Source of the DNA: Candidatus Poribacteria bacterium
Lineage (GTDB): Bacteria > Poribacteria > WGA-4E > PCPOR2b
Assembly: GCA_965218095.1 (NCBI GenBank)
Contig: OZ244587.1
Coordinates: 6,272,001 to 6,336,000 of the forward strand
DNA: 64,000 bases
Reading direction: 5' to 3'
Program-made: the position numbers and the translations under genes
Shown here: positions 1 through 64,000 of the stretch, one piece after another
Layout of the letters: every line of letters begins with the position of its first letter
How positions within the stretch are numbered: position 1 is the stretch's first letter
The notes under the pieces: generated by a model
What the model was told of the DNA's origin: nothing
Seen by the model: the letters and a program-made list of their open reading frames with translations, nothing else
Databases searched by the model: none

Positions 1-733
1 ATCATCGGCAGTGAGTGTCTGCGGTGAAAGTTGTGTCAGAATCTCAGACGCTTTAGCATCTATCGCCCAACTTTCGGAGACCGACGCACGGTGCACAGTT
101 ATCAGTGTTGGGAACGCACCTTGTGTGCAGATAATGTGAAGTCCGTAGCCATAGACCCAGCCATGATAACCACTCTTGCTCCACGTGGCATCGGTGTCGA
201 GGTTGCGTAGATGTTTAGGTACTTTTCCTGCTTTGCGGTCAGTTTGATGCCAGACGGGTCCTCGTGCCTTAAATAAACTTTTGTCGGCTACCAGATGAGC
301 CAAGTTGAATTGTTGGGACAAGTCAGTGGCATACTGACCGATAAACAATACAAATGCCTCTATCACTTCATATAATGCCTTATAGCGACGTGCAATCGTG
401 GTTCGATGAGGGGGCTGTTGCCACCCCAGCATTTGTAACACTTCTGGGTGATTGATTAGCCACCGCCATTGCGTTTTGAAGCCATAGATGCCGTGAAACT
501 GCATCAACATGAAGAAAATGATAAACGAGGTGGTTGAATATGTCAATGGTTTTGCGTGTGTGACACCTGGTTTGTCAATACGGTGTTGCATAAACTGCTC
601 AAAGAGTTGCATAATAAGAGTGACATAATCAGCCAACATTGGTCTTTGTACCATATTGGGGCTCCTTTTGCTATGATAACAATAGGAAACCCTTTTGGCT
701 TGATTATGTCAACTATATTTATGCACACCCCTC
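1..733 (-). mobile_element. Insertion sequence (DDE transposase), partial copy truncated by window start; transposase start at 654
   Basis: Matches 41209..41941 wherever compared (offset 41208); terminal IR TATGCACACCCCTC ends at 733, followed by ATGTAGTT. Confidence 0.93.
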
Positions 734-1077
734 ATGTAGTTGATTGTAAGAGTGGTTTCAGTTCAAATTAGAAAGGCAACATCAATCGCTTATTTCTGGT
801 TGCCAGTATATACAAGAATATGGAGCCAGAAAATTATCGGTGTATTCTCCTGGTAAGGGCACCCGAAAATGAGAATAATCACTATCTTCAAATATTGAAC
901 AAGTCAGGACTCTGGGAAGTCTATTGCGGCACGGAAATCTATCCGAAGGTGTTGGAATATTCTGGCTTTGATTTAGGTGCATGGATGCAAGAAAACATCG
1001 CTTGGACAGATGATGTGACCCTCCAACTCCTAAACCACCTTGAACAAAACAACTTAGTTAGATACTTGACATGGTGA
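734..1077 (+). pseudogene. C-terminal remnant of probable type II restriction endonuclease, cut by IS and carrying a nonsense codon
   Basis: Frame reads VVDCKSGFSSN*KGNINRLFLVASIYKNMEPEN... (TAG 769-771 in frame with ORF 820..1077); D-x-K nuclease-like motif; overlaps start of the m6A methyltransferase. Confidence 0.6.
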
Positions 1078-2612
1078 TTCCAAGACCCCAACGGTATAAA
1101 GATACGCTTCAGGCTCACTATACCGCTTCGCCCGATATTGTTTCATATATGGTTTCTCGGCTTAAACCAACCGAAGCTGATTCTATATGGGAACCTTGTG
1201 CAGGAGCTGGCCACTTGATAGATGGAATCATTCAGTTAGTTCCAAATTCGCAAATTCGAGCGTCTGAGTTTGATCAGCAAGCATCGGCAACTCTCAGGGG
1301 AAAATACAAGAGATTCCAAAACATTGAAGTCGTACACGAGGATGCGCTTGAACTCGGTCATACCTCCTTATTTGAGCCAGAAATCAGTTTCACCTGCATA
1401 ATCGCGAATCCGCCGTATGGGGCCTATCAATCTCATCAGAGAAAAACAGTTCTCAAGAAGCAATATCCAGGGCTCTATGTACGTGATACCTATGGTGTTA
1501 TCCTTTATCACTGCTTTCGTTTGCTACAATCTGAAGGACGTTTGGTGTTCATTATCCCGGATACGTTTCTATGGCTTCACCGCCACGATTTTCTGCGCAG
1601 GACTTTACTCAGTGAATCAACCATCGAAGAGATTGTATTGTTCCCATCGAAGTTCTTTCCAGGAATCAGTTTTAGATATTCTGGGCTATGTATTATCTCT
1701 TTAATCAAGCGGTTTCCTCAAAAAACACATCGAATACGAATAATTGAGAACCTCGCGGATGAACATATTTTGATGGAACTTGCTCTGGGGTATGAGCGAC
1801 AAGCACGGTGTTTAATCACAAATGTTCGGCAGAAGGAGATCTTGTCACGTTCCCATGTGGAACTTGTAAGACCATCGCAGAACGGTAGGATTATGCTCAG
1901 TAGCGAGGCCAACCTGGCTTTGGGCGACGTTGCTGAAGTTCGCACGGGCTTTTACTCAGGCAACGACCGTCACTGGGTACGACGCGCTAACGCTGATGTG
2001 CCGCGCTCAAAATCTTTTGAAGATGTGCACCCGGACAGGGTTTCCGCGCTCACAAAACCGCCGCTTTGTGGTATTGATGTGCCGCGCTGTTTCATTCCGA
2101 TATTACGAGGCGGAGCGGCTCGCTTCGTAAGACAGACGCAATGGTACGTTGATTGGAGCATACATGCCGTTTCTGAATATCGAAAACCGGGGGAAAACCC
2201 GGCTCGGTTTCAGAATTCCCAGTACTATTTTTCGCAGGGAATTGGCGTTCCAATGGTTGCTTCAGCACGGCTCACGGCGGCGTTACTTGAGTATCGACTG
2301 TTTGATCAAGGTATCGTTGGTATTTTCCCCAAAGATGAACGACTCCTGATGTACCTTCTCGGATTCTTAAATACCGAACTTGCAACGAAACAGTTTCGTC
2401 AGATTAACCCGACGGTCAACAATTCAGCAAACTACTTGAAACGCATGCCTATTGTGAGTCCGACCGATTCAGAACTGAAACAGTGTAACAACTCCGTATC
2501 TAAGGCAATAAAAGAATCTCGAAAATATGGAGATGTGTCGGAAGCAACACTGAGCGAAATAGAAAATGTTTATTACAAAATATGGTGTAAGCGAGAAAGA
2601 TCTCAAACTTGA
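1071..2612 (+). CDS. N6-adenine DNA methyltransferase, gamma class (Eco57I/TaqI-like)
   Basis: Motif X/I YTASPDIV..WEPCAGAG, motif IV IIANPPY, LVFIIPDTFL; C-terminal TRD-like region with LLGFLN. Confidence 0.9.
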   Translation: MVIPRPQRYKDTLQAHYTASPDIVSYMVSRLKPTEADSIWEPCAGAGHLIDGIIQLVPNSQIRASEFDQQASATLRGKYKRFQNIEVVHEDALELGHTSLFEPEISFTCIIANPPYGAYQSHQRKTVLKKQYPGLYVRDTYGVILYHCFRLLQSEGRLVFIIPDTFLWLHRHDFLRRTLLSESTIEEIVLFPSKFFPGISFRYSGLCIISLIKRFPQKTHRIRIIENLADEHILMELALGYERQARCLITNVRQKEILSRSHVELVRPSQNGRIMLSSEANLALGDVAEVRTGFYSGNDRHWVRRANADVPRSKSFEDVHPDRVSALTKPPLCGIDVPRCFIPILRGGAARFVRQTQWYVDWSIHAVSEYRKPGENPARFQNSQYYFSQGIGVPMVASARLTAALLEYRLFDQGIVGIFPKDERLLMYLLGFLNTELATKQFRQINPTVNNSANYLKRMPIVSPTDSELKQCNNSVSKAIKESRKYGDVSEATLSEIENVYYKIWCKRERSQT

Positions 2613-2636
2613 ACAGCATCAAGCGAGTGTATAACC

Positions 2637-4241
2637 ATGAATACATCCCCGACCCAAACAAGCCGTAACTTTGACGCTTGGCAGAAGCCTCTATTGCGTT
2701 ATCTGCTCCAAGAGACGAATACCTTCGTCACTTGTGTGGAATTGGTGACCTCGCGCGGCATTATCACTGAGCGCAATGGGCGACGGGTACTGGAACTCGC
2801 ACGCAAACTGACCGAACACCCGCATATCCACGCCTTGAGCATCACCGACAATCCGGGTGGAAATGCGATGCTGAGTCCGGATATCCTGGGGACAGATCTC
2901 ATCTCCCGTGGGCAGGAGGTCATCATCCACCTCTCCTGCAAAGACTGGAACCGCAACGCCCTTCAGAGTCGTGGATGGCAGCTTGCCAGCGAAGGATTCA
3001 ACAACGTGCTGGCGTTGTCGGGCGACTACCCCGTCAGCGGTTACGAAGGACAGGCGGGCGCGGTATTTGACATTGACTCGGTTGGGCTTCTGAAGATGTT
3101 CTCCGACATGAACGCCGGTATGCAGGTTGAGGTCGGGAAGAAAGCGGAGACTTTGAAGTCCACCCGTTTCTTTCTGGGCGCGGTGGTCAACAACCACAAA
3201 CGCTATGAACGCGAGGTGATGCCGCAGTATTTCAAGTTGGCGAAAAAGATCGAGAATGGCGCGGCGTTTATCATCAACCAGATCGGCTACGATTCGCGCA
3301 AGCAGGACGAGTTGGTCAAGTATATGGCGATGCACAATCTAAACGTACCGGTGCTTGGCAACGTCTATGTCCTGAGCCGGACTGCAGCGCGTTATTTTAA
3401 CAGGGGGAATATCCCCGGCGTCACTGTGACCGACGAGTTGCTCGATCTGGTTGAGAAACAGGCGCGGTCGAAAGACAAGGGCAAAGTGTTCTTCCTGGAG
3501 TTTGCCGCCAAGCAGTGCGCAATAGCGAAGGGGCTAGGCTATCGCGGCGTCTACTTGGGCGGACATCTGAGATACCGTGACTACGAGAAAATCCTGAAGC
3601 TGACGGAACGTTTTGGCGAGGATGACTGGAAAGACTTCGCGGCGGAGATCTGCTTCTGCTACCCCGACGAATTTTTCTTCTTTGAACCGGAGGCGGAGAC
3701 GAGGCTCAGTTCAACGCAGATTAATCGAGATTATCTTTTTTCAAAACGCCCACAAGCCTTGAAGGCAGCCAGGCAGGAAATCCCCTTGAGCTATAAAATT
3801 AACCGTGTCGTCCACGATAAGTTCTTTGAAGCGGGGGGCCTGGGGTTCAAAATTGGAGAGCGATTCTCTCAGACGGTCGAAGACGCTGGCGAAGGCGTCC
3901 AGAAAGCCGCTCACGGTTTGGAGCAGGCGGTTAAAATTGCGACATTCGATTGTCAGGACTGCGGCGACTGCTCGTTGCCGGATATCGCGTTTCTCTGTCC
4001 TGAGTCTCAGTGTGTGAAGAACCAGCGCAACGGTCCCTGCGGCGGCACCCGTCAGGGAAAGTGCGAGGTGGGGGAGAAGGACTGCATCTGGGCGCGGGCT
4101 TATGACCGCCTCAAAGCCTACGGCGAAGAGGAGAAGATGCTGGAAGGCCCAGTCATCTTCAAGAATGGCGCGTTGAAAGGCACCAGCGCCTGGGCAAATA
4201 CTTTTCTGAAGCGAGACCATCATGCTCAGAAAAAATCGTAA
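2637..4241 (+). CDS. metF: Methylenetetrahydrofolate reductase with fused C-terminal Cys-rich MetV (MTHFR_C) domain
   Basis: MTHFR motifs ITDNPGG, IHLSCKDWN, LALSGDYP, KKIENGAAFIINQ; C-terminal CQDCGDC..CPESQCVKNQRNGPCGG..CEV..CIW. Confidence 0.88.
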   Translation: MNTSPTQTSRNFDAWQKPLLRYLLQETNTFVTCVELVTSRGIITERNGRRVLELARKLTEHPHIHALSITDNPGGNAMLSPDILGTDLISRGQEVIIHLSCKDWNRNALQSRGWQLASEGFNNVLALSGDYPVSGYEGQAGAVFDIDSVGLLKMFSDMNAGMQVEVGKKAETLKSTRFFLGAVVNNHKRYEREVMPQYFKLAKKIENGAAFIINQIGYDSRKQDELVKYMAMHNLNVPVLGNVYVLSRTAARYFNRGNIPGVTVTDELLDLVEKQARSKDKGKVFFLEFAAKQCAIAKGLGYRGVYLGGHLRYRDYEKILKLTERFGEDDWKDFAAEICFCYPDEFFFFEPEAETRLSSTQINRDYLFSKRPQALKAARQEIPLSYKINRVVHDKFFEAGGLGFKIGERFSQTVEDAGEGVQKAAHGLEQAVKIATFDCQDCGDCSLPDIAFLCPESQCVKNQRNGPCGGTRQGKCEVGEKDCIWARAYDRLKAYGEEEKMLEGPVIFKNGALKGTSAWANTFLKRDHHAQKKS

Positions 4242-4319
4242 CGTAAAGCGTAAAAGGAGATTCGGTCTCTTTTCTTCTTATACCGTTTCTGAATAATTTG
4301 CCGCACGATTCGGACAGAA

Positions 4320-4460
4320 AGCGCAGAGACAATGAGAAAGTGAGAGGGGGAGAAAGTGAGGGAAGAAGAGACAATAGGAAAGTGAGAAAAGACAAAGACA
4401 GGGAGTTGCTTCTTCTGCTTTTGCTCACTTTCATACCTGCTCACTCGTTCCCTCGTTTCA
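4320..4460. repeat. Degenerate short tandem purine-rich repeats (GAGAAAGT-like) followed by complementary pyrimidine-rich repeats
   Basis: gagaaagt gagagggg gagaaagt gagggaag ... then ctcactttc/ctcactcg; imperfect fold-back in the metF intergenic region. Confidence 0.5.
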
Positions 4461-4517
4461 ACAACGCGTTACTCTTTATCAAAATTGGTATTACGTTTTA
4501 CGCATGAGGAGTTGAAG

Positions 4518-5555
4518 ATGAAACTAAACGGTCGAGATTTTATCATTATTGGCGAGAATGTCCATACGACTCGCGTGGTACGTCGAAAAGGAAAACTGGT
4601 TACGAACAACCCTGAAGGGGTTGAATCTGTCCGCTACTTGGACACAAACAAAAAACGTTGCTATCTTGTCATCCCCGAATCTATCAAAAAATCCCAGGAG
4701 TATGAGGAGGGGCGCGTCAAACACGTCATCATCGCTGTTCAGGGGGCGATGTCGGGTGAAGAACCCCACGCCAGCGAAGGTCTGGAATACATACGCAAAA
4801 TCGTCCAACGGCAGGTTGATGCCAACACTGATTTTCTTGATGTGAACGTGGATGAAATTTCGTGGCGCCTTGCGGAGCAGAAGGAAGCGATGCACTGGCT
4901 AGTACAAACTGTCCAGCAGATGACCGATACGCCTTTGTCGGTCGATTCATCCAACACAGAGATTATCGCGGCGGGGCTTGAAGTGTATGATAATCGCGTC
5001 GGGCGGGCGTTGCTGAACTCCGCCTCGCTGGAGCGTCTGGAGGCACTGGATTTGGCCAAACAGTACGATACCAAGGTTATGGTGACAGCAGCCAGCGAAT
5101 CCGGCATGCCACAGACTCCTGAAGAACGAGTCGACAACGCCTCACGCATCATCAATGCTGCTCAGGACAAGGGGATTGCGATTGAAGATATCTTTGTTGA
5201 CCCCCTGTTCTTCCCGATTGGTGTGGATACGGAGAATGGCAACCACGCCTTTGAGGCCATCCGGCGGCTTCGTGATAAGTATGGTCCCAACATCCATATC
5301 AGCGGTGGATTCAGCAATGTCTCCTTCCAGATGCCATGCCGCCGTCTGATTAACGATGTGTTTATGCTTTTGGCGATTGAAGCCGGCACGGATAGCGGAA
5401 TTATCGACCCGGTGACCAGCAATCCGCAAAAGGTCTTCGCTATCGATCGAGATTCCAGATCCTATCGGCTAACTGAGGACGTGTTGCTAGGTAAAGATCG
5501 TTTTTGCCGGAAGTTTCTGCGTGCCTACCGCAAGGGGGAATTGGAGGTTAGCTGA
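4518..5555 (+). CDS. Pterin-binding methyltransferase (methyl-THF:corrinoid methyltransferase; AcsE / MetH folate-domain-like)
   Basis: IIIGEN, FLDVNV, PLSVDSSN, LLNSAS, IFVDPL, GFSNVSF motifs; RBS GAGGAG before ATG 4518. Confidence 0.85.
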   Translation: MKLNGRDFIIIGENVHTTRVVRRKGKLVTNNPEGVESVRYLDTNKKRCYLVIPESIKKSQEYEEGRVKHVIIAVQGAMSGEEPHASEGLEYIRKIVQRQVDANTDFLDVNVDEISWRLAEQKEAMHWLVQTVQQMTDTPLSVDSSNTEIIAAGLEVYDNRVGRALLNSASLERLEALDLAKQYDTKVMVTAASESGMPQTPEERVDNASRIINAAQDKGIAIEDIFVDPLFFPIGVDTENGNHAFEAIRRLRDKYGPNIHISGGFSNVSFQMPCRRLINDVFMLLAIEAGTDSGIIDPVTSNPQKVFAIDRDSRSYRLTEDVLLGKDRFCRKFLRAYRKGELEVS

Positions 5556-5557
5556 CA

Positions 5558-5836
5558 ATGGCAATCTATCAAATCCTGTACTGGAAAGATATTCCCGCTC
5601 AGATCAGAGTCTTTGAAGGCAGAAAGCCAATCTCGCGACAAATGCCCGACCGTTTTCAGGTCGCCATCGATCGCATGGCGATGGAAGAGGGTTTAGCCGG
5701 AAGCGACGATTATCTGGATGAATGGCAATGGACCAAAAAAATGGAACGCCCCGGCGATCCGGAGGAAGTTCTGAGCGCACTCTTACAGGAGCTTGAGACG
5801 GAATACGATGATAAGGTACGAAAACGAAAGGGATAA
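5558..5836 (+). CDS. Virulence-factor (CvfA-like) domain small protein, typical of MTHFR/methyltransferase clusters
   Basis: ILYWKDIPAQ...RFQVAIDRMAM..G..GSDDYLDEW signature. Confidence 0.75.
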   Translation: MAIYQILYWKDIPAQIRVFEGRKPISRQMPDRFQVAIDRMAMEEGLAGSDDYLDEWQWTKKMERPGDPEEVLSALLQELETEYDDKVRKRKG

Positions 5837-5874
5837 TCTTGTTCTCGCCAAACGTGACCTGTTTTTACCGGATG

Positions 5875-5911
5875 AAAAAGCCGAATCCCAATGGAGGGCT
5901 TCGGCTTTTTT
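5875..5911 (+). terminator. Intrinsic terminator
   Basis: AAAAAGCCGAA-TCCC...GGGC-TTCGGCTTTTTT hairpin with T tract. Confidence 0.7.
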
Positions 5912-5955
5912 GATGAATAGACCTAAGCTCAAGGGTACAATAGAAAGGAATTCTC

Positions 5956-7017
5956 ATGCCCACGTTCCAACCCGATACCCTCCGGCAAATTGGCTACGAA
6001 CTCTTTGAAGCCACCGGTTGCACACCGGAAGACACCCGAGCAGTGGTTGATCACCTGATCGAATCCAATCTCTTTGGACACGACTCCCACGGTGCCATCC
6101 GGTTCTACGAATACGCCCGTGCGATTCGGGATGGCCGGTTTCAGTCCTGCGCCACGCCCGAGGTCGTGAGCGACAACCCCTGCGCCGCGGTAGTAGACGC
6201 CCACGGCGCTTTGGGACAGGTCGGAGCGACTTTTGCGATAAAGGTTGCGATTGAAAAGGCACAGCAACACGGCACCGGCGCCGTGGCATTGCGAAATACG
6301 AGTCATATCGGCCGTGCGGGAGCCTATCCCTTGATGGCGGCTCGGAATGAGATGATAGGACTTGCCTTCGTCAACGCCGGGCATCTCGGCTACCAGATTG
6401 CACCCTTCGGCGGCATTGACGGTCGCCTCAGTACAAACCCGATCGCGTTTTCTGCCCCGCGCCGTAACGGTGACCCAATCTTAGTCGATATGACCACCTC
6501 CGTGGTTGCTGAAGGCAAGATCCGGGTTGCTATCAACCAGGGGGCGCAGGTGCCTGAGGGCTGGATCATCGATTCGCAGGGCAACCCCACGACGGATCCG
6601 AACGACTTTAAGGGGCATCCACCGGGGGCAATCCTTCCAATGGGCGGTGTTGTGGCGCACAAAGGTTACGGACTTAGCTTTGTGGTGGAACTCCTGGCCG
6701 GAACTCTCAGTGGTCAGGGGTGTGCTGCCGGCGAGCGCACAATGGTCAGCAACGGTGTGCTCTTCACGGTCTATAACATCACGCACTTCACAGATCTCGA
6801 CGCCTACTACGACGAGGTAGGGTCCTTCATCCGGCACGTCAAATCCAGCCGCCTCGCCCCTGGGTTTCAGGAGATTCTGAGTCCCGGTGAACCCGAGTTC
6901 CGCAACGCCTTGCGAAAGAAGGTCGAGGGTATTGAGATTGATGAGACAACTTGGGCATCTATCTGTGAGGAGGCACGTGCCTTCGGTCTCGACCCGGAGC
7001 GTTGGACGACGGAGTAG
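5956..7017 (+). CDS. Ldh_2 family (malate/L-lactate/sulfolactate-type) oxidoreductase
   Basis: GHDSHG, SHIGRAG, LSTNPIAF, DMTTSVVAEGK, GWIID, HKGYGL, PGEPE. Confidence 0.9.
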   Translation: MPTFQPDTLRQIGYELFEATGCTPEDTRAVVDHLIESNLFGHDSHGAIRFYEYARAIRDGRFQSCATPEVVSDNPCAAVVDAHGALGQVGATFAIKVAIEKAQQHGTGAVALRNTSHIGRAGAYPLMAARNEMIGLAFVNAGHLGYQIAPFGGIDGRLSTNPIAFSAPRRNGDPILVDMTTSVVAEGKIRVAINQGAQVPEGWIIDSQGNPTTDPNDFKGHPPGAILPMGGVVAHKGYGLSFVVELLAGTLSGQGCAAGERTMVSNGVLFTVYNITHFTDLDAYYDEVGSFIRHVKSSRLAPGFQEILSPGEPEFRNALRKKVEGIEIDETTWASICEEARAFGLDPERWTTE

Positions 7018-7107
7018 AAATTCCCCTCGCTGGATTCGATAGATCTAGCAAGAAAGGAGTGAATCGAAGTAGGATGAAAACTTTTTTGAAACGTCAGAGG
7101 ATTTTAG

Positions 7108-8106
7108 ATGAAGACATTCTTGGATAGATTGAAAGAGCCCACCCCAATGATTTATGACGGTGGGTTTGGCTCACAATTATTTACTGTGGGCATCGCGTTG
7201 ACAAACAGCGCCCTTGCAAACGAATTGCACCCGGAAACTATCATCGACATTCATTCGGCTTACATTGAAGCGGGCGCTGACGCAATCGGAACGAACACAT
7301 TTGTCGCTTCTCCCCTGCACCTCGAAATGGCAGGAAAAAATGCATCCGAAGCTGAGAAGATTGCAAGGCAGGCTGTGACACATGCGAAAGCAGCCGTTGA
7401 AAAAAGCGGCAAGGAAGTATATATCGCGGGTTCAATTGGGCCATCGCCCGGTGCGATTGAAGCCGACAGCGGCGGCGTCGATTTTGGAATTCCGAATGCA
7501 GTTGTTAGAGATGCTCATGAACGGGTAATGAATGCCCTGGCAGAACGAGGGATTGACTTTTTTTGTATTGAAACCATGTTCTCCGCAAAGGAGGCGGCAA
7601 TCGCTGTTGATGTCGCAAGAAAAACGGGGCTTCCAGTTGCCGTGAATATGACGTACAAGTATACAAAGGATCGGCACACCGGAAAGGTAATATACAAAAC
7701 GGATTGGGGGCATTCGGCTGCATCTTTATTAGAAATCTTATCCGAAGGCGAATTTTCCAACGGAGACAATCTGATCGATGACGTTCACATCTTAGGTCTG
7801 AATTGTGGCGCAGAATCAAGGCGGGATGAACACACTGGAATGCCTTATGCGATAAACGGAATCCGGCAGTTGCGTGAAGCGATGGAAGAGATGGGAGTTA
7901 ATTCTAAACGGATGATGGCTTATCCCAATGCGGGTATGGCGCGTTTAGACGAAAATCAACGGACATATTGGCCCCAAGTGCCAGAGGAGATGTCCCCTTA
8001 CCTACCAGAGTTGATCAAGGAGGGGACTTATCTGATCGGTGGCTGTTGTGGTACAAACCCCGCGCACGTCAAGGCGTTTCGAGAAACTTTATCTCAGCTA
8101 GGATGA
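7108..8106 (+). CDS. Homocysteine S-methyltransferase family protein (stand-alone MetH Hcy-binding domain)
   Basis: YDGGFGSQL, YIEAGAD..TNTF, IAGSIGP, IETM, GLNCG, YPNAG, IGGCCGT Zn ligands. Confidence 0.9.
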   Translation: MKTFLDRLKEPTPMIYDGGFGSQLFTVGIALTNSALANELHPETIIDIHSAYIEAGADAIGTNTFVASPLHLEMAGKNASEAEKIARQAVTHAKAAVEKSGKEVYIAGSIGPSPGAIEADSGGVDFGIPNAVVRDAHERVMNALAERGIDFFCIETMFSAKEAAIAVDVARKTGLPVAVNMTYKYTKDRHTGKVIYKTDWGHSAASLLEILSEGEFSNGDNLIDDVHILGLNCGAESRRDEHTGMPYAINGIRQLREAMEEMGVNSKRMMAYPNAGMARLDENQRTYWPQVPEEMSPYLPELIKEGTYLIGGCCGTNPAHVKAFRETLSQLG

Positions 8107-8648
8107 ACAGGTCCGGATGTTGATCAACGAGGCGAGTACCAAAAATTTCACATCGTAGTTCGAGAGTGTTTACTTATGGATAGTTTTATGGTATCGGTGT
8201 CTCTGATTAGTTACAGATTTATCAAAACGGATTTGAAGGCGAATCATTCTTCAACAACAATGGATCAAAAGGCAATGTTCCCTTCTAAGTAAATGCAACC
8301 TACCCAAACCGAGAAAAGATGAAAACACTACTCCCTTGAACCGGGCGTGAAATGGAGAAGTGGAGTCCCTCAATGACTTTAGATAAACTATTAGGACAAT
8401 GCGAATCGCCAATAGAAGGCCGTCTACTACAGAATCTATATCCTTCTCTCGCACCCCATGAGCGTGAGGACTTGGTCGCACAATACTATATTGACAGTGT
8501 AAGTGTACGGACACGACTTGATTTTGCATTCTTAAAGGGAAAAGTGGCAATCTATTGTGATGGATATGATATAATGGTCCCCAATATTCGGGCCAGGAGT
8601 TAAGTAAGAAATAACGTCTAACTCCCGTCCACCAATGGAGGTCTGAAT

Positions 8649-8939
8649 ATGTCAACCAAACGGATTCGGCATACTGCCAAATTCAAGTTTCAAATAGCCG
8701 TTGAAGCCATCAAGCCCGATAAAACTATCAACCAATTGGCAAGCGAGCATCAGTTGCACCCAAGCCAAATCAGCCAATGGAAGAAACAGTTGCTTGAACA
8801 AGGTAGCGATATTTTCGCTACCAACCCGACCCAGCGACAGCGTGAGCAAAATGACAGGGAGTCGAGCCTGTATGAGCAAATGGGGCGGTTGAATATGGAA
8901 CTCGACTGGTTGAAAAAAAAAGCTGCCTCAAGCCGCTGA
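8649..8939 (+). CDS. IS3 transposase OrfA (HTH)
   Basis: HTAKFKFQIAVEAI..TINQLASEHQLHPSQISQWKKQ. Confidence 0.9.
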   Translation: MSTKRIRHTAKFKFQIAVEAIKPDKTINQLASEHQLHPSQISQWKKQLLEQGSDIFATNPTQRQREQNDRESSLYEQMGRLNMELDWLKKKAASSR

Positions 8940-9000
8940 ACAGAGACGGGCACTCGTTGAACCCGACCACCTGAAACTGAGTATCCGTCGTCAGTGTGAA

Positions 9001-9750
9001 TTGCTCGGTTTTTCCCGGTCAACCCTCTACTGTCAACCGGCTACAGAGTCAGCAGACAATCTGCATCTGATGAGACAAATAGATGAGCACTATCTGCAAA
9101 CCCCTTTCTATGGGAGTCGTCGAATGACACAACATCTTAAGCGGCTTGGCTACCGTGTGAACCGCAAACGCATCCAGCGACTGATGCGTTTGATGGGTAT
9201 AGAAGCGATTTATCCCAAACCCTCAGCCATCAACAGCGAGCATCGGATTTACCCATACCTATTACGGGACTATGAGGTGACCGCTGCCAATGAGGTCTGG
9301 TCGGCTGACATTACCTATATCCCGATGGATAAAGGGTTTATGTATCTGGTGGCGATACTCGACTGGTATAGTCGTTACGTCATCACTTGGGAGTTATCCA
9401 ATAGTCTATCAGGGCAGTTCTGTCTCGACGCTTTGCATCACGCATTATCTGGGGCAACCCCCATCATCTTCAATACTGACCAAGGTGTCCAGTTTACAGC
9501 CAATGCTTTCACCGATACGGTCGAAGCCGCTAGTATTGCTATGAGTATGGACAGCGTGGGGAGAGCCATTGACAACATTTACATTGAGCGGTTTTGGCGA
9601 AGCGTCAAGTATGAAGATGTTTATCACAAACTTTACCAAACAGGGCAAGCCCTGTTTGATGGATTAACTCAATATATCCGTTTCTATAATCAACAGCGAC
9701 CTCACCAGAGTCTAAATTATGCTACCCCGGCTGAGGTCTATCTGAGCTAA
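9001..9750 (+). CDS. IS3 transposase OrfB (DDE), expressed by -1 frameshift
   Basis: YGSRRM, WSADITYI, NTDQGVQF, DNIYIERFWRSVKYE, RPHQSL. Confidence 0.9.
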   Translation: MLGFSRSTLYCQPATESADNLHLMRQIDEHYLQTPFYGSRRMTQHLKRLGYRVNRKRIQRLMRLMGIEAIYPKPSAINSEHRIYPYLLRDYEVTAANEVWSADITYIPMDKGFMYLVAILDWYSRYVITWELSNSLSGQFCLDALHHALSGATPIIFNTDQGVQFTANAFTDTVEAASIAMSMDSVGRAIDNIYIERFWRSVKYEDVYHKLYQTGQALFDGLTQYIRFYNQQRPHQSLNYATPAEVYLS

Positions 9751-9983
9751 AGCAGTGTCAGTTTATCTCAAATATCTTACTTATTTTTCCTGTATTTTGG
9801 CCTCGACAATGGGTCCACTTTATGAGTATCACTCAGACAAAGAAGCGTTTCGTGTGGATCGAGAACAGTCAAGGGAGTTACAGTTACTGGGTTGGGTTGT
9901 ATTAAGATTCACAGGAAGTGAAATTAACTCCGATATTGATACCGTTGTTGACACTATTCAGCGAGCAATCAAGAAACAAGCCA

Positions 9984-10323
9984 TAAAGCGGGATTATGAC
10001 CACGCCATTGAAGACCTTACTAAAGCAATACAACTGAAGCCTGATTCTGCCTCCCTCTATCGCAAGCGTGGGTTAGCTTATCAGCAGAAAGGCGATCTTG
10101 CCCTTGCTGACGAAGACTTCACCAAAGTAATAGAATTGAAACGCGATTATGCCGAAGCCTACGTCTTGCATGCGCATAATTACTCTCTAAAGCGGGATTA
10201 TGACCACGCCATTGAAGACCTTACTAAAGCAATACAACTGAAGCCTGATTCTGCCTCCCTCTATCGCAGGCGTGGGTTGGTTTATCAGCAGAAAGGCGAT
10301 CATGCCCTTGCTGACGAAGACTT
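9984..10323 (+). repeat. Near-identical 136-bp direct repeat (9984..10119 / 10188..10323), period 204 bp = two TPR units
   Basis: taaagcgggattatgaccacgcc...gacgaagactt occurs twice with only a few substitutions. Confidence 0.9.
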
Positions 10324-10389
10324 TGACAAAGGAAGAATGCTCTGAAACGCACAACGAAAAGCTAAACGAACCCAAAAGGAGCGTTGATT

Positions 10390-11540
10390 ATGACACAAGA
10401 CAGCCAAAAGATTCGCGGATCCACAGAAGATAATCAGTGGAAACGAAAGGTCAAAGAACGTGATGGAAAATGTCGTGCATGTGGGGCGTCCCTTAACCTC
10501 CAGGTACACCATATCAAACCGTTAGAAAAATATCGTACTTTGCTACTGAATTTGATAATGGCATCATACTCTGTGGGAACTGCCACACGCGTTTGAGAGG
10601 AAAAGAAGAAAGCACCAATCTTAAAACGATTGTGCTTGATACGCAAATCGATGAACAGTTAAAGTAGCTCAACGGTAAATTTTGCGATTATCTGGAACCT
10701 TTGTTAAAATCAGATGATCCAGACACAAGGAATAACGCAGTTTTTGATCTGTTGGTTCAACTCCAAATTTATCCTGATTCACTTAATCAATTTCTTCCCC
10801 TTATCGAACGTTTCCTAAACAAGGAAAATGAATCTGATGAAGCGCTTGCCGAACAGATAATAGTCGGATTTCTTAAATACAACTCAAGCAAGGCGGCGTC
10901 ACAAATTGTTTGCGAATACGAAGAACGGATTGAAGCCGAAAAACACAAACGGAACATGGAACCGGAAGTATAAGGTGTTCCAAACGATGAAGAGGCGGCC
11001 AAATGGTTTCGCAAAGCCGCTGAACAAGGACATCCTGAAGCACAGTATCGCCTTGGCAAGATGCATGCAGAAAGCAAGGTCGTTGTTAAAGACGATGGTG
11101 AAGGAACCGAATCGTTACCCAAAACCGATGAACAAAACCATGTCAAAGACAGCATTAGCCGTGACAGGGAATATATCGAATTTTGGGCACCGATCCGCAA
11201 AAAAGATCCACTATTTAAAGGAGAGCCTATAAGTTGCGATTGGCTTCGAAAAGACATTAAGAAGGTGCATCTGGAGCTCTACGTTCTCAATCACGATTGC
11301 TATGTTAAGTTGGTATTTCGTATGGAAAACAGATTGGAACGTCGGGATGAGGTCATGAAGTTATTCCCAAAATCGGAATACAGTTACGAATATAGGAAAG
11401 CAAAAAAGTCTGTATCAGTCAGATTCCCTGTCCTTAATAAGGGAAAGGAAGACCGGGGCGATTGGAATGAAATCCGCGAGAAATTGGTCAACATGGGATC
11501 CAACATCTACAATCGGATTAAGAAATCTAATCTGCAGTAA
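10390..11540 (+). pseudogene. HNH endonuclease - helical domain - Sel1 - DUF4268-like protein, frameshifted/nonsense
   Basis: WKRKVKERDGKCRACG..LQVHHIKP / NGIILCGNCH; paralogous to 28021..29571; Sel1 KWFRKAAEQGHPEAQYRLG; C-terminal EFW..domain (ORF 11061..11540). Confidence 0.75.
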
Positions 11541-11702
11541 GTCATATAATAACAGAACTTAAGAGCCTGTTGTGTTCTGCTTTGACAGGCTACTTGGAAA
11601 TGTTTTTGCTAGCAGCGGAGGGCTGTACTGCCATCGGAAATTTAGCCCATTGTCTAAACCAAGATTGTGATACAATGACAGTCAGATTGAAAGGAGAATC
11701 CG

Positions 11703-11981
11703 ATGGCAAAACGAAGAAGATTCACACCCCAATTTAAGGCGGAAGTCGTTATTGAGGCACTTACCAACCAAAGTTCACAAGCGCAACTCTGTCGACAACA
11801 TAACCTCAGCGAAGAACAACTATCAAAGTGGAAACACCAACTCCTTGACAACGCAGCGATTCTCTTTGAATCCACTGATAAGCAATCCAACGACTCTAAA
11901 GAGCGGATTGCTCAACTGGAGCAACTCCTCGGTCGATTGACCCTAGCATTAGACATCCAAAAAAAGCCTCGACTTGGCTGA
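11703..11981 (+). CDS. IS3 transposase OrfA
   Basis: RRRFTPQFKAEVV..SQAQLCRQHNLSEEQLSKWK. Confidence 0.88.
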   Translation: MAKRRRFTPQFKAEVVIEALTNQSSQAQLCRQHNLSEEQLSKWKHQLLDNAAILFESTDKQSNDSKERIAQLEQLLGRLTLALDIQKKPRLG

Positions 11982-12822
11982 CTTGAATCGGTTTCAAAAG
12001 CGACAGATGGTTGAGGCTTTACAGACCGATTACTCGGTTCGACACATTTGTGAGGTTCTCGGCTTCAATCAGAGCAGTCTCTATTATCAATCTAAAAGCG
12101 ACCCCTTAGAGCTAGTGCTACGAGATGAAATCGAAAAACTATCTGCCCGTTATCCGAAATATGGCTATAGGCGTATCACGCAGTTGCTGTTGCGTATGGG
12201 ATACACGGTCGGTTACCGACGCATCGCCCGATTGATGAAAGCGGATAATCTGTGGGTCGCCGTAAAATGTGGCAGTCAAACCACCCAATCGTTTGACTGT
12301 GTTGGTCAATCGGTCAATCGGGTTGAGAATCTTGACATCTGTCGAAGCAATCAAGTTTGGGTCGGTGATATTACCTATGTCCGACTCAAAGGACAATTCG
12401 TCTATGTTTCGGTGTTAATCGATGTCTTGACCCGAATGATAAGAGGTTGGCAGATGAGTCGGCACTTGACACAACCTCTCACATTAAGACCGTTGCAACA
12501 GGCATTAAGCCAAAGCATTCCAGAAATTCATCATAGCGACCAGGGAGTTGAGTATCTTCCGACAGCCTATATTTCCACGCTTATCGGTCATGGGGTTGAG
12601 ATTTCCTTAGCGCATTGGGGGTGTCCGTGGGAGAACGGCTATGCTGAGAGGCTGATAAGAACCCTCAAGGAGGAAGAGGTCCATCTCAATGACCACGATG
12701 ATATAATGGATGCCAGAGCGCGAATCGGTCATTTTATTGGACAGGTTTATAACCAGAAACGACCTCACTCGGCGTTAGGGTATTTGACGCCAGTTGAATT
12801 TGAGCAAAAACACTTGTCTTAA
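11974..12822 (+). CDS. IS3 transposase OrfB (DDE)
   Basis: YGYRRI, WVGDITYV, HHSDQG, ENGYAERLIRTLKEE, RPHSALGYLTP. Confidence 0.88.
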   Translation: MADLNRFQKRQMVEALQTDYSVRHICEVLGFNQSSLYYQSKSDPLELVLRDEIEKLSARYPKYGYRRITQLLLRMGYTVGYRRIARLMKADNLWVAVKCGSQTTQSFDCVGQSVNRVENLDICRSNQVWVGDITYVRLKGQFVYVSVLIDVLTRMIRGWQMSRHLTQPLTLRPLQQALSQSIPEIHHSDQGVEYLPTAYISTLIGHGVEISLAHWGCPWENGYAERLIRTLKEEEVHLNDHDDIMDARARIGHFIGQVYNQKRPHSALGYLTPVEFEQKHLS

Positions 12823-12980
12823 CTTTGATGATTTCTGGTCTAAATTAACGTTGGCACTTCAGCCATCTGTTGATCTTTTCACGGCGACGGATCTGTTCAA
12901 TGGTTGGTCCACTGTTCGATCGTGGCATAAATCTTGGTTTCTTCCTCCTAATTGAATTTGTTATTTTCTCAGGCTTACCC

Positions 12981-14678
12981 TTATCCAGTAACAGCGCCTT
13001 CAGATGCTGAAGAGACGAGACGCGCGTATTTCGCCATCACGCCGCGAGTGTAAGGCGGGGCTGGCGACGTCCAGTTGTCGAGTCGCGCTCGGATCTCCTC
13101 GTCCGAAAGTTCAACGTTGATTCGAAGCGTTTCGGCGTCAATTACAACGGTGTCGCCGTCACGTAATATCGCGATTGGCCCACCGTGTGCCGCTTCCGGC
13201 GCAATGTGGCAAACCATAAAGCCGTGCGTGGCGCCAGAAAACCGGCCGTCCGTTAAGAGAGCGACATCTTCACCCAGTCCAGCCCCGACGATTGCGGCGG
13301 TGACACCGAGCATTTCTCGCATACCGGGGCCACCGGCGGGGCCTTCATAGCGGATGACAACCACATCACCCGGCTGGATGGCTCCGCCCTTAATCGCCGC
13401 GAAGGTGTCTTCTTCACGTTCAAAGATACGCGCGGGGCCTCTATGGACAATCCTATCATGGCCGGCTAACTTAATTACACAGCCGTCGGGGGCGAGGTTG
13501 CCTCTGAGAATCGCAAACCCACCGGTTGGCTTGATTGGATTCGATATGGGACGGACAACTTCCTGTCCTTCCTCTTCGAGAGCCTGAGTGGCTTCCTCAC
13601 CGATGGTTTTTCCCGTCACGGTGAGTTCATCGGTGTAGAGAAGTCCGGCTTCCATCAGCCGTTTGGCGACAAGTTGAATGCCACCCGCACGGTGCAGGTC
13701 CGCGGCGACAAAACGACCGCCGGGTCTGAGGTCTACAAAAATCGGCGTCCGCGATCTGATTTCTTCAAAGTCGTCGATTGTCAGCGGTATATTTGCTTCG
13801 TGTGCAATTGCGAGCAGATGAAGGACGCCATTCGTCGAGCCGCCTGTTGTTGCAACTGAAGCAATCGCGTTTTCGAGCGAACGACGGGTGATAATCTGGC
13901 TTGGTCGTCGATCAGCCGCCAGCATGTCCATAACCAACTCGCCAGCTTGGAATGCAACGTCGTCTTTATTCCCATCCACTGCTGGGACACTGCCGCTTCC
14001 CATTGGCGCCATGCCGAGGATTTCGACAGCGGTTGCCATCGTGTTGGCGGTGTATTGTCCGCCGCACGCCCCCGGTCCGGGACAGCCTTTGCTAATCAGG
14101 TCGTCGAGGGCTTCAACGGTGATTTTGCCCGTAGCGTGCACCCCCACCGCCTCGAAAACCTCCATGATCGTTACATCTTTCCCCTGGAAGCGGCCAGGCA
14201 TGATTGACCCGCCGTAAAGCGTCAGTGAGGGGACATCCAAACGGGCAAGCGCCATCATTGTTCCGGGAACGGTTTTGTCGCATCCACAGAGCGCAACAAC
14301 CGCATCAAACATGTTACCGCGGCAGACGAGCTCAATGGAATCCGCAATTATCTCCCGACTGATGAGCGATGCCTTCATCCCCTCGGTGCCCATCGTGATT
14401 CCGTCTGAAATACTTACCGTGTTAAATTCGAGAGGGGTTCCTCCAGCCGCACGGATTCCTTCCTTCACCTTCGCAGCGAGATGGCGAAGGTGGTAGTTAC
14501 AGGGACCAATCTCGATCCATGTGTTGGCAACACCGATGATCGGCTTATCCAGATCTTCTGGCTTGAGTCCGTCCTCACCAAACATCAGCATCGCTCGCGC
14601 CGCCGCCCGATCTGGTCCATCTGTAATCGCATAGCTCTGGCGTTTGAGTTCATTTCTCATATTTTGCTGTATCTCCAA
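12981..14678 (-). CDS. ilvD: Dihydroxy-acid dehydratase
   Basis: [65 protein letters not shown]. Confidence 0.97.
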
Positions 14679-14689
14679 TTATGTGTATT

Positions 14690-15230
14690 TCAGTCAATCA
14701 TACTCAACAAAATCCCTAAAATTTTATCCACATCACCAAGATAATATTCCCCTATGTCAACATAGACGATTTGATCTTCAAGTTTCAGAAATTTCCAAAC
14801 GTTTCCTGTTGTGACAACACCATAGATTGTAGAAATCCCTTTTTCCCCCTGTTCATTGAACAATTTTGCGGCAACCATTTCCGCGACACATCGCCCAATT
14901 TCTCTAATGATATTTTTCATTTTTGGCTTCGGCAACAACAATCACCGGTGCTTTGATAAAGAGCTGCTCTGGCGATCGGCTGATGATAAAATCGCACACC
15001 CCGGTCAACCCTTTTTCTTTGTCCACATTGAATGGACGTCCAGAAAACAGGCTAATCGAGGGTACTGCCAAGTCTCGGAATTCGAGCAGAATTGGCGCAG
15101 CGATCATTTCCGATCGAGATTTTTCGGTGTTGATCGCCAGCGCCAGGGAAGACATTTCTTGCGAGCGTTTGGTCGAGCAGATCGCTGGTTTTGACTCCCT
15201 CCACCGTAGAAAACAGATCGTTTGTTTCAT
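14690..15230 (-). pseudogene. Conserved hypothetical PD-(D/E)XK-like (HsdR-N-like) protein, frameshifted
   Basis: NTEKSRSEMI.APIL..G.CDFII..VAEAKNE continues in another frame as RCVAEMVAA..IYGVVTTGNVWKFL. Confidence 0.7.
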
Positions 15231-15362
15231 CAGTTTGTAATTGAAATGCTTCCTGTGCCTCTAGTCTTGATAAAAATCCGATCGACAGTTGAATATGCTT
15301 GAACCTTTCCTGGTTTCAAGAACTTTGTTGGAGACCTACTCAAGCAATACGATACCACTTTG

Positions 15363-15842
15363 TTATATCGGCTTCACGCGGAACAACGGCTGATCAAACT
15401 CAACAGCAGTGGCGTTTTCAACGAGGATCTCAAGGATTTCACACGGAAAGCCCGGTGTAACCGGGTTAAAGATTTTCATCGCTTCAATCAAGCATAAGGT
15501 ATCCTCTTCGGAGACGACCGTCCCGACCTCTACATAGAGTGGCTCTTCCGGTGATGGCGACTGATAAAACAAGCCTGGCATCGGCGATCGAATGATTTCT
15601 CCCGCTTCCTGTGGTAGCTGCACGGCTGAAGAGGACACAGAAGACTCTGTTTGCTGTATTTCCGACGAGGATACCGCATTGGTTTGATGGAGAAAGGAGG
15701 AAGGCACGAAATTACCGTCGCGCCGAACCTTCAAGGTAATTTCGCCCTCGTGCAGGTAGACCTCCATCAGATCCCGGTCCTCCATGATTTCGCAGACTTG
15801 CTGGAGCAGATCTATGGCGGATGACGATTTATTTTCGGGCAT
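15363..15842 (-). CDS. accB: Acetyl-CoA carboxylase biotin carboxyl carrier protein
   Basis: IRSPMPG.FY.SPSP, IEAMK biotinylation motif, VEFDQPLF. Confidence 0.95.
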   Translation of the reverse strand: MPENKSSSAIDLLQQVCEIMEDRDLMEVYLHEGEITLKVRRDGNFVPSSFLHQTNAVSSSEIQQTESSVSSSAVQLPQEAGEIIRSPMPGLFYQSPSPEEPLYVEVGTVVSEEDTLCLIEAMKIFNPVTPGFPCEILEILVENATAVEFDQPLFRVKPI

Positions 15843-15845
15843 GGC

Positions 15846-16403
15846 TTAAACCCTCTCTACATACGTTCCTGTGCGGGTATCAACCTTGATTGTCGTCCCA
15901 TTTCCGACAAACAGGGGAACCTGGACAACGCCGCCTGTTTCCAATGTCGCTGGCTTTGACCCGCCGCTAGCGGTATCGCCGCGCACACCAGGGTCTGTTT
16001 CGACAATTTTGAGTTCTACAAATGTCGGCAATTCGATCGTCACTGGCGTATTCCCGTCAACTTTGACCTTAATCGTTTCTCCTTCCTTGAGAAACTTTAG
16101 CCCATCGCTAACAAGATCTTCTGATAGTGCGTGTTGCTCAAAAGTCTCGTTGTCCATAAAATGCAATAGATTTCCATCACTATACATGTACTGCATTTCA
16201 CAATCTTCAAGACGAACGGTTTCGATCGTATCTTTTGAGCGGAACGTCCGATCGATCACCGCTCCATCGGTGACCCGCTTGAGCTTGGTGCGAGCGAATG
16301 CGCCGCCTTTGCCGGGCTTGACATGTTGACAATTCACGATGATGTAAATAACGTTATTGAGCCTGATGACTAAACCATTTCGTAAATCATTGAGCGTTGC
16401 CAT
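15846..16403 (-). CDS. efp: Elongation factor P
   Basis: HVKPGKGGAF, PGVRGDTASGGSKPATLETG, DTRTG.YVER. Confidence 0.98.
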   Translation of the reverse strand: MATLNDLRNGLVIRLNNVIYIIVNCQHVKPGKGGAFARTKLKRVTDGAVIDRTFRSKDTIETVRLEDCEMQYMYSDGNLLHFMDNETFEQHALSEDLVSDGLKFLKEGETIKVKVDGNTPVTIELPTFVELKIVETDPGVRGDTASGGSKPATLETGGVVQVPLFVGNGTTIKVDTRTGTYVERV

Positions 16404-16477
16404 AAAACTCTCCTTAAATCAATTATAATTTAATAACGTGTGCAAGCCAAACAAACGCCTTCGACATCGAACGGATT

Positions 16478-17281
16478 TTACAAATCGATGCCTGTTGCGC
16501 CTATAATGAGCATCGTTTTGGGATTTTGTACATACCCAATAATAGAAGCGTTTTTGATGACGACCGAAGAAGGCACAGATAGTTCGACCTGTCCATTGAC
16601 TGCTTTGCTGAACTCAATCGTTTCAAATGCCCGCACGACGTTTTCATGTTTTAATGTACGCCCGCTATTTTCGCCGCTTCGAATATGCTGTGTAATTTCG
16701 CGCTCAACCAAAGTGACATGCAATACACTTTGCCCTGGAGCCTTGGACACCTTAAATTCAACGACCACTTTACCGGAGTCAAGCTTTGCACGCGGTTTTA
16801 ATATCACATTGACCCCGTCGTGCGAACGGGATTGCTTCAACGCTGAGTTGATTGCCGAAGTTCCTCGTCTTCGATCGGAACCCACAAATGCTTGCGTTCC
16901 ATTGACAATCATTTGTGGCGTGTAAATCCGTCCTGAATGCGTAACTTGAGCGTATCTTCTTTGACGGTTTGAATAACGGCTATCACTAAATGGGTCCTTC
17001 CATCCAAGATAATTCCAGTAATCTACATGAAAAGCCAAGGCAAAAATCTGTTGATTTTCTTTACGGGCGCCCTGCTCGATTTCGCTGAGAAACTTCTCAG
17101 CCGGCGGACAACTGGATCACCCTTCTGATGTAAATAATTCCACGACAGCGAATGGGAGTGGCGCTCGTTGAGCGACAGAATTAGAATCGTTTCTTCCTGA
17201 CAATTGAGCTTGAGCACTGCCCCACAGAATCAAAAGTAAGAGTAGGCAGGCAATTTGCGAGAACAAACCTTGAATCTTCAT
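16478..17281 (-). CDS. Exported DUF1223 thioredoxin-fold protein, probable selenoprotein (UGA 17117-17119, UxxC)
   Basis: Signal peptide; VVELFTSEG-TGA-SSCPPA in frame with AFHVDYWNYLGWKDPF..YTPQ..GEN.GRTL.HENVVR; SECIS-like hairpin downstream. Confidence 0.85.
17084..17101 (-). promoter_or_regulatory. Putative bacterial SECIS hairpin
   Basis: mRNA GCUGAGA-AGUU-UCUCAGC starting 15 nt after the UGA; G then U in the apical loop. Confidence 0.7.
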
Positions 17282-17381
17282 TGTTGCTCCCTCTTTAGTA
17301 TAAATTGCTACTCTGAGCAAGGCATCTCACCAAACACGGTCACAAAGCCCTCCGCTTCGTTCAGAGTGATATTGCTTTATA

Positions 17382-17579
17382 TCATCTTCGTTGAGAACTT
17401 CGCATCCTGCGGCGGTAAACCACCAACCACATCACTATCGTGGCTGGTTCCGGGAACGAGTCCGCCGTGAAGTTGTTAAAGTTGAAGCCGCTACCACTTA
17501 CATAGGAGAGAACAACCTCCTGTCCAATGGCAACTCTATTATCGGTCGAGAAGTCAAAAACGTCATCTCCAAATCTCAT
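17382..17579 (-). pseudogene. Short ORF ending in a PEP-CTERM-like tail (probable remnant)
   Basis: FPEPATIVMWLVVYRRRMR: PEP, short hydrophobic stretch, basic cluster. Confidence 0.35.
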
Positions 17580-17803
17580 TTCCTAGCTCCAGTAGGATGT
17601 TTTTTTAATTTGAAGTTGCTGCAATTACGTTAAGTTATCCTCAATTCCCTTTTTTGCTACACTATTATTTTGGCATAAAAGAGCAGTAAAGTCAAGAAGG
17701 TTAATCAATGTTTAACGGAAAAATGGAGAAATGTCTTTGGAAGCAACTCGTCCTCGATTAGATCGAAACAGCACGCAATTTGGACGACAGTCGGCAGATT
17801 GTG

Positions 17804-18856
17804 CTATTCAATCACCCCACCTCCTAAACAGATTCCACCGTCATAAAATACAGCAAATTGACCCGGCGCAATCCCCGAATCTTTAGTCGATATTCTTACA
17901 GCCAGGAGTTTTTCATCGATGGTTTCGATCGCGCAGTCATTCAGATAGGGACCATGACGAATTTTAACATGGAGTTCATGCTTCTCAGGTTTTCCAGAAA
18001 TCCAGTTTACATCGGCAACAGTAAATTGATTTCTGGCACACCAATCGTGGTAATCCTTATGAGAAACATAAACGATGCTATTTCCCGTGTCCTTCTTGAC
18101 CACATACCACGGACCACCGCTTAATCCTAACCCCTGACGCTGACCAATGGTATAGAACCAAAATCCGCGGTGTTGTCCAAGGACAGCCCCGGATTCCAGT
18201 TCGATAATATCTCCTATCTTTTCGCCCAGATGAAATTTGACGAAATCCGGGTGTTTTATTTTTCCCAAAAAACAGATTCCTTGACTGTCTTTACGGTCTT
18301 TATTGGGTAAATCGAACTTTTGAGCCAGCACCCTGACCTCCTTTTTCCACAGATGCCCAATGGGGAAAAGGATTCGGCTTAATTGCGCCTGGCTTAAACC
18401 CAATAAAAAGTAGGTTTGGTCTTTTACCGGATCTGGGGCTCTTTTTAAGACATATTTTCCGTTAGTTTCTTCAACTTGCGCATAATGTCCCGATGCCACT
18501 TTGTCATAACTGTCGTCGATTTTATTCAAGAACTCACCAAATTTTATGCGCTGATTACAGAAAATATCAGGACTTGGTGTACGTCCAGCCTTCAGTTCAT
18601 TCAGGGCATAGGTAACGACCTTTTTATGATATTCTGATTGAAGGGAAACAATTTTTAGGGGTACACCTGCCTGTTCACAAATGGCACGGGCATACTTCAG
18701 ATCTGTCTCCCACGGGCACTCACCCAGAAAGGCGAGCTCATCCTCTAACCATATTTTGAGGTAAAAAGCCGTGACATCGTGACCTTCTTCATTTTTGATT
18801 AAATGAAGCGCAACGGAGCTATCTACCCCGCCCGAAAGTAAAACAGCTATTTTCAT
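17804..18856 (-). CDS. mnmA: tRNA-specific 2-thiouridylase
   Basis: SGGVDSS, TPSPDIFCN..IKF, KDQTYFL, KDSQGICF, YTIGQR.GL, APGQFAVFY. Confidence 0.97.
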   Translation of the reverse strand: MKIAVLLSGGVDSSVALHLIKNEEGHDVTAFYLKIWLEDELAFLGECPWETDLKYARAICEQAGVPLKIVSLQSEYHKKVVTYALNELKAGRTPSPDIFCNQRIKFGEFLNKIDDSYDKVASGHYAQVEETNGKYVLKRAPDPVKDQTYFLLGLSQAQLSRILFPIGHLWKKEVRVLAQKFDLPNKDRKDSQGICFLGKIKHPDFVKFHLGEKIGDIIELESGAVLGQHRGFWFYTIGQRQGLGLSGGPWYVVKKDTGNSIVYVSHKDYHDWCARNQFTVADVNWISGKPEKHELHVKIRHGPYLNDCAIETIDEKLLAVRISTKDSGIAPGQFAVFYDGGICLGGGVIE

Positions 18857-19041
18857 GTGAATCACTTCTGAATTTTTGCACTTTGAAGGGCAGTACCAGG
18901 TGGGCAGAAATGACTGCCACTTCTCGGTTATGCCGTTAGAATCGCGGCGATTGCCCTATGTGCGCCGAGCAAGAACGATGGATACAGCAGAACGTCCACA
19001 GCGGACATGATGCGCCCTTGATCTCCGAATACATCCCAAAA

Positions 19042-19491
19042 TCACTCAGTAGATGCCGATTCCCGCAAAATGTGAATCATCGCATCCAACGCGAGATCAT
19101 AACTATACACGCCGAAACCGCCAATCACACCGACAGAGATGGGGGAAACGTAAGAGTAGCAGCGGAAGGACTCACGCGCATAGATATTGGAAAGATGGAT
19201 TTCAACGACAGGAAGATGAACAGCGGACAAAGCATCTCGAATCGCGACGCTCGTATGGGTGTAAGCCGCGGGGTTGATCAGAATGCCCTCCGCCCAATCA
19301 ATATTGTCGCCAATGACGGAGACAATCTCCCCTTCGTGGTTTGATTGGCAGATCTTGAGTTCAACGTCCCGTTTCGAGGCAATTTCGCGCAGGTGTAAAT
19401 TGATGTCCCCCAGCGTTTGATTACCGTAAATTTCGGGTTGACGTTTACCCAAAAGTTGGAGGTTCGGCCCGTGAATCAGTAGAATCTTCAT
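19042..19491 (-). CDS. aroQ: Type II 3-dehydroquinate dehydratase
   Basis: HGPNL.LLGKRQPEIYG, QSNHEG, INPAAYTHTSVAIRDA, EIHLSN. Confidence 0.96.
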   Translation of the reverse strand: MKILLIHGPNLQLLGKRQPEIYGNQTLGDINLHLREIASKRDVELKICQSNHEGEIVSVIGDNIDWAEGILINPAAYTHTSVAIRDALSAVHLPVVEIHLSNIYARESFRCYSYVSPISVGVIGGFGVYSYDLALDAMIHILRESASTE

Positions 19492-19495
19492 CTTT

Positions 19496-20152
19496 TCAGT
19501 CCCCTTGAGCAAAGTCTTTCGGCTTGAATTTAGAATCGTTCATGATTCTTACCATCCTATCATCCCCCAAACCAACAACGAACAGCCTGTGTTGGTAGGC
19601 AAATCGATCCGCCCCTTCATCGAAACTCACTCCTGCCACAGCGGCATAGATCTGTTTTCCTTTATATTCCGGGAAGAATTCCTCAGATCGCTTGAGTTCA
19701 TCAAAGAAATCACGAACATCATCAATTTTTAAGGTGGTTTTGACTTCGATAACAACAACGGCATCATCGTTTTTCAAGAGAAGATCGACTTCCATCTGCG
19801 TACCGTTACGTGGCTGTTTCATTCTCGGACAGCTTCCTGTCACCCCTATTCCTCTTTCCTGAAAAATCCTTACACTACCTGGTTCAACCAACGCCTCAAT
19901 CAGTTTTCCCCATTGACTTGTAAAGAGATCAGCAAGCTCCCTGATTTTTTGATCGGTCTCTTTAAAGAGTTCTCGAAGCTTCTGGAAACCCACAACCATT
20001 TCCTGATGAAGTAGATTCATCCTTTCATCTCTTTCCCGGAGCTCTTTGGCGAGTCTCTCGTCTGTCTCCCGAAACAATTTCCGAATTTCATCAAATGATT
20101 GTTGTACATCTTGCTGCATGATAGCTATACTCTCCTGAACCTTGGTTGACAT
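19496..20152 (-). CDS. Coiled-coil plus PD-(D/E)XK-like hypothetical protein (DUF3782-like)
   Basis: FRETD coiled-coil repeats, QWGKLIEALV, EVDLLL..VVIEVKTTL, AYQHRLFV. Confidence 0.7.
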   Translation of the reverse strand: MSTKVQESIAIMQQDVQQSFDEIRKLFRETDERLAKELRERDERMNLLHQEMVVGFQKLRELFKETDQKIRELADLFTSQWGKLIEALVEPGSVRIFQERGIGVTGSCPRMKQPRNGTQMEVDLLLKNDDAVVVIEVKTTLKIDDVRDFFDELKRSEEFFPEYKGKQIYAAVAGVSFDEGADRFAYQHRLFVVGLGDDRMVRIMNDSKFKPKDFAQGD

Positions 20153-20207
20153 TTACTGTCCTCAAACTACTCGCTTGATGCTCGCGTCGCTTGGATCTAC
20201 TTCAACT

Positions 20208-21302
20208 TTAGACACTTTTCATGCACCGCGAAATCGCTTTGGTGATTGTTGCATCGGCCACATCGTCGAGGATAACCACTTCACCGATCCGTGTCGGCAG
20301 GATGAGCTGTAACTTCCCGCCCTTTGCCTTCTTGTCGAGGAACATTGTGTCAATGAGTTCCACAGATTGAATCTCTGGCGGAAAATGCACAGGGAGCGGC
20401 ACACGTTGCAAGAGATTTCTTTGCCGTTCCCAATCCGCTGCATCTAGCATGCCCAAATTGACAGCGAGTTGCGCGGCACAGTTCATGCCGATTGCAACCG
20501 CTTCACCGTGTCGGTAGGTGTTGTAATCCGTCAACGTTTCGAGCGCATGACCGAAGGTATGCCCATAGTTCAGTGTCGCCCGTAGTCCGCTATCTTTCTC
20601 ATCACTCGCCACGACACGCGCTTTGTCCGCACACGATTGCGCAACAATATCAATTAGGATCGACGCCTCCAAATCAAGGATTTCCTCAAGATTTGCCTCT
20701 ATCTGCTCGAACAACGGGGCATCCATAATTACGCCGTGCTTGATAATTTCGACGAGTCCCGACCGAATTTCAGGCGGCGGCAATGTCTGCAAAGTCGTTA
20801 CATCAATGAGAACTAATCTGGGTTGATGAAACGCACCGATAAGGTTTTTGCCCTTCGGGTGATTGATCGCCGTTTTGCCGCCAACGCTGGCATCGACCTG
20901 AGCCTGTAACGTCGTTGGGACCTGAACATACGAGATGCCGCGCATATACGTTGCAGCGACGAAGCCGGCGAGGTCTCCAATGACCCCGCCGCCCAGTGCG
21001 ATCAGGGTTGAAGCCCTATCCATGCGATAGTCGATTAGTTGATCATGCAGTTTGGCAAACCACTCGAAGGACTTATGTTCCTCACCAGCAGGAACTTCAA
21101 CGATACGTGGATCAAATCCAGCCTTCGATAAGCTGCCCAACACCGTTCCACCGTAGCGTTTGCTCACAAATGTGTCGGCAACAATAATCACCCTCGGCGA
21201 TTTTGCTTTCGGCTTTAATAATCCTCCAAGCTGATTCAGGAGACCTTGATCGACAATGATCGGATAGCTATTTTCGCCAAGTTCAACGTGAATGGATCGC
21301 AT
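20208..21302 (-). CDS. aroB: 3-dehydroquinate synthase
   Basis: ALGGGVIGDLAGFVAATYMRG, PTTL.AQVDASVGGKT, LNYGHTFGHA, HGEAV. Confidence 0.97.
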   Translation of the reverse strand: MRSIHVELGENSYPIIVDQGLLNQLGGLLKPKAKSPRVIIVADTFVSKRYGGTVLGSLSKAGFDPRIVEVPAGEEHKSFEWFAKLHDQLIDYRMDRASTLIALGGGVIGDLAGFVAATYMRGISYVQVPTTLQAQVDASVGGKTAINHPKGKNLIGAFHQPRLVLIDVTTLQTLPPPEIRSGLVEIIKHGVIMDAPLFEQIEANLEEILDLEASILIDIVAQSCADKARVVASDEKDSGLRATLNYGHTFGHALETLTDYNTYRHGEAVAIGMNCAAQLAVNLGMLDAADWERQRNLLQRVPLPVHFPPEIQSVELIDTMFLDKKAKGGKLQLILPTRIGEVVILDDVADATITKAISRCMKSV

Positions 21303-21801
21303 GCCGGAATACCTCTACAATTTTATCAACGACCTCTTCAATCGATACTCCTGTTGTCGGGATGTCATAATCGGCCCGAGCGTAATATGGCGCGCGTTCT
21401 GTAAGCATCTGCTGAATCTTGCCTAACGGGTCGGGAGCTTGAAGCAGTGGACGGTGGGGTTCATGCCCAACACGTCGCCAAATCTCCTCTGGCGTCGCTG
21501 TTAAGCAGAAGACGACGCTGCTACATTTGAGCATCTCCAGATTGGATCTCCGAAGGACAACGCCGCCACCAGTTGAGATGACGTGATTGTCTAAAGCTGT
21601 CACCTTGCAAATGGCTGCACTCTCTAAATCCCGGAAGTAGGATTCATCGTGTTGAGCGAAGGTCTCAGCGATGGTCATGCCACTGTCATGCTTGATTACA
21701 GCATCCGTATCAATCAGTGGCATCTCTAGACGTTCAGCAAGTTTCTGCCCAACCGAGGTTTTGCCCGTTCCCATGAAGCCAACCAGGACAATGTTCGGCA
21801 C
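21283..21801 (-). CDS. aroK: Shikimate kinase
   Basis: GTG start after GGAGG; GFMGTGKTSVG P-loop, FRDLE, STGGG, RPLL. Confidence 0.95.
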   Translation of the reverse strand: MPNIVLVGFMGTGKTSVGQKLAERLEMPLIDTDAVIKHDSGMTIAETFAQHDESYFRDLESAAICKVTALDNHVISTGGGVVLRRSNLEMLKCSSVVFCLTATPEEIWRRVGHEPHRPLLQAPDPLGKIQQMLTERAPYYARADYDIPTTGVSIEEVVDKIVEVFRHAIHSR

Positions 21802-22073
21802 GTATTCCCCCCTCCCCTGCAAGGGTATTAAGTATACACTTGTTGCGGGAGATTGTAAAGCATTTTCCTCGCTTTTCGTTACTCTATAGGAGCAGATAGT
21901 GTGTCTACCTGAATTTGAGGCAATCGGAGGCACCCCTGAAATCGACTCCCTCCGTTCAAAGGCGTATGAACGCGATTGGTTGGTGTGAGTGAGCACAAAA
22001 GCATACTCAGGAGTCAGAATTACATCCCCAGGCAAGGCCTTTGCCGGCAGATTGGTAAAAAGATACAGCCAAG

Positions 22074-22658
22074 CTAACTCGCCGTTTGATGCGCGGCGAG
22101 CCTCATCTGATTAGGAACGCTCTCCTTGATTAGCTTGACGAGCTCTTCGCCGTGTGTTTGCACATTCACACTACGATCAATCGCACGGATATATCCTACC
22201 TTGTCGATGACGAATGTCACACGGCTAGAAGCCTGGATTTCTTCCCTGATACCGCTATAGATTTTGCTGACAGCGAATTCTGTGTCGGCGAGCAGTGGAA
22301 AGCCAAATTGTTCTTGCTCTTGAAACTTCTTATGTGATGCCTCGTCATCAACACTAACGCCCAAAACAACCGTGTCAGTGGCTTGAATCTGGCTCAACTC
22401 ATCCCGGAGTGAACGGAGTTCTGCCGTTCAGCCACGGGTGAAGTCTTTGGGGTAAAATGCTAGGACGACATTCTTCTGGCCGAGGTAATCGCGCAGGCTA
22501 TGTTCGACGTGGTTTCCATCGTTCAGTGTGAAATCTGGCGCCGCCATGCCAACTTTCAGTGATTTGAAGACTCCCATCTGTTTCCCCTTCGCGCTTATGG
22601 CGCTGATAGTCGTAAGTGTAACAGCAATCATGATCAATAACATTGAAACGCGTAACAT
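22074..22658 (-). CDS. Exported peroxiredoxin (AhpC/Bcp family), probable selenoprotein (UGA 22428-22430 at peroxidatic Cys)
   Basis: Signal peptide; G..APDFTL..VVLAFYPKDFTRG-TGA-TAELRSLRD in frame with GVSVD..SHKKF..FPLLAD..RVTFVID. Confidence 0.85.
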
Positions 22659-22682
22659 TGTGTGTCTCCTCCAATCTACCTG

Positions 22683-23231
22683 TCATCTGTTCCCGCCGGT
22701 TGAATTTTGCCTTCTTCCCCCAGTTTCGTGCCGATCTTCATCGTTTTCGTTTCCAGGAAACCAAATAGCCTGTAACGTTCCGTTGCGGTGACCGTAAATT
22801 GCAGCGGCATATCCCCATAATAGGTCCTTAAAGTCAGTGTTGACGAAGAAGCGGTAAGTAACCATCTCATGCTTATCTACGGCAATCTTAGCGAATTGGG
22901 GATGCCTTCGTTGCAGATTATTTCCGTCGACCACACCGATTAGCAGCACGCCACTTTGATTATTTTTCACTTTCACTGAAACTGTTTCCGCATCTGCTGA
23001 ACCGATATTTTTTATCGAAAATCTGAGATAGAAATCTTCGTTGAGCGGATTTGACCATTCGGTGAACGAGAGCGATCCAAAGCCGTAAAATTCACCAGGA
23101 TCAACGTGGATGTATTTGGAATATTCCGTAAAAGATTGCCATTTGGCTGCGTCAAAGCCATCTGCAAGCACAGTGCTACCGGCCATCATGATTGCAGCAG
23201 CAACCATAATTAAACAAGTTCTTGCATGCAT
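22683..23231 (-). CDS. Hypothetical secreted protein
   Basis: Open frame with signal-peptide-like N-terminus (CLIMVAAAIMMAGSTVLA). Confidence 0.55.
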   Translation of the reverse strand: MHARTCLIMVAAAIMMAGSTVLADGFDAAKWQSFTEYSKYIHVDPGEFYGFGSLSFTEWSNPLNEDFYLRFSIKNIGSADAETVSVKVKNNQSGVLLIGVVDGNNLQRRHPQFAKIAVDKHEMVTYRFFVNTDFKDLLWGYAAAIYGHRNGTLQAIWFPGNENDEDRHETGGRRQNSTGGNR

Positions 23232-23520
23232 GTTTTCGTTATCCTTTTGTGGCGACGAATGACACACGATATGGAAGATCATTCATCGTTGCCATACCTC
23301 TTTCCCATATAAGCTTTTTGTGGTATTGACTCATCTCCTCCCTGTTGTTCTGCATTTTGCTTCGTTCAACCTCCTGTCTCTGGGCGTTCACCGGCGTCGG
23401 GTATTGTGTCATTTCCAATGTTCTATGACGGCACAACTTGATAGTCAATCTACTTTCTGGAATTATACCAATCTCCACCGCAACCGTCAAGATCAGATTT
23501 ACGCTGGAATACTTCATTAT

Positions 23521-23605
23521 GTCATTCTGAGGCCCCTTCGCTTCGCTCAAGAGCCCAATAGATTAGGATTTCGCTGCGTCAACCTGTCCTGAACGTAGCG
23601 AAAGA
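23521..23605. repeat. Palindromic REP-like repeat remnants
   Basis: GTCATTCTGAGGCCCCTTCGCTTCGCTCA ... CCTGTCCTGAACGTAGCGAA; intergenic and partly complementary. Confidence 0.45.
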
Positions 23606-23631
23606 AAAAACTTCAGGAAGAATCTTAACTC

Positions 23632-24659
23632 CTAGCTCGTTGTCCATGTAAACACAACCTTGCCACTTCGTGAGCTGTCAGCAACCTGGTAGGCTTCAGC
23701 GCCATCTGCAATGATGAACGGATGTGTTACGATTGGTGTAAACGAAAGCTTTCGTCGATCCAGGAAATTGACAAGGTCATAGGATTGCTGGAGCGGCAAG
23801 ACGAAAGACCCCATCAGTGTCAATTCCCGATTGATAATCTCGGTTGGATTGATTACGCGCTCGTCATTCCCGATGCCGACAAAAGCAGCTTTCCCACCAC
23901 GTCGGAAGCACTTCACGGCATTTATTCGACCCGATGGGCCGCCTGACGCCTCGAAGGCGAGGTCACACCCATCAGCTCCAGCGATGTCACGGATAACATT
24001 GTGCGTATTCTCTTTCTGTGCGTTAATCCCGACGTCTGCGCCAATCTGTTTTGCCAGATTGACGCGCTCATCAATAACGTCTACGCCGATAACGTATCCG
24101 CCCATCGCCGTTGCCAGCAGCACGCCGCTCAACCCGACAGGGCCCAGCCCAAAACCGCGAGCGTTGTGTTTCCCGACACATCGAGTTTCCGCATGGCAGA
24201 ATAAGCAGTCCCGCCGGCACAGGCAATAAATGCGCCATCGGTGAAGCTCACTGACTTCGGCATGACCACACAGTTGCGCTCATCGGCGAGCATGAAATCG
24301 GCATGTGAACCGTCAATGGGACCACCGTAACCTCTGGTCTCAGGACACCACTGAAAATATCCAGCCGCACAGTGTTTGCAATGCCCACAGCCACGATAGT
24401 GGTTAATGCAAACCCGGTCGCCAACTTTAATGCGGTTCACGCCCTCACTGATTGCCTCAACCACACCACTTGGCTCATGACCGGGGATGCGATTTTCTCG
24501 TCCTTTGAAGTGCTCAGCACTGCGACGATAGATGTGCAGGTCGCTCCCGCAGATGCCCGTTGTTTTCATACGGACAAGCACTTCCCCAAAGCCCGGTTCC
24601 GGATCAGGAAAGTCTTTGACTATTGCTTTTCGATCTCCTAAAAAAACGACCCCTTTCAT
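23632..24659 (-). pseudogene. Zn-dependent alcohol dehydrogenase with single-base frameshift in GxGxxG
   Basis: GICGSDLH, GHEPSG, CGHCKHC..C; adding one T at GTTTTGGG (~24152) restores VFGLGPVGLSG. Confidence 0.85.
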
Positions 24660-24697
24660 CGAATCTCCTTTTCAAGTTGAGAAGGTTGGTGAAACTT

Positions 24698-25534
24698 CTA
24701 CTGTTGCTTTTTCTTCGGCGGTAGAATTCGTCTCTTGATCTGCTGGAATCGAGAAGAATCCCTCCTCAGATTGGATTTGGGCGGCAGGGCTGCGATTCGC
24801 GAACGGACATTGATGATCCGTTCATCAGTCGGCGGATGTGTCGAAAAGATCTGTTCGATTTGAGACGGTTGATTTTTCTGCAATTTGAGGAGTTTTTCAA
24901 AAAATGTCGCTATCCCTTCGGGATGGATGCCCGCGTCGTACATCTCCTGAACGGCGTATTCATCGGCTTCCGTCTCATCGTCACGACTGTACTTTATTAG
25001 CGTTCCCGTTGTGACAATGCCGGCGACTATTTTCTCTATTTGGTTTTGATCTTTTCCTAAGACGAGCTCCACCATCGCCGAAAGCCCGAGCTGCTTGGTC
25101 AACTGCTCGGCGCCGTGCTTCCCAACAACGTGACCAATTTCATGTGCGATTACCCCCGCCAACTCGGACTCAGTTTCCGAAGCGCGAATAAGCCCTAGAT
25201 TGACGTAGAGATAGCCGCCCGGCAGTGCGAAAGCATTTACCACATCTGTATCAACGACCTTGAAGTGGTAGGTGATGCCCTTCCGCTTAGAATGCTTCGC
25301 CAAGTACTGTCCGAGCTCAACGATATACGTGGTAACGACAGGGTCCTGGTAGACCTGGATCTCTTTTTCAATCTGTCCAGAAAAGTTTTTGCCAAGCTGA
25401 ATCTCTTCCTGATCGGTAAAGAGGTTGATTTGGCTCACTACGCCGCAGCCGATGAGTCCGCTGACCGTCATGACGAGGAACGCGAGATAGATAATAGACT
25501 TAATTGTTTGAGTAATTGGATAGTATTTTCGCAT
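24698..25534 (-). CDS. M48 family metallopeptidase (BepA/YfgC-like lipoprotein)
   Basis: Lipobox LIGC; NAFALPGG, AHEIGH, YSRDDETEAD, STHP. Confidence 0.92.
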   Translation of the reverse strand: MRKYYPITQTIKSIIYLAFLVMTVSGLIGCGVVSQINLFTDQEEIQLGKNFSGQIEKEIQVYQDPVVTTYIVELGQYLAKHSKRKGITYHFKVVDTDVVNAFALPGGYLYVNLGLIRASETESELAGVIAHEIGHVVGKHGAEQLTKQLGLSAMVELVLGKDQNQIEKIVAGIVTTGTLIKYSRDDETEADEYAVQEMYDAGIHPEGIATFFEKLLKLQKNQPSQIEQIFSTHPPTDERIINVRSRIAALPPKSNLRRDSSRFQQIKRRILPPKKKQQ

Positions 25535-25592
25535 AAGGTTATTCAGAGACTTCTCTTTGCAGTGGATTTTAGATAGGTTTTATCGTAGCGCC

Positions 25593-26320
25593 TTAATCCT
25601 TTGCATCCCATAAGCTGTCAAAAAATGCCTTAAACCATTCCTGTTCACGAGCGCTGTCCAGATCCGCATTGTTTTCCAGATGTTCACGGCCACGGGGAGG
25701 CAATGTCCCAAGATCACGGTTCTTTTCCAACCATTTCCGACATTCGGTTTCCTCGTCACGGAGAGCGTGTGTGCACGCAAGGTTGTACACGCCACTTTCT
25801 GGCGAAATTTCTTCGGCGCGAAGAAGTTTCTCTTCCGCTTCGGCGAGCAGCCAATCTGCTTCTTCACCGGTCTTGGTCTCCGCCTGGTCTGGAATGTCAG
25901 CAGGCTTGAAATACTGAGAGGTTGCAAAGTCGTATATAGCAGGAAACACTTCGACCATTGCACACGCCCTGGCAACAAGCTAATCAAAATTGGTCATCAG
26001 GACCGGATCGATGTAGCCTTCCTTCATGAGTTGCGCGATCCTAATATGCGCCCAGTTAAGCTTCGCCTGGTCCACATAGTCAGCGATGAGGTCCCGTCTT
26101 TGCCCCGGCGCAAGTTCAGCTATGCAATTTGCGTACGTTTTTTCTTTTGCCCGATGATATGCCTGGGAAGATTCCTCTTCGATATCAACAATATCGTTAG
26201 CCGTGGGAATTCCAGCCTTGACGGAACACCCAGCCCCAATCAGCAGGGTACATTTTCGTCCCCGATTTTTACGTTTTTCAGCGTGTCAACAATGTCTTCT
26301 ATCGTTTGTTGTATATCCAA
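25593..26320 (-). pseudogene. SIR2-like domain plus TPR-like C-terminus, degraded (frameshift, TAG at 25980-25982, probable internal deletion)
   Basis: CTLLIGAGCSVKAGIPTA...NWAH..IAQLMKEGY..VLMTNFD*LVARAC; C-terminal YNLACTHAL. Confidence 0.75.
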
Positions 26321-26360
26321 ATATCTCTTTCCTGGTTCAAAATCAGGGATAGTAGATGCC

Positions 26361-27635
26361 TCACCCTTCTGTTAACGACGCCAAAACACCGTAGAAAGTC
26401 GGGAAGGTTTTGCTCACACAACCCGGATCTTTAATCCGAATCCCCGGCGACTTCAATCCAATCAGCGAAAAACTCATGGCAACGCGGTGGTCTTGATATG
26501 TATCGATTTCCGCCGGCGTGATCTTTGACGGTGAAATTTCGACGCCGTCCTGACGCTCGACAACTGGGACGCCAAGTTTGCGTAGTTCCGTAACCATTGC
26601 GTGGATACGATCTGTCTCCTGATGACGAGTGTGTTCGATATTTCGGATGATCACCTTGCTCTCCGCAAACGGGGCAATCGCGGCAAGGGTCAACGAGGTG
26701 TCAGAGATTGCTTTCATGTCAAGGTCAATTCCTTTGAGGTGATTTGGCCCAATCACTTCTATCCCATCATCGTATCGGTTGACTTGACAACCCATCTGTT
26801 CTAGCACATCAACAAAATGGAGGTCGCCCTGCGTGGAATCCATACTGATATTGTTCACACGGACACGCCCCCCGGTGATGGCAGCGATGGCGAAGAAATA
26901 GGAGGCGTTGGAAGCGTCAGGCTCGATTGGGTACTCGCGCAGCTGGTAACGTTGTCCACCCTCAACATGAAAGGATTTGTAGTTATCGTGGGTCACGTCT
27001 ACGCCGAACGCTTTCATCACTGACATCGTGATGTCAATGTACGGCGTCTTCATTTCTCCGACGACGTCAATCGCCATCCCTTCTTCCGCATATGGGGCGA
27101 CGAGCATCAGCGAGGTCAAGAACTGACTACTTTTGCTGGCGTCCAGTCGAGTTTTCCCACCTTTGAGTCCGTTTGCCCGAACGATTAGCGGCAGGAAGTC
27201 GTTGTCGAATTTTGAACGAACATTGACTCCTAATTGTCTGAGCGCGTCAAGCAAATCAGCGATTGGACGACTACGACGCATCGGCTCGTCCCCATCAATG
27301 AGGTATTCGCCATCGCCAAGCGCGACATAGCTCACAAGCGAGCGTGATGTCGTTCCTGAATTGCCGATGTAAAGTTCAGCGAGATTGACGGGAATTTTGC
27401 CGCCATTGCCGACAACTTCAAACGTACATCGTTCTTCGTCGGCATCGATCTCAACCTCGAGTTTCCGCAAAGCCTCACACATATAGCGAGTGTCGTCGCT
27501 GAAAAGTGCGCCTGTCAGCCGTGAACGCCCTTCAGCGAGCGCGGCAACCAGCAACGCCCTATTGGTGTAGCTTTTAGAGCCGGGTGCCGTTACGGTGGCA
27601 TCAATAGCCTTTTGGACGGGTTGGATTTCGATCAT
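26361..27635 (-). CDS. aroA: 3-phosphoshikimate 1-carboxyvinyltransferase
   Basis: PGSKSYTNRAL, GNSGT, SSQFLT, DASNA, RHQETDRI, DHRVAM, CVSKTFP. Confidence 0.97.
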   Translation of the reverse strand: MIEIQPVQKAIDATVTAPGSKSYTNRALLVAALAEGRSRLTGALFSDDTRYMCEALRKLEVEIDADEERCTFEVVGNGGKIPVNLAELYIGNSGTTSRSLVSYVALGDGEYLIDGDEPMRRSRPIADLLDALRQLGVNVRSKFDNDFLPLIVRANGLKGGKTRLDASKSSQFLTSLMLVAPYAEEGMAIDVVGEMKTPYIDITMSVMKAFGVDVTHDNYKSFHVEGGQRYQLREYPIEPDASNASYFFAIAAITGGRVRVNNISMDSTQGDLHFVDVLEQMGCQVNRYDDGIEVIGPNHLKGIDLDMKAISDTSLTLAAIAPFAESKVIIRNIEHTRHQETDRIHAMVTELRKLGVPVVERQDGVEISPSKITPAEIDTYQDHRVAMSFSLIGLKSPGIRIKDPGCVSKTFPTFYGVLASLTEG

Positions 27636-27951
27636 CGACTTTATCGAACTTCCTATCTGCTTTTTCAGGTCCAATATCGTTCTCATATTCAAGCACAAGT
27701 CCGACATCTACGGGTTGAGTTCCACAATACTTTATCCAAGTCATATCATATAACCATTCCCCACGATCGCCTTTGTACTTTTTCGCCACACAAACATAGT
27801 AGCCGTTCTTTTTCCCAACACAACGGAGCCGAGTCATAACCCCCTTTGTCCAGGGTTCCGTTGGCGCATTGTACCTGAGATCCAGGTTTTTTACAGCATA
27901 CGCCTCAAATGCTTTCAGGGTCGTCTGAACACTTTCGGATACTGTCATCAT
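27601..27951 (-). CDS. Hypothetical protein, PD-(D/E)XK-like, probably truncated
   Basis: EWLYDMTW...LVLEYE...DRKFDK pattern; 3' end overlaps aroA start. Confidence 0.45.
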   Translation of the reverse strand: MMTVSESVQTTLKAFEAYAVKNLDLRYNAPTEPWTKGVMTRLRCVGKKNGYYVCVAKKYKGDRGEWLYDMTWIKYCGTQPVDVGLVLEYENDIGPEKADRKFDKVDDRNPTRPKGY

Positions 27952-28020
27952 ATAAACACACCTTTCATTTTAGTTTAAGATTTGTTACTCCCCTTTCGGG
28001 TAAAAGTCTGATAAGCCCCC

Positions 28021-29571
28021 TTACAGGACATTCCCATTACCGCATCCGTCCCTCAATAATCTCCTTAAAGCAGACCGGGCCTCTATGTTCCCTCGTTCAG
28101 CCGCTTTGCGAAACCACTTAACTGCCTCCACATCGTCCTGAACGACCTGATCACCATTTGCATACATCACACCGAGGTTATACTGTGCCTCGGCATGTCC
28201 TTGTTCAGCCGCTTTACTAAACCAGTTAAACGCCTGTGCATAGTCTTGGTCAACGCCCCTACCATTTGCATATATCCAACCGCGGTGAGTATACACTTGG
28301 CAAAGGTTATTCTGTGCGGTGGTACTACCTTGTTGGACGGCTTGGCTAAACCAGTTGATTGCTTCGTCATAGTCTTGGTCAACACCTATGCCATTTGCAT
28401 ACATCACGCCAATGTTATTCTGTGCAGTGGTATCACCTCGTTGAGCGGCTTCTTGATAATGCCAGAACGTTCTCACATTGTTCCGACCAAAGCCGCCAAT
28501 GTTATTCTGTGCAGGAATTTGGTTTTGTTCGGTGGCTCTGTAATCCAGCCTAACTGCCTCCACATCGTCCGTATCAATTTGCGGGCTTCTTGCAGGAGGT
28601 ACACCAACCCTCGCAGACAGCACACTAAGATTAGCCTGGGCACCGGCGTGTCCTTGTTCAGCCGCTTTTCGATACTATTTGATTGCCTCCGCATAGTCTT
28701 GAGCACCAACGCCTTTGACATATTGATACCTCCAGCCAAGAGTATGCTGTGCATCGGCATACCCCTGTTCAGCGGCTTTGCGACACCATTTGAGTGCCTC
28801 GCTAGAGTTCTGACTAACACCCCTGCCATGATGATACATCCAACTCAGGTCATATTGGGCTATGGCATGTCCTTGTTCAGCGGCTTTTTGATACCACTCG
28901 ACCGCTTTCTCGTCGTTTTGAATAACGCCCCTGCCATTTGCGTAGCACCAGCCACGGATATAGTATTGGGCTGCGTCATCGCCTTGCTCGGCACGTCGGC
29001 GCAACTCCGTTACTTCGTCCGGCTCCGCGTACCGTCTGTGTTCTTCAGCTTCAATCCGTTCTTGATATTCGCGAACAATTTGTGATGCCGCCCCGCTTGA
29101 GTTACCTTTAAGAAATTCGACCATCATCTGCTCGGCAAGCCCCGCATCAGATCCATTTCCCCTGTTTAGAAAGTGTCGAATAAGGGGAAGGAATTGGTCA
29201 AGCGAATCAGGATAAATTTGGAGTTGGCCAAACAACTGAAAAGCCACGTTGTTCCTTTTGTCTGGATTATCCAATTTTGATAGCAGATAGTCGCAAAATT
29301 TACCGTTGAGCCGGTTTAACTGGTCGGTGGTTTGCGTATCAGGTAGAATCGTTTTAAGATTGGTGCTTTCTTCTTTCCCTTTCAAAAGTGTGTGGTGGTT
29401 TCCACAGAGTGTCAAGCCGTTGTCAAGTTCGGTGGCAAATTCAGGATATTTGTTTAACAGTTTGATGTGGTGGACTTCGAGATTCTTATTAAATCCACAT
29501 TGGCGACAAATATTTTCATCACGCTGTTTGACCTCTCGTCTCCACTGTTGATGTGATCTTATCTGTTGCAT
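28021..29571 (-). pseudogene. HNH endonuclease - helical domain - Sel1 repeat protein with one in-frame TAG (28675-28677)
   Basis: WRREVKQRD..CRQCG..LEVHHI..NGLTLCGNHH; multiple KAAEQG.A.AQ Sel1 repeats; ORFs 28675..29571 and 28021..28623 share a frame, TAG at a Trp position. Confidence 0.85.
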
Positions 29572-29599
29572 AAGGATTCTCCATTTTACTGGTTCAATT

Positions 29600-30420
29600 A
29601 AAAGCTACCTCATTACTGATTCAACTTTGCCCGCAACTCCGCAACCGTCCCCATCCCCTTCGCAGAATTGCAGGTACCACACAACAGCCACAAATTCTCA
29701 AAACGATCCGTCCCCCCTTACTGCGCGGAATCTTGTGATCAATCGTCAGATTCCGAAACGGGAAGAAAATCTTACAGTCCCTACACAAGCCCTCTTGCAG
29801 TCCAAACAGCGTGTGCTTATGGGTTCAGGCGGGTGGTGTGTCGCCCATGTCGGTCCGCTTCGGATAATCGTCGCGGGCGATAATCTCCTCGAACAGCCCC
29901 TGATCATCCTTGATGCGCTTGACGACCAACTCCGCTGCTTTTGGTGAAATGCCAATACCTACTCACCACCGCTGCAACCAATCCGCCGCTCCAATTTTTC
30001 ATCAGAGCGAATAACGATGTTTCCTTTTTGGTATTCCTCCTCCAAGCGTTCTTTGCTCAATCGCCATCCGGATGGATGCGGATTCACGAATCCACGCCAT
30101 TCATAGCAAAGGTTCGGACGATCGCTCATACTTGGTGTCCTCCAAATATGGGTGAAGTCGTTGTAGTACCTATGCTCATTCTCGTCAATGTACTTGAATT
30201 TCTTCGCGATTTCAGATTCTGTCAGTTGTCTTTCTGGACGCAATGATGCGGATGGAGATGCCGCATAATACAGGAGTATATCAGCGTTGTTGCCCCACAG
30301 TGAACTGCCGTGCTGGGACCCTTTTTGCGTAGACGTTGTACGTTTCCATGTTATCTCATTCCTGAAGTTGCGTATTCCAAAAACGCTATCCATCACCAGC
30401 TTCAGATAATCAGGAAAATC
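29600..30420 (-). pseudogene. Eroded DNA methyltransferase-HNH fusion
   Basis: YLKLVMDSVFG..NFRNEITWKR; then AADWLQRW*VGIGISPKAAELV; then QEGLCRDC..LTIDHKIPRSKGG/TDRFENLWLLCGTCNSAKG with stops and frameshifts. Confidence 0.75.
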
Positions 30421-30434
30421 CTTTAAGCCTGATT

Positions 30435-31379
30435 TTATCCACGCATATACCGCCAATCTGCTGACTCTGTTTTTTCGGCGTCATCTGCCTCAGAATCGCG
30501 CTTGGCTCCATCGACCATCTTGTCCAAGTCTGCCTCTCGTGCTCGCTGGATATCATCCTGATACTTGAAAATGCAGCCGAGTGTTTCATCAACGAGGTCT
30601 GGATCTAACCCATTCTTACCCAGTGCGATGAGTGCTAACCCCCAATCCAACGTCTCTGCGACTCCCGGTTTTTTGTAGTAATCCCCACCCCTAAACATCT
30701 GCATCAGTTGGCACAATTGTTGAGCGAGCACCTCGTTGATATGTGGGAGCTTGGTTTTAACGATCAACAACTCCCTCTCAACAGAGGGATAATCGATCCA
30801 CTGATAGAGGCATCGACGTTTCAGGGCTTCGTGAATTTCCCGTGTGCGATTTGAGGTCAGCACGACATAAGGGATATGTTTCGCCTGGAGGGTCCCGATT
30901 TCTGGAATAGTGATTTGAAAATCAGATAGAATTTCGAGAAGAAACGCTTCAAATTCGCTATCACTCCGATCCACTTCGTCAATGAGAAGCACGGGAGGGG
31001 CTGCACCATCACTCTGAATGGCTTCGAGGAGTGGACGTTTTAACAGAAATGCCTCGCTGAAGAGGTCCACGCCGATCTGCTCCTTATCGACGCCCCGTGC
31101 TTCGTCGATCCGCAGTTGAAGAATTTGCTTCGTATAATTCCATTCATACAACGCGCTATTGACATCAAGTCCTTCGTAACACTGCAAACGGATGAGCTTG
31201 CCCCCTGTCGCACCCGCCAACACTTTCGCAACCTCTGTTTTCCCGACGCCGGGTTCCCCCTCCAGGAAAATTGGTTTTTTCAGGTGATGCGCTAAGTAAA
31301 TCGTCGTCGCCAGCGCCCGATCTGTAATGTAATTCTGTTCCGAAAATGCGTTCTGCACTTCTTCGATTGATTCAACCAT
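30435..31379 (-). CDS. MoxR-family AAA+ ATPase (CoxD-like)
   Basis: LEGEPGVGKT, RLQCYEGLD..ALYEWNY, LLIDEVDR, TSNRTRE..ALKRRC, KKPGVAET. Confidence 0.92.
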   Translation of the reverse strand: MVESIEEVQNAFSEQNYITDRALATTIYLAHHLKKPIFLEGEPGVGKTEVAKVLAGATGGKLIRLQCYEGLDVNSALYEWNYTKQILQLRIDEARGVDKEQIGVDLFSEAFLLKRPLLEAIQSDGAAPPVLLIDEVDRSDSEFEAFLLEILSDFQITIPEIGTLQAKHIPYVVLTSNRTREIHEALKRRCLYQWIDYPSVERELLIVKTKLPHINEVLAQQLCQLMQMFRGGDYYKKPGVAETLDWGLALIALGKNGLDPDLVDETLGCIFKYQDDIQRAREADLDKMVDGAKRDSEADDAEKTESADWRYMRG

Positions 31380-31463
31380 TTATTGTTCCTTATATATTTT
31401 TGTGATTTTAGGGCTTAGGCATCAGGAATAAGCAAACACCTGATAACCTGATGCCTACCTACT

Positions 31464-32066
31464 TTAATGTGTTGATTCCTGTAATGCCTGCTCGTAATCT
31501 TCCCGATAATCGATGTCCCTCAATACGCGATCCGTATCAACAGTTACATACTGAATGTGATCTGTATATCTTCGGAAAAGCGACCTGATACCCCTACTTT
31601 TCTCATCGAGTGCGAGGATATCGGCGACATACTGTCGATTGAAGACAACAGGATGCCCGCGCCGATAGTTATAACTCGGCACTACAATCCCGGCTGTTGT
31701 TTGGGTATATGCGTCAATGACCAGATCAATGAGATCCGACGTGATAAGCGGCAGATCTACCAGTGTCAACGCAAACGCATCAGCGGATTCTGAAATCGAC
31801 CGCACACCGCACTGCGCGGAGGTCAGCATTCCCACCTGATAATCAGGGTTGAATGCGATTTTGATCGGTTTATGCTGGATATGTGCTTTGATCTTGTCCG
31901 CTTCATGTCCAACGACAACGATCACCTCAGCGAGTTTCGATCCAAACAGGTTATCGATCACGGTTTCAATAATCGTGCTACCGCCGAAAGGAAGGAGTTG
32001 CTTAGGTTCACCCATGCGGGTAGACAGTCCCGCGGCGAGGATGATGCCTGATATTTTGGGAATCAT
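31464..32066 (-). CDS. Molybdenum cofactor cytidylyltransferase-like nucleotidyltransferase (MocA-like)
   Basis: IILAAGLSTRMG.PKQLL, NPDY..GM..S, DLP, GHPV, DID. Confidence 0.88.
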   Translation of the reverse strand: MIPKISGIILAAGLSTRMGEPKQLLPFGGSTIIETVIDNLFGSKLAEVIVVVGHEADKIKAHIQHKPIKIAFNPDYQVGMLTSAQCGVRSISESADAFALTLVDLPLITSDLIDLVIDAYTQTTAGIVVPSYNYRRGHPVVFNRQYVADILALDEKSRGIRSLFRRYTDHIQYVTVDTDRVLRDIDYREDYEQALQESTH

Positions 32067-32351
32067 TTGCGTAAAACGTGAACGTAAAACGTAATGCGTA
32101 AGCAAGTTTAAAAAAGTTTGTGCGTTATTTCTGGTCGGATTGTTAGGATATGAAATGAATATGCCCAACATAAAATTACCGATTAACTCATCAGAGCCGG
32201 CGACGATGACGATCTGTTCCTTATCAACCCCCAACTGTACTGAAAGTTGTATCCGCAGCAGGTCTGAACTTGGGTCCGGGTATCGGTGGAACTTGAGTTT
32301 GGCAATTGTTTCTGCGAGCTCTTGCCGAACCTCCTGTGTATAATCAAACAC
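32067..32351 (-). pseudogene. Internally deleted histidinol-phosphate aminotransferase-like remnant, in frame with downstream gene
   Basis: HRYPDP..LR..L....EQI...GSDELI joined directly to IFISYPNNPT. Confidence 0.6.
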
Positions 32352-32378
32352 GATGAGATTTATCTTGCCGATCGGATT

Positions 32379-32564
32379 TCAAATCCCTTGAAGATCACTT
32401 TCATATTTTCCTGATGCCCCCCTCTGCTCATGTACGGCAGGAAATCCAACACGGATGCAGTAGGAAATTTTATCGGGATACTTTTCCTTTGCTTTTTTAA
32501 GTGCTTCAAGCGTAGTATTGCCTAAAAACCATTCTCCGGTTTCAGGTTCAATCATTGCTAACAT
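32379..32564 (-). CDS. Small hypothetical protein (possibly 5'-damaged)
   Basis: AMIEPETGEWFLG..LEALKKAKEKYPDK..Y.IRVG pattern. Confidence 0.45.
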   Translation of the reverse strand: MLAMIEPETGEWFLGNTTLEALKKAKEKYPDKISYCIRVGFPAVHEQRGASGKYESDLQGI

Positions 32565-32686
32565 TCCTTTGGCCCTTTTTCACGAGTGAACTTTTGCCAG
32601 AATTTCCTTAGATGGTCTTTTGACTTTGGGTATTTTCATTTTTTATCCACTCCTTCACACCGGTATGGAGATGCTATAACTTCTCT

Positions 32687-33466
32687 TCATAGATTCCACT
32701 TTACATTATCCACAGCATTCCGAAAGATCGCCAGACCGTCCCCTTCCTCCGGCAGCTCTTCTCGCGTCCAGCGCGGGTGATTGAATCGTGAGAGGAAGCG
32801 TTCCGGATGGGGCATCATGCCGAAGATCCTGCCAGTGGGGTCGCAAATTCCCGCGATGTGGCGATCCGATCCATTCGGGTTATCGGGGTATTTTGGCACA
32901 TTGCTGTTGGTTGAAGCATAACGAAACACGACCTGTCCATTGAATTCAATCTGATCGAGTACCAATGCTGGTGCCGTGAAACGTCCCTCCGCATGGGCAA
33001 CGGGGAGGTAAACACGCGGCTTCAAACCTCGTGTAAAAACGCAGTGACTCTCTTGTGTTTGTAAGTGGATCCAACGGCACTCGAACTTTGCAGAGGTGTT
33101 CATGGCAAGGGTTGACTGCTGCTTGTTTTGCGAATTGAGACGCGGCAGCAAACCGGCTCGCACAAGCACCTGAAAGCCGTTGCAGATGCCGATAATCAGT
33201 TTGCCGTCATCAACAAACATCGTGAGCGGATCGGCGAGTTTGTGCTTCATCTCATTTGCCAGCAGAATGCCAGCGGCAACATCGTCGCCGTAGGAGAAAC
33301 CGCCGGGAATCGCCATAATCTGATAGTCCATGAGGCCAACCTTACCGGCAATCAGTTGATTGACATGAATCAATGCCGTCTCTGCCCCCGCGAGTTGAAA
33401 GGCGTGATCTGTTTCATAATCGCAGTTCGTACCTGCGGTGCGAAGGATAAGAACTTTCGGTTTCAT
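32687..33466 (-). CDS. purQ: Phosphoribosylformylglycinamidine synthase glutaminase subunit
   Basis: GTNCD, PGGFSYGD, GICNGFQ.L, AHAEG, NPNGS, MMPHPER. Confidence 0.97.
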   Translation of the reverse strand: MKPKVLILRTAGTNCDYETDHAFQLAGAETALIHVNQLIAGKVGLMDYQIMAIPGGFSYGDDVAAGILLANEMKHKLADPLTMFVDDGKLIIGICNGFQVLVRAGLLPRLNSQNKQQSTLAMNTSAKFECRWIHLQTQESHCVFTRGLKPRVYLPVAHAEGRFTAPALVLDQIEFNGQVVFRYASTNSNVPKYPDNPNGSDRHIAGICDPTGRIFGMMPHPERFLSRFNHPRWTREELPEEGDGLAIFRNAVDNVKWNL

Positions 33467-33570
33467 TTGAATTGTCTCCTATTCCGTTAAGATACACTCC
33501 ACGGTGCCCTTGTCAGCGATTACGTCGTCATCTGGCTGGCGCATGAATCCCTTCCCGATCCCCGTATCTC

Positions 33571-35985
33571 TTACCATCGAAATGTGCCTTGCCAACTCTC
33601 CTTGAGCCGATCAATCGTCGCCTGAATGATCGGCTGCCCATCCATGCCGTTGATGACGAAATCCGTGCCTTCGATTACCGTACCGATGCAACCGATTGGG
33701 ACGCCTGTCGTGGACTGCTCAAACGCTTCCTGTTTATCAGACGCGATCTCCACAACGAACCGGCTGTTGGATTCCGAGAAAAGCAGTACATCATCTGCCG
33801 TGACCGCTGAGTCACAGGGGGCATTTGGGAGCTCAAGTTGCATACCAAGTCCGCCAGCAAACGCCATTTCCGCCGCAGCCACGCCGATGCCGCCTTCGGA
33901 GCAGTCGTGGCATGAACGAACAAGATCTTGATCGATAGCATGATTCAGTGCGTTCATCGTTTGCTTCCCTTCATCGGGGCGGACAATCGGCACGCTGTTT
34001 CCGATGGAGCCATGAATCGCGTAATAGTGCGATCCGCCAAGCTCAGCATAAGTCCTACCGATGACATAGATCAGGTTCCCCGGCGATTTCGCGTCCATCG
34101 AGACCGCTTTACTCACATCGGGCATGACACAGATTGCAGAGATCAGCAGCGTTGGTGGAATCGCAAGCTGCTCGCCGGTCGTGGTGTCGCGGTATTCGTT
34201 GTAGAGGCTGTCCTTTCCAGAGATGAAGGGCGTGCCGTAGGCGACAGCAATGTCGTAGCATGCCTTCGCCGCACGCACCAATCCGCCGAGACGGTCTGGT
34301 TTGTCGGGATTCCCCCAACTGAAGTTGTCGAGCAGTGCGGTATGCTCAAGATTTCCACCCACAGCAACGACGTTTCGCAAGGCTTCGTCAATTGCCGTGG
34401 ATGCGCTGTGATACGGATCAATATCGCCATATTTTGGGTTGATGCCGTTTGCCACAATGACCCCTTTTCGAGAGCCGAGGACAGGAGTCGTGATACAAGC
34501 GTCGCCGGGGCCATCATTCTCGCGTCCGACAAGCGGCTTGAGGACAAGTCCGCCTTGAACTTCGTGGTCATACTGTCGGATGACCCACTCCTTGCTTGCG
34601 ACGTTGGGACTTGCGAGGATGCGGCAGAGATCTTCGGTTAGATTAGTAGGGTGGGCACTGCCCACCCTACGAGTGACTCTTGGATCAAACTCAGGTTCAG
34701 GATGCTGTGGTGGTTCCCAGATCGCTTGTTTCGTGATGCGTGGCAGTCCATTGTGTAGGAAATCCATATCGAGGTCAGCCGCGATTTCCCCATCGCAGAA
34801 GACGCAAAGTTTGTGGGTATCGGTGAACACCCCAAGCACGGTAGTTTCGACCGATTCCGCTTCGCAGAGCATCATCAACTCGTCCAAATTCTCAGGCGGC
34901 ACAGCAATCACCATCCGCTCTTGTGCTTCCGAGAGCCAGATCTCCCACGGTTCTAGTCCTTCGTACTTGAGTGGTATGTTTTCCAGATGCACCTCTACAC
35001 CAATTTCCTCGCCCATCTCGCCAACCGCAGAGGAGAATCCGCCGGCACCACAATCCGTGATGTTTCGATAGAGCCGGCGATCTCGGGCTTGCATCAGGAT
35101 GTCAACGATTTTCTTCTCCATAATTGGGTTGCCGATCTGCACAACGCTCCCGAGGCTTTCGGAAGTATCGTCCAACTCCAGCGAGGAGAACGTTGCCCCG
35201 TGGATGCCATCCCGCCCTGTACGCCCGCCGACAGCGACGATCAGATCGCCGGGTTTCACCCACTTATCGCACCGATTCTTTGGAATCAAGCCGACGTTGC
35301 CACAATAGACGAGTGGATTCCCCGTATAACGCGGATCGAACAGAATCGCACCGTTTGCGGTCGGGATACCCATGCGATTGCCGTAGTCGCGCACGCCTGC
35401 GACGACGCCTTTGAAGATGCGCTTCGGATGGAGTGCGCCTTTGGGAAGTTCATCATAACTGAGGTTCGGCAGGCCAAAGCAGAAAACGTTCGTATTCAGG
35501 ATGGGTTTTGCGCCAAGCCCCGTGCCGAGCGAATCTCGAATCACCCCGCCGATTCCTGTGCCTGCCCCGCCGTAAGGCTCGATTGCGGAGGGGTGGTTGT
35601 GCGTTTCGACTTTAAAGACGACGTTGTACTGCTCATCAAATTCAATGATGCCTGCGTTGTCGGAAAACACGGAGACGCACCAATCCTTGTTGATCTCCTG
35701 CGTCGCTCGTTGGATGCAGGTTTTGAACAGCCCATCAATGACTTCCGTTTCACGCCCTTTTTCAGCATACTCAATCACGCTCTTAAAGGTTTTGTGGACG
35801 CAGTGCTCTGACCACGTTTGGGCTAACGTTTCAAGCTCAACATCGGTGGGGTTTCTTTGCGATTTGGCAAAATAGGATTGGATCGCCTGCATTTCAGCAA
35901 GGTTCAGCGAGAGTAACCCCTCACGACTGATGTGCATCAGTTCAGCGTCATCAGCGTTTAAGATTGGAATCTGTTTGACGTTCAT
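33571..35985 (-). CDS. purL: Phosphoribosylformylglycinamidine synthase subunit PurL
   Basis: WSEHC.HK, KVETHNHPSAIEPYGGAGTG, GRDGIHGATFSS, DCGAGG, SEAQERM, QYDHEVQG, SGKDSL, HDCSEGG. Confidence 0.97.
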   Translation of the reverse strand: MNVKQIPILNADDAELMHISREGLLSLNLAEMQAIQSYFAKSQRNPTDVELETLAQTWSEHCVHKTFKSVIEYAEKGRETEVIDGLFKTCIQRATQEINKDWCVSVFSDNAGIIEFDEQYNVVFKVETHNHPSAIEPYGGAGTGIGGVIRDSLGTGLGAKPILNTNVFCFGLPNLSYDELPKGALHPKRIFKGVVAGVRDYGNRMGIPTANGAILFDPRYTGNPLVYCGNVGLIPKNRCDKWVKPGDLIVAVGGRTGRDGIHGATFSSLELDDTSESLGSVVQIGNPIMEKKIVDILMQARDRRLYRNITDCGAGGFSSAVGEMGEEIGVEVHLENIPLKYEGLEPWEIWLSEAQERMVIAVPPENLDELMMLCEAESVETTVLGVFTDTHKLCVFCDGEIAADLDMDFLHNGLPRITKQAIWEPPQHPEPEFDPRVTRRVGSAHPTNLTEDLCRILASPNVASKEWVIRQYDHEVQGGLVLKPLVGRENDGPGDACITTPVLGSRKGVIVANGINPKYGDIDPYHSASTAIDEALRNVVAVGGNLEHTALLDNFSWGNPDKPDRLGGLVRAAKACYDIAVAYGTPFISGKDSLYNEYRDTTTGEQLAIPPTLLISAICVMPDVSKAVSMDAKSPGNLIYVIGRTYAELGGSHYYAIHGSIGNSVPIVRPDEGKQTMNALNHAIDQDLVRSCHDCSEGGIGVAAAEMAFAGGLGMQLELPNAPCDSAVTADDVLLFSESNSRFVVEIASDKQEAFEQSTTGVPIGCIGTVIEGTDFVINGMDGQPIIQATIDRLKESWQGTFRW
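34646..34670. repeat. Perfect REP-like palindrome inside purL
   Basis: GTAGGGTGGGCA-C-TGCCCACCCTAC. Confidence 0.85.
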
Positions 35986-36028
35986 CGGATACCTCAATCG
36001 GTGGACGATTAAACAACGTGAAAAGAAT

Positions 36029-36056
36029 AAAAAAACCCCGATGGCCGGGGTAAAAA
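36029..36056 (-). terminator. Terminator-like hairpin just upstream of purL
   Basis: Minus strand ACCCCG-GCCAT-CGGGGT-TTTTTT. Confidence 0.55.
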
Positions 36057-36089
36057 CTTGACGAAAGTGATGAAGTAATTTAATACCAT

Positions 36090-37094
36090 TAGGACTTACA
36101 CAGCCGATGTACAGAACCTGTGATTTGACCGCATCCTGCATCTTGAACCCCGAATCCGATGCAAAATGCACAGGAGGTTGGGGGATAATTAGCTGATTTA
36201 TGGCGAACCCTATAAATAAGTAGACATTTTCTTATATTGCTGGTATCCTATAGTTATTATGGCCTATTCTTTAGATTTACGCAAACGCGTCTTAGATTTT
36301 ATCGTAGCTGGCGGTGGCAAGACCGAAGCGAGCCGCCGTTTTTCCGTCGCCCGCTCAACACTGTATAAGTGGTTGAATGCGCCTGACCCGCTCAAACGTC
36401 AGAAACCAGGGCCCCGTCGCCCGCGAACCCTTGACCCCGATGCGCTGAGAAAACATGTCGCTGATTTTCCAGACCAGACCTACGCCGAGCGCGCAGCTCA
36501 TTTTGGTGTGTCAAAGTCTTGTATCGGGTATGGGCTGAAAAATATCGGTTGCACCCGAAAAAAAAGTCTCGGATATAAGGAGCAATGCGCTGAAAAACGA
36601 CAAGCGTATCTTCAGCAACTCGCACAAGTGAAAGCCTCTGGTAAGTCTTTTGTTTATGTCGATGAGAGTGGGTTTCGAGACGAAAGTTATAGACGTTATG
36701 GGTATGCACCCAAAGGGGAAAAAGTCTTTGGACTTATCTCAAGCCAACGCACCCGGACAGCGACACTTATTGCGGCACGGGTGTTCAAAGGGAGCTGCAA
36801 AGCGGTAGATTTCAATGACTGGTTAGCTGAACAGTTATGTCCACGTTTGACTTCAAAACAGGTTGTAATCCTTGATAATGCGCGGCTTCACAAAACACCT
36901 CGGACCCGAGAGTTGATAGAGGCTTCAGGAGCGAGTCTGATGTTCCTACCGCCTTATTCTCCAGATTACAATCCGATTGAACACGATTTTGCCAATATCA
37001 AGCGATACCGAGAATATCACCCCGAAACCACACTTCACGATATTATTCAAATGTACCATTAATTCTAAGATCTACCATAATTGCGTAAGTCCTG
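36090..37094. mobile_element. MITE-like element with nested IS630
   Basis: IRs TAGGACTTACACA / TGCGTAAGTCCTG; 5-bp DR ACCAT (36085-36089, 37095-37099). Confidence 0.7.
36259..37062 (+). CDS. IS630-family transposase
   Basis: MAYSLDLRKRV, YVDESGF, ILDNARLH, LPPYSPDYNPIE. Confidence 0.93.
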   Translation: MAYSLDLRKRVLDFIVAGGGKTEASRRFSVARSTLYKWLNAPDPLKRQKPGPRRPRTLDPDALRKHVADFPDQTYAERAAHFGVSKSCIGYGLKNIGCTRKKSLGYKEQCAEKRQAYLQQLAQVKASGKSFVYVDESGFRDESYRRYGYAPKGEKVFGLISSQRTRTATLIAARVFKGSCKAVDFNDWLAEQLCPRLTSKQVVILDNARLHKTPRTRELIEASGASLMFLPPYSPDYNPIEHDFANIKRYREYHPETTLHDIIQMYH

Positions 37095-37139
37095 ACCATC
37101 ACAGCTTAACGGGGTTAGGGAATCAATGGATGATTTTTT

Positions 37140-37647
37140 TCAGTTGCAACGCTGATATTGAACCCCTACAATAATCTGCTTCAAGAAGGCGAACTCTCGA
37201 GTTGGAATATCACCCAAACGATCTGCATTTTTGTATTGGTCAACGGTGTCTTGCGTAGTGATGAAAACTCGGAAACGCAGATGCGGATTTGTAGCGTAGG
37301 GCTTGCCCCACAAAGGCAGCGGAGAATGAGTTGGGGCAAGCCCCAACCCATAGCTGCGACATATCATTGACAAAACGATCTGCATTTTTCTTCAATCTTT
37401 CATAATACTTAACAATCGCGGAACACAAGTCCGAAATCGTCCTTCACACATCCGCACTCGTACCATATAGGTCAATGTCATCGTAGGTTGCTATCACAAC
37501 ATCACTATGTCTCTCAATCACAATTGGAATCGTTTGGCGAAGCTGGTAAGCTGGGTGTCGAAGGTTTTGAATCCAACGAATTTCCGGGGGTTTGCTTAAT
37601 TCTGAGCGAATTGTTTCTTGAGTGGTTTGTTCTATGGCAAGCATCAC
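37140..37647 (-). pseudogene. Small HicB-like-fold hypothetical gene with nonsense codon and a repeat-flanked insertion
   Basis: ..IATYDDIDLYGTSADV*RTISDLCSAIVKYYERLKKNADR|LGDIPTREFAFLKQII after removing the insert between 17-bp repeats. Confidence 0.5.
37216..37389. repeat. 17-bp direct repeats enclosing REP-like palindromes
   Basis: AAACGATCTGCATTTTT at 37216 and 37373; inside GTAGGGCTTGCCCC and GGGGCAAGCCCC. Confidence 0.75.
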
Positions 37648-37829
37648 GTGACCTCTGGGAACTTGATGTATACGCGGCTCATCTCTTTCTTCTTTTGACG
37701 GGATCGAATCGGGATCTCACGCAGTTTATCCCGATCCCTGGATCGGAACTTGACCTGTAGTATACCTCAAAACGGATTCGAGATCAATCGAAAACTCACA
37801 GGAGTTCAACCTTTCAAAGGCTAGGTTTT

Positions 37830-39110
37830 CTACCCTTCCCGATCCAACGCCCGGTGTCCGATGTCCGTCCGAAAGTGGGATTGCTCAAAGTGGATCTCCG
37901 CAACCCCGTGATACGCCTGTTCAATCGCAGATTTAATGTCACCGGCGAGCGCGGTGACACCTAACACCCGTCCACCGTCCGTGAGGAGGTCGCCACCTTT
38001 TACCTTCGTCGCTGCATGAAAGACGGTCACGCCTTCTAGCACGCTGGCACGATCTAGCCCGGTGATTACCTTGCCCGTTTCGTAATCATCGGGATATCCG
38101 CCCGACGCCATGACCACACACGCTGCTGCATTGGGTTTCCATTTGCATTCAACCTCATCCAGTGTTCCGTCAATGCACGCTTCTAGCAAAGGCACAAGAT
38201 CACTTTCCATGCGCGTCAGCAATACCTGTGCTTCTGGGTCGCCAAGACGACAGTTGAATTCCAACACCTTGGCTCCGGACTCCGTGATCATCAAGGCAAC
38301 ATACAGCACACCTTTGAGAGGGCGACCTTCGGCCTGCATTGCTCGAATGGTCGGGTACACAACAGTATTCATCGCCCATTCGCGGAGCTCAGGCGTTATG
38401 ACCGGCGCTGGTGAATATGCTCCTATGCCACCGGTGTTTTTCCCTTGATCTCCATTCAAGGCGGGTTTGTGATCTTGCGAACTCACAAACGGGAGACAGT
38501 GGATGCCGTCTGTCAAGACGGTGAAAGAAGCTTCTTCACCAAATAACGCTTCTTCGATTACAACTTGATCTCCGGCGCCACCGAACACTCTATCCACCAT
38601 GATTTCCTGAATGGCTTTAGTTGCTGCATCGAGCGTCAAACCGGGAATTGCGCCTTTGCCTGCGGCGAGCCCATCTGCTTTAACGAAGACCGGCGTGTTG
38701 AGCTCTTTGAGATAAGCGATTGCCGCATCCGGCTCGTCGAATCTGCGATACGCAGCTGTTGGAATGCCATTTTGGATCATCAACTGCTTTGCGAAACCCT
38801 TGCTTGCTTCAAGGATCGCCGCTTTCCGATCTGGACCAAATGTTCTGAGTCCGCGCTCACGGAAGACATCAACCAAGCCGTTCGCCAGCGGGTCTTCGGG
38901 ACCAACCACGGTCAGATCAATCTTTTCGGCTTCCGCAAAGTCAGCAAGTTCCGCGAAGTTGTTTCCCAGAGAAATTGACCGGCATTCGGCGATTTGCGCG
39001 ATACCCGAATTCCCCGGCACGCAGTACACCTTTTCGACAAGCGGGCTCTGGGCGATTTTCCACACGATTGTGTGTTCCCTGCCGCCACTTCCAACGACTA
39101 AAACTTTCAT
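37830..39110 (-). CDS. purD: Phosphoribosylamine-glycine ligase
   Basis: GSGGREH, VVGPE.PL..G, KADGLAAGKG, QDHK, NTGG.GAYSP, EFNCRLGDPE, GGRVL. Confidence 0.97.
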   Translation of the reverse strand: MKVLVVGSGGREHTIVWKIAQSPLVEKVYCVPGNSGIAQIAECRSISLGNNFAELADFAEAEKIDLTVVGPEDPLANGLVDVFRERGLRTFGPDRKAAILEASKGFAKQLMIQNGIPTAAYRRFDEPDAAIAYLKELNTPVFVKADGLAAGKGAIPGLTLDAATKAIQEIMVDRVFGGAGDQVVIEEALFGEEASFTVLTDGIHCLPFVSSQDHKPALNGDQGKNTGGIGAYSPAPVITPELREWAMNTVVYPTIRAMQAEGRPLKGVLYVALMITESGAKVLEFNCRLGDPEAQVLLTRMESDLVPLLEACIDGTLDEVECKWKPNAAACVVMASGGYPDDYETGKVITGLDRASVLEGVTVFHAATKVKGGDLLTDGGRVLGVTALAGDIKSAIEQAYHGVAEIHFEQSHFRTDIGHRALDREG

Positions 39111-39135
39111 TTATTCCTCCTTTATTCCGTTAAGG

Positions 39136-39191
39136 TATTGCTTTTGCTATGATTAACCTACGCCATTTACTCGCGTGAAAAGTTTCAACCG
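39136..39191 (-). repeat. Partial copy of the MITE-like element at 51581..52531
   Basis: Reverse complement CGGTTGAAACTTTTCACGCGAGTAAATGGCGTAGGTTAATCATAGCAAAAGCAATAC matches the IS5-flanking sequence. Confidence 0.75.
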
Positions 39192-39478
39192 TTTCGGTAA
39201 AAAAACGTCTAAACTGATATTCAACCATTTTCCATCCTCTATGTCTACCATCTGCTCACAATTATTTCCCCAGTTGACGTGTGTGGGGAAAATAACGGCG
39301 AGACATAGCTTGGACGCAGGTACAAGCGACGCTGATATATCCACATTGGGCAAAAACAGCATCTAAATTGGCGGATTGAGCAACCGAGCAAATCTGGCGG
39401 CGGGCAGGAGCCTTCCATCCACCATACCAGTTTTTCCGACAACGCACGATAATTTGAAATCCGCAATCTGCGTTTGAG

Positions 39479-40276
39479 TTACCAATCGCGCACGTAGCCG
39501 GCAGTCCAGCCGCCGTCTACGACCAAGACAGCTCCGTTAATATAGCTTGCTTCCGGCGACGCCAAAAATAGCACGGCGTGCGCCATCTCTTCTGGTTCGC
39601 CCGGTCGCCCCAGCGGGATGTGCGATAGCAGGCTCGCCGCGTTTTCAGTATAGGCGCCATCTGGGCTATAGAACAGCGCTTCAGTACCGCGAGTCAGGGT
39701 AGACCCCGGCGCGACAGCGTTGACGAGAATGCCCTGCGGCCCCAATTCCAGTGCCATTGACCGGGTTAAATTGGCAACACCTGCCTTGGCAGCAACGTAG
39801 GCGCTCTGCAACCGCAAGGGCACCAGGCCGGCGATGGAACTGATATTGACGATGCGTCCCCCGTTAGCGTTGTTCAGCATCGTGGGGATAATCGCACGGC
39901 TGGTCACAAAGACCCCGGTCAAGTCAACTTGCAGGATGCTACGCCAATCTTCCAGCAAGTATTCATGGATTGGCACACGGTCACTGCGGGTATTGATGCC
40001 GGCATTGTTGACCAGTATGTCAATCCGTCCAAGGTGGACCATGACCTGCTCGGCAACATGCTCCATTTGCGCCGCGTCGGATACATCGCCCTCCAGCGAC
40101 AAGCACTGCGTACCACCTTCGACGACCTCACGTGCAGCCTGCTCGCCGGCTTCAGCGTCAATATCTACGATGACGACATGGGCGTCGTTATCGGCTAACG
40201 CCTGCACGATGGCGCGTCCAATGCCGTGTGCGCCGCCGGTGACGATGGCGACCTGCTCATTCAGGTTCACTCTCAT
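39479..40276 (-). CDS. SDR family oxidoreductase
   Basis: TGGAHGIG, NNAG, NISS, YVAAK, PLGR.G.PEE, DGG. Confidence 0.93.
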   Translation of the reverse strand: MRVNLNEQVAIVTGGAHGIGRAIVQALADNDAHVVIVDIDAEAGEQAAREVVEGGTQCLSLEGDVSDAAQMEHVAEQVMVHLGRIDILVNNAGINTRSDRVPIHEYLLEDWRSILQVDLTGVFVTSRAIIPTMLNNANGGRIVNISSIAGLVPLRLQSAYVAAKAGVANLTRSMALELGPQGILVNAVAPGSTLTRGTEALFYSPDGAYTENAASLLSHIPLGRPGEPEEMAHAVLFLASPEASYINGAVLVVDGGWTAGYVRDW

Positions 40277-40314
40277 CGGCAATCTAATCCTTCTACTGCC
40301 ATGTCCTGAAACCT

Positions 40315-40520
40315 CTATTTTTCTGTGAGTGTCCAGGAGCCATCCCAGTCCTCCGGGGGAGGCTCCCTGAGAAAATCGCCACAACGGCCTAAGTGTAATA
40401 ATGCCGCCATGTTGTTCCGGTCGATTTCCAGGACTTTGCCAAACTCAAGCACCGCCTGGGTAAATTGGCGATTCTGGTAATACTCCCGCCCCTTTTCATA
40501 GTGATACCAATTTCGGGTAG
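40315..40520 (-). pseudogene. C-terminal remnant of an adenylate/guanylate cyclase-type protein
   Basis: YEKGREYYQNRQFTQA..F.KVLEID..N.AA..HLGRC..FLREPPPEDWDGSWTLTEK*. Confidence 0.6.
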
Positions 40521-40832
40521 TTTCTTGGAAGTCTAATAGACCGCAGCGAAGAATCTCCTTGTTAACTCAATTCGTATCAGCTTTTGGTCGGTGGTCATCG
40601 TCTTAAGTGCGACAATATGGTATGAGCGGGGGGTTACACTTTGTGAGAGCCGGGATTATTGGCTGTGATGGATTGGCAAAAATTAAAATTTGACACGAAT
40701 GCCCAATTTTTTATAACATCATTGAACTTTGCCCTGTTTCATGTTATTTTATATGTCGTACTGAGATTTGTCAAGTTGTTTTGGAATTCACTATCCTTTC
40801 TTTTTCTTTCATCTTCTGAATCAAAGCTAGTT

Positions 40833-41941
40833 GAGGGGTGTGCATAGTAGTTCATTGGAAAACAGCCGCCATATGAGAGATATTGCGAGCAGGTAACTTC
40901 CATATGGCATTGGCAATCATAGCCACTTGCACTGATAACACCCCGATAGCTAAACAACAGCGTACATTGAAAAACCCCTTGACCGGTAACTGCTTCTGTT
41001 GAGGAGTGGTGCCTATCACTTTAGCAATCAAGTCAAACAACGGTTCAACCGAACTGCGACGTTTGCTTAAACAGAGACGCTGCTTGGGTTGGTTGATAAA
41101 TCGATGATACGCCTTGGCAAACCGTCCCTTTGTCCATCTAAGTGCCGGGGTAATCAAAGCGACTTGTGCCTTCGCCCAACGACGGATACGGTCTGCTTGG
41201 GTATAGGCATCATCGGCAGTGAGTGTCTGCGGTGAAAGTTGTGTCAGAATCTCAGACGCTTTAGCATCTATCGCCCAACTTTCGGAGACCGACGCACGGT
41301 GCACAGTTATCAGTGTTGGGAACGCACCTTGTGTGCAGATAATGTGAAGTCCGTAGCCATAGACCCAGCCATGATAACCACTCTTGCTCCACGTGGCATC
41401 GGTGTCGAGGTTGCGTAGATGTTTAGGTACTTTTCCTGCTTTGCGGTCAGTTTGATGCCAGACGGGTCCTCGTGCCTTAAATAAACTTTTGTCGGCTACC
41501 AGATGAGCCAAGTTGAATTGTTGGGACAAGTCAGTGGCATACTGACCGATAAACAATACAAATGCCTCTATCACTTCATATAATGCCTTATAGCGACGTG
41601 CAATCGTGGTTCGATGAGGGGGCTGTTGCCACCCCAGCATTTGTAACACTTCTGGGTGATTGATTAGCCACCGCCATTGCGTTTTGAAGCCATAGATGCC
41701 GTGAAACTGCATCAACATGAAGAAAATGATAAACGAGGTGGTTGAATATGTCAATGGTTTTGCGTGTGTGACACCTGGTTTGTCAATACGGTGTTGCATA
41801 AACTGCTCAAAGAGTTGCATAATAAGAGTGACATAATCAGCCAACATTGGTCTTTGTACCATATTGGGGCTCCTTTTGCTATGATAACAATAGGAAACCC
41901 TTTTGGCTTGATTATGTCAACTATATTTATGCACACCCCTC
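40833..41941 (-). mobile_element. Complete insertion sequence (1109 bp; DDE transposase, family not assigned)
   Basis: TIRs GAGGGGTGTGCATA / TATGCACACCCCTC; 8-bp DR AGCTAGTT (40825-40832, 41942-41949). Confidence 0.93.
40852..41862 (-). CDS. DDE transposase
   Basis: LVADKS, DATWSKS.YHGWVYGYGLH, LTADDAY, RRSSVEPLF. Confidence 0.9.
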   Translation of the reverse strand: MVQRPMLADYVTLIMQLFEQFMQHRIDKPGVTHAKPLTYSTTSFIIFFMLMQFHGIYGFKTQWRWLINHPEVLQMLGWQQPPHRTTIARRYKALYEVIEAFVLFIGQYATDLSQQFNLAHLVADKSLFKARGPVWHQTDRKAGKVPKHLRNLDTDATWSKSGYHGWVYGYGLHIICTQGAFPTLITVHRASVSESWAIDAKASEILTQLSPQTLTADDAYTQADRIRRWAKAQVALITPALRWTKGRFAKAYHRFINQPKQRLCLSKRRSSVEPLFDLIAKVIGTTPQQKQLPVKGFFNVRCCLAIGVLSVQVAMIANAIWKLPARNISHMAAVFQ

Positions 41942-42001
41942 AGCTAGTTGGAATATCTGAAAGGAAATGGATGGCAATGAATTTCTTTTTAAGGAGTTGA
42001 A

Positions 42002-42928
42002 ATGGGTTGGAAAGAAAAACTCCTCTCAGTCGTGCAAAATCAAAACAGCCCTTCAAAGTTGCGATTCGATGAGCCACTGCGTAAACACACCTACTTTGGA
42101 ATAGGCGGCGGCGCCGCAGCGTATCTTGAAGTGAGCACAATCGACGAATTGGCGAGCGTGGCACAACTAAAAAAACGTTGGAACGTGCCAGGTGCCATCA
42201 TTGGTCGAGGATCGAACATGCTCGTCAGCGATGCAGGCTACCCTGGGATTGTTGTCCGACTGATCGGTGAATTTGATCAACTCGAATTTGACGGGAACTG
42301 TGTTCACACAGGCGCAGGCGTTTCCCTGCCAAGATTGTCGAAAACGGTAGCGCGTCACGGACTGAGCGGCGTCGAGTTTGCGCTCGGCATTCCGGGGTCT
42401 GTCGGCGGGGCGTTGATTATGAACGCAGGCGCATGGAGCAGCAGCTTCGGAGATCTGGCCGAGTGCGTTCAGGTGATGACAGACAAAGGAAAGTTAGTCA
42501 ATCTCAGCCACGATGACGCAAAGTTTGGTTACCGTCATAGTGGACTGAGCAGCTACTTTTGCGTCACGCGGGCTATGCTCAATCTGATCCCCGGTGATGT
42601 AGAGGAAATTACCAATCGCATGCAGAATTTCTACAACAAGAAAATCACGAGTCAACCGTTTGCGGAGGAAAACGCGGGGTGCATATTCAAGAACCCACCC
42701 GGTCATTCTGCCGGGAAACTGATCGATGAATGTGGCCTGAAAGGATATCGGATTGGCGGGGCAGAGGTGTCCAAAATTCACGGCAACTTTATCCTCAACC
42801 TCGACAATGCAACTGCCCAAAATGTGTTAGATCTCGTGCGCCATATTCAGACTCAGGTCAAGCGTGAGAAGGACGTTGATCTGGAGATGGAGGTCAAACT
42901 GCTAGGTTTTGAATATGAAACCGCATAA
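42002..42928 (+). CDS. murB: UDP-N-acetylenolpyruvoylglucosamine reductase
   Basis: GIGG.A, GRGSNML, GIPGSVGGAL.MNAGA, F.YRHS, QP...NAGC.FKNP, VS.IHGNF. Confidence 0.96.
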   Translation: MGWKEKLLSVVQNQNSPSKLRFDEPLRKHTYFGIGGGAAAYLEVSTIDELASVAQLKKRWNVPGAIIGRGSNMLVSDAGYPGIVVRLIGEFDQLEFDGNCVHTGAGVSLPRLSKTVARHGLSGVEFALGIPGSVGGALIMNAGAWSSSFGDLAECVQVMTDKGKLVNLSHDDAKFGYRHSGLSSYFCVTRAMLNLIPGDVEEITNRMQNFYNKKITSQPFAEENAGCIFKNPPGHSAGKLIDECGLKGYRIGGAEVSKIHGNFILNLDNATAQNVLDLVRHIQTQVKREKDVDLEMEVKLLGFEYETA

Positions 42929-42961
42929 AAACTAAAACTTGTCCTTTTTCAAAGGTGTGAT

Positions 42962-43315
42962 TTGCTTATGAGGTCACCTTTTTTCGGAAAAATGCCTAGA
43001 ATATTTCGATTTTTACGCTTTCTTTACCACCTGCCAAATTTCGTAAAACTGGCTTGGCGGCTATTCTGGGATCCGCGCATCCCAATCTATCGTAAAGCAA
43101 TCCTCGTGGTATTTGGGATGCTCGCTATCGCCTTGGCGGTGGCTTACTTTTACCTTCCCTTCGATGCAATTCCCGATTTTCTCCCCATTGGACGAGGTGA
43201 CGATCTACTCATCGGAATGTTCTTGATTTTGGTCCCTGGTGCTTGGCTTTTTATCAAACTTTCCCCCAAACATGTCGTGCGGGAGCATGTTGATCGGATC
43301 GCAGGGGGGAATTGA
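42962..43315 (+). CDS. YkvA/DUF1232 membrane protein
   Basis: DPRIP..RK, AYF.LPFDAIPDFLP.GR.DD. Confidence 0.85.
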   Translation: MLMRSPFFGKMPRIFRFLRFLYHLPNFVKLAWRLFWDPRIPIYRKAILVVFGMLAIALAVAYFYLPFDAIPDFLPIGRGDDLLIGMFLILVPGAWLFIKLSPKHVVREHVDRIAGGN

Positions 43316-43460
43316 AGAGCACAAGTTGTCAAATCTCTTTGGAAATTTCTAAAGCAATTGGCTCATTCTGTTAAGGCGAAAGCAAATTGGTGATTTGTAA
43401 TTTATCCCTTCGTGTCTCGATCGACATTTTGCTTTTCCTTGTTCCAAACTACGAGAATCG

Positions 43461-44147
43461 CTAGAAAACTGCCTGGGCCTGTTCTATCAGCCAATTTAGC
43501 TTCCGCGGATCGCGGACCCCTTTCGCAGACTCAACCCCCGAACAGAGATCGACGCCATAAGGACGGACGGTTTCAATCGCCGCCCTGACATTCTCAGAAC
43601 GAATACCGCCGGACAAGAACGTTGGAACTTTACAAGCCTGGATGAGTTGGGAAGCAAAGCGCCAATCACTGGTCTTGCCAGTGCCGCCAAATCGGGCTTT
43701 TCCCTTGCTGAAATCCGCGGTGTCAAACAGGAGTGCATCCGCACCCGCGTCGATATACGCTCCCATTTGCGCGAAGATAGTTTTGACATCAACACGCTGA
43801 TCGCCATCTGCTGGCAGAAACAGCGACTTCCAAATCTTACACGATAGAAACCGCCTGAGTCTTGCCACTTCAGCAGGGGACTCGTGCCCGAGCAACTGAA
43901 TTGCAAACGGCTGAATCTGCACTGCTGCCTGTCGCACCCATTCTGTCGGGCGATTAAACACGAGCACAACGGTTGGAATTGGCGTCTGTCGCGCGATCTC
44001 GGCAGCGTGATCAATCAGAACAGATCGCTCTGAAAAAGGGACTTTGACGACGACGCCGGAGTAATCCGCTCCGGCGTCTGCTGCCATCTGTGCGTCGGTG
44101 ACGCTAGTTGTGCCACAGATCTTGACCTTGCAATAATTTCTTGTCAT
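43461..44147 (-). CDS. trpF: Phosphoribosylanthranilate isomerase
   Basis: VKICG, GAD..G, QL.G.E, LFDT..GGTGKT.DW, LSGG....NV, GVDLCSGVE. Confidence 0.9.
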   Translation of the reverse strand: MTRNYCKVKICGTTSVTDAQMAADAGADYSGVVVKVPFSERSVLIDHAAEIARQTPIPTVVLVFNRPTEWVRQAAVQIQPFAIQLLGHESPAEVARLRRFLSCKIWKSLFLPADGDQRVDVKTIFAQMGAYIDAGADALLFDTADFSKGKARFGGTGKTSDWRFASQLIQACKVPTFLSGGIRSENVRAAIETVRPYGVDLCSGVESAKGVRDPRKLNWLIEQAQAVF

Positions 44148-44305
44148 ACAAATTTGTTCCGAGAGTAGAGCGGGTACGATTTTATCGGACGAGCATTGCC
44201 AGTGCTTGCCTCCTGCGTAGCGGGGGCCGTTTGGAACCAGCTAGCAGCAGGCTTTACTTTAGTGTTTCTCCCCGATAGATTGGGATGCAGGCATATATGT
44301 CATTA

Positions 44306-44674
44306 TTACTCGTCCTTAAGAAAAACCGTCTGCCGATCCGCGGATGAATAGCAAATCACCATCGTTACGGGCTGCCAACCGGTATTGACGGCGTTGTGTT
44401 TCATGCCTTGCGGGATGCGTAACACCATCCCTTCTTTCAAGGGGAAAACCTCGTCACCAAGTTGGTGATCGCACTGCCCCGAAAGTACGTAAATCAGTTC
44501 CTCGCAGTTAGGGTGGTAGTGGAGCGGATTACCCTCGCCGGCATTGAGGTAAACAACCCCGAAGGTCATTTCCGCCTCCGGATCGATCTGGTCGTTGCAG
44601 AGCCACTTAATTGCGCCCCAAGGGAATTGGAGTGCTTCACCTTCGTTAACGTTAGTAATTGTTGCTGAACTCAT
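44306..44674 (-). CDS. Cupin domain protein
   Basis: HYHPNCEE..YVLSG, IPQGMKH. Confidence 0.88.
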   Translation of the reverse strand: MSSATITNVNEGEALQFPWGAIKWLCNDQIDPEAEMTFGVVYLNAGEGNPLHYHPNCEELIYVLSGQCDHQLGDEVFPLKEGMVLRIPQGMKHNAVNTGWQPVTMVICYSSADRQTVFLKDE

Positions 44675-44714
44675 GATACCTCCTTAAAAACGTGATGCGT
44701 GATTTGTTGATTCG

Positions 44715-45464
44715 TTAGATTTCGAGCGTCTCTCGCATGTATCGACAACTCATTGTAACGCTCTCTTTCGGTGTTTTATCCGTCCAATCCTGTTCGACTG
44801 TCAGCCACTCGGCGCTAATCCCTTCGACGACTTTCATAATCCCTGCCCAATCGAGGATGCCGTGTCCAACTTCTCCGAAGGAGCCATCCGAATTCATGTC
44901 CTTGAAGTGGAGATAGGCAACACGGTCTGCATATTGCTCCAGAAAAGCAGCAGGGTTTTCACCGCCATGCTTGACCCAATAGGTGTCCACACAGGCGTGA
45001 ACGAACTCCGGATCAGTCGATTCAAAAAGCGTGACGAGTCCAGTTGTCCCGCCGAAATCCTTGAATTCCCAACTGTGATTGTGATAACAGAACTTGATTC
45101 CCACATCGTTACAGCGACGCCCAACTTCGTTGAAGATCTCTGCCGCGCGCTGGTAGTCCTCAAGGGTATCGTTTCCACCAACACCAGAGACCATCAAGTA
45201 ACGGCAGTCCATCGCGTCGGTGAATTTAATCATCTCATCGAACTGCTCAAGACTGCCATAACCTGTATGGACGCCGGCCAATTCCAAATTGTGCGATGCC
45301 AGCAGCACCTTCGTTTCATCGATTGAATGGCTACCTTCACTGAGATTTCCAGCTTCTATCCCACCGTACCCCACGTCCGAAATCTCGGCGAGGACGCCGG
45401 AGAGATCTTCACTGGAACGGGAGCCGTAGATAATTAACTGACAACCAATCTTATACTTGTTCAT
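44715..45464 (-). CDS. Sugar phosphate isomerase/epimerase (IolE/AP endonuclease 2 TIM barrel)
   Basis: GYGGIE, YHNHSWEF, DTYW, HFKD, EVG.G.LDW, VEQD. Confidence 0.9.
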   Translation of the reverse strand: MNKYKIGCQLIIYGSRSSEDLSGVLAEISDVGYGGIEAGNLSEGSHSIDETKVLLASHNLELAGVHTGYGSLEQFDEMIKFTDAMDCRYLMVSGVGGNDTLEDYQRAAEIFNEVGRRCNDVGIKFCYHNHSWEFKDFGGTTGLVTLFESTDPEFVHACVDTYWVKHGGENPAAFLEQYADRVAYLHFKDMNSDGSFGEVGHGILDWAGIMKVVEGISAEWLTVEQDWTDKTPKESVTMSCRYMRETLEI

Positions 45465-45532
45465 TGCAAACCTTGGGAAGTAGAATATTGAGTCGTGAAA
45501 CGTGAGAGTATGAATTCTCAAGGAGCTTTTCT

Positions 45533-45799
45533 ATGAACATCGATATATCAGAAGACATCTTGCTTACGCAACTCAAAAGACTTGTTGATCGGACGAGCGA
45601 GCAATTGCAATGGGGGAACCTGACATTGTGGGAAACTCTTGATCTCATTCAACAGACGCAGGTTCAAGCAGAAGAACTGATACCGGATCAGATGGAATTG
45701 TATCAGCGCATCTATGGCGCACGTTTTCGACGCTTACTCGAACAGTTTGTCATACCAAAAGAGTCGGAAGCTCGGTTCAACTGGCATAAACCGTACTGA
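45533..45799 (+). CDS. Hypothetical protein
   Basis: AGGAG RBS; LKRLVD..., PDQMELY..IYGARF.RL.EQF. Confidence 0.65.
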   Translation: MNIDISEDILLTQLKRLVDRTSEQLQWGNLTLWETLDLIQQTQVQAEELIPDQMELYQRIYGARFRRLLEQFVIPKESEARFNWHKPY

Positions 45800-45856
45800 C
45801 TCGCTCGAACCTTGCCAATGCTTTGAACCTTGAAGTAGTGATCTCACCCGGATCCT

Positions 45857-47464
45857 CTATGGATTCACCGCCGACACCTCTTCGCCATCCTTGAGAGTAT
45901 GCTGCCCGGCAATGACCACCTGCTCGCCTTCAGAGAGCCCGCTTGTAATTTCGACATTGCTACCTTCAGTCAAACCGAACTCGATCTGCCGGCGCTTGCC
46001 GTGTCCATCTGCAACCACAAAAACGGTCTGGACGTTTTTGACGCTATCTTCAATCACCGCAGAACGCGGAATTAGTATGGCGTTTTCGTGGATCTCCACC
46101 GGGATGCTGACCTTCGCAAACATGCCCGGCTTCAAGCGCAGGTCTGCGTTGTCGATTGTGATTTCGAGTTTCGCGGATCTGCTTGTCCGGTCAAGGGTGG
46201 GACTGACGTGAGAGATTTTTCCAGAGACGGGCTGCGGCGCCGCATCTACCTGAATCCACGCCGAATCGCCGCGTCTCACCTTGCCCAGGTCTGATTCAAT
46301 TACGCTGACGACTGCTTTCACCGCGTCCATATCCACAATCTCGAAAATCGGCGTGGTCGGCACAGCCATGCCTCCCAAATCTAGAGCGCGCATGGACACG
46401 ACGCCGGCAATTGGCGCGGTGACCCTCGCGTCCGCCAACCGTTTTTGAGCGAGATTAAGCGCGGCTTCGGCTTGCGCCACAGTAGTTTCCGCCGAAGTGA
46501 TTTCCGCTTCCCAGCTTCTGGCCGTTTTTAACGCTTCCGCAGCCTCTAACACCGCGCGAGCTGCCATCACCTGAGCCTCGGCCAACTTCCTATCTTTCTC
46601 CCACGTTTTCGTGTCTGCTTGAGCATAAGCAAGTTTGAACGCCGCTTCAGCGCCCGCGACCTGCGCTTCCAGCGCGCGGATGTCTTCCTCACGCGCCCCG
46701 TTTTCAATGAGGCGCATCTGTTCACGTGCGACCTCGTATTGGGCTTTGGCGACATCTAATTGGGTTTCGGCGGCTTCAATCGACTGCTCGCTGACTGCAT
46801 TATTTTCAAACAGCTTTTTCATGCGGTTATAGTTGCTTTTGGCGTTGGCAAGGTTCGCATTCGCCTGATTGACGGCAGCTTCGGCTTGTCTCCGATCTTC
46901 GTCCCTCGCTCCTCGCTTGATTTTTTCCAAATTCGCCTTGAGCGATTGAAGTCCGGCTTTCGCCTGCTCAAGCTGTGAAATCGTGCGGGTTTCGGCGAGC
47001 TCTTCTACCTGACGAAACGAAGCCACGGCAGATGCAAGCTGCGCCTGCGCCTGGTAGATCTGCGATCTGATGCGAACCTCGGCTAACTTTTGCGCCTGAT
47101 CAAAAGTGGTATCCGCGGCTTGATACGCCGCCTCCGCTTGGCGCACTTGAAGTTCCAATTCTTCATGCTCAATGACTACCAACGTTTGGCCTTTTTCGAC
47201 CCGATCACCTTCATCAACGTTCATCTTGATGATTTTTCCGGCAACTTCCGGAAAAACTGTCACCTGTGAATCGGCTTCAATCGTGCCAGAAAATTGTAGT
47301 TCAGATCGGATCTCTCCACGTGAGGCTTTAATCACCTCCACCACCTTGACCGTTGAAGCCACAGCTACCGTCTCACTTTCTCGCTTTTTGGTGGTGAATC
47401 TAATGAAAACAATTCCGATGATAACGATCAGAATAATTATTGCGATAATCCAAGGTCTTCTCAC
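45857..47464 (-). CDS. Efflux periplasmic adaptor (MFP) with long alpha-hairpin
   Basis: N-terminal TM, V.EGD.VEKGQ.L, APIAGVV, LKPGMF, GL.EGE.VV. Confidence 0.92.
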   Translation of the reverse strand: MRRPWIIAIIILIVIIGIVFIRFTTKKRESETVAVASTVKVVEVIKASRGEIRSELQFSGTIEADSQVTVFPEVAGKIIKMNVDEGDRVEKGQTLVVIEHEELELQVRQAEAAYQAADTTFDQAQKLAEVRIRSQIYQAQAQLASAVASFRQVEELAETRTISQLEQAKAGLQSLKANLEKIKRGARDEDRRQAEAAVNQANANLANAKSNYNRMKKLFENNAVSEQSIEAAETQLDVAKAQYEVAREQMRLIENGAREEDIRALEAQVAGAEAAFKLAYAQADTKTWEKDRKLAEAQVMAARAVLEAAEALKTARSWEAEITSAETTVAQAEAALNLAQKRLADARVTAPIAGVVSMRALDLGGMAVPTTPIFEIVDMDAVKAVVSVIESDLGKVRRGDSAWIQVDAAPQPVSGKISHVSPTLDRTSRSAKLEITIDNADLRLKPGMFAKVSIPVEIHENAILIPRSAVIEDSVKNVQTVFVVADGHGKRRQIEFGLTEGSNVEITSGLSEGEQVVIAGQHTLKDGEEVSAVNP

Positions 47465-47481
47465 TTTTTAATCTCCATAAC

Positions 47482-48882
47482 CTAATTTTGTAGTTTTTGC
47501 CCGATAGCCTTTTCCAATTGGGCGAGTCCGATGGCATAATCGTGCAAGGATTGGAGACGATTGACTTCTGCCTGCGATAGGGCAAGTTGAGCGTCGGTGA
47601 GCTCAACGCTGGTAATCATCCCGTTTTCATAGCGTAAGTTCGCAATCCGCACGCTCTCTTGGGCTTGCTCAACCGTTTCCTTCTGGACCTCGATTAACGC
47701 CTTTGCCTCAAGCAGGTTCAGATAGGCAGACCTGACCTCAAACTCAATAGTGTCCGCTACTTGTTGCTTTCCAAGCTGTGTCCGCTTCAATCCGGATTCG
47801 GCTTGCTGCACCGCAGCTCGTGTTGCAAAGCCATCGAAGATTGGGAAGTTGAGCGCAAAACCGAGGTTCCAGATGCGATTCATCTTCTCAAGCCTTTCAT
47901 TTCCTTCGATCTGATAGTTTGTAAAAAAGGAGAGGTCAGGACGATTCCCAGTCTTGGCGACATCAACCTGTTTTTTCGCGGCTTGCTCGTTGAATTCAAA
48001 TTGCTGCATCTCGGGCCGGTTTTCCATCCCCCTTTGAATTAAGGAATTAAGGCCAAGTTCGATTGATAAACGGTCTAAACTGCCTTTAACTACTACCGCC
48101 TCTGCCAGATCAATATTCAGTACATTTTTATAAGTATCCTTGGCGATTCGTGCCTGATTCTTGGCGCGAATAAGATTCGACCTCGCATTGGCTAACAGCA
48201 CCTCCGCCCGCAGGACATCAAAGTTGGTTGAAGCGCCCGCCTCAAAGAAGTTTTGAGCAATCTGCAACTGTTTCTCAACAAGATCGACCGTTTGTTGGGA
48301 GACCTTTACGAACTCCATCGCAAGGAGAATATTGTAAAAGGCTTCAGAAACGTCAAGCACAAGCCCGTTGTAAGCCGCAGCCAATTCTCTCCTGGCAGCC
48401 TCCAAACTCGATTTTGCACTCTGATAGTTATTATAGTAACGCCCCCAGGCAAAGATCGATTGTCTCAGGCTCAACTCCGCTTGAAGGTTATGATGCGCCC
48501 CAAATTCCAATTCAATGACATCCAACGCCGTGCCAGCGTCGTCGGCACCCGTATCGGGGGGAGGCGGCATATTTCCTCCTGCGCCCGGCGGGCCAAATGC
48601 CCCGCTTGCCTCAAGAACGGATTTCGGGAGATCTTTGGCATATCGATAACTACTAGTGAGCGAGACATTTGGCAACAGCACAGCACGTGCAGAATGCACC
48701 TGTGCTTCCGCAGATTTCACCCGTTCCTGGATTGTTTGGATCGAGAGATTGGTTTGTCGGGCGATTTCAATGCTGCCTTCCAGTGTCAGAACTATTGGCT
48801 CTTGAGCCGATACCGTGCAATTCCAACAAACTAACAAGAGTATCCCGACGAAGATATATTGTCGAGTTTTTGACAAATACAT
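47482..48882 (-). CDS. TolC-family outer membrane protein
   Basis: Signal peptide; LLP.VSL, G....FDVL.A, NRPE, PIFDG, RYENG.....EL.DAQ. Confidence 0.92.
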   Translation of the reverse strand: MYLSKTRQYIFVGILLLVCWNCTVSAQEPIVLTLEGSIEIARQTNLSIQTIQERVKSAEAQVHSARAVLLPNVSLTSSYRYAKDLPKSVLEASGAFGPPGAGGNMPPPPDTGADDAGTALDVIELEFGAHHNLQAELSLRQSIFAWGRYYNNYQSAKSSLEAARRELAAAYNGLVLDVSEAFYNILLAMEFVKVSQQTVDLVEKQLQIAQNFFEAGASTNFDVLRAEVLLANARSNLIRAKNQARIAKDTYKNVLNIDLAEAVVVKGSLDRLSIELGLNSLIQRGMENRPEMQQFEFNEQAAKKQVDVAKTGNRPDLSFFTNYQIEGNERLEKMNRIWNLGFALNFPIFDGFATRAAVQQAESGLKRTQLGKQQVADTIEFEVRSAYLNLLEAKALIEVQKETVEQAQESVRIANLRYENGMITSVELTDAQLALSQAEVNRLQSLHDYAIGLAQLEKAIGQKLQN

Positions 48883-48936
48883 TCAATTCCTCCGAATTAA
48901 TAATAGGCCAAAGGGTTGAGTTTGCCTGCCATTCGC

Positions 48937-49220
48937 CTATGCCACCTTATGCGCGGCTCGCACGGTTGTTGCCCGCACGACGACACCCCCCAAAGACACT
49001 GAAGACTCCATGATGCCAACAACTCGCGACTTGTGCTGTTCTGCGGTGATGTCGAGGTAAAATGTGCTTAATGCTGGCGCTTTCAACGCCCTTCCCAGAC
49101 CGTCCACAAGGCAGACCAGGAAGATCAGTGGGAACGATGTCAAAAACGTCAGGCCAGCGTAGAATGCTGTGTTGAGCAGCGTTTCGATCATGATTATCGG
49201 CCTGCGACCACCGCCACAAG
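48937..49220 (-). pseudogene. MFS transporter fragment
   Basis: GRRPIIMI...GLG.AL..PAL..FY.DIT..QHKSRVVG....SLGG. Confidence 0.6.
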
Positions 49221-49380
49221 ATTTGCGCGCGGCACTTCTCTTTTGAGGGCATTGAGATGACTGACCACGACGAGAGAGTTATTAACAACCACCCCCTATT
49301 TTGTAGGAACAACAAGCCAAGGTTGTTACGGTAAAGATGTTTCGGGGAGGGAACGTCAAGGTGGGAGTTTCAATCTGTAA

Positions 49381-49440
49381 ATTCGGAGTGCAAAACATGT
49401 TTTGCCACATCGCTACAAGACAGGTTCTGCACTCCTGAAT
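49381..49440. repeat. Inverted REP-like pair
   Basis: ATTCGGAGTGCAAAACATGTTTTGC ... CAAGACAGGTTCTGCACTCCTGAAT. Confidence 0.65.
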
Positions 49441-49560
49441 AAATAATCCGAATTTTCTTTAGATTGCTTAACTTGTAAATCCTCGAAGTGGCGAAAGAAT
49501 CAGTTTAGAGCGGATATGCCAAGAGGCACGTTTACAAATCAAAGATGCAGGTTCCGTCGT

Positions 49561-51456
49561 CTAATATCTCAGAATAGCGCTCCACTCACCAACAGCCCAA
49601 AGGGTTCCGTCTTTGGATTGGGTAATGTCGGTCAGGGTGCTCTGGGTAGGACTTTGCTCGGCGAGCCATGTCACGCCGCCATCTGTGGTGTGCAGGATGG
49701 TTCCATTCTCTCCAACAACCCAGCCTTGTTTATCGTCAATGAAGCACACACCTTTTAATTCGCTGTCTGTTGGGGGCTCTTGCCGAGTCCATGTGGCGCC
49801 GCCATCTTTTGTCCCATAAATCGCGCCCCCAGACCCGGAGATCCAAGCGGTTTGGGCATCTAAGGCAAAAACGGTGTTTAAATCCTCTGGTCCCGCCGAC
49901 TGAACGGACCACGTTTGTCCACCATCAGCCGTTTTGATAACAGCTCCGCCTTGTCCAACAATCCAACCCACTTTATCGTCGGCAAAATAGACGCCAAACA
50001 GGTTGCTGAAAGCAACCATCGGATCCCCGGCATCCTGCCCTATCCATGTTTCTCCACTATCGCTCGTATGCAAAATCTTGCCAACTTCGCCAACCCCCCA
50101 GCCGTGTTGAGGGGTTGGAAAGTGGAGATCATAAAATCCAAGGGCGCCTTTCCAAATCGACATCTGATCAAACTGAATCCGTTTAACCTTACCATGTCCT
50201 TCATCCGTCGGATCGCTGACACTCTGCCAAACATCTCCTCCGCTACCAGTCTCGATTAAGGTGCCGTTACTCCCAACGATGTAGCCTTTATTCTCATCAA
50301 CGAAACCGATACCGAAAAGCTCAAACACGTTGTTGCTGTCTTGCGGTTGCCACGTCTGTCCACCATCACTGGTGTGCAAAACAGCTCCGGATAAACCAAC
50401 AGCCCACCCCAGCTTATCATTATAGAAGTAAACTTTCTGTAAATGGGTGTTAATTGAAACAACTTCCCACGATGCACCACTATCTTGGCTATGCAGAATG
50501 GTTGCGAATTGTCCCACGGCCCACGCCTCCTGCGGGGTGACAAATTGGATGGCGGTCAGTCGGGTCGCAACAGGTCTCGGGTCAAGCGCCGTCCAATTTG
50601 CTCCGCCATCAGTCGTTCTCAAAATGGCACCAAACTCTGCTGATGCGAGCCCGAGGTTGGCGTCGATAAAATGAATGCCCCAGATGGGTTCGGGCATGCC
50701 GTTGGAGTAAGGCACATTGCTCTCTTGAGTTTCCCATGTTTCTCCGCCATCGGCTGTGTGAACAAGTACGCCATTGCCGCCGCATGACCAACCCTCCTGG
50801 TCATTGAGCATAAAAAGACCGTCGAGCGTGGCAGCAGAGTTGGTCCTTTGGGATTTCCAAGTTTGCCCACCATCCGTGGTATGGAGCATCGTACCACCGC
50901 CTCCCGATGCCCAACCGACTTGAGGAGTTGTGAAGCGAATGTCTGTGATCTCGTTATTCGTACCGGTCTTTTGTGGCGTCCAGGTGGCGCCGCCATTTGT
51001 GGTATGAATGAGAATCCCACCATCGCCGCCGGCCCAACCGTTTTTGTCATCGGCAAAAAAGATGGCCGACAACACGGCGCGTGTGCCAGTGGTGAGCTTC
51101 ATCCATGTTGCGCCGCCATCTACCGTTTTCAACACTGTACCGTTATCGCCGGCAATCCAGCCGGTTGTAGGATTGATAAACCGCACCTGGTGGAAATCCA
51201 TTTTGAAGGGAAATGGTTGATTTGGCTGGTTTTCCCAGGTCTTCCCACCGTCGCTTGTATGCAGAATTGTCGATTGAGAACCGACAGCCCAGCCGTGCTG
51301 CTGGTCGACGAAGTAGACATCTAATAGTAGAGTTTTCCACTCGGATTCGTGGATAGATGTCCAGATTCTCTCTGATGAAAAGGTGTTCGCCACAGAGATA
51401 AGTAACAGCCCAATCACGACTAAGAAACTGGTACCCCACTGCTTATGGATTGTCAT
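49561..51456 (-). CDS. Secreted YCF48/BNR-repeat beta-propeller protein
   Basis: Signal peptide; about 14 repeats of GWAVG..G.ILHT.DGG.TW. Confidence 0.9.
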   Translation of the reverse strand: MTIHKQWGTSFLVVIGLLLISVANTFSSERIWTSIHESEWKTLLLDVYFVDQQHGWAVGSQSTILHTSDGGKTWENQPNQPFPFKMDFHQVRFINPTTGWIAGDNGTVLKTVDGGATWMKLTTGTRAVLSAIFFADDKNGWAGGDGGILIHTTNGGATWTPQKTGTNNEITDIRFTTPQVGWASGGGGTMLHTTDGGQTWKSQRTNSAATLDGLFMLNDQEGWSCGGNGVLVHTADGGETWETQESNVPYSNGMPEPIWGIHFIDANLGLASAEFGAILRTTDGGANWTALDPRPVATRLTAIQFVTPQEAWAVGQFATILHSQDSGASWEVVSINTHLQKVYFYNDKLGWAVGLSGAVLHTSDGGQTWQPQDSNNVFELFGIGFVDENKGYIVGSNGTLIETGSGGDVWQSVSDPTDEGHGKVKRIQFDQMSIWKGALGFYDLHFPTPQHGWGVGEVGKILHTSDSGETWIGQDAGDPMVAFSNLFGVYFADDKVGWIVGQGGAVIKTADGGQTWSVQSAGPEDLNTVFALDAQTAWISGSGGAIYGTKDGGATWTRQEPPTDSELKGVCFIDDKQGWVVGENGTILHTTDGGVTWLAEQSPTQSTLTDITQSKDGTLWAVGEWSAILRY

Positions 51457-51602
51457 TAGTTCCTCCTGGTGTAAGATTTTTGTTCCTTGTGAAAACAGAC
51501 ATATTATACAACGATCGGCTAACACCGTCAAGCAGTTGTTTACTGAAGTCACGGTAAAAAACGCTCTAAATGTAATGGGACCGGTTGAAACTTTTCACAC
51601 TA

Positions 51603-52438
51603 GGTTCTGTTGACATTTGAGTATAAGGTTGTGGCATAATAGAAGAATGATGCCAATAACCTTACCCGATGACCAATGGAAAAAGATATACTCGTTTCTT
51701 CTAACTTGTCCCAACATCTATGTTGGCAACGAAGCGACAACACGCCGCTTTATCGAAGCGGTTCTCTGGGCGACCCGTAGCGGGGCTCAATGGCGGATTC
51801 TGCCAGACACCTATGGTAAATGGAACACCCTCTATAAGCGTTTTGCTCGGTGGTGCGACAAAGGGGGCTTCACACAGATGCACCCCCACTTCGCCGCCGA
51901 CCCCGATATCGAGTCGCTTATTGTGGACAGTACAATCATTCGAGCGCACCCGTCTGCGGCGGGCACCTTAAAAAGCTGGCGCCTTAAAAAAAAGGGTGGC
52001 ACTGAAAACCAAGCGTTAGGTCGCTCTCGCGGGGGATTCAGTACAAAAATTCACATCACAGTTGACGGCCTGGGTAATCCCCTAAGAATACATCTGACGC
52101 CCGGTCAAAGAAACGACATAGCGGAAGCAGAAGCGTTGATACTTGGATATAAAAGCGAGTATGTGATTGGAGACAAGGGATATGACTCCGACAGTTTTAT
52201 CGCTGTTATTGAGGCGAATGGAGCGATTGCGGTGATACCGCCCAAAAGTCATCGTGTGGATCAAAGAGATTACGACAAACATCTGTACAAAGAGAGACAT
52301 CGGGTTGAATGTTTCATTAACAAGATAAAATGGTATCGCCGCATCTTCTCTCGGTTCGAGAAGTTAGCTATCCGTTATTTTGGATTTCTCAGCTTTGTCT
52401 CCACTCTTATATGGCTCCCTTGAAATGTCAACAGAACC
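51603..52438 (+). mobile_element. IS5-family element copy A (836 bp)
   Basis: TIR GGTTCTGTTGACATTT / AAATGTCAACAGAACC; CTAG target with TA duplication. Confidence 0.95.
51617..52423 (+). CDS. IS5-family transposase, single open frame
   Basis: [59 protein letters not shown]. Confidence 0.93.
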   Translation: MSIRLWHNRRMMPITLPDDQWKKIYSFLLTCPNIYVGNEATTRRFIEAVLWATRSGAQWRILPDTYGKWNTLYKRFARWCDKGGFTQMHPHFAADPDIESLIVDSTIIRAHPSAAGTLKSWRLKKKGGTENQALGRSRGGFSTKIHITVDGLGNPLRIHLTPGQRNDIAEAEALILGYKSEYVIGDKGYDSDSFIAVIEANGAIAVIPPKSHRVDQRDYDKHLYKERHRVECFINKIKWYRRIFSRFEKLAIRYFGFLSFVSTLIWLP

Positions 52439-52676
52439 TAGTAAATGGCGTAGGTTAATCATAGCAAAAGTAATACAATGGAAGCCGAAAAAGTTTGTAT
52501 TGCTTTTGCATCTGTTAAAAGTTTCAACCGGCTTAACCACAAATGCCGATAAACACAGATCTTCTCAATTTTCACCGTAGCATGAGAAATTTCTCATGAT
52601 TGCCAGTCGCTACCACGGATCCGCGCGATTTCTTGGTGGTCAGAGAAACGGAGAAGTCACGCCAATCCCATGCAGG

Positions 52677-53669
52677 TTACGGAACCTCAACGCCTTCAAA
52701 AACCTTGTTGATGATCTGTTCAGAAGTAATCTCCTCCGCTTCCGCTTCGTAGCTGGCGATGACACGGTGTCTGAGAACATCCATACCAACCGCGTGAACA
52801 TCTTCCGGCGTCACATAACCACGGCGGCGGAGGAAGGCGTGGGCTTTGGCAGCCATAGCGAGGAAGATCGTCGCCCGCGGGGATGCCCCGTATTCGATAA
52901 GATCTGTGAGATCGTCCAATTGGTACTTCGCTGGTTCACGAGTGGCACAGACAAGATCAACGATATAGTTTTCAATCTTCTGGTCCATGTAGATCTCACG
53001 AGCGGTTGTACGGAGTTGAATAATCTCCTGGGGGGATATGACCGGTTGAATCGGCTGGATTTCTTCGCGTGTCATTCGCCGCAAGATGGCGAGTTCTTCC
53101 GTGCGTGAGGGATATGCCACTCGTAATTTGAGCATGAACCGATCCACCTGTGCCTCTGGCAGCGGGTAGGTTCCTTCCTGCTCAATTGGATTTTGGGTCG
53201 CTAAGACGAGGAATGGATCATCGAGAGGATAGGTTTCATCGCCAATCGTGACCTGGACTTCTTGCATGGCTTCAAGGAGTGCGCTTTGGACTTTGGCGGG
53301 AGCCCGATTGATTTCGTCTGCAAGAATAAGGTTGGCAAAAATGGGACCCTTTTTGACATAAAAGTCGCCCGATCGTTGATTATAGATTTGCGTCCCGATC
53401 AGATCAGCGGGCAGGAGGTCAGGAGTGAATTGGAGGCGTTTGAAAGAGACGGCAATCGTTTGGGAAAGGGTTTGAACGGCGGTCGTTTTGGCGAGGCCGG
53501 GCACGCCTTCTAAGAGGATATGACCGTTGCAGAGCAATCCGATAAACAACCGCTCAATCATATATTGCTGTCCGATGATGACTTTGCGAATCTCCTCAAA
53601 AAACGCGTCAACGAAGGCGCTCTCCGCCTGAATCTGCTCGTTCAACGCTGTAAGATCATATCCTTGCAT
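52677..53669 (-). CDS. MoxR-family AAA+ ATPase (MoxR proper)
   Basis: LLEGVPGLAKT, QFTPDLLPADL.G, DEINRAPAKVQSALLEAM, ATQNPIEQEGTYPLPEAQ.DRF, GASPR. Confidence 0.95.
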   Translation of the reverse strand: MQGYDLTALNEQIQAESAFVDAFFEEIRKVIIGQQYMIERLFIGLLCNGHILLEGVPGLAKTTAVQTLSQTIAVSFKRLQFTPDLLPADLIGTQIYNQRSGDFYVKKGPIFANLILADEINRAPAKVQSALLEAMQEVQVTIGDETYPLDDPFLVLATQNPIEQEGTYPLPEAQVDRFMLKLRVAYPSRTEELAILRRMTREEIQPIQPVISPQEIIQLRTTAREIYMDQKIENYIVDLVCATREPAKYQLDDLTDLIEYGASPRATIFLAMAAKAHAFLRRRGYVTPEDVHAVGMDVLRHRVIASYEAEAEEITSEQIINKVFEGVEVP

Positions 53670-54415
53670 GTTTATCTAAGACAAGAATGATTTCAATGCG
53701 GATGGCAAATTCTTCTTTACCATCTTTATGTCTTGTATTTGCTTCGGCAACCTCATACCAAACATCACTCATCTTCTGCTCTCATCTGTGTGCGTCGGTC
53801 AATGGTGATATGGGGTTTCAGCCGTGGCATCTTATCCGTCCGGATTTTTACCTTTTGTGAAAACAATATCTTTTGCTGATATATCGGTGAGAAGATAGCT
53901 CGCCATATACGAGGCTCGGGCTCTGGTTTACTTGGCTGTTCGTCTTTAGGTTTACCTGGACTTTTTTTCTCGTTTATCCCATTTTTTAACAGATGGCAGT
54001 TCAATTTCGGCTTCTTGGTCAATTCCATGAGGCATCTTTAAGGTCTCCCTGTGATTTTTTTCAATGATGGCAAAAGAATGATACACGACAGATTGTGGGG
54101 TAAATTTCCAAGTAACCGTTCAAGTCCAAAACGAAGAGGGATCCAGATACAATCCATACCACCTGGACGCTTACATTTCCAATCCGCCTGGAGTGCGATG
54201 CAGATTGGCAACTCCGAAGGATCGGAGCAGGTTCTGCGCCACGATGAGATTTACGACCTTCTGTATCATCCTTTTGCGGTTACTGTTTTTTTCGGTGACA
54301 GATGCTTTGGCACGAAAACGATTGCCAGATACCGCACCCCATTCTTCCTTCCCTTCCAACTGCTTTGCTTCCTTGCGCCTGAGCCCTCACTCTGGGCGAA
54401 CACCGAGGTTCAGCC

Positions 54416-55195
54416 TTAAAACCTCCTCCTGTAATGCTCATAGATTTCGCTGTTTTCATCCACTTCTTCTTCAGATTCATCCGTTTCAACAGGCGCCACA
54501 GCAATTTGGTTTTCGAGAAACTCCTCTGCCGTCTGATAAATCCGATCAAGTTCTGAACAGGAAGGGCGATGGCGTGAAAAGTGAATCATATCGCACATCC
54601 GGAGAATCTCACCAACGTGATCTGTAACGCTATCGGTGAGCTCATCGGGGAGCGCCAATAAGATTTGTCCGGTTGTCGCATCTAAGATCTTGATCTGATA
54701 TTTTTCTCCCACATAACGTTTGATAATCATCGCGATCAACCCGTAGTATTCCTGGATGCGGTCCGCTTCACGCAGCGACAACACTTGCTCCAGATCTTTG
54801 AGTGAGATCGACTCAAGCGTATACGCCTCTCGCTCCGAAGGGGGCTCTTGTTCGGCCCTCCTTTCGGATCGGCCGGGCCAAGATGCCCTGCGGGAAGTGA
54901 CAGGTGATGGAGAAGGGGGCATATACGTAGACTGCGATACATCCCACTTTGTGGGTGTCTTTCGCAGCAAAAAGAAGCGAGCAAAGTGAGCCTTGTTCCG
55001 GCGCAGCAAGACATAAACAACGCCCCCGATGACAATCACAAGCAACATCAGGATAAACACGCCGACAATTGCGTTTATGAGTCCTGAACCGGATTCATTC
55101 CCGTTGGAGCCGTTGCTGGCTGCAAATAGGGCAGCGGTGTCCAAAGTGAATTGGACAAATACTGATACCGAAGTCAAATTGATTATTCGTCGCAC
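54416..55195 (-). CDS. Membrane-anchored hypothetical protein resembling Bat-operon accessory proteins
   Basis: TM helix; C-terminal YY..I..IIKRY......I.ILDATT.QIL...L..CD.IHFS; upstream of MoxR. Confidence 0.55.
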   Translation of the reverse strand: MRRIINLTSVSVFVQFTLDTAALFAASNGSNGNESGSGLINAIVGVFILMLLVIVIGGVVYVLLRRNKAHFARFFLLRKTPTKWDVSQSTYMPPSPSPVTSRRASWPGRSERRAEQEPPSEREAYTLESISLKDLEQVLSLREADRIQEYYGLIAMIIKRYVGEKYQIKILDATTGQILLALPDELTDSVTDHVGEILRMCDMIHFSRHRPSCSELDRIYQTAEEFLENQIAVAPVETDESEEEVDENSEIYEHYRRRF

Positions 55196-56610
55196 AAGTC
55201 GTATTCCTTGATCTTTCTGAAAATTGTTCGTTTTGAAATCCCCAAGATCTTCGAGGCTTTGGCTTTATTATTTCCGGCATACTGGAGTGTCGTCCGAATG
55301 GCTTCCTTCTCAATCTCTGCTAATGACATTCCGACTTCAAAATGCAATCGTGATGAAAGCGATGCTGCCATGCTCGTATCTGTAGCCGCTGGCGCGGAGA
55401 AGATAATGGGGGAACTTGCCCCGGTGGATGCCAAGATATGTTCTGGGATATCATTAAGATCGAACTCTGAACGATTCGACATAATGACCATGCCCTCAAT
55501 GCAGTTCTTTAACTCTCGGACATTCCCTGGCCAGTCATACTTCATCAACGTCCGCATGGCGCGAGAGATCATGCTCCTGGTCATTTTCCGGTTTTCCCGA
55601 CAAAACTCCTCTGTAAATACTTTGACCAAGAGTGGAATATCCTCCCGACGCTCGCGAAGAGGTGGTAAGGTAATCCGAATGACGTTCAACCGATCGTAAA
55701 GATCGACCAGAAACCTCCCACTTTCCACCGCCTCCTCGAGATCGTGATTCGTTGCGCAAATCACACGAACATCAACCTCGATTGCTTCATTCCCACCGAC
55801 TCGTTCAAACTCCCTTTCGGCAAGCACACGCAAGAGCCTGGCCTGGTTTGAAAGACTTAACTGGCCCACCTCATCGAGGAACAACGTGCCCCCGTGAGCC
55901 GCTTCAAAGCGCCCTTTTCGCGTATGATAAGCTCCGGTGAATGCCCCTCGCTCATGTCCAAAAAGTTCCGATTCTGCAAGGCTTTCGTTCAATGTGGCGC
56001 CATTAAAAACAACAAGTTGCCCTCGGACCAAACTTCGGAGATGGATAGCACGAGCAACCAATTCTTTCCCGGTACCGCGTTCCCCGCGGATCATGACGGT
56101 GGCTTTCGTCGGGGCAACTTGCGCGATGAGTTCTCGAATCTCCTGGATTTTCTGCGAGTGCCCTGTCAGTTGGATGAGCCCCACCTTCTCATCAATCTGG
56201 GATTGTAGCTGACGGTTTTCCAGGGTGAGACGCTGTTTTTCGAGTATCCTGCGGAGGACAGCTGTGAGTCGGGTGGGGTGAATCGGTTTATGGAGAAAAT
56301 CACTTGCGCCACTGTGAACCATGGCTTTGATGCCAATATCTGTCTCCAGGACGTTAGGCATCGCGATGAAGATCACGCCGACATCAGGGCTTCGATCATG
56401 AGCCGCTTCAAGGAGCTTCAGTCCATCAATTCGCGCCTCCTTGAGTGGAGCAATCAAAACATCAATATTCAGGCGTTCGATACGATCTAACGCCTCGTAC
56501 ATCGTGCGAGTGGCAAGGACGTGTAGCCCTTCGCTCTCAAGTGCAAGGCAAATTGTTTCACGCTGTCGCTGATCGGGCTCAACAACGAGAATAGTCGTTT
56601 GGTTGTTCAT
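55183..56610 (-). CDS. Sigma-54-dependent enhancer-binding protein (NtrC-like) with degenerate receiver
   Basis: GERGTGKELVARAIH, ESELFGHERGAFTGA, LFLDEV, WPGNVREL, Fis HTH. Confidence 0.93.
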   Translation of the reverse strand: MNNQTTILVVEPDQRQRETICLALESEGLHVLATRTMYEALDRIERLNIDVLIAPLKEARIDGLKLLEAAHDRSPDVGVIFIAMPNVLETDIGIKAMVHSGASDFLHKPIHPTRLTAVLRRILEKQRLTLENRQLQSQIDEKVGLIQLTGHSQKIQEIRELIAQVAPTKATVMIRGERGTGKELVARAIHLRSLVRGQLVVFNGATLNESLAESELFGHERGAFTGAYHTRKGRFEAAHGGTLFLDEVGQLSLSNQARLLRVLAEREFERVGGNEAIEVDVRVICATNHDLEEAVESGRFLVDLYDRLNVIRITLPPLRERREDIPLLVKVFTEEFCRENRKMTRSMISRAMRTLMKYDWPGNVRELKNCIEGMVIMSNRSEFDLNDIPEHILASTGASSPIIFSAPAATDTSMAASLSSRLHFEVGMSLAEIEKEAIRTTLQYAGNNKAKASKILGISKRTIFRKIKEYDLCDE

Positions 56611-56614
56611 CTTT

Positions 56615-57895
56615 CTAACTCAATTTCTGCCTGACAATTTGACTGACCACCGAATTGTCCGCTTTGCCTCTCCGTTGTGGAACGAGTTTTCCCATGACTT
56701 TGCCCATATCTCGCACCGATGTCGCTCCTAACACCTCGATCGCCTGTACGACAGCGGCTTCGATTTCTGCCTCTGAAAGTTGGGCGGGGAGAAATTCTTG
56801 CAGTATCTTGATCTGTTCCGCTTCAGCTTCAACGAGGTCATCGCGGTTCGATTTGTGCAACTGTTCTAGGTTCTGTTGACATTTGAGTATAAGGTTGTGG
56901 CATAATAGAAGAATGATGCCAATAACCTTACCCGATGACCAATGGAATAAGATATACTCGTTTCTTCTAACTTGTCCCAACATCTATGTTGGCAACGAAG
57001 CTGCTACACGCCGCTTTATCGAAGCGGTTCTCTAGGCAACCCGTAGCGGTGCTCAATGGAGACTTCTGCCAGACACCTATGGTAAATCGAACACCCTCTA
57101 TAAGCGTTTTGCTCGGTGGTGCGACAAAGGGGGCTTCACACAGATACACCACCACTTTGCCGCCGACCCCGATATTGAGTCGCTTATTGTGGACAGTACA
57201 ATCATTCGAGCGCACCCGTCTGCGGCGGGCACCTTAAAAAGCTGGCGCCTTAAAAAAAAGGGTGGCACTGAAAACCAAGCGTTAGGTCGCTCTCGCGGGG
57301 GATTCAGTACAAAAATTCACATCACAGTTGACGGCTAGGTAATCCACTAAGAATACATCTGACACCCGGTCAAAGAAACGACATAGCGGAAGCAGAAGCG
57401 TTGATACTTGGATATAAAAGCGAGTATGTGATTGGAGACAAGGGATATGACTCCGACAATTTTATCGCGGTTATTGAGGCGAATGGAGCGATTGCGGTGA
57501 TACCGCCAAAAAGTCATCGTGTGGATCAAAGAGATTACGACAAACATCTGTACAAAGAGAGACATCTGGTTGAATGTTTCATTAACAAGATAAAATGGTA
57601 TCGCCGCATCTTCTCTCGGTTCGAGAAGTTAGCTATCCGTTATTTTGGATTTCTCAGCTTTGTCGCCACTCTTATATGGCTCCGTTGAAATGTCAACAGA
57701 ACCTAGTGCATCCTTCCGTTTCTTGATTTGGCTGGCGATCGCCTCTAACACACCATCATCGTCGAACTCAACCCGATCATTAATCTCCTTATCCCGGATG
57801 TCGCCGCGTACCATGCGAATCACAGACAGGCGATTTTTGTCCTTCGCCTTCATCGCCCGCTTCATCTCGTCATTCAATCGTTCTTTGAGCCCCAC
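56615..57895 (-). pseudogene. GatB/YqeY domain protein interrupted by IS5 copy B
   Basis: LKERL..EMK.AMKAKD..RL..IRM...KKRKDAL|EQ....R.DL...E..IL.EFLP.QLS..DMGKVM; halves rejoin at CTAG. Confidence 0.9.
56869..57703 (+). mobile_element. IS5-family element copy B (835 bp; transposase with nonsense and frameshift)
   Basis: Same TIRs and CTAG target; near-identical to copy A; TGG>TAG near 57033 and 1-nt deletion near 57335. Confidence 0.94.
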
Positions 57896-58066
57896 AGAAA
57901 TCCCTCATTTCTCTATGTGATTGCCAAAATTTGATAAAATAATACCCCATCTCTCTAGCATCGTCAAGCGGAAAAATGGGGCAATAAACCTTGCAATAAC
58001 GGGATTTGTTTGGCGTAGTGGGCAGAGAGACCCTTGAAAAGGTTTGGAACCTTTTCAAGGATACTA

Positions 58067-58886
58067 GGTTCTGTTGACATTTGAGTATAAGGTTGTGGCA
58101 TAATAGAAGAATGACGCCAATAACCTTACCTGATGAACAATGGAATAAGATATACCGGTTTCTTCTTAGCTGTCTCACCATCTATGTTGGCAACGAAGCT
58201 GCTACACGCTGCTTCGTCGAAGCCGTCCTGTGGGTGACTCGTAGCGGCGCTCAATGGAGACTTCTACCAGACACCTATGGCAAATGGAACACCCGCTACA
58301 AGCGGTTTGCTCGATGGTGCGACAAAGGTATCTTCACACAGATGCACCACCACTTCGCCTCTGACCCCGATATCGAGTCGCTTATTGTGGACAGTACCAT
58401 CTGCCGCGCTCACCCGTCTGCGGCGGGCGCCTTAAAAAAAACGGTGGCACTGAAAACCAAGCATTAGGTCGCTCTCGGGGCGGTTTCAGCACAAAAATTC
58501 ACATCACAGTTGACGGACTAGGCAATCCCCTAAGAATTCATCTGACACCCGGTCAGAGACATGACATAACTGAGGCGGAAGGGTTGATAATCGGATATAA
58601 CAGTGAATATGTGATTGGAGACAAGGGGTACGATTCGGACGCTTTTATCGCGGTTATTGAGGCGAATGGAGCGATTGCAGTGATACCGCCAAAAAGTCAT
58701 CGTGTTGACCAAAGAACGTATGACAAACACTTATACAAAGAGAGACATCGGGTTGAATGTTTCATCAACAAGATAAAATGGTATCGTCGTATCTTCTCTC
58801 GGTTTGAGAAGCTAGCTGTCCGTTATTTTGGATTTCTCAGCTTTGTCTCCACTCTTATATGGCTCCCTTGAAATGTCAACAGAACC
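58067..58886 (+). mobile_element. IS5-family element copy C (820 bp; two ORFs with A-tract frameshift)
   Basis: Same TIRs and CTAG target; orfA 58081..58467, slippery TTAAAAAAAAC near 58432, orfB ends 58871. Confidence 0.94.
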
Positions 58887-59409
58887 TAGCACAAGTCGTT
58901 AATTATTAAAAAGTAATGACTGTAGAGATTAGGTTCTGTTGACATTTCATCGTAACCAGATAATCACAGCAACGAAACTCAGAAACCCCAAATAGCGACC
59001 CGCCAACTTATCAAAACAACTGAAGATACGCCTATAGTGCTTGATTTTGTTGATGAAGCATTCCACCCGATGTCTCTCTCGGTACAGATGCGTATCATAG
59101 TCTCGTGACTCACGGCGGTTGATACGGGGACGAATCACTGGCTCTGCACCCATACGGGTTATCAACTGCACCAATGAATCCGCGTCATACGCTGAGTCGG
59201 CTATCACATACTCACTGCTATACCCTTCTGCACAAGTCATGGCGTGGCGTTGTCTAGCCGTCAGCGCAAAACGTAACGCATTTATAAATAATTGGCTTGC
59301 AGATTCTTTGAATATGTGATATTATTGGGGTGTTACAAGCCTGTGATTCTGAAGTTTATTAAATCGTTGGCTTGTTTTACCTTTCCTCGCCAAAGTAAAG
59401 GACACCCCA

Positions 59410-59850
59410 ATGAGTGATTTTCTTAGTGTAGTAGCGGATATACTCATTATCATTGCTGCTGGAAAGTTCATTTGGAAACACATTCCCAGTAGTGACGATT
59501 TGTATAGTATCAGAAAGTCCTTCATAGACTTCAGAGATGAAGCAAAACAACTGAAAGAAGAAGTCGTCAATTTAAGAAGGGTAGAGCTTACCAACATCGC
59601 AGAGAATCTGAAAACTAGAGATGCAACTGCGAAGAAAACCGTACCTGTTGAAGATATTGACAAGAAACTTGATTCTTTTCAACAGTCAGTAACGAGAATG
59701 GACAGGTACATGACAACTACCCTTGCAACTCATGTAGCAGTCATCAAGTCAATAGATAGTATAGAGGGGCGTTATGCCCAAATGGAGGAACGATTTGGGC
59801 AAACCGAAACAACCCTCCGAAATGTTGCTAGAAGATTGCACATGAGATAG
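59410..59850 (+). CDS. IS1595 passenger: N-terminal TM plus coiled-coil hypothetical protein
   Basis: AAAGGA RBS; hydrophobic N-terminus, heptad-rich remainder. Confidence 0.7.
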   Translation: MSDFLSVVADILIIIAAGKFIWKHIPSSDDLYSIRKSFIDFRDEAKQLKEEVVNLRRVELTNIAENLKTRDATAKKTVPVEDIDKKLDSFQQSVTRMDRYMTTTLATHVAVIKSIDSIEGRYAQMEERFGQTETTLRNVARRLHMR

Positions 59851-59915
59851 ACATAAAACAGGCGAGGGGGTGTTATAGCACCCCCACCGCCACAACATGG
59901 CAAAGGAGACCCCCC

Positions 59916-60095
59916 ATGCCACGCATCAAATACATCAAGTCTTACAGGCGTAAAGACGGCACGCTTGTAAGTCCACATATACGGACAACTGCTGATAACA
60001 CCCTCTGCATCACGACTTATTCCAATGAAAGGAGGGATTATCGTGTTTATAAAAATACGCAAAACCTTTACGTTTATCGTACTCAAAATCGCTAA
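59916..60095 (+). CDS. IS1595 passenger: 59-aa basic protein (below ORF-track cutoff)
   Basis: AAGGAG RBS; MPRIKYIKSYRRKDGTLVSPHIRTTADNT..., resembling the YxRKDGTxVxxHxRT basic motif. Confidence 0.65.
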   Translation: MPRIKYIKSYRRKDGTLVSPHIRTTADNTLCITTYSNERRDYRVYKNTQNLYVYRTQNR

Positions 60096-60284
60096 ACGTA
60101 AGGGTAATCAAACGCCGTATAGCAGTCCTTATACGGCTACGCCTAAGCAATAACTCTTAGGCAATATCAGGGGGTGCTACACAAAGCACTCCCTGATATT
60201 TTGTTGCTAGAGTGTCCGGCTCCCACCGGACACTCCCTTATGGGAAAACCTCTGAAAATATGACTCAGAAAGGAGGCAGATGTT

Positions 60285-60479
60285 ATGTCATCACAAAGGA
60301 AGGTGGATATTCAACGTGTTAAAGAACATCTACAAAAACATGCTGATAAAACCCACCGAATTGAAGAGAGGTTATTTACCTCTACTGCAACCGTAGAAGA
60401 TTTAAGAGTTGCAATTCAGTTACTTAAAAATGACTACACACTAATTACAACCATTTTCAAAAGGTTGGAAATAGTGTAA
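60285..60479 (+). CDS. IS1595 passenger: 64-aa helical hypothetical protein
   Basis: AAGGAGG RBS; flanked by 14-bp inverted repeats. Confidence 0.65.
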   Translation: MSSQRKVDIQRVKEHLQKHADKTHRIEERLFTSTATVEDLRVAIQLLKNDYTLITTIFKRLEIV

Positions 60480-60517
60480 TCTAATCCTTCTATGGAGTCT
60501 CCAGAGGTTTTCCCACC

Positions 60518-61399
60518 CTACACAAAGCATTCCCTGATAAACTTCTTGAAGATGTTCCGGTTCTTCCGGTTGTTGTACTTGTAACACGCCTCAGCGATGT
60601 AGAGCGAAACATGCTTGTAGTGGTGATGTGTACCATGAAACGCACGTTTCACCAGCGACCAGAACCCTTCAATCGTGTTTGTGTGGGTATTACCGTCCAC
60701 GTACTGCCAGTTCTTGTGTCTGATGACATGGTGAGGCATGAGCCCATCAACCGCCTCATACGATGAGAACTCATCTGTCATTAGAACTGAATCCTTCGGC
60801 TTCTCAATAACGCCTTTGATGAACCCCAAAACGCCCTTACGACTCAAACTCGTAGCCACACGCGCCACAACATTCCCAGCCCGTTCAACAGCACCGATAA
60901 CGGGCGTTTTCTTCGTGCCTCTACCTCGCTTGCTCGGTGGAGGCAAGTTCCCGTCCTTGTCTTTTCGTCGTCGGGGCTTACCGCCCACGTAGGTTTCATC
61001 GCATTCAATAATTCCTCTCAGTAAAACCTTGCCCTTTCTACCCATCTCAGACCTGATTCGTTTCATCATGAACCAAGCTGAGGGTTGCGTTAAGTCCAAA
61101 TGACGAGCCATTTGACAACTTGATAGGCTTTTCTTCGCATCGTTCATTAACAGGATAGCCATAAACCACTTCTGAAGTGGAATCTGTGTTCCTTGAAATA
61201 TCGTTCCCTGTAACACATTGAAACTTGACTTACAAGTATGGCAATTCCAACGACCAATTATGCTAGCTTCATTCTTCGGTGCAACCTTTTTACTTTCGCA
61301 ATATGGACACTCAGGTTTGCCACCCCAGCGGATAGTTTCTAAGTGTTTAATACAACTCTCTTGGTCAGAAAATCGTTCTACAGCATCAAACAAGTTCAT
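60518..61399 (-). CDS. IS1595-family transposase
   Basis: Zn ribbon CPYCES..WNCHTC, TIFQGT.IPL.KW, ECDETYVGG, TDEFSSY, HTNTIEGFWS..KR. Confidence 0.95.
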   Translation of the reverse strand: MNLFDAVERFSDQESCIKHLETIRWGGKPECPYCESKKVAPKNEASIIGRWNCHTCKSSFNVLQGTIFQGTQIPLQKWFMAILLMNDAKKSLSSCQMARHLDLTQPSAWFMMKRIRSEMGRKGKVLLRGIIECDETYVGGKPRRRKDKDGNLPPPSKRGRGTKKTPVIGAVERAGNVVARVATSLSRKGVLGFIKGVIEKPKDSVLMTDEFSSYEAVDGLMPHHVIRHKNWQYVDGNTHTNTIEGFWSLVKRAFHGTHHHYKHVSLYIAEACYKYNNRKNRNIFKKFIRECFV

Positions 61400-61959
61400 T
61401 CATCTCAACTCCTTTATTCATAAGGGTTTGATGCCTATATTGTATCAAATTTACACAAAACTTGCAAGCCTAAACCTTATAAGCGCGAAACGTAATGGAT
61501 TGCCTAAGCCATCAACCGTGATGTGAATTTTGGTTGAAAATCCACCCACACTACGTCCGAGTGCCTGTGAGGCTTGACCGCCACTTGTTTTCAAACCCCC
61601 TGCAGCACAGGGGTGAGCGCGGCAGATGGTACTGTCACCATATCTAGGTCGTTGACAAAGTGTTGATGCAGCCGTTGGAAGATGCCTTTATCGCACCAGC
61701 AAGCGAATTGTTTATAGACGCTGTTCCAACTGCCGTACTCTTTTGGTAGGAGTCGCCATTGACTACCACTACGAGTTATCCAAAGCACTGCTTGGACAAA
61801 ACGTTTTAAGTTCGCTTGCTGTCCGGTGTAGACATCGGAACAGGTTTGCAGGAATGCTGCTATTTTTGACCATTGATTATCGGATAAGGTAAGTGTTGAC
61901 ATATCGTTATTATGCCATGAATGTCAACACGTCCTAGCTAAATATTTTTCCGCGATGTA

Positions 61960-62705
61960 CTATCCACGACCAATGTAAAGCTGATTGACAGGCATCACAA
62001 TCGCTTCAAGCATGTTGACGTGCGGTGCATGTTGACGTGCGGTGGTAGAGTCGCTATGAGAACCACGGCTTGTGCGAGTTCATCCACCTGCATCATCGGC
62101 TCAGACGGGGACTCTTGACGATCGCTGACGCGCTCGACAAGCGTATTGCCCGGATGCAAACAACTGGCGACAATTCCGTGTCGGCGTCCCTCCAAAGCGG
62201 TCACCTGGGTCAACCCCCAGATGCCAAATTTGCTCGCGCTATAAAGCGCAGAGTTCAGTCGGACCCGCTGTGCCGAGATACTGCCGATGTTGATGATGCG
62301 TCCCCCACCTTGCTTCTTCATAATGCGCATCGCGGCACGGGTACAGAGGAAAGGCCCTCGAAGATTGACGGCAATCACGTTGTCCCACGCCTCCGTCGAG
62401 AGCTCATCCAGCGGTCCCCCATCGAAGGCGCCAGAGTTGTTGACCAGAATATCCACCCGGTTGAAGCGTTCCATCGTGCGTTCAAACAGCGCTTCAATCT
62501 GTGCTTCATCGGTGACATCGGTCGGTATAGTGAGTACCGTTGCGCCGTTTGCCCTTAATTCTTCAGCCGTTTGATTCAATTCTTCGACCCCGCGTGCCGC
62601 TAATACGACGCTCGCGCCTTCAGCGGCGAGCCCCCGTGCGATCCCTTTGCCAATTCCCCTGTTACCTCCTGTGATGATAGCAACTTTACCATCTAACTTG
62701 CCCAT
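61960..62705 (-). pseudogene. SDR oxidoreductase with C-terminus frameshifted by a 17-bp tandem duplication
   Basis: TGGNRGIG, NNSG, YSASK; GCATGTTGACGTGCGGT x2 at 62010..62043; removing one copy gives ..PPHVNMLEAIVMPVNQLYIGRG*. Confidence 0.85.
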
Positions 62706-62762
62706 CGGATTCTCCTTTCATTTTACGCAGGCGTTTCGTTGATGATTGACGATGATTGGTTG

Positions 62763-63470
62763 TCAATTCGTTGATTCGTTGACTTGCAGCCACTCTGTCA
62801 GCTTGCTATATGTTTGAGGCGCGAGGATTCTTTCCCCCGCGAGGTCCATCCCAAACAGGTGATCACGCAGCAGTTGCAATTCCGCGAGCGTATCCACATC
62901 ATACCACGGCGGTAGCAGCCCCAATTGTGCCTTGACAGATTCGATTTTCCCAAGCGTCTGTCGGAAGACGACATCGGTGCTCCATGTGATTTCTTCAAAG
63001 ATGGTAGGAATCAACAACGACGCCCTGTGCTTTGAAAAGCCAATCAGGTAGTAGCCACCGTCCACACTGGGACCGATGACGACATCGCGCGATTCTAGCA
63101 GATTGAGCGCAAGTTTGACATACTGAATCGGCAGCGTCGGGCTATCTGACCCCACGAATAGGAATTTCGTATAGTTCTGATCGCATGCCCAACGCGCAGC
63201 AGTGATCAGGCGTTCCCCGAGATCTATGCCTTTTTGGGGAATATAAATCAGATCTTTGCCAATCAAGATTTTCAAAGCACTCAGGCTTTCGGGCGGCGTA
63301 TAGGCGATTACGCGGCGAGCCGTGGGGATGCCAGAGAGGGCATTGCACCAATCGATGAGAAAGGCTTGATACAGTGACGCTGCCTGCTCTGGCGAGAGAT
63401 GAGGAATCAGGCGGGTTTTAACTTGACCGGGAACAGGGTTTTTGACAAAGACAATGATGCAAGCTGCCAC
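62763..63470 (-). CDS. DUF2064/TIGR04282-type glycosyltransferase-like protein
   Basis: IVFVK.P.PG.VKTRL, Q.G.DLGER, VGSDSP, V.GPS.DGGYYLIG, I.WST, DVD. Confidence 0.88.
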   Translation of the reverse strand: MAACIIVFVKNPVPGQVKTRLIPHLSPEQAASLYQAFLIDWCNALSGIPTARRVIAYTPPESLSALKILIGKDLIYIPQKGIDLGERLITAARWACDQNYTKFLFVGSDSPTLPIQYVKLALNLLESRDVVIGPSVDGGYYLIGFSKHRASLLIPTIFEEITWSTDVVFRQTLGKIESVKAQLGLLPPWYDVDTLAELQLLRDHLFGMDLAGERILAPQTYSKLTEWLQVNESTN

Positions 63471-63492
63471 ATTTCACCCCTTGGTTGTGTAT

Positions 63493-63960
63493 CTATAGAA
63501 AAGTCGGGTCTAATTCCGGATCAGCGTCCACCCCGCTCGACGTGGGAGGGGAAAGGTGTGCAGATCGCAAATTCAGCAATTCCCGTTGGCTCGACTGGTG
63601 TTGTGTCCAAGTGATCGCAATCACAATACAGGCAATAATGATAGCCAGAAGGGCTATCAGACTGCCGTTGAGCGTTCCATTACTGATGTCGATTCGGTAT
63701 TTTGCAACAAATCCAGTGGCGGCGGCAAGTAATGCCAGTGTCAGACTTGCGTACCACGGTAAATGGAGGATTACCCCTACCAGTGAAACCAACGACACCC
63801 ATAGACTGAACTTGGCGAGGTTGCTGATAAGGGCATCGGTGGCGCCGGTTGAATCCGGATCATTTGCGGAAGCAGACGTGCTTTGTTTTCGGTTACGACG
63901 ACGAGGCGGACGCACTTCACGATAGGTGGATTCGACCAAACGAATAAATTCCGCCATCAA
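63493..63960 (-). CDS. Hypothetical membrane protein
   Basis: Open frame with three hydrophobic segments; start uncertain. Confidence 0.55.
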   Translation of the reverse strand: MMAEFIRLVESTYREVRPPRRRNRKQSTSASANDPDSTGATDALISNLAKFSLWVSLVSLVGVILHLPWYASLTLALLAAATGFVAKYRIDISNGTLNGSLIALLAIIIACIVIAITWTQHQSSQRELLNLRSAHLSPPTSSGVDADPELDPTFL

Positions 63961-64000
63961 TTTTCCTTGTTTGAGCCACCGAAAAAGGGTAGGATATTCA

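Follow-up and report, generated by a model that had tools for sequence, protein, structure and literature searches.

The minus strand of the window, i.e., the whole stretch of 64,000 nucleotides analysed here, carries at 17281..16478 a reading frame of 267 codons whose sole interruption is a TGA at 17119..17117 (codon 55). The open reading frames 17117..17320 and 16478..17038 share this one frame, as had been claimed in the first-pass annotation, which described one frame split by TGA within ELFTSEG-U-SSCPPA; the distance from the TGA to the TTG of the downstream one is 81 nt. Read-through from the ATG at 17281 yields 267 residues, the length given there, with U55 in the context ...FAVVELFTSEG-U-SSC-PPAEKFLSE..., and the 212 codons that remain after the TGA are open. 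The product matches the Pfam family DUF1223 (PF06764; COG5429) at 196.6 bits against a cut-off of 30.7, over positions 1-202 of the 202 in the model and residues 46-252 of the protein, and the domain therefore continues across the TGA. All 30 columns that are invariant in a 20-sequence alignment of the family are retained, and the invariant motifs DYW..GW.D, RQ..Y, YTPQM.VNG, F.GS, and GEN are kept. By eye, the N-terminus of the 267-residue product looks like a signal peptide, with an h-region IACLLLLLILW and A-Q-A before Q26. In a public protein collection the gene is stored in two pieces, the 186-aa P0002 and the 54-aa P0122, so the expectation that standard annotation would misread it is borne out.

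Features of the DUF1223 locus, with positions in the window and the basis of each assignment
Feature	Positions	Strand	Basis
Whole gene with one in-frame TGA; TAA stop at 16478..16480	16478..17281	-	frame reading, Pfam DUF1223
Shine-Dalgarno-like AGAGGGAG, 5 nt before the ATG (17281..17279)	17287..17294	-	read from sequence
Probable signal peptide, residues 1-25, likely cleavage after A-Q-A	17207..17281	-	by eye; helix 3-25 of the model
TGA, predicted Sec55, first position of U-S-S-C	17117..17119	-	alignment, four runs, TGA forms of Planctomycetota
Partner Cys58, codon TGT	17108..17110	-	frame reading
Predicted SECIS upper hairpin, coding A-E-K-F-L-S	17084..17101	-	folding, covariation, selD and Prx-like hairpins
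Thioredoxin-fold domain, residues 44-151	16829..17152	-	structure model, PDB 2axo by sequence and fold
C-terminal all-beta domain, residues 158-266	16484..16810	-	structure model, fold matches, weak NCBIfam Omp28 match

DUF1223 is a large family, with at least 8000 candidates in a protein search, and the codon aligned with the TGA was read in 161 homologous loci, i.e., 160 from scans of metagenome and genome contigs plus one relative. This codon is TGT or TGC in 158 loci, is lost to a contig end in three, and is never TGA. All 158 readable homologues hold a Cys codon, and therefore the TGA coincides exactly with the first, conserved Cys of CxxC, which agrees with the pairing put forward earlier. 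Within the window's phylum, DUF1223 was found in two of 176 genomes, the other one carrying a Cys form. Among the best 120 protein matches, only the four closest are N-terminally truncated calls that start just after the motif, namely the window's own P0002, followed by P0003 (74%), P0005 (65%), and P0087 (59%); the last three would fit a TGA at the motif. Their DNA was absent among the 160 metagenome and genome loci, in which the best match was 52% identical, and a protein search with the 54-residue N-terminal ORF returned only the window's own P0122 (one candidate), a result that is uninformative on relatives.

The hairpin GCUGAGA-AGUU-UCUCAGC, which had been reported 15 nt downstream of the TGA, is present at exactly that distance (17101..17084) with a perfect 7-bp stem. 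On its own it folds at -9.4 kcal/mol, with 22 nt between the UGA and the apical loop. The bSECIS criteria quoted in PMC13188914 are a UGA-to-loop spacing of 16-37, a stem of 4-16 bp, and an energy below -7.5; the hairpin falls within these ranges, its 4-nt loop has G at position 2 followed by U, and the likeness to bacterial SECIS elements that had been drawn from its place 3′ of the UGA and its GU loop stands on these criteria. A 66-nt fold of this region is only modestly unusual (z = -2.16), 5 of 200 shuffles folding equally well. As a chance control, the 16-37-nt interval was scored in 158 Cys-form genes, and a simple hairpin at least as stable occurs there in eight, only three of which carry a G at loop position 1 or 2; from these rates (8/158 and 3/158), the hairpin alone is roughly a 2-5% event, and its weight comes from its coincidence with a TGA on the redox Cys. 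Some of the chance hairpins of Cys forms (e.g., GCCGAUGAGGCCGUCGGC) occupy the exact register of the window's hairpin, and this stretch of the family therefore has some built-in tendency to fold. In the nearest Cys forms, the same 18 nt forced into the stem-loop give +3.6 and +9.7 kcal/mol.

The genes selA, selB, selD, and tRNA-Sec, named in the first-pass annotation as the machinery to be sought, were all found in the same genome, which is a single contig of 6.35 Mb, and all four matches exceed curated cut-offs. SelA scores 527 bits; selB scores 353.7 bits and ends 94 nt before tRNA-Sec (76.6 bits, anticodon tca, i.e., UCA); and selD, of the Sec type, scores 371 bits and itself contains one in-frame TGA. 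The TGA of selD (KTCG-U-AAKV) is followed at a spacing of 17 by UCAGUCC-AGUU-GGACUGG, and that of a Prx-like AhpC/TSA gene (WRGQY-U-PKD) at a spacing of 16 by GUUCUCC-AGUU-GGAGAAU, so a 7-bp stem with an AGUU loop is common to the DUF1223, selD, and Prx-like hairpins of this genome. In at least 13 other genes of the genome, a TGA falls within a domain known for a redox or metal site. Besides selD and the Prx-like gene, these comprise FdhA, three AhpC/TSA, one deiodinase-like, one DUF3179, one UGSC, two HMA, and two Trx-like genes, eleven in number and all of known selenoprotein types, which came from a crude codon-usage scan (TGAs with coding-like sequence on either side) and a subsequent Pfam check; each TGA lies within the Pfam domain and precedes, at a spacing of 16-23, a hairpin whose loop has G at position 1 or 2. 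The DUF1223 element is within the spacing and loop range of the other TGA hairpins of the genome. The codon-usage scan discriminates weakly, giving 225 candidates and missing both the window's site and selD, and was used as a source of candidates only; 6 of the 20 scan candidates checked by Pfam had no family, and one candidate (L213) was rejected as two adjacent genes rather than one gene with a TGA. A scan of the genome for AGTT loops yielded 12 matches, the mean for a tetraloop being about 5; this enrichment is unconvincing alone, and only three of the 12 have domain support. Its Metallophos match was dropped, as the TGA lies upstream of the domain. As a separate observation, the same genome holds further uncatalogued candidates, foremost an alpha-2-macroglobulin in which Sec would replace the thioester Cys.

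Further Sec forms were found in Planctomycetota, the phylum of the genome behind one of the homologous loci (L125). DUF1223 occurs in 40 of the 401 genomes sampled from this phylum, many of the matches containing one TGA, and in 17 of 18 fetched TGA-bearing loci the TGA stands at the first motif Cys (ELF(T/S)SQG-U-xxC-P), the remaining locus being a fragment. A TGA unique to this assembly had been named earlier as grounds for refutation; the same TGA is held by these 17 planctomycete forms and by contigs of four studies described below. The window's protein shares 27-36% identity with the planctomycete Sec forms, as against 37-55% with Cys forms, and the TGA therefore recurs in a distant branch of the family. 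A hairpin in the same register (22 nt, 6-8 bp) follows the TGA in 15 of the 17 planctomycete forms, with an AGUU loop in 14 and AGGC in one; the other two, of the U-NG-C type, have a different hairpin, GGCCA-GGU-UGGCC, and no similar hairpin occurs in the six planctomycete Cys forms examined (-0.1 to -4.0 kcal/mol). When the window and the 15 in-register forms are aligned, 97.3% of the cells of these 16 hairpin sequences pair, and compensatory changes are found in four of the seven stem pairs (C-G/U-A/G-C, G-C/C-G/U-A, G-C/A-U, and C-G/U-A). The covariation score was reached by none of 500 shuffles, and with the partners shifted by 1-3 columns the paired cells fall to 31-55%. The compensating bases lie in different codons, and the encoded residues therefore change together: Ala with Gly, Ser, or Arg; Glu or Asp with Leu, Ile, or Val; and Glu or Lys with Phe (UUC or UUU). 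As read from this alignment, the joint change of encoded residues is selection on the RNA. Furthermore, SelA scores above 425 bits in all five TGA-form genomes tested and was found in one of five Cys-form genomes (233.6 bits), absence from incomplete genomes being no proof.

Three other explanations of the locus were weighed. In a single assembly, a one-base sequencing or assembly error would look the same as a genuine TGA; this kilobase, however, is present in 13 public runs from four studies, four of the runs being RNA runs of sponge metatranscriptomes. Contigs of one run per study (X1, X3, X5, and X8) were compared, and in all four the TGA and hairpin (17084..17119) are identical to the window; no other letter occurs at 17117..17119, whereas some of the contigs differ from the window at 17051 (synonymous) and 17068 (Ala to Thr). 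X1 is possibly the record's own source, but the other three runs are not the same data, and the chance that the TGA is an error of this one record is close to nil. A contig from an RNA library spans 16940-17304 and holds the start codon, TGA, and hairpin in one piece, which is compatible with transcription, although such contigs reveal nothing of strand or level and could derive in part from DNA.

A true pseudogene, in which a TGC or TGT codon of a Cys-type DUF1223 gene has mutated to TGA beside a coincidental hairpin, would require one base change only, in a family that is rare in the phylum (two of 176 genomes) and in which a comparable hairpin arises by chance in eight of 158 Cys forms. The stop nevertheless occupies precisely the codon at which Sec would be predicted, the other 212 codons are open, and all 30 invariant columns are kept; strain variants of four studies retain the same TGA, the selD and Prx-like hairpins of this genome have the same loop and stem length, and the TGA recurs with a covarying hairpin in 15 other genomes, so loss of function is very unlikely. 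Equally small is the joint probability of the two remaining readings, i.e., that the locus makes two products (an exported 54-residue peptide and a 186-residue protein from the TTG at 17038) or that UGA is decoded otherwise than as Sec, either by a near-cognate tRNA or because the genetic code has changed. Gene callers made exactly these two ORFs, P0122 and P0002, but the 186-residue piece is without signal peptide, strand 1, and redox motif. TGA is the commonest ordinary stop of the genome, ending 1048 of 2613 open frames of at least 300 codons, and therefore the code is not reassigned; moreover, the in-frame TGAs detected in the genome occupy Cys or metal-ligand positions and are accompanied by hairpins, which argues against non-Sec decoding. 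The DUF1223 locus is thus very probably a genuine Sec-encoding gene, as predicted from its sequence, with a biochemical role that is likewise predicted, and the interpretation first proposed has the machinery, the Cys pairing, the SECIS criteria, and the TGA-bearing homologues all in its favour.

Information regarding the fold comes from a structure model built from 20 sequences (mean pLDDT 85.7, pTM 0.80). Briefly, the model begins with a helix (3-25) and a linker of low pLDDT (21-38), continues with a thioredoxin fold at 44-151 of strand-helix-strand-helix-strand-strand-helix order (E44-51, H58-74, E78-85, H101-114, E123-126, E130-133, and H137-151), and ends with a beta-sandwich at 158-266. 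U55 and C58 lie between strand 1 and helix 1, and the invariant T121-P122 stands directly before strand E123-126 in alignment and model, as a putative counterpart of the thioredoxin cis-Pro loop. The solved member of DUF1223 is Atu2684 (AGR_C_4864) of Agrobacterium tumefaciens (PDB 2axo), which is classed as thioredoxin-like in PMC3091736. It shares ELFTS-x-GC-x-SCPPA with the window's protein, has Cys where the window has TGA, is matched by phmmer at E 2.2e-26 over residues 42-243 including GC-x-SCPPA, and is the best Foldseek match to the model (E 1.6e-16, TM 0.72 on the target). It is followed in the Foldseek order by HBP35 of Porphyromonas gingivalis (5y1a, E 5.6e-9), an Omp28 domain (2r2c), and, in fourth place, the C-terminal domains of Mycobacterium tuberculosis DipZ (2hyx, E 1.2e-4, with a very high rmsd of 18.7). 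HBP35 and DipZ are extracytoplasmic Cys proteins with thioredoxin-like and beta-rich domains, although at 9-16% identity the likeness is one of architecture only. Omp28 and an MJ0307-type thioredoxin were matched weakly in NCBIfam, each at a score well short of the cut-off.

In the proposed mechanism, SelB-GTP with Sec-tRNA(Sec) would bind the hairpin 22 nt downstream of UGA55 through its G/U-containing apical loop, and the bound Sec-tRNA(Sec) would deliver Sec at UGA55 in place of termination. The 267-residue precursor would then be exported via the N-terminal signal peptide, and the mature protein would consist of the thioredoxin-fold domain followed by the beta-sandwich, with the U-S-S-C centre, which lies where helix 1 begins, cycling between selenol/thiol and selenenylsulfide and possibly drawing reducing power from a DsbD-type membrane protein. 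As in Sec enzymes generally, the attacking residue would gain nucleophilicity from Sec. DUF1223 is a large family with a solved structure and no known function, on which the Sec form bears: it marks the first motif Cys as the catalytic nucleophile and therefore supports a redox role. The most likely role, to which about even chances are given, is that of an exported thiol-disulfide oxidoreductase supplying reducing equivalents to substrates in the envelope, e.g., methionine sulfoxide reductase (Msr). The Msr link in this proposal is weak and comes from neighbourhoods of Cys forms, for which 134 of 231 listed flanking ORFs at 85 loci were examined. Msr is the immediate neighbour in five of the 85 loci (MsrA in four, MsrB in one), one locus reads DsbD-DUF1223-MsrA, and P0110 is a fusion protein of MsrA and DUF1223; the other neighbours mostly have nothing in common. 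The window's gene, which has mnmA, efp, accB, and aro genes as neighbours, shows no Msr link, and neither an Msr link nor a conserved partner was found around 16 planctomycete Sec-form loci, three of which have rnpA or yidD nearby.

Regarding the number of origins of the Sec form, in quick and careful trees the window's protein and the three truncated calls fall among Cys forms, three of which stand next to them (support 100/98), and 15 planctomycete Sec forms make up a separate long-branched clade (support 100/99), two rows (L239 and L240) having been omitted as too short; all Sec forms are united in none of 200 bootstrap trees. The AU test nevertheless does not reject a single Sec clade, with p 0.879 and, when the motif and hairpin columns are removed, 0.749; the constraint held 19 Sec and truncated rows together and left L235 out of the tested group, and the constrained searches gave higher likelihoods than the quick free trees. 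Since one clade is not rejected by these tests, a claim of independent origins was dropped. The SECIS (7-bp stem, AGUU, 22 nt) may be a single ancient element that compensatory changes, altering even the encoded residues, have preserved across phyla, or may alternatively have arisen more than once on a coding stretch predisposed to fold.

The catalogue of bacterial selenoproteins of May 2026 gives 119 prokaryotic families or subfamilies in its Table 1 (PMC13188914), and DUF1223/PF06764 is absent from that table. The read-through protein matched none of the NCBIfam selenoprotein models, and a full-text literature search found no paper that joins DUF1223 with selenium, although supplements of selenoproteome studies might mention the family. 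The UxxC selenoproteins of thioredoxin fold in the same Table 1 are Trx (PF00085), Grx (PF00462), DsbA-like (PF01323), PF13098, entered there as a thiol:disulfide interchange protein, and DsbG-like (PMC13188914). The DUF1223 protein resembles these catalogued proteins in that Sec takes the place of the first of the two CxxC cysteines, where helix 1 starts, the bSECIS lies in the coding region, Cys homologues far outnumber Sec forms, and several members are exported; it differs in belonging to another Pfam family (PF06764) and in its added C-terminal beta-sandwich. As in the SECIS of the E. coli fdhF type, the hairpin lies directly 3′ of the UGA within the coding region and has a small loop with G then U. 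The fdhF element has a GGUC loop and a bulged U, whereas the window's loop is AGUU with no bulged U evident, its binding of SelB being a prediction. The DUF1223 Sec form is a thioredoxin-fold UxxC selenoprotein with a coding-region SECIS, of an uncatalogued family and without a new mechanism. The broader reading, i.e., an uncatalogued and taxonomically broad family whose SECIS is ancient or has repeatedly arisen, in a genome that holds further candidates, is somewhat favoured on balance.

With this gene, the bacterial selenoproteome would gain a family that is missing from the 2026 catalogue and whose gene is split in two by routine annotation. The 16 aligned sequences provide a clean natural case of RNA structure constraining protein sequence, and the hairpin a good system for the evolution of SECIS elements inside a coding region. 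The sponge-associated host genome is also rich in selenoproteins. The DUF1223 Sec forms collected here range over this sponge-associated lineage and many Planctomycetota.

The association of DUF1223 with methionine sulfoxide reductases, observed as gene order, fusion, and adjacency, provides the only recurrent hint at the function of this family. In a Pirellula metagenome-assembled genome (locus L125), the genes are arranged in the order DsbD-DUF1223-MsrA, and the database protein P0110 is a fusion of MsrA and DUF1223. Furthermore, MsrA or MsrB directly adjoins a Cys-form DUF1223 gene, with TGT or TGC at the first Cys of the CxxC motif, in four more loci (L036, L040, L064, and L131). Variation in architecture is found in Sec-form genes, with TGA at that position: some of those in Planctomycetota (L255 and L256; genomes G269 and G244) carry a C-terminal extension of approximately 500 residues, in one of which a weak transglutaminase-core match is found, and locus L253 (G197) contains a second DUF1223-like half. 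In metagenome loci L089, L094, L095, and L099-L105, tandem DUF1223 paralogues adjoin each other, one copy bearing C-SS-C and the other C-PT-C or C-PG-C.

Several Cys-form loci, including L063, L086, L164, and L074, possess a hairpin of 7-9 bp in the exact SECIS register (spacing 22), with AGGC, AAGC, or AAGU as the loop and P-A-D-E-A-V-G as the encoded residues. These hairpins could be remnants of a lost Sec form, or they could reflect a predisposition of the coding stretch itself. Over the DUF1223 gene of the window, extra contigs from the public sequencing runs X3 and X5 match only the conserved part (16943..17058) at 90-95% and diverge beyond it, the loose end being identical in both runs; they probably represent another DUF1223 gene, belonging to a different organism in samples of this type.

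The selenoproteome of G000, the single-contig genome containing the window, is large for a sponge-associated bacterium. Outside the window, at least 13 further genes carry TGA inside a known selenoprotein-type domain (L187, L196, L198-L203, and L206-L210), i.e., selD, FdhA, four AhpC/TSA proteins, a deiodinase-like protein, DUF3179, UGSC, two HMA proteins, and two Trx-like proteins. This count is a lower bound, and the true number is probably higher, because the genome scan for genes with in-frame TGA was insensitive.

Beyond these domains, the bacterial alpha-2-macroglobulin (A2M) homologue of G000 bears the TGA at the thioester Cys position (YPYG-U-IEQTT), 5′ of the hairpin CGGGA-GUUU-UCCCG, and may be a selenoester-forming A2M. 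Its relatives at L258 and L262 have TGA at the same Cys, followed by a hairpin, and a single TGA is reported for the matching A2M stretch of genome G002 and of all 10 genomes examined of genus g11, which belongs to another family. Cys forms have TGC or TGT at the thioester codon, and Lys replaces the stem-forming Gly of the Sec forms. The G000 copy contains a second in-frame TGA at C1:259182. A literature search for an A2M selenoprotein found no relevant paper, and A2M is absent from Table 1 in a 2026 review (PMC13188914). Likewise missing from that table is the methionine-synthase-like family of L216, the G000 member of which has an in-frame TGA (FGFHL-U-RGNQ) and the hairpin CAGCC-GGU-GGCUG 19 nt past it.

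Features of the window and of its genome G000 (contig C1)
Feature	Position	Strand	Remarks
Cobalamin-independent methionine-synthase-like protein	G000:C1:5450817	-	L216, outside window; Meth_synt_2 match, residues 36-370
Alpha-2-macroglobulin homologue	G000:C1:259734	+	L197/L257, outside window; in-frame TGA
Zinc-type alcohol dehydrogenase, split	23632..24659	-	Two ORFs in different frames, meeting at ~24130
ADH_N half	24129..24659	-	ORF of split alcohol dehydrogenase
ADH_zinc_N half	23632..24132	-	ORF of split alcohol dehydrogenase
65-residue ORF	17382..17579	-	Between mnmA and DUF1223 gene
IS-type integrase ORF	9001..9750	+	First of rve/HTH_21 pair
IS-type integrase ORF	11974..12822	+	Second of rve/HTH_21 pair

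Elsewhere in the window, the alcohol dehydrogenase is split by a frameshift, which is either genuine or introduced by the assembly. The domains of the two integrase ORFs (9001..12822) are rve and HTH_21. The 65-residue ORF has no Pfam match, and its C-terminal tail, PEPATIVMWLVVYRRRMR, appears PEP-CTERM-like by eye.

Follow-up and report, generated by a model that had tools for sequence, protein, structure and literature searches.

The concept of the transporter insertion sequence (IS), an IS with passenger genes, has been described for the IS1595 family (PMC3129680, citing Siguier, Gagnevin and Chandler 2009). Such elements share with the locus described here the transposase domains, the inverted repeats, an 8-bp AT-rich duplication and passengers lying within the ends. 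Unlike them, the present element carries its cargo as a convergent mini-operon of orphan small ORFs with a conserved structured leader, and in its clade the transposase stop codon lies within a covarying hairpin. Neither this layout nor transposase-end relics turned up in our literature searches, which also returned no paper dealing with IS1595 in sponge symbionts and none that treats hairpins or the capture of passengers in ISXO2-type elements. Nested, tandem or composite ISs with deletion scars are comparable in that they, too, contain partial IS copies as recombination scars and ISs within ISs, and in composite arrangements the outer ends of two elements serve as one unit; the product here, however, is a compact, highly active single IS. 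In ISEcp1-type capture, the IS skips an end, and the original inverted repeat remains between the transposase and the cargo. Passenger DNA between the transposase gene and the distal end is common to both arrangements, but no internal end was found in our element, which retains a piece of transposase coding sequence instead. Integrons (IntI, attI and attC) likewise combine promoterless small ORFs, imperfect hairpins between them, an adjoining recombination enzyme, reading from one end, and content that varies by discrete units.

The element studied here occupies exactly positions 59277-61487 of the window (the whole 64,000-nucleotide stretch of DNA that was analysed) and is an active, 2211-bp transporter IS of the IS1595 family that moves as one unit via its DDE transposase. 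The source genome contains nine full-length copies, of which seven are identical and two differ from these by one C>T, at position 1581 of the element (window position 60857), so that the copies show at most one difference per 2211 nt. The AT-rich target duplications are exact 8-bp repeats in six of the nine copies, 9-bp repeats in two and a 7/8 match in one, and the terminal inverted repeats agree at 18 of the 25 outermost positions. The transposase matches the ISXO2-like DDE domain over the full profile (PF12762, DDE_Tnp_IS1595, 1.6e-34, residues 127-276) and the zinc ribbon above the curated cutoff (PF12760, Zn_ribbon_IS1595, 3.6e-8). The insertion lies within another IS, of the IS4/IS5 type, one half of which flanks the element on each side (a DUF4096 half, 2.6e-22, and a DDE_Tnp_1-type half). 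Three small co-oriented ORFs with ribosome sites (orfA146, 59410-59850; orfB59, 59916-60095; orfC64, 60285-60479) converge on the transposase gene; they are present in all nine copies and nowhere else in the genome. In all these respects (the family, the ends and duplication, the nesting, the convergent passengers and the transporter-IS reading), the original prediction has been borne out. The features are as follows.

59269-59276, no strand: left 8-bp target-site duplication, AAACGTAA, repeated at 61488-61495
59277-59301, plus strand: left terminal inverted repeat, CGCATTTATAAATAATTGGCTTGCA; ends the same in 9/9 copies
59277-59409, plus strand: conserved leader that includes the inverted repeat and another GGCTTG repeat; its structured 5' region forms pairs spanning the orfA start
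59410-59850, plus strand: orfA146, with a hydrophobic N terminus and a coiled-coil-like remainder, without known family
59866-59885, plus strand: ORF1-ORF2 intergenic hairpin, GGGGGTGTTATAGCACCCCC, followed by a spacer and ribosome site
59916-60095, plus strand: orfB59, a chimeric small basic ORF with N-terminal identity to P0002
59997-60165, plus strand: swapped-in module of 169 nt, replaced by 110 other letters in a public-run variant
60163-60200, plus strand: relic hairpin with a 16-bp stem and 6-nt loop, then TTTTGTTG; terminator-like on the cargo strand
60177-60198, plus strand: 22-nt transposase 3'-end relic, comprising the stop codon and last 6 codons
60199-60517, plus strand: segment X, read as cargo from another element (its 3' half)
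60518-61399, minus strand: IS1595-family DDE transposase, 293 aa, by Pfam matches
61439-61467, minus strand: promoter-like site for the transposase, TTGCAA-17-TACAAT, in the right end, a consensus match only
61463-61487, minus strand: right terminal inverted repeat
61488-61495, no strand: right 8-bp target-site duplication, AAACGTAA

Relatives of the element reveal a simple layout for the clade, which runs from the left end through a structured leader, ORF1 (an exported or membrane protein), a hairpin, a ribosome site, ORF2 (a small basic protein) and the stop-codon hairpin to the convergent transposase. Two relic-free relatives illustrate this: in L193, a homolog of orfB is followed directly by the hairpin and the transposase end, and in L024 the transposase is 79% identical to ours and the leader 89% identical (over 131-133 nt), with ORF1, directly behind that leader, and ORF2 both unrelated to the ORFs found here. 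Judging by record titles and run labels, the hosts of the clade are uncultured bacteria, mostly sponge associated. In relatives of the clade, a DNA methylase takes the place of this cargo. A metagenome scan with the transposase returned 65 loci, the best of them 52% identical, none of which was informative on this clade.

The leader folds such that 59322-59333 pairs with 59402-59413 (-33.3 kcal/mol, z -4.5), and 6 of 30 pairs show two-sided changes among four sequences; the cargo is presumably read from this leader. An Rfam search of the leader and hairpins gave a single match, to ftsZ-DE, whose 20.7 bits (E 0.73) fall short of the gathering score of 72.2. Searches of the cargo ORFs against Pfam, PHROGs and PADLOC gave no family and only coiled-coil-type matches below threshold. 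In the ESM Atlas, orfA146 showed a likeness of 0.90 to phage small proteins, with recognition below the stated level, and P0002 (a protein identical to orfB59 in the first 27 residues) scored no more than 0.83, values that we treat as leads only. Among 176 genomes of the phylum, orfA146 and orfC64 had matches in the source genome only; orfC64 has one homolog, P0006, at 89%.

Related hairpins and a recurring motif had been proposed to punctuate the cargo, and both occur beyond chance. The 1241-bp cargo part contains three occurrences of GGGTGTTA or its complement, where the genome rate predicts 0.04, and five of GGGGTG/CACCCC (0.61 expected), and 60135-60240 folds into three hairpins (-56.5 kcal/mol, z -9.6), in addition to the leader fold. 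The cargo is also modular, in that homologous hairpin-spacer-ribosome-site modules recur before each small ORF; the intergenic module at 59866-59885 has homologs in rel2 and rel3 (both from the source genome) and in L024, L191 and L227.

In orfB59, residues 1 to 27 are identical to those of P0002 (61 aa, with an RKDGT motif and a poly-Arg tail), and homologs of its first 27 to 28 residues occur in G024, G011 and G019, but the remainder of the protein differs from P0002. The 169-nt module at 59997-60165 contains a hairpin right-arm remnant (AACACCCTCT), a ribosome site, an additional, fourth small ORF missing from the original prediction (GTG, 60043-60153, 36 aa, ending in PKQ and a stop codon) and a hairpin at 60141-60162; its 3' part is homologous to rel2/rel3. 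In one 1038-nt contig from a public RNA-library run, 59996 is joined to 60166 with 110 letters between, a length that fits the intact 61-aa orfB of P0002. This variant module is bounded on the left by the TAACACCC motif and on the right by the base of the relic hairpin, which agrees with the expectation that cargo should vary in discrete units. The contig retains 60166-60589 with two differences, and orfA in the run variant has four, three of them at third codon positions. Across four runs recorded as RNA, 0.69-0.79 of the sampled words were present. In contigs of run X6, one of these four, the cargo has a depth of 41.9 and the transposase one of 11-23, figures that, because they derive from contigs, are no proof of transcription.

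In the clade, the loop of the stop-codon hairpin is formed by the stop codon of the convergent transposase gene and its right arm by the last few transposase codons. Across 12 sequences, 87.4% of cells are paired, as against at most 47.4% in slid controls, and compensatory changes on both sides occur in 9 of 16 pairs; none of 500 shuffles matched these values. The hairpin may serve to insulate the two convergent transcription units. The resident transposase end of our element lacks such a hairpin (60480-60560, fold z +0.6), as do those of L213, L214 and L226, and L225 has a weak one. Since such ends exist, a donor without the hairpin is plausible.

The internal copy of the transposase 3' end, on which the original prediction turned, is indeed a direct repeat: 60177-60198 and 60518-60539 are identical at 21 of 22 positions, more than chance would give, and the sole difference is synonymous (GAG/GAA). 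The internal 22 nt are the right arm of the stop-codon hairpin of a former transposase gene, and the structure at 60163-60200 is now predicted to close orfB as a terminator stem. A chance likeness, or convergence between terminator hairpins, for which we can cite only that both sequences are parts of GC-rich stems, has next to no probability, being contradicted by the 21/22 identity within 2.2 kb, by simple relatives in which the same sequence is the true transposase end in the hairpin, and by longer relics (37-54 nt) that translate to the transposase C terminus.

Counting this element, such relic junctions recur in at least eight arrays from about eight genomes, in keeping with the earlier claim that the array was built stepwise and that the 22-nt copy marks a junction. 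The relics of the other arrays range from 17 to about 54 nt: 37 nt in rel2, 24 nt in rel3 (which lacks a transposase and has two leaders), about 30 nt in L050, about 34 nt in L191, about 51-54 nt in L192, about 42-45 nt in L190, 45 nt in L227, and, in L038, 17 nt with about 25 nt of downstream sequence; L114 has a solo relic. Longer transposase 3' fragments span 18-39 codons in L212, L223, L191 and L190 and more in L192, and this wide range therefore describes a continuum and not one site. In every relic array but L038, the stop codon is where the repeat begins. The relics of L191 and L192 differ strongly from the resident ends and come from other transposase lineages than these, relic and resident end each having a complementary left arm of its own; over its first 18 nt, the L191 relic is identical to the genuine transposase end found in the G024 lineage. 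In four arrays (this element, rel2, L227 and L050), the relic and resident end are nearly identical, and in this element and rel2 the resident end has lost its hairpin arm. Most differences between relic and resident end are synonymous (1/1 here, 4/4 nt in L227 and 4/5 in rel2), and one of the two in L050 changes a residue (Arg/Lys). This pattern does not decide between explanations, because two diverged genes, or a hairpin-frozen arm with a drifting copy, would fit it equally well.

Segment X, which follows the relic, consists of a hairpin module without a preceding ORF (60210-60235), a ribosome site and orfC64, the last enclosed by a 14-bp perfect inverted repeat (60241-60254 and 60502-60515). 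The type of hairpin that opens it (GTGTCCGG..CCGGACAC) is found 3' of ORF1 in rel2, rel3 and L191.

We favor the explanation that the array is a mosaic of sibling elements, which arose by fusion and recombination together with selection that kept the terminator hairpin, and would put its probability at roughly 0.6. At least three siblings would have contributed. The first would be the source of the region from the leader and orfA through the intergenic hairpin to the first half of orfB, and of the stop-codon hairpin; of its transposase gene only 22 nt would be left, spared for their role as right arm of the terminator-like stem of orfB. From the second would come the hairpin module and orfC64 as well as the working transposase and the right end. 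Most probably, one element would have inserted into or beside the other (a nested or tandem arrangement), after which the internal ends would have been deleted along with what remained of the first transposase gene and the second element's leader and ORF1. In a later step, the 169-nt module from a rel2/rel3-like sibling may have replaced the 3' half of orfB. The order of these events and the deletion route are our reconstruction, and the nested-insertion step is one that we infer, because no internal left end or leader directly follows any relic (none at E 0.01 in L190, L191, L192, L227, rel2 and L050). Nor did the 176 genomes of the phylum yield a progenitor of the second element, that is, orfC64 beside a transposase with its own left end. 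The shortness of all the relics would be explained by putative selection for the hairpin combined with putative loss of long direct repeats; unlike the scars of other IS arrangements, the one seen here stays hairpin length, apparently as a terminator arm.

The near-identity of relic and resident ends and the bare resident end speak against the mosaic to the extent that they also fit an insertion with local duplication. In a separate reading, the intergenic hairpin, ribosome site, ORF2 and 22 nt of transposase end might have been doubled in place, after which one copy of ORF2 diverged or was replaced. We regard this as unlikely, albeit with several points to recommend it. An ORF-less hairpin module begins within 11 nt after the relic; the two units are alike in length (spacings of 341-369 nt); and orfB59 and orfC64 have a weak N-terminal match (8/23, E 0.009 for a single comparison). 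That such units do duplicate follows from G023 (L237), where a transposase-end relic precedes each of three lipoprotein paralogs arranged in tandem. However, outside the 22 nt, which are 95% identical, the two units lack significant similarity (global score z 1.2, with 40 of 300 shuffles scoring as high), and no trace of a left arm is found between orfC64 and the transposase stop.

The original prediction had gone further, proposing dedicated, integron-like addition at the stop codon with duplication of that site. Here, the stop-codon hairpin would be a recombination site at which hairpin-plus-ORF cassettes are inserted and the transposase 3' end is duplicated. The recurrence of the junctions and the start of the repeat at the stop codon (save in L038) could be read this way, as could the retention of the left arm with the relic and the bare resident end in this element and rel2, and the variant-module breakpoints at hairpin remnants. 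A boundary at the stop codon is to be expected in any case, though, given that conservation extends over the coding sequence but not the flank. We consider this mechanism very improbable, and that part of the prediction is not supported: the junction is not fixed (17, 22, 24, up to about 51-54 nt), as it would be in an integron platform; relic and resident lineages in L191 and L192 are mismatched with separately matched arms; the L038 repeat extends past the stop codon; and the DDE transposase is the sole recombinase, the element having no tyrosine (integrase-type) or serine recombinase. Segment X was seen only inside the nine copies, with no free or differently placed cassette copies found. 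No joint skipping 60199-60517 was seen in contigs of the source-like run X1 (four runs were examined, and contigs drop rare forms). Joints at 59385>60166 (X5, side 29) and at 59410>60525 and 60219>60522 (X12, sides 22 and 27) were left uninterpreted because their sides are short and the likeness is 85%. Nor do the locus's hairpins, unlike those of integrons, share any recombination core beyond a G-run; the cargo ORFs lack a database family, and the junctions are remnants of a transposase gene. A related and similarly doubtful notion is that the covarying stop-codon hairpin acts as a structure-directed recombination hotspot, repeatedly taking up hairpin/ribosome-site/small-ORF units beside the transposase.

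On present evidence, then, this is not a new recombination system. If the hotspot notion were true, it would amount to a recombinase-independent, integron-like platform that assembles arrays of orphan mini-proteins, exported and basic, and spreads them among sponge symbionts. Under the favored mosaic explanation, a compact IS may gather and reshuffle passengers by ordinary processes, namely, insertion of one IS into another, deletion, and recombination at intergenic modules that are conserved, and the transposase-end relic, kept at hairpin length, would provide a simple marker of past fusions. Of the element's parts, the cargo proteins, whatever they may do, and the conserved leader would most repay bench work. 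What emerges from the analysis is a clade of IS1595 elements, living in uncultured bacteria, by which small orphan proteins, exported and basic, are spread in high copy number.

The element is a recently active transporter IS of the IS1595 family, a kind already known; the transporter IS concept is set out in a passage of PMC3129680 that cites Siguier et al. (2009). The assignment follows from its transposase domains, near-identical copies, direct repeats and matching ends. Nine full-length copies are present in its own assembly (one 6.35-Mb contig), seven of them identical and two with a single C>T change. The flanking AT-rich direct repeats are exact and 8 bp long in 6/9 copies, 9 bp long in two, and matched at 7 of 8 positions in one, and the terminal ends agree at 18 of their first 25 positions. 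The copy in the window is inserted in an IS4/IS5-type element, which it splits:

59277-61487: the element, 2211 bp; its sole recognisable enzyme is the transposase
60518-61399, minus strand: transposase, 293 aa (DDE_Tnp_IS1595, 1.6e-34; Zn_ribbon_IS1595, 3.6e-8)
61591-61902, minus strand: DUF4096 part of the interrupted IS4/IS5-type element
58947-59240, minus strand: DDE part of the interrupted IS4/IS5-type element

A second IS4/IS5-type element (58081-58900; DUF4096, 7.9e-20, plus a DDE part) adjoins the interrupted one in inverted orientation, the ends facing each other at ~58880-58950.

The cargo genes are probably real genes, given their conservation and third-position differences. The orfA146 product is hydrophobic at its N terminus and coiled-coil-like over the rest, proteins of the orfB family combine an RKDGT motif with a poly-Arg tail, and orfC64 encodes a small orphan protein. 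No Pfam, PHROG or PADLOC family was found for any of the three, and an Atlas comparison of the cargo proteins gave weak leads. Outside their own genome, orfA146 and orfC64 had no match among 176 genomes of the phylum, and their database relatives are few (P0003, 99%; P0004, 67%; P0006, 89%). A fourth small ORF, absent from the original prediction, starts with GTG (60043-60153) and has a good ribosome site. In our reading of the sequences, the first ORF of related elements has a putative signal-like hydrophobic start and the second appears small and mostly basic, the 96-aa second ORF of locus L227 being the exception.

The structural features proposed for the cargo region were recovered: the leader fold (-33.3 kcal/mol; z, -4.5) joins 59322-59333 to 59402-59413 in a pairing that covers the orfA start codon, the hairpin at 59866-59885 is present in the fold, and 60135-60240 folds into three hairpins (z, -9.6). 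Likewise, the repeat shared by 60177-60198 and 60518-60539 is identical at 21/22 positions, and the recurrent motif GGGTGTTA occurs three times in the cargo part versus 0.04 expected. The working transposase end (60480-60560) is unstructured (z, +0.6). Read on the cargo strand, the hairpin at 60163-60200 with the TTTTGTTG that follows it fits a simple terminator consensus. The leader (59322-59413) holds a second copy of the inverted-repeat GGCTTG core inside its conserved structure, with both-sided changes in 6/30 pairs (four sequences). This structure may regulate translation of the cargo or be a binding site for the transposase.

The standard layout of the clade is seen in L024, a 2227-bp contig from a Poribacteria MAG, whose transposase and leader are 79% and 89% identical, respectively, to those of the element. 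Its order is left end, leader, a 125-aa exported ORF1 (unrelated to the element's), hairpin, ribosome site, a basic ORF2 of 41 aa and a final hairpin, which has the transposase stop codon in its loop and the last codons of the transposase gene as its right arm. In L193 (genome G024), an orfB homolog immediately precedes the same type of stop-codon hairpin and transposase end. Across 12 aligned sequences, 87.4% of cells are paired, versus ≤47.4% with the partner slid, and both-sided changes occur in 9/16 pairs, a value reached by 0/500 shuffles; judged from this alignment, the hairpin is a selected structure. It would separate the convergent cargo and transposase transcripts. In the element, the left arm of this hairpin adjoins the internal 22 nt, not the working transposase gene; the 22 nt are what survives of another transposase gene. 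Elsewhere, genuine transposase ends lack the hairpin (L213, L214, L226) or have a weak one (L225), so the bare end of the element is not odd. Comparable relics occur at other loci:

rel2 (own genome, ~5095600-5098864): 37-nt relic, 1.7 kb of other cargo, then a frameshifted transposase (78% DNA identity)
rel3 (own genome, ~2551366-2553750): 24-nt relic; two leaders, no transposase
L050: relic of ~30 nt
L191: relic of ~34 nt
L190: relic of ~42-45 nt
L192: relic of ~51-54 nt
L227: relic of 45 nt; transposase intact
L114: solo relic
L038 (Pedosphaera MAG), 5891 and 8812: direct repeat of ~45 nt that takes in the transposase stop (the last 17 nt of the gene and ~25 nt past it), with 2.9 kb of cargo between the copies

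L050 and L038 were the two clear cases among 80 public loci; seven further matches of 10-12 nt (E, 0.009-0.043) were taken as noise. The pattern scan of 29 family genomes was noisy at two mismatches, where the reversed control also matched, and sites there were therefore accepted only where a hairpin or transposase confirmed the match. The two decaying relatives in the element's own genome, rel2 and rel3, have a common cargo: a repeat protein of 293 aa, whose gene is frameshifted in rel3, an 83-aa ORF present in duplicate, and a small membrane ORF with an acidic tail. The second leader of rel3 lacks an inverted repeat, and the 40 nt upstream of it match the outside flank of rel2.

Cargo differs among members of the family. 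L025, L084 and L086 carry a 480-550-aa N6_N4 DNA methylase (PF01555, 6e-38 to 1e-44), with which L029 and L065 were grouped on N-terminal sequence only; the methylase start overlaps the transposase stop (ATGA) in the methylase-carrying clade members. All five are further members of the element's own transposase clade (49-63% identity), from Chloroflexota, Alphaproteobacteria and Hyphomicrobiales and, by N-terminal sequence only, Nitrosomonadaceae and Caldilineaceae. One Latescibacterota MAG holds many sibling copies (L039-L049, L064, L068) that scarcely differ in the left end and the transposase 3' end but have different DNA from the stop codon onward; cargo measures 822, 1657 and 3412 bp in copies whose right end was found, and no transposase-end relics were detected among them. 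One sibling of the L227 element, at L240 (G027:C5:323871-327860), is seemingly without ORF cargo; its putative left end is separated from the transposase stop by ~200 nt containing a long palindrome. L237 (G023:C1:1737000-1746000, ~3240-5750) has a tandem array of three paralogous genes for lipoproteins of 227-251 aa. Each has an IS1595 transposase 3'-end relic of ~35 nt before it and a GTTCCGG..CCGGACAC hairpin after it, with WD40-repeat genes on the flanks of the array and no adjacent transposase; this seems to be former IS cargo fixed in the chromosome and then amplified.

Four public sequencing runs were compared with the element. A contig from X1, a source-like run, is identical across 59277-60841 and shows no joints inside the cargo. 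One 1038-nt contig from X6, an RNA library, carries orfA with four differences (3/4 at third codon positions), 110 other letters in place of 59997-60165, and then 60166-60589, a stretch with two differences that covers the relic, segment X and the end of the transposase gene. Contigs from X5, a DNA run, repeat these differences over 59344-59957 and 60166-60587, although none of those listed spans the swap junction; in another, 59990-60119 is preceded by 685 letters unlike the element. Database protein P0002 is an intact 61-aa orfB that agrees with the element's at every one of the first 27 residues, and its size is compatible with the 110 letters of X6. The 169-nt module of the element copy opens with what is left of a hairpin's right arm, has its own ribosome site and 36-aa ORF, and ends in a hairpin common to rel2 and rel3. 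The X6 variant and these marks of origin indicate that the element contains parts from at least three siblings and that the relic-X junction predates the swap.

The best-supported mechanism for building the array, in our view (probability, about 0.6), is that sibling elements fused and recombined and that the terminator hairpin was kept. In L191 and L192, relic and resident transposase end are clearly different, each with its own complementary left arm, and over its first 18 nt the L191 relic exactly matches the genuine transposase end of the G024 lineage; on this comparison, both arrays must be joins of two once-separate elements. Relics measure 17 to ~54 nt, and longer transposase 3' fragments (18-39 codons) are also present, a continuum as deletion would give, the hairpin arm presumably setting the lower bound. 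The first feature of segment X (60199-60517), 11 nt past the relic, is a GTGTCCGG..CCGGACAC hairpin module with no ORF before it; in rel2, rel3 and L191, this module follows ORF1, and X accordingly resembles the 3' half of the cargo of a different element. No progenitor with orfC64 alone was found, nor an internal left end after any relic searched (L190, L191, L192, L227, rel2 and L050; E, 0.01).

Tandem duplication is real in the family, as the three G023 lipoprotein paralogs with their relics and hairpins attest, but the two units of the element share no likeness beyond the 22 nt (z, 1.2), and we think it improbable that duplication built this array. Less probable still is a dedicated hairpin-directed capture, with which the near-identity of relic and resident end in the element, rel2, L227 and L050 is compatible (insertion plus local duplication), the differences there being mostly synonymous in a pattern that fits either model. 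Of the original prediction, then, the modular array, its stepwise build and a junction marked by the transposase end stand, while dedicated capture yields to the better-supported fusion of siblings. What is new here is some anatomical detail.
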